From a bacterium (GTDB lineage Bacteria > Zhuqueibacterota > Zhuqueibacteria > Oceanimicrobiales > Oceanimicrobiaceae), in NCBI GenBank assembly GCA_046757165.1, contig JBHHXT010000154.1, positions 1 to 11,457 of the forward strand: DNA of 11,457 nt. Reading direction: 5' to 3'. A program made the translations under genes and the position numbers. Below, piece by piece: positions 1 through 11,457 of this stretch (positions are counted from its first letter, which is position 1; each line of letters starts with the position of its first letter). Below the pieces are notes generated by a model that did not search any database, had not been told where the DNA came from, and worked only from the letters and a program-made list of their open reading frames with translations.

Positions 1-1
1 T

Positions 2-433
2 GAGCTGCTGCAGGCACCCCTGCCACCCCTGCTGGTGCTTGTCTCGTTCCTCAGCATTCGGGAATCGTTGGTGAATGAGCTCGACCTCCGTCGCGGTCCC
101 ACGATCGTGGAACAAAACGGTGACCAGGGTTTCGGACGTTTCCTCCCCCTGCCACTGCCAGGTGAACACGAGCTTCTTGTTGTGCTCCACCTGGCGGAAA
201 ACGCCGTGCACCGCATAGAGCGCATCGCTGTCAGGTGATTGCATGCCGAAGCGGTACCGGCCGCCGACCCGCAGATCCACTTCGCAAACCGGCGTGCTCC
301 AGTCATCGCCAACATGGAACCATTTGCTCAGGAGCTCCGGCTCGGTCCACGCTTTGTAAACGCGGTCGCAGGGCGCTGAAAATGTGCGTTTCACGGTCAA
401 GGCCGCATCTGTTTCGTGCTCTATCATGGCCAT
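2..433 (-). CDS. SRPBCC/AHSA1 (START-like) domain protein, 3' end truncated by the window edge
   Basis: Not in the ORF track because there is no stop in the window. Manual translation from the ATG at 433-431: MAMIEHETDAALTVKRTFSAPCDRVYKAWTEPELLSKWF...EVDLRVGGRYRFGM...HGVFRQVEHNKKLVFTWQW...ETLVTVLF...TEVELIHQRF...HQQGWQGCLQQL, which carries typical AHSA1 motifs. TAATG overlap with the arsR stop; GGAG SD at 442-445. Confidence 0.93.
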   Translation of the reverse strand, partial: MAMIEHETDAALTVKRTFSAPCDRVYKAWTEPELLSKWFHVGDDWSTPVCEVDLRVGGRYRFGMQSPDSDALYAVHGVFRQVEHNKKLVFTWQWQGEETSETLVTVLFHDRGTATEVELIHQRFPNAEERDKHQQGWQGCLQQL

Positions 434-777
434 TACTTCTTCTCCTCTTTTGCGGATTGGTTTAGGAATCTATCGAGCGCGTCGAACTGCTTTTGCCAGA
501 ACTCACGGTACCGGCTGATCCACTCGGCGGCTTCTTTCAACGGGACAGCTTTTAAGCGGCAGCGGTAGATCCGACCTTCCTTTCGACGCGAAAGCAGGCC
601 GGCGTTCTCCAGAATCTTCAGGTGCTTGGAGACTGCGGGCAGGGACATGTCGAAGGGTTGTGCCAGCTCGGAGACGGTGCACTCTCCTTCGGTAAGCCGC
701 ATGAGGATAGCACGCCGGGTTGGATCGGCCAGCGCCATGAAAGTCAGGTCGAGAGTGCCGGTATAATATTTAACCAT
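433..777 (-). CDS. ArsR/SmtB-family winged-helix transcriptional repressor (SRPBCC-associated type)
   Basis: ALADPTRRAILMRL...TVSELAQPFDMSLPAVSKHLKILENAGLLSRRKEGR is a classic ArsR HTH; the arsR-SRPBCC pairing is a common arrangement. Confidence 0.95.
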   Translation of the reverse strand: MVKYYTGTLDLTFMALADPTRRAILMRLTEGECTVSELAQPFDMSLPAVSKHLKILENAGLLSRRKEGRIYRCRLKAVPLKEAAEWISRYREFWQKQFDALDRFLNQSAKEEKK

Positions 778-789
778 ACAGTTAAATAT
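766..789. promoter_or_regulatory. Putative ArsR operator, perfect 9-6-9 inverted repeat
   Basis: ATATTTAAC(766-774)-CATACA-GTTAAATAT(781-789); straddles the arsR start codon (775-777) and overlaps the -10 box. Confidence 0.8.
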
Positions 790-813
790 ATGGACTCAGC
801 TCGTCTTTGTCAA
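785..813 (-). promoter_or_regulatory. Sigma70-type promoter of arsR-SRPBCC (leaderless)
   Basis: Minus strand reads TTGACA(813-808)-17 nt-TATATT(790-785)-7 nt-ATG(777); no SD before the ATG. Confidence 0.8.
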
Positions 814-814
814 G

Positions 815-850
815 AACAAAAATAATAATAAAGGGTCGGCTTGCGCCGAC
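815..850 (-). terminator. Probable intrinsic terminator after the 882-aa gene
   Basis: Minus strand GTCGGC-GCAA-GCCGAC (850-835, GNRA tetraloop) begins at the last base of the TAG stop and is followed by CCTTTATTATTATTTTTG. Confidence 0.65.
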
Positions 851-3498
851 TATTTCAACAACAGCATCCGTCTTGTCAGTTTGAATTCTCCCGCAACGAG
901 CTGATAGAGGTAGATCCCTGAAGATACGGCCTCACCGTTTTGCGACCTGCCGTCCCATTCGATTGTGTGGCTCCCGGGCAGCGTATGTCCGCTGGCCAGC
1001 GTCTTGACTAAATGCCCCAGGAGATTGTAGACCCGCAGTTGCACCTGCACGCCGCCAGGAAAGCTTTCCGGGATGGTAAAGACGATTTGCGTGGTTGGAT
1101 TGAACGGATTGGGATAGTTTTGCCTGAGGGCAAAGTTCCCGGGCAGCAAAGGCGTTTGCCCTTTTTCTTCTGTGACTTGCGGATTGAGCCTTGCAAACAT
1201 GGTATCCGGCATCAGGAACGCGAGACCCTCGATGTCCAGGTTCTCCGCGCCGCGGGTCGGAATCCGTGTGCCAATGCCTGTACCCGGGTCGATCGACAGG
1301 AACGTGTGAATCGTCTGCGTGTGACCGTTGCTAAACCCGATCAAATTGCCATCCGGACAGAATTCCAGGCACTCGACGTTTGGAAATCCCACCGAATCTG
1401 CGCTCACCGCGGTTCCGGCTCCCGTGCTGGTGTTGATGGTGATGATCTGCCCGGTTCGGGTATCGGCCCCGAAGAGCGTTGGATTCGATTCCAGGGTAAA
1501 CGCCAACCCTTCGACATCCTTGAAGCCGAGTTCCCCGATCATCGTCACCTCACCCGTCGTCCTGTTGATTTGCAGGAATTTGTGCAGCACGTTATCAACA
1601 CCGAACAATTCGCTCGTGACCGGGTTGATGGCTAACCCTTCGATATCGTCCAGTCCGGTATTGCCGATCAACGTGGCGGGAATATCTGCCGGTGGCGCTG
1701 TCGGGATATTCTTTGGGTCAATTTCATAAAGCCCGCCCTCGTCCTCGTTTACGATAACAAGCATACGCTTCGTGAAGGGGTCCCAGGTCATGCATTCCAG
1801 ATCAACGAGCGTTGCCGACCCGTCTGTGATGGGCCCGAGAATTTCCACGGCCGGATTGAGGGTGCTGAGGTCGAGCTTGATGAGCTCATCGGTGTCACCG
1901 TCAACGCCGAAGAGAATACATTCTTCTGGCCGGCATTGGACGCGTACCGTATCGCTGCAGATGGTCTCGTTGCCGCAGCTATCGACGATGGTGCACACGG
2001 CGATAATCAGGCTATCACAAGGAACAGTCGCCATGAAAGTGATGGTGGAATCGCGCGTGGTGATTTGGCTGACGTCGCTTATGACGCCGTTGATCGCAGA
2101 GGTGATGGTAAAGGGCGGCGTGCCACTTGTGACCGTGGTAACGGCTGTCACCTTGACGCTGTCTGCATCTATCCGGGCGCCGTTTGACGGCGACAGGATG
2201 TCGACCAGACAGGCCGGCGGCGGAGGTGGCTGGGCTCGAACGGTATCCGTGCACACGGTTTGCGTGCCGCAGCTATCAACAATCGTACAGACAGCGATGA
2301 TGAGGCTATCAGCGAAGGGGAAGGGAACGCTGGCGATGAAATTGCGGTTCTCATCGACCTGAGCCGGAACGCCATTGACCTCGCACACAACGCTGAAAGG
2401 ACCGAACCCTGCCGTGATGGTGGTCAACCCCTGCACCGACAGGCTGTCGCCACAGATGACAGAGCTATCCTGTGGCGAGGTGATCTCGGTGACACAGATT
2501 GGGGCCGGTGGTCTGAAGACGTGCAGGGTGTCGGCGCAAACGGTCTGTATCCCACAACTGTCGGTGACAGTGCAGGTGGCAATGATGAGATTATCGGAAA
2601 AGGGGAATGGCACCGTCGTCATAAAATCAACAGTCCTGTCGCTGGTCACAATCGGCGTTGCGCTTGTACCGACGCCATTGACCTCGCAATTGATCGTGAA
2701 GGGGGGAACCCCTTGCTTGATCACGGTCGTCCCGGCTACGGTGACGTTGTCGCCACAGATGATGGCGCTATCTTGTGGAACCGTAATCTCAACCGTACAA
2801 ACGGGTGCCGGCGGGACCTCCACCACAATCGTATCTGTGCAAACAGCTTCGTTGCCACAGCTATCAACCACGGTGCAGACCGCGATGATAGAGTTTTCCT
2901 TGCCGGGCTCGAGAGGCACGGTTGCCATAAACATGGAATCTGTGACAGTCGCCACCACGCCATTGACTTCGCAAAAACGGTCAAAAGGAGGAACGCCGGC
3001 GATGATGTTGAGCATGCCCGTGACTTTCACGCTGTCGCCGCACACGAATGCGCTATCTAAGGGTGAACTGATTTCCGCAAAACATGCGGGCGGGCCTGCG
3101 CGATTGACCAGGGTGAGATTTCTGCTGTTATCGCAGCTCGTCTGGTTGCCTTGCGCATCTGTCACCGTGCAGGCTATCTGGATGAGGTTCAGCCCCACGG
3201 TAAGCGGAATCGTGGCACACAGCACGGAATCATCAGCAACATCCGCCGAAAATCCGTTGATGGTGCAGTCGATGGTGAAAGGATGAGTGCCGCCCTCAAC
3301 GCGCACGACAGCGGTGACTTTGACACTGTCCTCGCAGATCAATGCCCCCTTGGCCGGGGAGAGAACCTCGATCTCACACTGCAAAGCCGTATCCTGGGCA
3401 AAAACTGGTGACGCGTAGCCAACCCGCAGGAAAAAAGTGACAGCCGCCAGCAAAAGGATCGCGATGTCACATCTTCTGGCAATTCTTACGATGTCCAT
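850..3498 (-). CDS. Secreted protein: signal peptide + 5 Cys-rich Ig/HYR-like modules + beta-propeller + T9SS type-A/FlgD-Ig-like C-terminal domain
   Basis: 882-aa ORF; AAGGGGG SD; Sec-type signal ending VFA|Q; modules at ~1921-3378; five D[ILV]EGLA-like blade motifs at ~1211-1920; CTD FALRQNYPNPFNPTTQIVF...VYNLLGHLVKTL...WDGRSQNGEAVSSGIYLYQL...RRMLLLK. Confidence 0.9.
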   Translation of the reverse strand: MDIVRIARRCDIAILLLAAVTFFLRVGYASPVFAQDTALQCEIEVLSPAKGALICEDSVKVTAVVRVEGGTHPFTIDCTINGFSADVADDSVLCATIPLTVGLNLIQIACTVTDAQGNQTSCDNSRNLTLVNRAGPPACFAEISSPLDSAFVCGDSVKVTGMLNIIAGVPPFDRFCEVNGVVATVTDSMFMATVPLEPGKENSIIAVCTVVDSCGNEAVCTDTIVVEVPPAPVCTVEITVPQDSAIICGDNVTVAGTTVIKQGVPPFTINCEVNGVGTSATPIVTSDRTVDFMTTVPFPFSDNLIIATCTVTDSCGIQTVCADTLHVFRPPAPICVTEITSPQDSSVICGDSLSVQGLTTITAGFGPFSVVCEVNGVPAQVDENRNFIASVPFPFADSLIIAVCTIVDSCGTQTVCTDTVRAQPPPPPACLVDILSPSNGARIDADSVKVTAVTTVTSGTPPFTITSAINGVISDVSQITTRDSTITFMATVPCDSLIIAVCTIVDSCGNETICSDTVRVQCRPEECILFGVDGDTDELIKLDLSTLNPAVEILGPITDGSATLVDLECMTWDPFTKRMLVIVNEDEGGLYEIDPKNIPTAPPADIPATLIGNTGLDDIEGLAINPVTSELFGVDNVLHKFLQINRTTGEVTMIGELGFKDVEGLAFTLESNPTLFGADTRTGQIITINTSTGAGTAVSADSVGFPNVECLEFCPDGNLIGFSNGHTQTIHTFLSIDPGTGIGTRIPTRGAENLDIEGLAFLMPDTMFARLNPQVTEEKGQTPLLPGNFALRQNYPNPFNPTTQIVFTIPESFPGGVQVQLRVYNLLGHLVKTLASGHTLPGSHTIEWDGRSQNGEAVSSGIYLYQLVAGEFKLTRRMLLLK
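1921..3378 (-). repeat. Five tandem ~95-101 aa cysteine-rich modules (protein-level repeat)
   Basis: Consensus CxxEIxSPxDxxxxCxDSVxVxxxxxIxxGxxPFxxxCxVNGV...FMATVP...IIAxCTVxDSCGxxTVCxDTxxVxxPPxP repeated five times. Confidence 0.9.
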
Positions 3499-3551
3499 TT
3501 GACGCCCCCTTATTTTGATGAGGACATGCTGTTTTCAGTGTTATGATTTAA

Positions 3552-3632
3552 CCTCACGCAGAGACCGCCGGGCTCGCAGAGTTCTGTTTTTGTCCGTCAC
3601 TTCTCTGCGCGCTTTGCGGACTTTGCGTGAGG
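3552..3632. repeat. REP-like extragenic inverted repeat built from 9-nt (CGCAGAG/CTTTGCG) units
   Basis: Arms 3552-3581 (cctcacgcagagaccgccgggctcgcagag) and 3603-3632 (ctctgcgcgctttgcggactttgcgtgagg) are complementary at 24/30 positions, with a 21-nt spacer; the right arm is three 9-mers. Confidence 0.7.
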
Positions 3633-3667
3633 CAATTCAGGAATCTCAGGCACCGGGCAAACAAGCC

Positions 3668-3694
3668 CCTTGCGGAGGCCAGGCCTCCGCAAGG
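3668..3694 (-). terminator. GC-rich hairpin, possible terminator or mRNA-stabilising stem between the two large genes
   Basis: Perfect 13-1-13 palindrome CCTTGCGGAGGCC-A-GGCCTCCGCAAGG about 60 nt downstream of the 1358-aa gene stop; only a weak U-tract (GGCTTGTTT) follows on the minus strand. Confidence 0.55.
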
Positions 3695-3755
3695 TTCATC
3701 ACTCGCCAGAGTCTTTCCAGCAAGTCATTTCTACTTACGATCAGGACATATGTCC

Positions 3756-6700
3756 TTATTTCAGGAAGACCATGCGTCTGGTCTGTCGAACATTGCCTGC
3801 GACGAGCTGATAGATGTAAATGCCCGTTGACACCAGCACGCCGTTCTTGTTTTTGCCATCCCATTGAATGGTATACTTTCCTGCTGCTTTGGGCTCATCT
3901 ACCAGCAGGGCCACTTGCTCGCCCAGAAGGTTGAAGATTTGCAGTTTGACCGCCACGCCGTCGAGCTTCTCTGGGATAGCAAAGCGAATCTTCGTCGTCG
4001 GGTTGAACGGGTTCGGGAAGTTTTGCGTCAGTTGAAATTCCTCCGGCATGGCTTGCAGCTCCAGCGTGTGATCGACGTCATCGGAAGTGTCGATCAGGAA
4101 GAAGTTGGCCGTCGTACCCGCGGGTCCCGCATAAGTGATGAGCATCTGATTGGCGCCGGAATGGACGTAATCCACCAGGTCGATGGTGACCTGACCCTGG
4201 CGCGGCATGACGTAGGTGTTCATTTCTTGCTGGGCGCGGCCCGCGTCGGCCACCAATTGGAATTTCTGGCCATTGAGATCCAGCCGAATCTCGGTCAAAC
4301 CAAGATTGCTGACTTGCAGGTAACGGTCGACGTGTGGGAACCGAAACTCGAACTGGCGATTTGCAGCGTCCGCCGCCAGATGGAGAAATACCGGGTCACA
4401 TTCGAATACGTTTCCACACCAGTCGGTCACGATCAAATTGAAGAAGAGCGACTTGTTCGGGTCGATGATGTCGAGCCGGAAGTTGACTTCCTGGGCACCG
4501 TGCTCAAATGGATCGATGGTCAGCTCGACATTGAACAGGGAGTCTTTCTCAATCGTAGCGATGCCGCTTCCTTCGTCGAAAATCGTACCGAAGATGCTAG
4601 ATCCATCCACTGCGAAAAAGCAGCTCGGCGGCTCCTCATCTACTGACACCCGGATGGTGTCCCGGCAGATGGTCTCGAACCCGCAGCTATCGACGATTGT
4701 ACACGTCGCTATCAGAGTAGTATCTCCGGTTAGATTGTTCAACTGCGCCGTAAAGGTGATGGTGGTGTCCCTGGTGGTAAACTCAGCAATGTCGGTCACC
4801 ACACCGTTGAGGTCGCAGGTGACCTTGAACGGGCCGAGTCCGCCTTGAATCGTCGTCTTTCCCGTCACGGTTAGCGTGTCACACACGATCGCACCTTCAA
4901 GAGGAGAGGTGATTTCTGTGTTACACACAGGTCGCGCAGGAACAAACACGATCACCGTGTCACGACAAATCGTCTCGAACTGACAACTATCCACCACGAC
5001 ACAGGTCGCGATGAGCGTGTCATTCTGACCCAATGTCAGCGGAATCGTGGCCATGAAAACACCATCGTCATCGATGGTTGTCGGGATGCCGTTGACATCA
5101 CATTTTCTCTCAAAAGGAGGAAGCCCGCCTTCAACGGTAAGGATACCCGTGACTTTGACGCTGTCATCGCAGTTGACCGTGCCTGCCAGGGGTTGCGTAA
5201 TGTCGACCGTGCAGATGGGTTTGGGAGGAATGTCAACCGTGACCGTATCCGCGCAAACCGTTTCGAATCCACAACTGTCAACCACCGTACACGCCGCGAT
5301 GATGGTGTCGATCTGACCCCGCGTCAGTGGCACCGTCGCCATGAACACGCCTTGCTCATTCACGGTTGCAGCAACGCCGTTGATGTTACAATCTTTGGCA
5401 AAGGGGGACAACCCTCCGTCAATACTGAGAAGGGCGACCACTTTAACGCTGTCATCACAGTTAATGATGCCGTCTGCCGGGGTCGTTATCTGGACCGTGC
5501 AGATGGGTCGTGGTGGAATTTCCAGGGTGATCGTATCCGCACAAACGGTTTTGAAGCCACAACTGTCGACGATGGTACAGGTCGCGATGACGGTATCGAC
5601 CTGGCCGCGGGTCAGCGGCACTTTTGCCATAAAAACACCTTGCTCAGTGACGGTTGCCGCAACGCCGTTGACACGGCAGATCTTGGTGAACGGGCCGACT
5701 CCTCCTTCAATGCTGAGGGTGGCGGTGACTTTGACACTGTCATCACAGTTGATGGTGCCATCCTGCGGGTCGGTGATCCTGACCACACAGACGGGTTTCT
5801 CCGGCACAAATACGACCACGGTGTCGCGGCAGACGGTGGCGAAACCACAACTGTCAACCACGGTACAGGTGGCGATCAGGGTGTCGTTCACCCCGCGCGT
5901 GAGCGGCACCTTTGCCATCAGCACGCCCTGCTGGTCGACGTTTGCCGGAATGCCATTGATATCACACACCTTGCTGAAGGGGCCGAGGCCTCCTTCAATC
6001 GCGAGTACGGCGGTGACTTTGACACTGTCATCACAGTTGATGGTGCCATCCTGTGGTGAGGTAATGTCGACAAAACAGACCGGGGGTTCTGGCCGGGTGA
6101 CGGTCAAAGTGTCGGCGCAGACGACTTGATTGCCGCAATTGTCTGTGACCGTACAGAGGGCAATAATGGTGTTTTCACCGATCGCCATGGGCACCTTCGC
6201 CATGAACATGTTGTCCGTCTTGACAACCTCGACGCCGTTGATGGTGCACAGGGTATCGAACGGCGGCACCCCGGAAGTAATGTCAAGAGCCGCCGTAACC
6301 TTGACGGAGTCGCAGACCAGGGTGCCCTCTTTCGGCTCCGTGATCTTCACCACGCAGGTCGGCAGTTGCGGCCGGTTGACGACCTTCACCAGCCGACATG
6401 TTTCAGCGTCCTGCCGAGAATCCGTGAACGTACATAGGATCTCAACCGTATTCAGGCCAAATTCGAGCGGAATTCTGGCAGAGATGAAGAAGAGTGAATC
6501 GTTCACCACACTGTCGAGCTTCGCCGGGAAACCATTGATCGTACAGTCGGTTTGTATTGGCGGTTGGCCGCCCATCAGGTTGACGACTGCATTGACATCG
6601 ACGGAGTCTGTGCAGATCAGGGCGCCCGGCGACGGGGACAGGAGGTCTATGCTCTTGCATATCAACGTATCCGGACTGATGCAAAGGACGTCGACCGTCG

Positions 6701-7832
6701 CCGTGACCTCTGTGCTCACCGCATCTTCGCCAATCGCCGTGGCTGTAACTGTGAATGGACCAGGAGGAACCCCGGTCAAGGTCTTAGAGAAGGCCCCGAT
6801 GGGGCTCAGGGAAACGGGCATCCCGTTCACACTGACTCCGGCAATGCCGACCGGTTCAATGATTTGCAGCATGCTGGTCAGGTCGCTTGGATTCCTGACG
6901 ACGACGAACTCACCATTGGTCGAATCGGCGATCAGCTTCAGGGCGGTGGTGTCGGAATCAAAGATCGTTGTGTCATCAAGGGCAAGACCAAAGGTGTTGA
7001 TGATGGTTCCCGCCTTGACCGCTTCGCTCAGGGGAGAACCCGAACCTTTTGTAAAGCCGGACGTGCCGCCGGGACCGCGAGGCAAACCGTCCGAGAGAAA
7101 AAAGATGATGTTGGTGCGATTCTCTGGCTGATTGGCAAAAACCCGGTTGGCGAGCGCGAGCGCCGAATCGTAGACTGTAAAAACGGCCAGGTTGTCGACG
7201 AATTTCTTGGTGAACTTTCCGATGCCGGCTCTCAAGAAGACCGGCACGCCGTTGTCATCTTTTGCATTGGTGTCGACTGACCGGGCAACTTCTTCAATAT
7301 CTGGCGTCCCATCATTATTCCGGTCGGCATCAGGTGGGGTGGTGAAGTCCTGCGAATTGACGGCGGGGTCGACATCGGCGACCAATGCATCACTGGCAAA
7401 CGCGATGACCCCGACCTCGACATTGCCCGGGCCGCCCAAAGAGGCATTGAGCGCGACGATGCCAGCAATCTCCGCGTCCAGAATCGTACCCTCAATGCCA
7501 TCACCGTTCTCGTCCCCGACCTCGCCCAGGCTTTGATCGACCCGTTCTGTACTCTCTGAGACATCAATAATGTAGATGACATTGATGCTATCGCCCCCAC
7601 CGATGGTTACGAAGCCTTCAACAGGTATCTCACATTCCGGCCCGATGAAGGTATCACCTGGAGCAGGAGTCGTGATTGCCACAGTGAGAACCTGCCCGGT
7701 GGTTAGTGTATCTGAAGCCGGATTCCCTTGCCCCTGAACAGGAGTCGCGCCAAAGCAGAACATCAAAAACGCAAGTGGCAAGCTTAGCCAAACCCGATAC
7801 CCCATTCTGAATAAAGTCGTAACGTTGAACAT
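3756..7832 (-). CDS. Large secreted adhesin-like protein: signal peptide + vWA (MIDAS) domain + 7 full and 1 degenerate Cys-rich Ig/HYR-like modules + beta-rich domain + T9SS type-A/FlgD-Ig-like CTD
   Basis: 1358-aa ORF; strong AAGGAGG SD (7844-7838); signal ending VQG|Q; vWA motifs VIYIIDVSES, TVYDSAL, IIFFLSDG, INTFGL, LKLIADSTNGEFVVV; CTD FQLTQNFPNPFNPTTKIRF...FNLLGEQVALLV...WDGKNKNGVLVSTGIYIYQL...RRMVFLK. Confidence 0.92.
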   Translation of the reverse strand: MFNVTTLFRMGYRVWLSLPLAFLMFCFGATPVQGQGNPASDTLTTGQVLTVAITTPAPGDTFIGPECEIPVEGFVTIGGGDSINVIYIIDVSESTERVDQSLGEVGDENGDGIEGTILDAEIAGIVALNASLGGPGNVEVGVIAFASDALVADVDPAVNSQDFTTPPDADRNNDGTPDIEEVARSVDTNAKDDNGVPVFLRAGIGKFTKKFVDNLAVFTVYDSALALANRVFANQPENRTNIIFFLSDGLPRGPGGTSGFTKGSGSPLSEAVKAGTIINTFGLALDDTTIFDSDTTALKLIADSTNGEFVVVRNPSDLTSMLQIIEPVGIAGVSVNGMPVSLSPIGAFSKTLTGVPPGPFTVTATAIGEDAVSTEVTATVDVLCISPDTLICKSIDLLSPSPGALICTDSVDVNAVVNLMGGQPPIQTDCTINGFPAKLDSVVNDSLFFISARIPLEFGLNTVEILCTFTDSRQDAETCRLVKVVNRPQLPTCVVKITEPKEGTLVCDSVKVTAALDITSGVPPFDTLCTINGVEVVKTDNMFMAKVPMAIGENTIIALCTVTDNCGNQVVCADTLTVTRPEPPVCFVDITSPQDGTINCDDSVKVTAVLAIEGGLGPFSKVCDINGIPANVDQQGVLMAKVPLTRGVNDTLIATCTVVDSCGFATVCRDTVVVFVPEKPVCVVRITDPQDGTINCDDSVKVTATLSIEGGVGPFTKICRVNGVAATVTEQGVFMAKVPLTRGQVDTVIATCTIVDSCGFKTVCADTITLEIPPRPICTVQITTPADGIINCDDSVKVVALLSIDGGLSPFAKDCNINGVAATVNEQGVFMATVPLTRGQIDTIIAACTVVDSCGFETVCADTVTVDIPPKPICTVDITQPLAGTVNCDDSVKVTGILTVEGGLPPFERKCDVNGIPTTIDDDGVFMATIPLTLGQNDTLIATCVVVDSCQFETICRDTVIVFVPARPVCNTEITSPLEGAIVCDTLTVTGKTTIQGGLGPFKVTCDLNGVVTDIAEFTTRDTTITFTAQLNNLTGDTTLIATCTIVDSCGFETICRDTIRVSVDEEPPSCFFAVDGSSIFGTIFDEGSGIATIEKDSLFNVELTIDPFEHGAQEVNFRLDIIDPNKSLFFNLIVTDWCGNVFECDPVFLHLAADAANRQFEFRFPHVDRYLQVSNLGLTEIRLDLNGQKFQLVADAGRAQQEMNTYVMPRQGQVTIDLVDYVHSGANQMLITYAGPAGTTANFFLIDTSDDVDHTLELQAMPEEFQLTQNFPNPFNPTTKIRFAIPEKLDGVAVKLQIFNLLGEQVALLVDEPKAAGKYTIQWDGKNKNGVLVSTGIYIYQLVAGNVRQTRRMVFLK
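4395..6659 (-). repeat. Seven tandem six-Cys-type modules plus a degenerate eighth; central units have a 288-bp (96-aa) period
   Basis: Protein-level repeats are visible in the translation; an exact 45-bp DNA direct repeat lies at 5721-5765 and 6009-6053 (offset 288). Confidence 0.92.
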
Positions 7833-8156
7833 AACACCCTCCTTTCATACCGCAAAATGATATAATGCACCCACAACCGGCGAACAGAAAACAGGAATCC
7901 CCTGATGCTCGACCGCCGAGGTAGAGACCATTTGAGTTGTGCCGTAGACACAGGAGAAACGACCTTCATCCGGCATGAAGAAGGTGTTCCTTATGCAGAC
8001 TAGCTCTGCATAGACACAGTTGATGAATGTTTGTTTAGACTACTGAGAAACTCGCATTGGGCGCGTGATCAAGAGGATGTTTATCCAAAGAAGGGGCAAA
8101 ATGAGTGTGCATAGATGAGAGACTATTGTTGTTTCGCCAGACCACGCACTTATTCC

Positions 8157-8213
8157 CTATTACGAAAAAAAGTTAAGAAAGTCAAGCAAAACATTTAAAA
8201 AAAGTAACTTTTT
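8157..8213 (-). promoter_or_regulatory. Candidate promoter for the vWA gene with an upstream palindrome
   Basis: TTGACT (8185-8180)-17 nt-TAATAG (8162-8157, weak -10) in an AT-rich tract; AAAAAGT-A-ACTTTTT palindrome at 8199-8213. Confidence 0.3.
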
Positions 8214-8342
8214 GCTATATATCGGAACATAATATCTTATTATCTTAGTTTTCTTATTGCTTTATTGTTGGCTTGATCTCGCATTTCTCGCTTGACTTTG
8301 GGACTTTAATAAACCACGCTAAGCAACAATAGAACAATAGAA

Positions 8343-9515
8343 TCAAAAATAAAACTGCAAATACCCAAAAAAACTGCTTTTCAATGTTCCGTATTCGGAG
8401 CGCTCCGGCCCCCGGGTCCAGTAGGCGCTGGCGGCTGCCTCCAAATTCGTAGAGATGGAGTAGACGATGGAGGGTCCAACCAGGCTGCTGCCGTCGTTCA
8501 GATTGACCAGGCTATAGACGTTCAAGACCAGCAGCGGCGTGAGGGATTTGTTTGCTGAAATTGCCAGGTAGTGTTTCGCCAGGTTGAACGTCTGACCCGC
8601 CAGCAGATCACCGAGCTTGTAATTATTCTTGTCCGAACTCCCCTGGCCGTTGTAGTAAAACTCGATAAAGGCGTAGATATCGCCCCGGAAGTTGTAGTCG
8701 GCGTTTAACACAGCGCGCAGGTAGTTGTCGTCTTGATGCTTCCACGTGTAAGCGAATTCACCTCTGAAGCCGGCGCTGCCGAGGTAGCCGGCAAAATCGC
8801 CGCCGAGAACCTTGTCATCCCGAAAATCGCCGCCCATAATGGCGAGATCATAATTGCCCCAATTCGTGCTCATGCGCAGGGAAGCGCTGCTCCTGAGCTC
8901 GTCTTTGCCGGGGGCAAAGGCCGCTTCGACGCGCGAGAGCGTGCCGAAGGGGATCGCCAGATGGATCGCATCAACGCCCTCTTTTTCCGCTAATTCAATG
9001 GCGGCAGGATTAAACGGGTTGAGAAGGTCGGTCGGGTTCCAGGCGAACCCCGTTCCCCAGGCGATGCGCTGCCTGCCAACGGTGAGTTCGGTGCGCCCCA
9101 GGTAGAGAGTGGCAAAAGCACGAAACAGGGATTGTCTGAGCTGAGCTTCGCTACCCTGCTCCACGGTCCAGCTCAAGTCCGCAAAGGTCGGGCGCGCAAG
9201 AATTTCGGAGAATCTGAACTCCGGAGTTTTCAGGAAACTCCCCGCCAGCAGCTCAGTGTCGAGCCAGACCTCAGAATGAACCTTATTGCTGACATCCACC
9301 AGCCCTTTGAGCCGCAGGCGACTGATATCTAAAAAGTACGTCTCGTTTGACAGAATGGACTTCGAGCGGATGGCGAGGTTCTTGGCATAGCCACGGGTTT
9401 GGACAGAAGAATTCTGGGCGGAAGATTGTAATGAAAAGGTCACCAGGAAAACAAAAGAGAGTAGACTGCGTCGGACTATCCCTGCATCTATCCGTCTTCC
9501 GTCTTCCAACCTCAT
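8343..9515 (-). CDS. Hypothetical outer-membrane beta-barrel protein associated with the ABC operon
   Basis: 390 aa; signal peptide (SLQSSA|Q); alternating amphipathic strands; GRQRIAWG..WNPTDLLNP motif; C-terminal YLQFYF BAM-type signal; ATGA overlap with the ATPase stop (9512-9515). Confidence 0.8.
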   Translation of the reverse strand: MRLEDGRRIDAGIVRRSLLSFVFLVTFSLQSSAQNSSVQTRGYAKNLAIRSKSILSNETYFLDISRLRLKGLVDVSNKVHSEVWLDTELLAGSFLKTPEFRFSEILARPTFADLSWTVEQGSEAQLRQSLFRAFATLYLGRTELTVGRQRIAWGTGFAWNPTDLLNPFNPAAIELAEKEGVDAIHLAIPFGTLSRVEAAFAPGKDELRSSASLRMSTNWGNYDLAIMGGDFRDDKVLGGDFAGYLGSAGFRGEFAYTWKHQDDNYLRAVLNADYNFRGDIYAFIEFYYNGQGSSDKNNYKLGDLLAGQTFNLAKHYLAISANKSLTPLLVLNVYSLVNLNDGSSLVGPSIVYSISTNLEAAASAYWTRGPERSEYGTLKSSFFGYLQFYF

Positions 9516-10201
9516 CCGTTTCGCTCCTCCACAATCTCACCGTCACGCAAGAGGATCAACCGCCGTGCCCGTTCCATCACCACCGGATCGTGCGTGGAGA
9601 ACACAAATGTGACCTGCTTTTTTTGGTTCATCTCTTTCATCTTGTCCAGGAGCACCGAGCCGGTCTTGGAATCCAGATTCGCGGTTGGCTCGTCAGCCAG
9701 AATGAGCTTGGGGCGCGAGACCAGCGCTCGTGCCACGGCGACACGCTGCTGCTGGCCGCCACTCAGCTCGTTGGGCCGCCGATGAAGGAGCGCTGCCTCA
9801 ATTCCGAGCTCGGCGAATTCCTGCTTGACACGGCGATGACGTTCCTCGGCGGAGACGCCCTGCAGCAAGAGCATGAACTCTGCATTCTCTTCCGCCGTCA
9901 GGACCGGAATGAGATTGTACGCCTGGAAAATGAACCCCATCGTTTGCAACCGAAACTCTGCCAGCTCGTTGCGATTGAGGGCGGTCAAATCCTGACCAGC
10001 GACCCGGATGGTTCCCGAGGTCGGCTTGTCAAGTCCCCCAATGATATTAAGCAAAGTCGTCTTGCCGGAACCGGACGGCCCGGCGATCGCTGTAAACTCA
10101 CCCGCCTTGATTTTCAGCCCAACATTGTTTAGAGCTCTGACAGGAACTTTGTTCTTGTCGTGGTAAACCTTTACGATATTTGCGAGATTGACGATGCTCA
10201 T
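9512..10201 (-). CDS. ABC transporter ATP-binding protein, LolD/MacB/FtsE-like
   Basis: Walker A GPSGSGKT, Q-loop GFIFQAYNL, signature LSGGQQQRV, Walker B LILADEPT, H-loop FSTHD. Start placed at MSIVNL (ATG 10201), which avoids the 32-nt overlap with the permease implied by the track start at 10258. Confidence 0.93.
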   Translation of the reverse strand: MSIVNLANIVKVYHDKNKVPVRALNNVGLKIKAGEFTAIAGPSGSGKTTLLNIIGGLDKPTSGTIRVAGQDLTALNRNELAEFRLQTMGFIFQAYNLIPVLTAEENAEFMLLLQGVSAEERHRRVKQEFAELGIEAALLHRRPNELSGGQQQRVAVARALVSRPKLILADEPTANLDSKTGSVLLDKMKEMNQKKQVTFVFSTHDPVVMERARRLILLRDGEIVEERNG

Positions 10202-10226
10202 TTCATATTCCGGGTTCGAGTGTGAT

Positions 10227-11447
10227 TTAAACAAATCGTATCGCGTCGACCACCTCAAAACGGCTCGCCTTGAACGACGGATACAGGACAGAGGCGAGCA
10301 CGATCATGTTGATCACGACCACGCCGACGACGATATCATAGAGCGCGATTTTCGGGTAAATGATGGCGCCGACGCCGAAGCGGCTCAGTCCGGAGGCGAA
10401 GTCGGTCAGGTCGAGGCCGGTATAGGCCCAGTAACCCAGCACTGTGACGGAGACGAGCAAGCCAAGCGCCAGGCCGAGCAAGGTAATGAAAAAAGTTTCG
10501 AAGTAAAGCATGAGCCTGATCTTTTTGGGCAGCACGCCATTGGCCATCATGATCCCGAGCTCATAGATACGCTCATAGATCACCATCAGGAACGCGTTGG
10601 CGATACTGAACGCGATGGCCGTGAACAGAATGGCAATCGTAATGACGAGTGAAAAATCGTACAGTTTTAGAGCCAGCTCCAGCAGTTTGTTCCTGTCCTT
10701 CCAGGACAAAACTTCCAGATTCTTTCCGGCCAGCTTTGCCGTCAACCGCGCCTTCAAACCATCGACCTCGAGCGGCGTCCGGATGCTAAACGCCGTGACG
10801 CTGTCGCCATAGCCGGCCAACGTTTGCGCCTGCCGTTGCTCGAGGTAAACAAACGCTTTTTCAAAATCCGGGTTGGAGACACGGTAAATCCCAACGACGC
10901 GGTAGGCGCCTGAGCTGATGGTGTTATCCAGTCCCGAGATCATCAGGACGACTTTTTCACCGAGGATGACGTTCAGCTTTTTCGCCAGCGCCTCGCCGAT
11001 GACGATTTCATTTTTGCCATTTGCGCCGCTGAAATACTGGCCGTCGAGGATGGACTGAGCGATGGTGGTGATATTCGACTCACGCTCCGGAACGACGCCG
11101 TTGATCGAGACGCCGGCGGCCGTTTCGCTGCTGCTGATCATGCCAGCGATTGAAACCAGGGGGGCGCTTTCCAGGTCGGCAAACCCGTCCAGCACCTTTT
11201 CTATCTGCTCCGGCGTCCTGATGAACGCTCTGATGTTTGGATTGTCCTGATACCCTTTGGCCGTAATCATGATGTGACCGCCGTGCAGATTGATGGCGGC
11301 GTCGACCATCTGCTCCAGGAAACCACGGCTGAAGGCGGTGGTTCCCAGATACCCGAAGACACCAACCGCAATCGATGTGATCAAAACCAGCGACCGGCGC
11401 GGGTTGCGCCAGACATTGCGCCAGGCGATTTTCAGAATGATTTTCAT
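10227..11447 (-). CDS. ABC transporter permease, LolC/LolE (MacB_PCD + FtsX) family
   Basis: KIAWRNVWRNPRRSLV N-terminus, one TM, a large periplasmic domain (EIVIGEALAKKL), ANAFLMVIYERIYELGIMMANG motif, three C-terminal TMs, YPSFKASR end; GGAG SD upstream. Confidence 0.93.
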   Translation of the reverse strand: MKIILKIAWRNVWRNPRRSLVLITSIAVGVFGYLGTTAFSRGFLEQMVDAAINLHGGHIMITAKGYQDNPNIRAFIRTPEQIEKVLDGFADLESAPLVSIAGMISSSETAAGVSINGVVPERESNITTIAQSILDGQYFSGANGKNEIVIGEALAKKLNVILGEKVVLMISGLDNTISSGAYRVVGIYRVSNPDFEKAFVYLEQRQAQTLAGYGDSVTAFSIRTPLEVDGLKARLTAKLAGKNLEVLSWKDRNKLLELALKLYDFSLVITIAILFTAIAFSIANAFLMVIYERIYELGIMMANGVLPKKIRLMLYFETFFITLLGLALGLLVSVTVLGYWAYTGLDLTDFASGLSRFGVGAIIYPKIALYDIVVGVVVINMIVLASVLYPSFKASRFEVVDAIRFV

Positions 11448-11457
11448 TTGCGCTCCA

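Follow-up and report, generated by a model that had tools for sequence, protein, structure and literature searches.

The window analysed here, a stretch of 11,457 bp of bacterial DNA, contains two genes for long proteins built from tandem modules in which up to six cysteines, C1 to C6, recur in the same order. From the pattern of their presence and absence, the original prediction paired C1 with C6 and C3 with C4 inside each module, and C2 of one module (n) with C5 of the next (n+1), which would give a covalently stapled stalk. Are neighbouring modules joined by a disulfide in this way? Or, do the cysteines bind a metal, or pair in some other arrangement? And if the modules are joined, does the bond make the stalk a rigid rod? 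Here we investigate these questions in the two proteins and their homologues.

The two proteins and their modules

Table 1. Features of the two genes in the window. Domain assignments and bonds are predicted.
Feature	Location	Strand	Description
1358-aa gene	3756..7832	minus	signal-like N-terminus, Ig with inserted vWA, seven Cys-rich Ig modules, terminal Ig unit, further unnamed domain, T9SS type A-like C-terminal domain
Head of 1358-aa protein	6672..7700	minus	Ig module A0, same type as the other modules, split by the vWA domain
vWA domain inside A0	residues ~83-325		DVSES at 90, SDG at 247; insertion point from sequence reading
C67 and C384	nt 7632-7634 and nt 6681-6683		likely intradomain pair of the A0 head
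Module A1	6369..6671	minus	C1, C2, C3, C4, C6; without C5
Modules A2-A7	4635..6368	minus	six Cys each
Terminal unit A8	4374..4634	minus	all-beta domain; C1071, C1139 (hairpin), C1145; no Pfam match
C-terminal sorting-like domain, 1358-aa protein	3756..4028	minus	TIGR04183 27.9 bits (cut-off 23); FlgD_ig
882-aa paralogous gene	850..3498	minus	signal-like N-terminus, five modules, no N-terminal head, propeller-like region, T9SS type A-like C-terminal domain
Modules B1-B5	1930..3390	minus	882-aa protein
Propeller-like repeat region after B5	1204..1929	minus	DUF6923, DUF4394 and SdiA-regulated matches weak, all below cut-off; four Cys
Predicted inter-module bonds, 1358-aa protein			C407-C566, C507-C662, C600-C758, C696-C854, C792-C950, C888-C1050, C984-C1139
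Predicted inter-module bonds, 882-aa protein			C55-C214, C153-C315, C248-C410, C349-C508

Both proteins begin with a basic and then a hydrophobic stretch, as judged by eye. Both end in a domain matched by TIGR04183, the T9SS type A sorting domain of NCBIfam (29.7 bits in the 882-aa protein), and by FlgD_ig of Pfam; Por_Secre_tail scores below its cut-off. The SprA_N and PorV profiles are above cut-off in the host genome, which also has a 442-aa frame with VKOR and Thioredoxin_4 matches, resembling a VKOR-DsbA fusion. These components make T9SS export together with oxidative folding plausible, and from their sequences both proteins are likely to be secreted T9SS cargo. The accessible part of PMC12635249, used here for the T9SS type A route, does not mention repeat disulfides.

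Glucodextran_B (PF09136) is the Pfam family that best matches the modules, at 63.7 bits for the 1358-aa protein (cut-off 27) and just below that cut-off for the 882-aa protein (26.7) and for single modules (21.7 and 26.6). An AlphaFold model of A6-A7-A8, made from a 36-row alignment, is nearly all beta (pLDDT 95, pTM 0.79). In it the first strand carries C1 and the last strand C6, C2 comes right after a short A' stretch, core strands bear C3 and C4, and C5 is in the terminal hairpin. Among solved structures it matches domain B of glucodextranase (1ULV 688-773; Z 11.5, rmsd 1.9, 82 aligned), with which the Ig domains of sulfite oxidase tie as a fold match, and over about 250 residues it matches two extended tandems of MpAFP, 5IRB (Z 10.8) and 4P99 (Z 9.8). 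The modules are predicted to be Glucodextran_B-like Ig folds in extended tandem. No solved relative was found by sequence at E < 0.02, Foldseek on the PDB and viral libraries gave only generic tandem-Ig matches, and all matches in the ESM Atlas were below 0.9 and to Ig-like or unnamed clusters.

The 62 more distant PF09136-type proteins that were retrieved are almost cysteine-free at the module sites, and the cysteine-rich form is a sub-family of Glucodextran_B modules. Those homologues that carry a taxon name, two of the 42 rows of the homologue search, are labelled candidate division KSB1. Arrays have 1 to 11 modules among the homologues, and up to 24 in the set from a search of the phylum, and their heads are varied. 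The unit after the last module, A8, had been taken for a degenerate module; it is instead a distinct, well conserved beta-sandwich domain, and most homologues have it after their last module.

The 1358-aa reading frame encodes 47 cysteines. C26 lies in the hydrophobic N-terminus (a signal peptide by eye), leaving 46, and this census agrees with the cysteine list on which the prediction was built. Module A1 has C392, C407, C430, C467 and C479, and the six cysteines of each of A2 to A7 are at near-constant spacing. The vWA domain, matched by VWA_2 at 27.1 bits (cut-off 27), is flanked by C67 and C384. The pairing proposed for these two is in keeping with the presence of both in 8 of 11 vWA-headed homologues, which is conservation, not covariation. 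The 882-aa frame encodes 35 cysteines. Here B1 lacks C5 and B5 lacks C2, as had been recognised. The earlier list omitted that B5 also lacks C3 (a serine, codon TCT) yet retains C4 (C502), that B5 has the additional cysteines C494 and C522 and B1 the additional C94, and that the propeller-like region has four cysteines (527, 569, 710 and 714).

Covariation of the cysteines among homologues

Two further genes of the same genome, on contigs C282 and C20, were identified by the module profile. The three modules of the first carry C1, C2, C3, C4 and C6, then C1, C5 and C6, then C1, C3, C4 and C6; the single module of the second carries C1, C3, C4 and C6. All three pairings fit these paralogues, with zero exceptions.

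Two sets of homologues were then scored. Set 1 contains 39 proteins with 153 modules, these being 42 matches minus the two window proteins and two distant cysteine-free proteins, plus the C20 paralogue. Set 2 is from a search of 50% representatives that gave 134 new proteins; the 74 with at least two of the six cysteines in some module were kept (198 modules), and 60 were left out as cysteine-poor. Counts are written as both present / first only / second only / neither. For C1-C6 they are 118/3/0/26 in Set 1 (phi 0.94) and 134/11/4/34 in Set 2 (phi 0.77). For C3-C4 they are 113/9/4/23 (phi 0.73) and 110/10/21/51 (phi 0.65), and for C2(n)-C5(n+1) they are 71/14/0/21 (phi 0.71) and 40/10/0/55 (phi 0.82). 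Every other pair among C1 to C6 in Set 1, 13 intramodule and 35 inter-module, has a phi of 0.32 or less. Background correlations in Set 2 are higher, up to 0.49, because some of its proteins are cysteine-poor throughout.

When the sets are pooled (113 proteins, 351 modules, 211 junctions), the inter-module pair gives 111/24/0/76 (phi 0.79), so that C5(n+1) is never present without C2(n) (0/211). Filtered to below 50% identity, the pooled junctions give 59/16/0/59. Within the 17 proteins that have both states, 49 of 55 junctions are concordant against 26.0 expected by within-protein permutation (p ~1e-5). A coevolution analysis had been proposed as a check on the prediction, and an all-against-all MI-APC scan of 190 columns, with motifs used to anchor those of C1, C2 and C6, returned the three predicted pairings as its top five column pairs: two each for C1-C6 and C3-C4, and one for C2(n)-C5(n+1), which ranks first of 8010 inter-module pairs.

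Shared ancestry of the junctions was addressed with a FastTree phylogeny of 221 junctions from which the cysteine columns had been masked. On this tree C2 changes 17 times, C5(n+1) 18 times and their joint state 22 times. With all branches used, in contrasts computed by our own script and including unsupported branches and 10 window junctions, C2(n) and C5(n+1) change in the same direction in 13.0 and in opposite directions in 0 of 17 contrasts (median p 2e-4). The corresponding same and opposite values are 38.9 and 0 for C1-C6 and 34.0 and 1.1 for C3-C4. On well-supported branches alone there are just 3 independent contrasts for the inter-module pair (p 0.25), which makes the tree control suggestive rather than strict. 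The three pairings thus recur in two fresh sets of homologues, and they survive the redundancy filter and the all-branch contrasts.

Could the cysteines be paired otherwise? C4 with C6 across the terminal hairpin, C5 with C6, C2 with C5 of its own module, and C2(n) with C1(n+1) were considered. By hairpin register C4 and C6 would be cross-strand neighbours, and seven modules keep C1 and C4 alone, so variants may bond differently. Against this, the phi values in Sets 1 and 2 are 0.14 and -0.16 for C4-C6, 0.12 and 0.00 for C5-C6, 0.09 and 0.10 for intramodule C2-C5, and -0.20 and -0.30 for C2(n)-C1(n+1), and no rival pair has a same-direction trend in the all-branch tree contrasts. We regard any of these arrangements as the general one as quite improbable.

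A second possibility is that the cysteines are ligands of a metal such as zinc, in the core or at the junction. A metal site could accommodate the predicted topology, in which C1, C6, C4 and C3 are on adjacent strands close to one end of the sandwich, as well as the Asp residues on either side of C2 and C5 and the tolerance of orphan cysteines. The core cysteines, however, vary in pairs and not in fours: among 330 modules, 166 have all four, 57 have C1 and C6 alone, 43 have C3 and C4 alone, and 10 have none. Disulfides would behave in this way, whereas a metal site with four ligands would not be expected to. Lost cysteines are replaced by small or hydrophobic residues, with His once and Asp once, and the proteins carry export signals in a host with an oxidative-folding fusion. 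Metal binding is therefore a very unlikely role for these residues.

In the remaining 54 of the 330 modules C1, C3, C4 or C6 is without its partner, from which it appears that incomplete pairing is tolerated. The expectation that every cysteine is paired can hold for the 46 of the mature 1358-aa protein, but it is not general, given these modules and two orphans in the 882-aa protein. Judged from the covariation, the pairing of C1 with C6, C3 with C4 and C2(n) with C5(n+1) is probably right.

Substitute partners and the ends of the arrays

In the pooled sets 24 junctions have C2 without C5, and in 23 of these a substitute cysteine is present at the same junction, either where the module's own last strand ends or in the next hairpin, shifted by two residues. 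In Set 1 alone, 13 of the 14 C2-only junctions have a substitute of the first kind, on the last strand. A widened rule, built after these data had been seen, accepts C5, the shifted hairpin cysteine or the last-strand cysteine as the partner of C2, and gives 134/1/3/73 over the 211 junctions. Set 3 was scored after this rule had been fixed, and 59 of its 60 junctions are concordant (24/0/1/35); the partnered ones comprise one C2-C5 pair and 23 intramodule swaps, the latter from three related proteins.

Set 3 was drawn from 20 loci with long frames from the phylum search, of which 11 duplicates of earlier proteins were dropped. A separate search of genome contigs gave one weak locus (L001), which was left out. 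The model used in the phylum search includes the shared C-terminal tail, so its tally of matches in 151 of 151 genomes is uninformative, and it served mainly for picking loci. The best E value is < 1e-90 in 31 of the 151 genomes, and in none of the 42 genomes outside the class of the host.

The last-strand cysteine is at offset 7 in 14 of 15 anchored cases in which C2 is its likely partner, and at offset 6 in 23 of 23 in which a cysteine of the E-F loop is. This E-F-loop and last-strand pair explains C494 and C522 of B5, which are likely to form an extra pair. Another pair, between strands B and E, occurs in Set 1 with counts of 9/0/0/138, and it marks C94 of B1 as lacking its partner; C94 and C502 of B5 are likely orphan cysteines.

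The ends of the arrays follow the same pattern. C5 is missing from 93 of 99 first modules, and in two of the six that keep it there is no cysteine in the preceding 110 residues. At the other end, C2 is present in 80 of 101 scored last modules, ahead of a terminal unit that has the hairpin cysteine; 3 more join these on reading, and 9 lack both. The exceptions are 2 terminal units with a hairpin cysteine but no C2 before it, and 7 last modules that keep C2 ahead of an unrelated domain with no evident partner. In the 1358-aa protein, C1139 of A8 is the likely partner of the last C2.

The linker also differs between junction types. Of 111 stapled junctions, 102 have a spacing of 14 between C6 and the following C1, as do 48 of 76 unstapled ones, and in all 7 junctions with the shifted hairpin cysteine this spacing is 13. 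Could C2 and C5 instead bond between two chains, in staggered dimers or a surface mesh? Both are predicted at exposed loop or edge positions, and covariation does not distinguish bonds within a chain from bonds between chains. The dependence on the adjacent module, on linker length and on a substitute cysteine five residues before the next module is, on the other hand, the local geometry expected of a junction within one chain, and bonding between chains seems to us highly improbable.

Proposed mechanics of the stalk and comparison with known systems

With the bonds as proposed, the disulfides would form in the periplasm before export. Each C1-C6 bond would clamp the first to the last strand of its module, and each C2-C5 bond would add a second covalent rail to its junction. 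The two rails, from C1 to C2 and from C6 to the next C1, have 14 residues each in 6 of 7 cases, so the added rail would be as long as the backbone one. In a covalent graph of residues 392-1145, assuming 0.365 nm per residue and 0.6 nm per disulfide, the unbonded path measures 275 nm. C1-C6 alone shortens it to 40.9 nm and C2-C5 alone to 47.3 nm, and when all three bonds are present it is again 40.9 nm. Eight folded units at the 4.5 nm per repeat of MpAFP (PMC4083281) would measure about 36 nm, and the C1-C6 clamp would cap the eight-unit stalk near this folded length. First-to-last-strand bonds are described as blocking mechanical unfolding in Spy0128, in Cpe0147 and in an engineered disulfide variant (PMC8382745). 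The original prediction was of an unfolding-resistant rod; since the path is the same with or without C2-C5, the stop to unfolding would come from C1-C6 and not from the inter-module bond. What C2-C5 changes in the graph is the number of single backbone cuts that separate the ends, which falls from 99 to 0 of 753. With a second covalent rail at every junction no single backbone cut would sever the stalk, and the hinge would be held at two points.

Does this make the rod stiffer? The fullest interpretation is a natural 'disulfide ladder', with two equal 14-residue rails per junction, that could neither unfold nor be severed by a single cut and would be stiffer than its unstapled relatives. In it, lineages would tune flexibility by switching the staple, junction by junction, on, off or to an intramodule bond, and inter-repeat disulfides would be an unrecognised general means of stiffening Gram-negative surface stalks, a covalent counterpart of the RTX Ca2+ bridge. 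We put this forward tentatively, as an interpretation with appreciably less than an even chance of holding in full. Stiffening by the staple is possible.

The same pairing, with a difference in function only, is compatible with a staple that is mechanically minor and serves mainly folding, export or protease resistance, the rod shape coming from the short linker and the interface between modules. In arrays of at least seven modules only 19 of 62 junctions carry the staple, and the two longest (L002 and L003, with 21 and 24 modules) have only C1-C6 internally and keep C2 only at the base. An AlphaFold control of three unstapled modules is predicted equally confidently (pLDDT 97; pTM 0.76 against 0.79 for the stapled model), so pTM was rejected as evidence of rigidity, and nothing in the model points to an effect of the staple on geometry or stiffness. 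In addition, C2 swaps to an intramodule partner without any link across the junction in 16 cases and at 23 of 60 junctions in Set 3, and the covalent path is no shorter with C2-C5 added. These observations do not bear out the rigid rod of the original prediction. Pointing the other way are the retention of the staple at nearly every base junction and the fixed, proline-richer linker of stapled junctions (1.88 against 0.97 Pro), which suggests constrained geometry. Since junctions inside an array can do without the staple and the one at the base seldom does, it looks like a reinforcement that is not needed for building the rod. A mechanically minor staple is a serious contender, a little short of an even chance.

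If the bonds are as proposed, the family is a natural experiment in which stapled, unstapled and intramodule-swapped junctions occur within one fold. It could then be measured directly how a single inter-domain bond affects stiffness, the response to force and resistance to proteases, and the stalk might serve as a template for engineered stiff or cut-proof protein spacers. No new chemistry is revealed by a stalk of disulfides.

An inter-domain disulfide joins D1 and D2 of the Siglecs, at a single junction and in animal proteins. Two-cysteine repeats of the SprB, CHU Ig_7 and HYR types have cysteines at similar strand and hairpin positions. By analogy the inter-repeat disulfide design may be widespread, and it may be known informally from predicted structures. 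In a search mainly of the openly accessible literature, no paper was found that states inter-repeat disulfides for SprB or HYR repeats, that describes a bacterial Ig stalk with disulfides recurring between its domains, or that deals with the present family.

Periscope proteins are likewise single-chain tandem-repeat rods with variable module number and varied heads (PMC9704523). That class requires high repeat identity according to the available text, and it was rejected for the present proteins, whose modules are 47-72% identical in DNA and at most 71% in protein. With regard to the fibrillar adhesins, which consist of head, stalk and anchor, the 1358-aa protein has its vWA match as a candidate adhesive head and the 882-aa protein has no N-terminal head. 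Domain B of 1ULV (PF09136) is a top fold match of the modelled modules and belongs to their best Pfam family, of which the cysteine-rich form is a sub-family.

Region II of MpAFP, the extender of a Ca2+-rigidified RTX adhesin (PDB 4P99, 5IRB), is similarly an extended tandem of Ig-like repeats of about 100 residues. The same junction is bridged there by Ca2+, and the stiffening was measured by SAXS (PMC4083281). The MpAFP bridge is ionic and reversible, whereas the bridge here would be covalent and its stiffening is only predicted; the repeats of MpAFP are also identical and its export signal is different.

Similar in design are Spy0128 (isopeptide), Cpe0147 (ester) and the giant adhesin of Mobiluncus, in whose tandem Ig-like domains the first strand is covalently bonded to the last, a bond that has been shown to block extension (PMC8382745, PMC10619420, PMC12617251), as an engineered disulfide at that place can also do (PMC8382745). 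Isopeptide or ester chemistry of the CnaB or Cpe0147 type was rejected for the present modules, because the invariant residues at those positions are cysteines. In the available text of these three papers no cross-link extends beyond a single domain, and the linker of the Mobiluncus adhesin is called flexible. In contrast, the bonds here would be naturally occurring disulfides, in a T9SS-type protein of a Gram-negative bacterium, with one class spanning two modules. The present stalk can be seen as a variant of the cross-linked Ig stalks, in which the inter-module bond is well supported by cysteine covariation and the gain in stiffness is unproven. In the parts of the literature cited here, the isopeptide, ester and disulfide cross-links of bacterial stalks are intradomain and stiffening between repeats is by Ca2+. 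If true, a repeated inter-module disulfide would add a further stalk design to these, in T9SS-type cargo of an uncultured lineage.

Domains adjoining the Ig modules

In the proposed pairing of the six module cysteines (C1 to C6), C2 of one module is stapled to C5 of the next. Two homologues, P0020 and P0117, keep C5 in the first module, and the unit immediately upstream is a PKD domain (Pfam) or an HYR-like unit, with a Cys at a C2-like place. The staple may operate between different domain families. At the other end, a lamin-tail-like domain directly follows the modules in six homologues (P0085, P0127, P0132, P0161, P0162 and P0174), as confirmed in P0127 by a Pfam LTD match. In these proteins the preceding modules retain C2, for which no partner is evident, and C4 occurs without C3 in five of the six.

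Heads, starts and array length

The vWA domain of the 1358-aa protein carries the motifs DVSES and SDG, as well as two acidic, DxDxDG-like loops at residues 107 and 170. The 882-aa protein (window 850-3498) has no N-terminal head, its first module, B1, directly following a signal-like sequence. Several homologues (P0013, L007, L010 and L017) also start with a module. The propeller-like region of the 882-aa protein lies on the C-terminal side, which is likely to be cell-proximal, and the probably unpaired Cys94 of B1 could link chains. In part of the 24-module array of locus L003, adjacent three-module stretches are 67-89% identical in protein (L003:4776-7901); this part appears to be a recent expansion, the rest of the array having diverged.

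Genomic surroundings

The tail motif of the window proteins is present in 119 open frames of the host genome, G000. A separate item is the VKOR and Thioredoxin_4 frame on contig C5, a candidate oxidase for the window proteins.

Coordinates of features in the window, the host genome (G000) and homologues
Feature	Location	Remark
vWA domain	window 6672-7700	1358-aa protein; inserted in an Ig module of stalk type, coordinates covering both
Dispersed repeat, ~90 bp	window 3548-3636	between 882-aa and 1358-aa genes; BLAST
Upstream flank	window 8343-11457	MacB/FtsX-type ABC permease, ABC ATPase, 390-aa protein
Downstream flank	window 1-777	ArsR regulator, partial gene
Cys-rich protein	G000 C192:1452-6317	common C-terminal tail motif, different repeats
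Cys-rich protein	G000 C34:6753-11087	as above
Cys-rich protein	G000 C70:13981-18705	as above
Cys-rich protein	G000 C74:13336-17547	as above
Single frame	G000 C5:49839-51164	matches both VKOR and Thioredoxin_4 (DsbA-like)
Unit before first module	P0020, residues ~490-580	first module keeps C5
Unit before first module	P0117, residues ~215-300	first module keeps C5

The flanking genes have no evident connection with the proposed disulfide stalk; the 390-aa protein had neither a Pfam nor an NCBIfam match. BLAST within G000 gave 32 matches on other contigs, about 28 of them to the dispersed repeat at 75-92% identity, and this repeat resembles REP or MITE elements.
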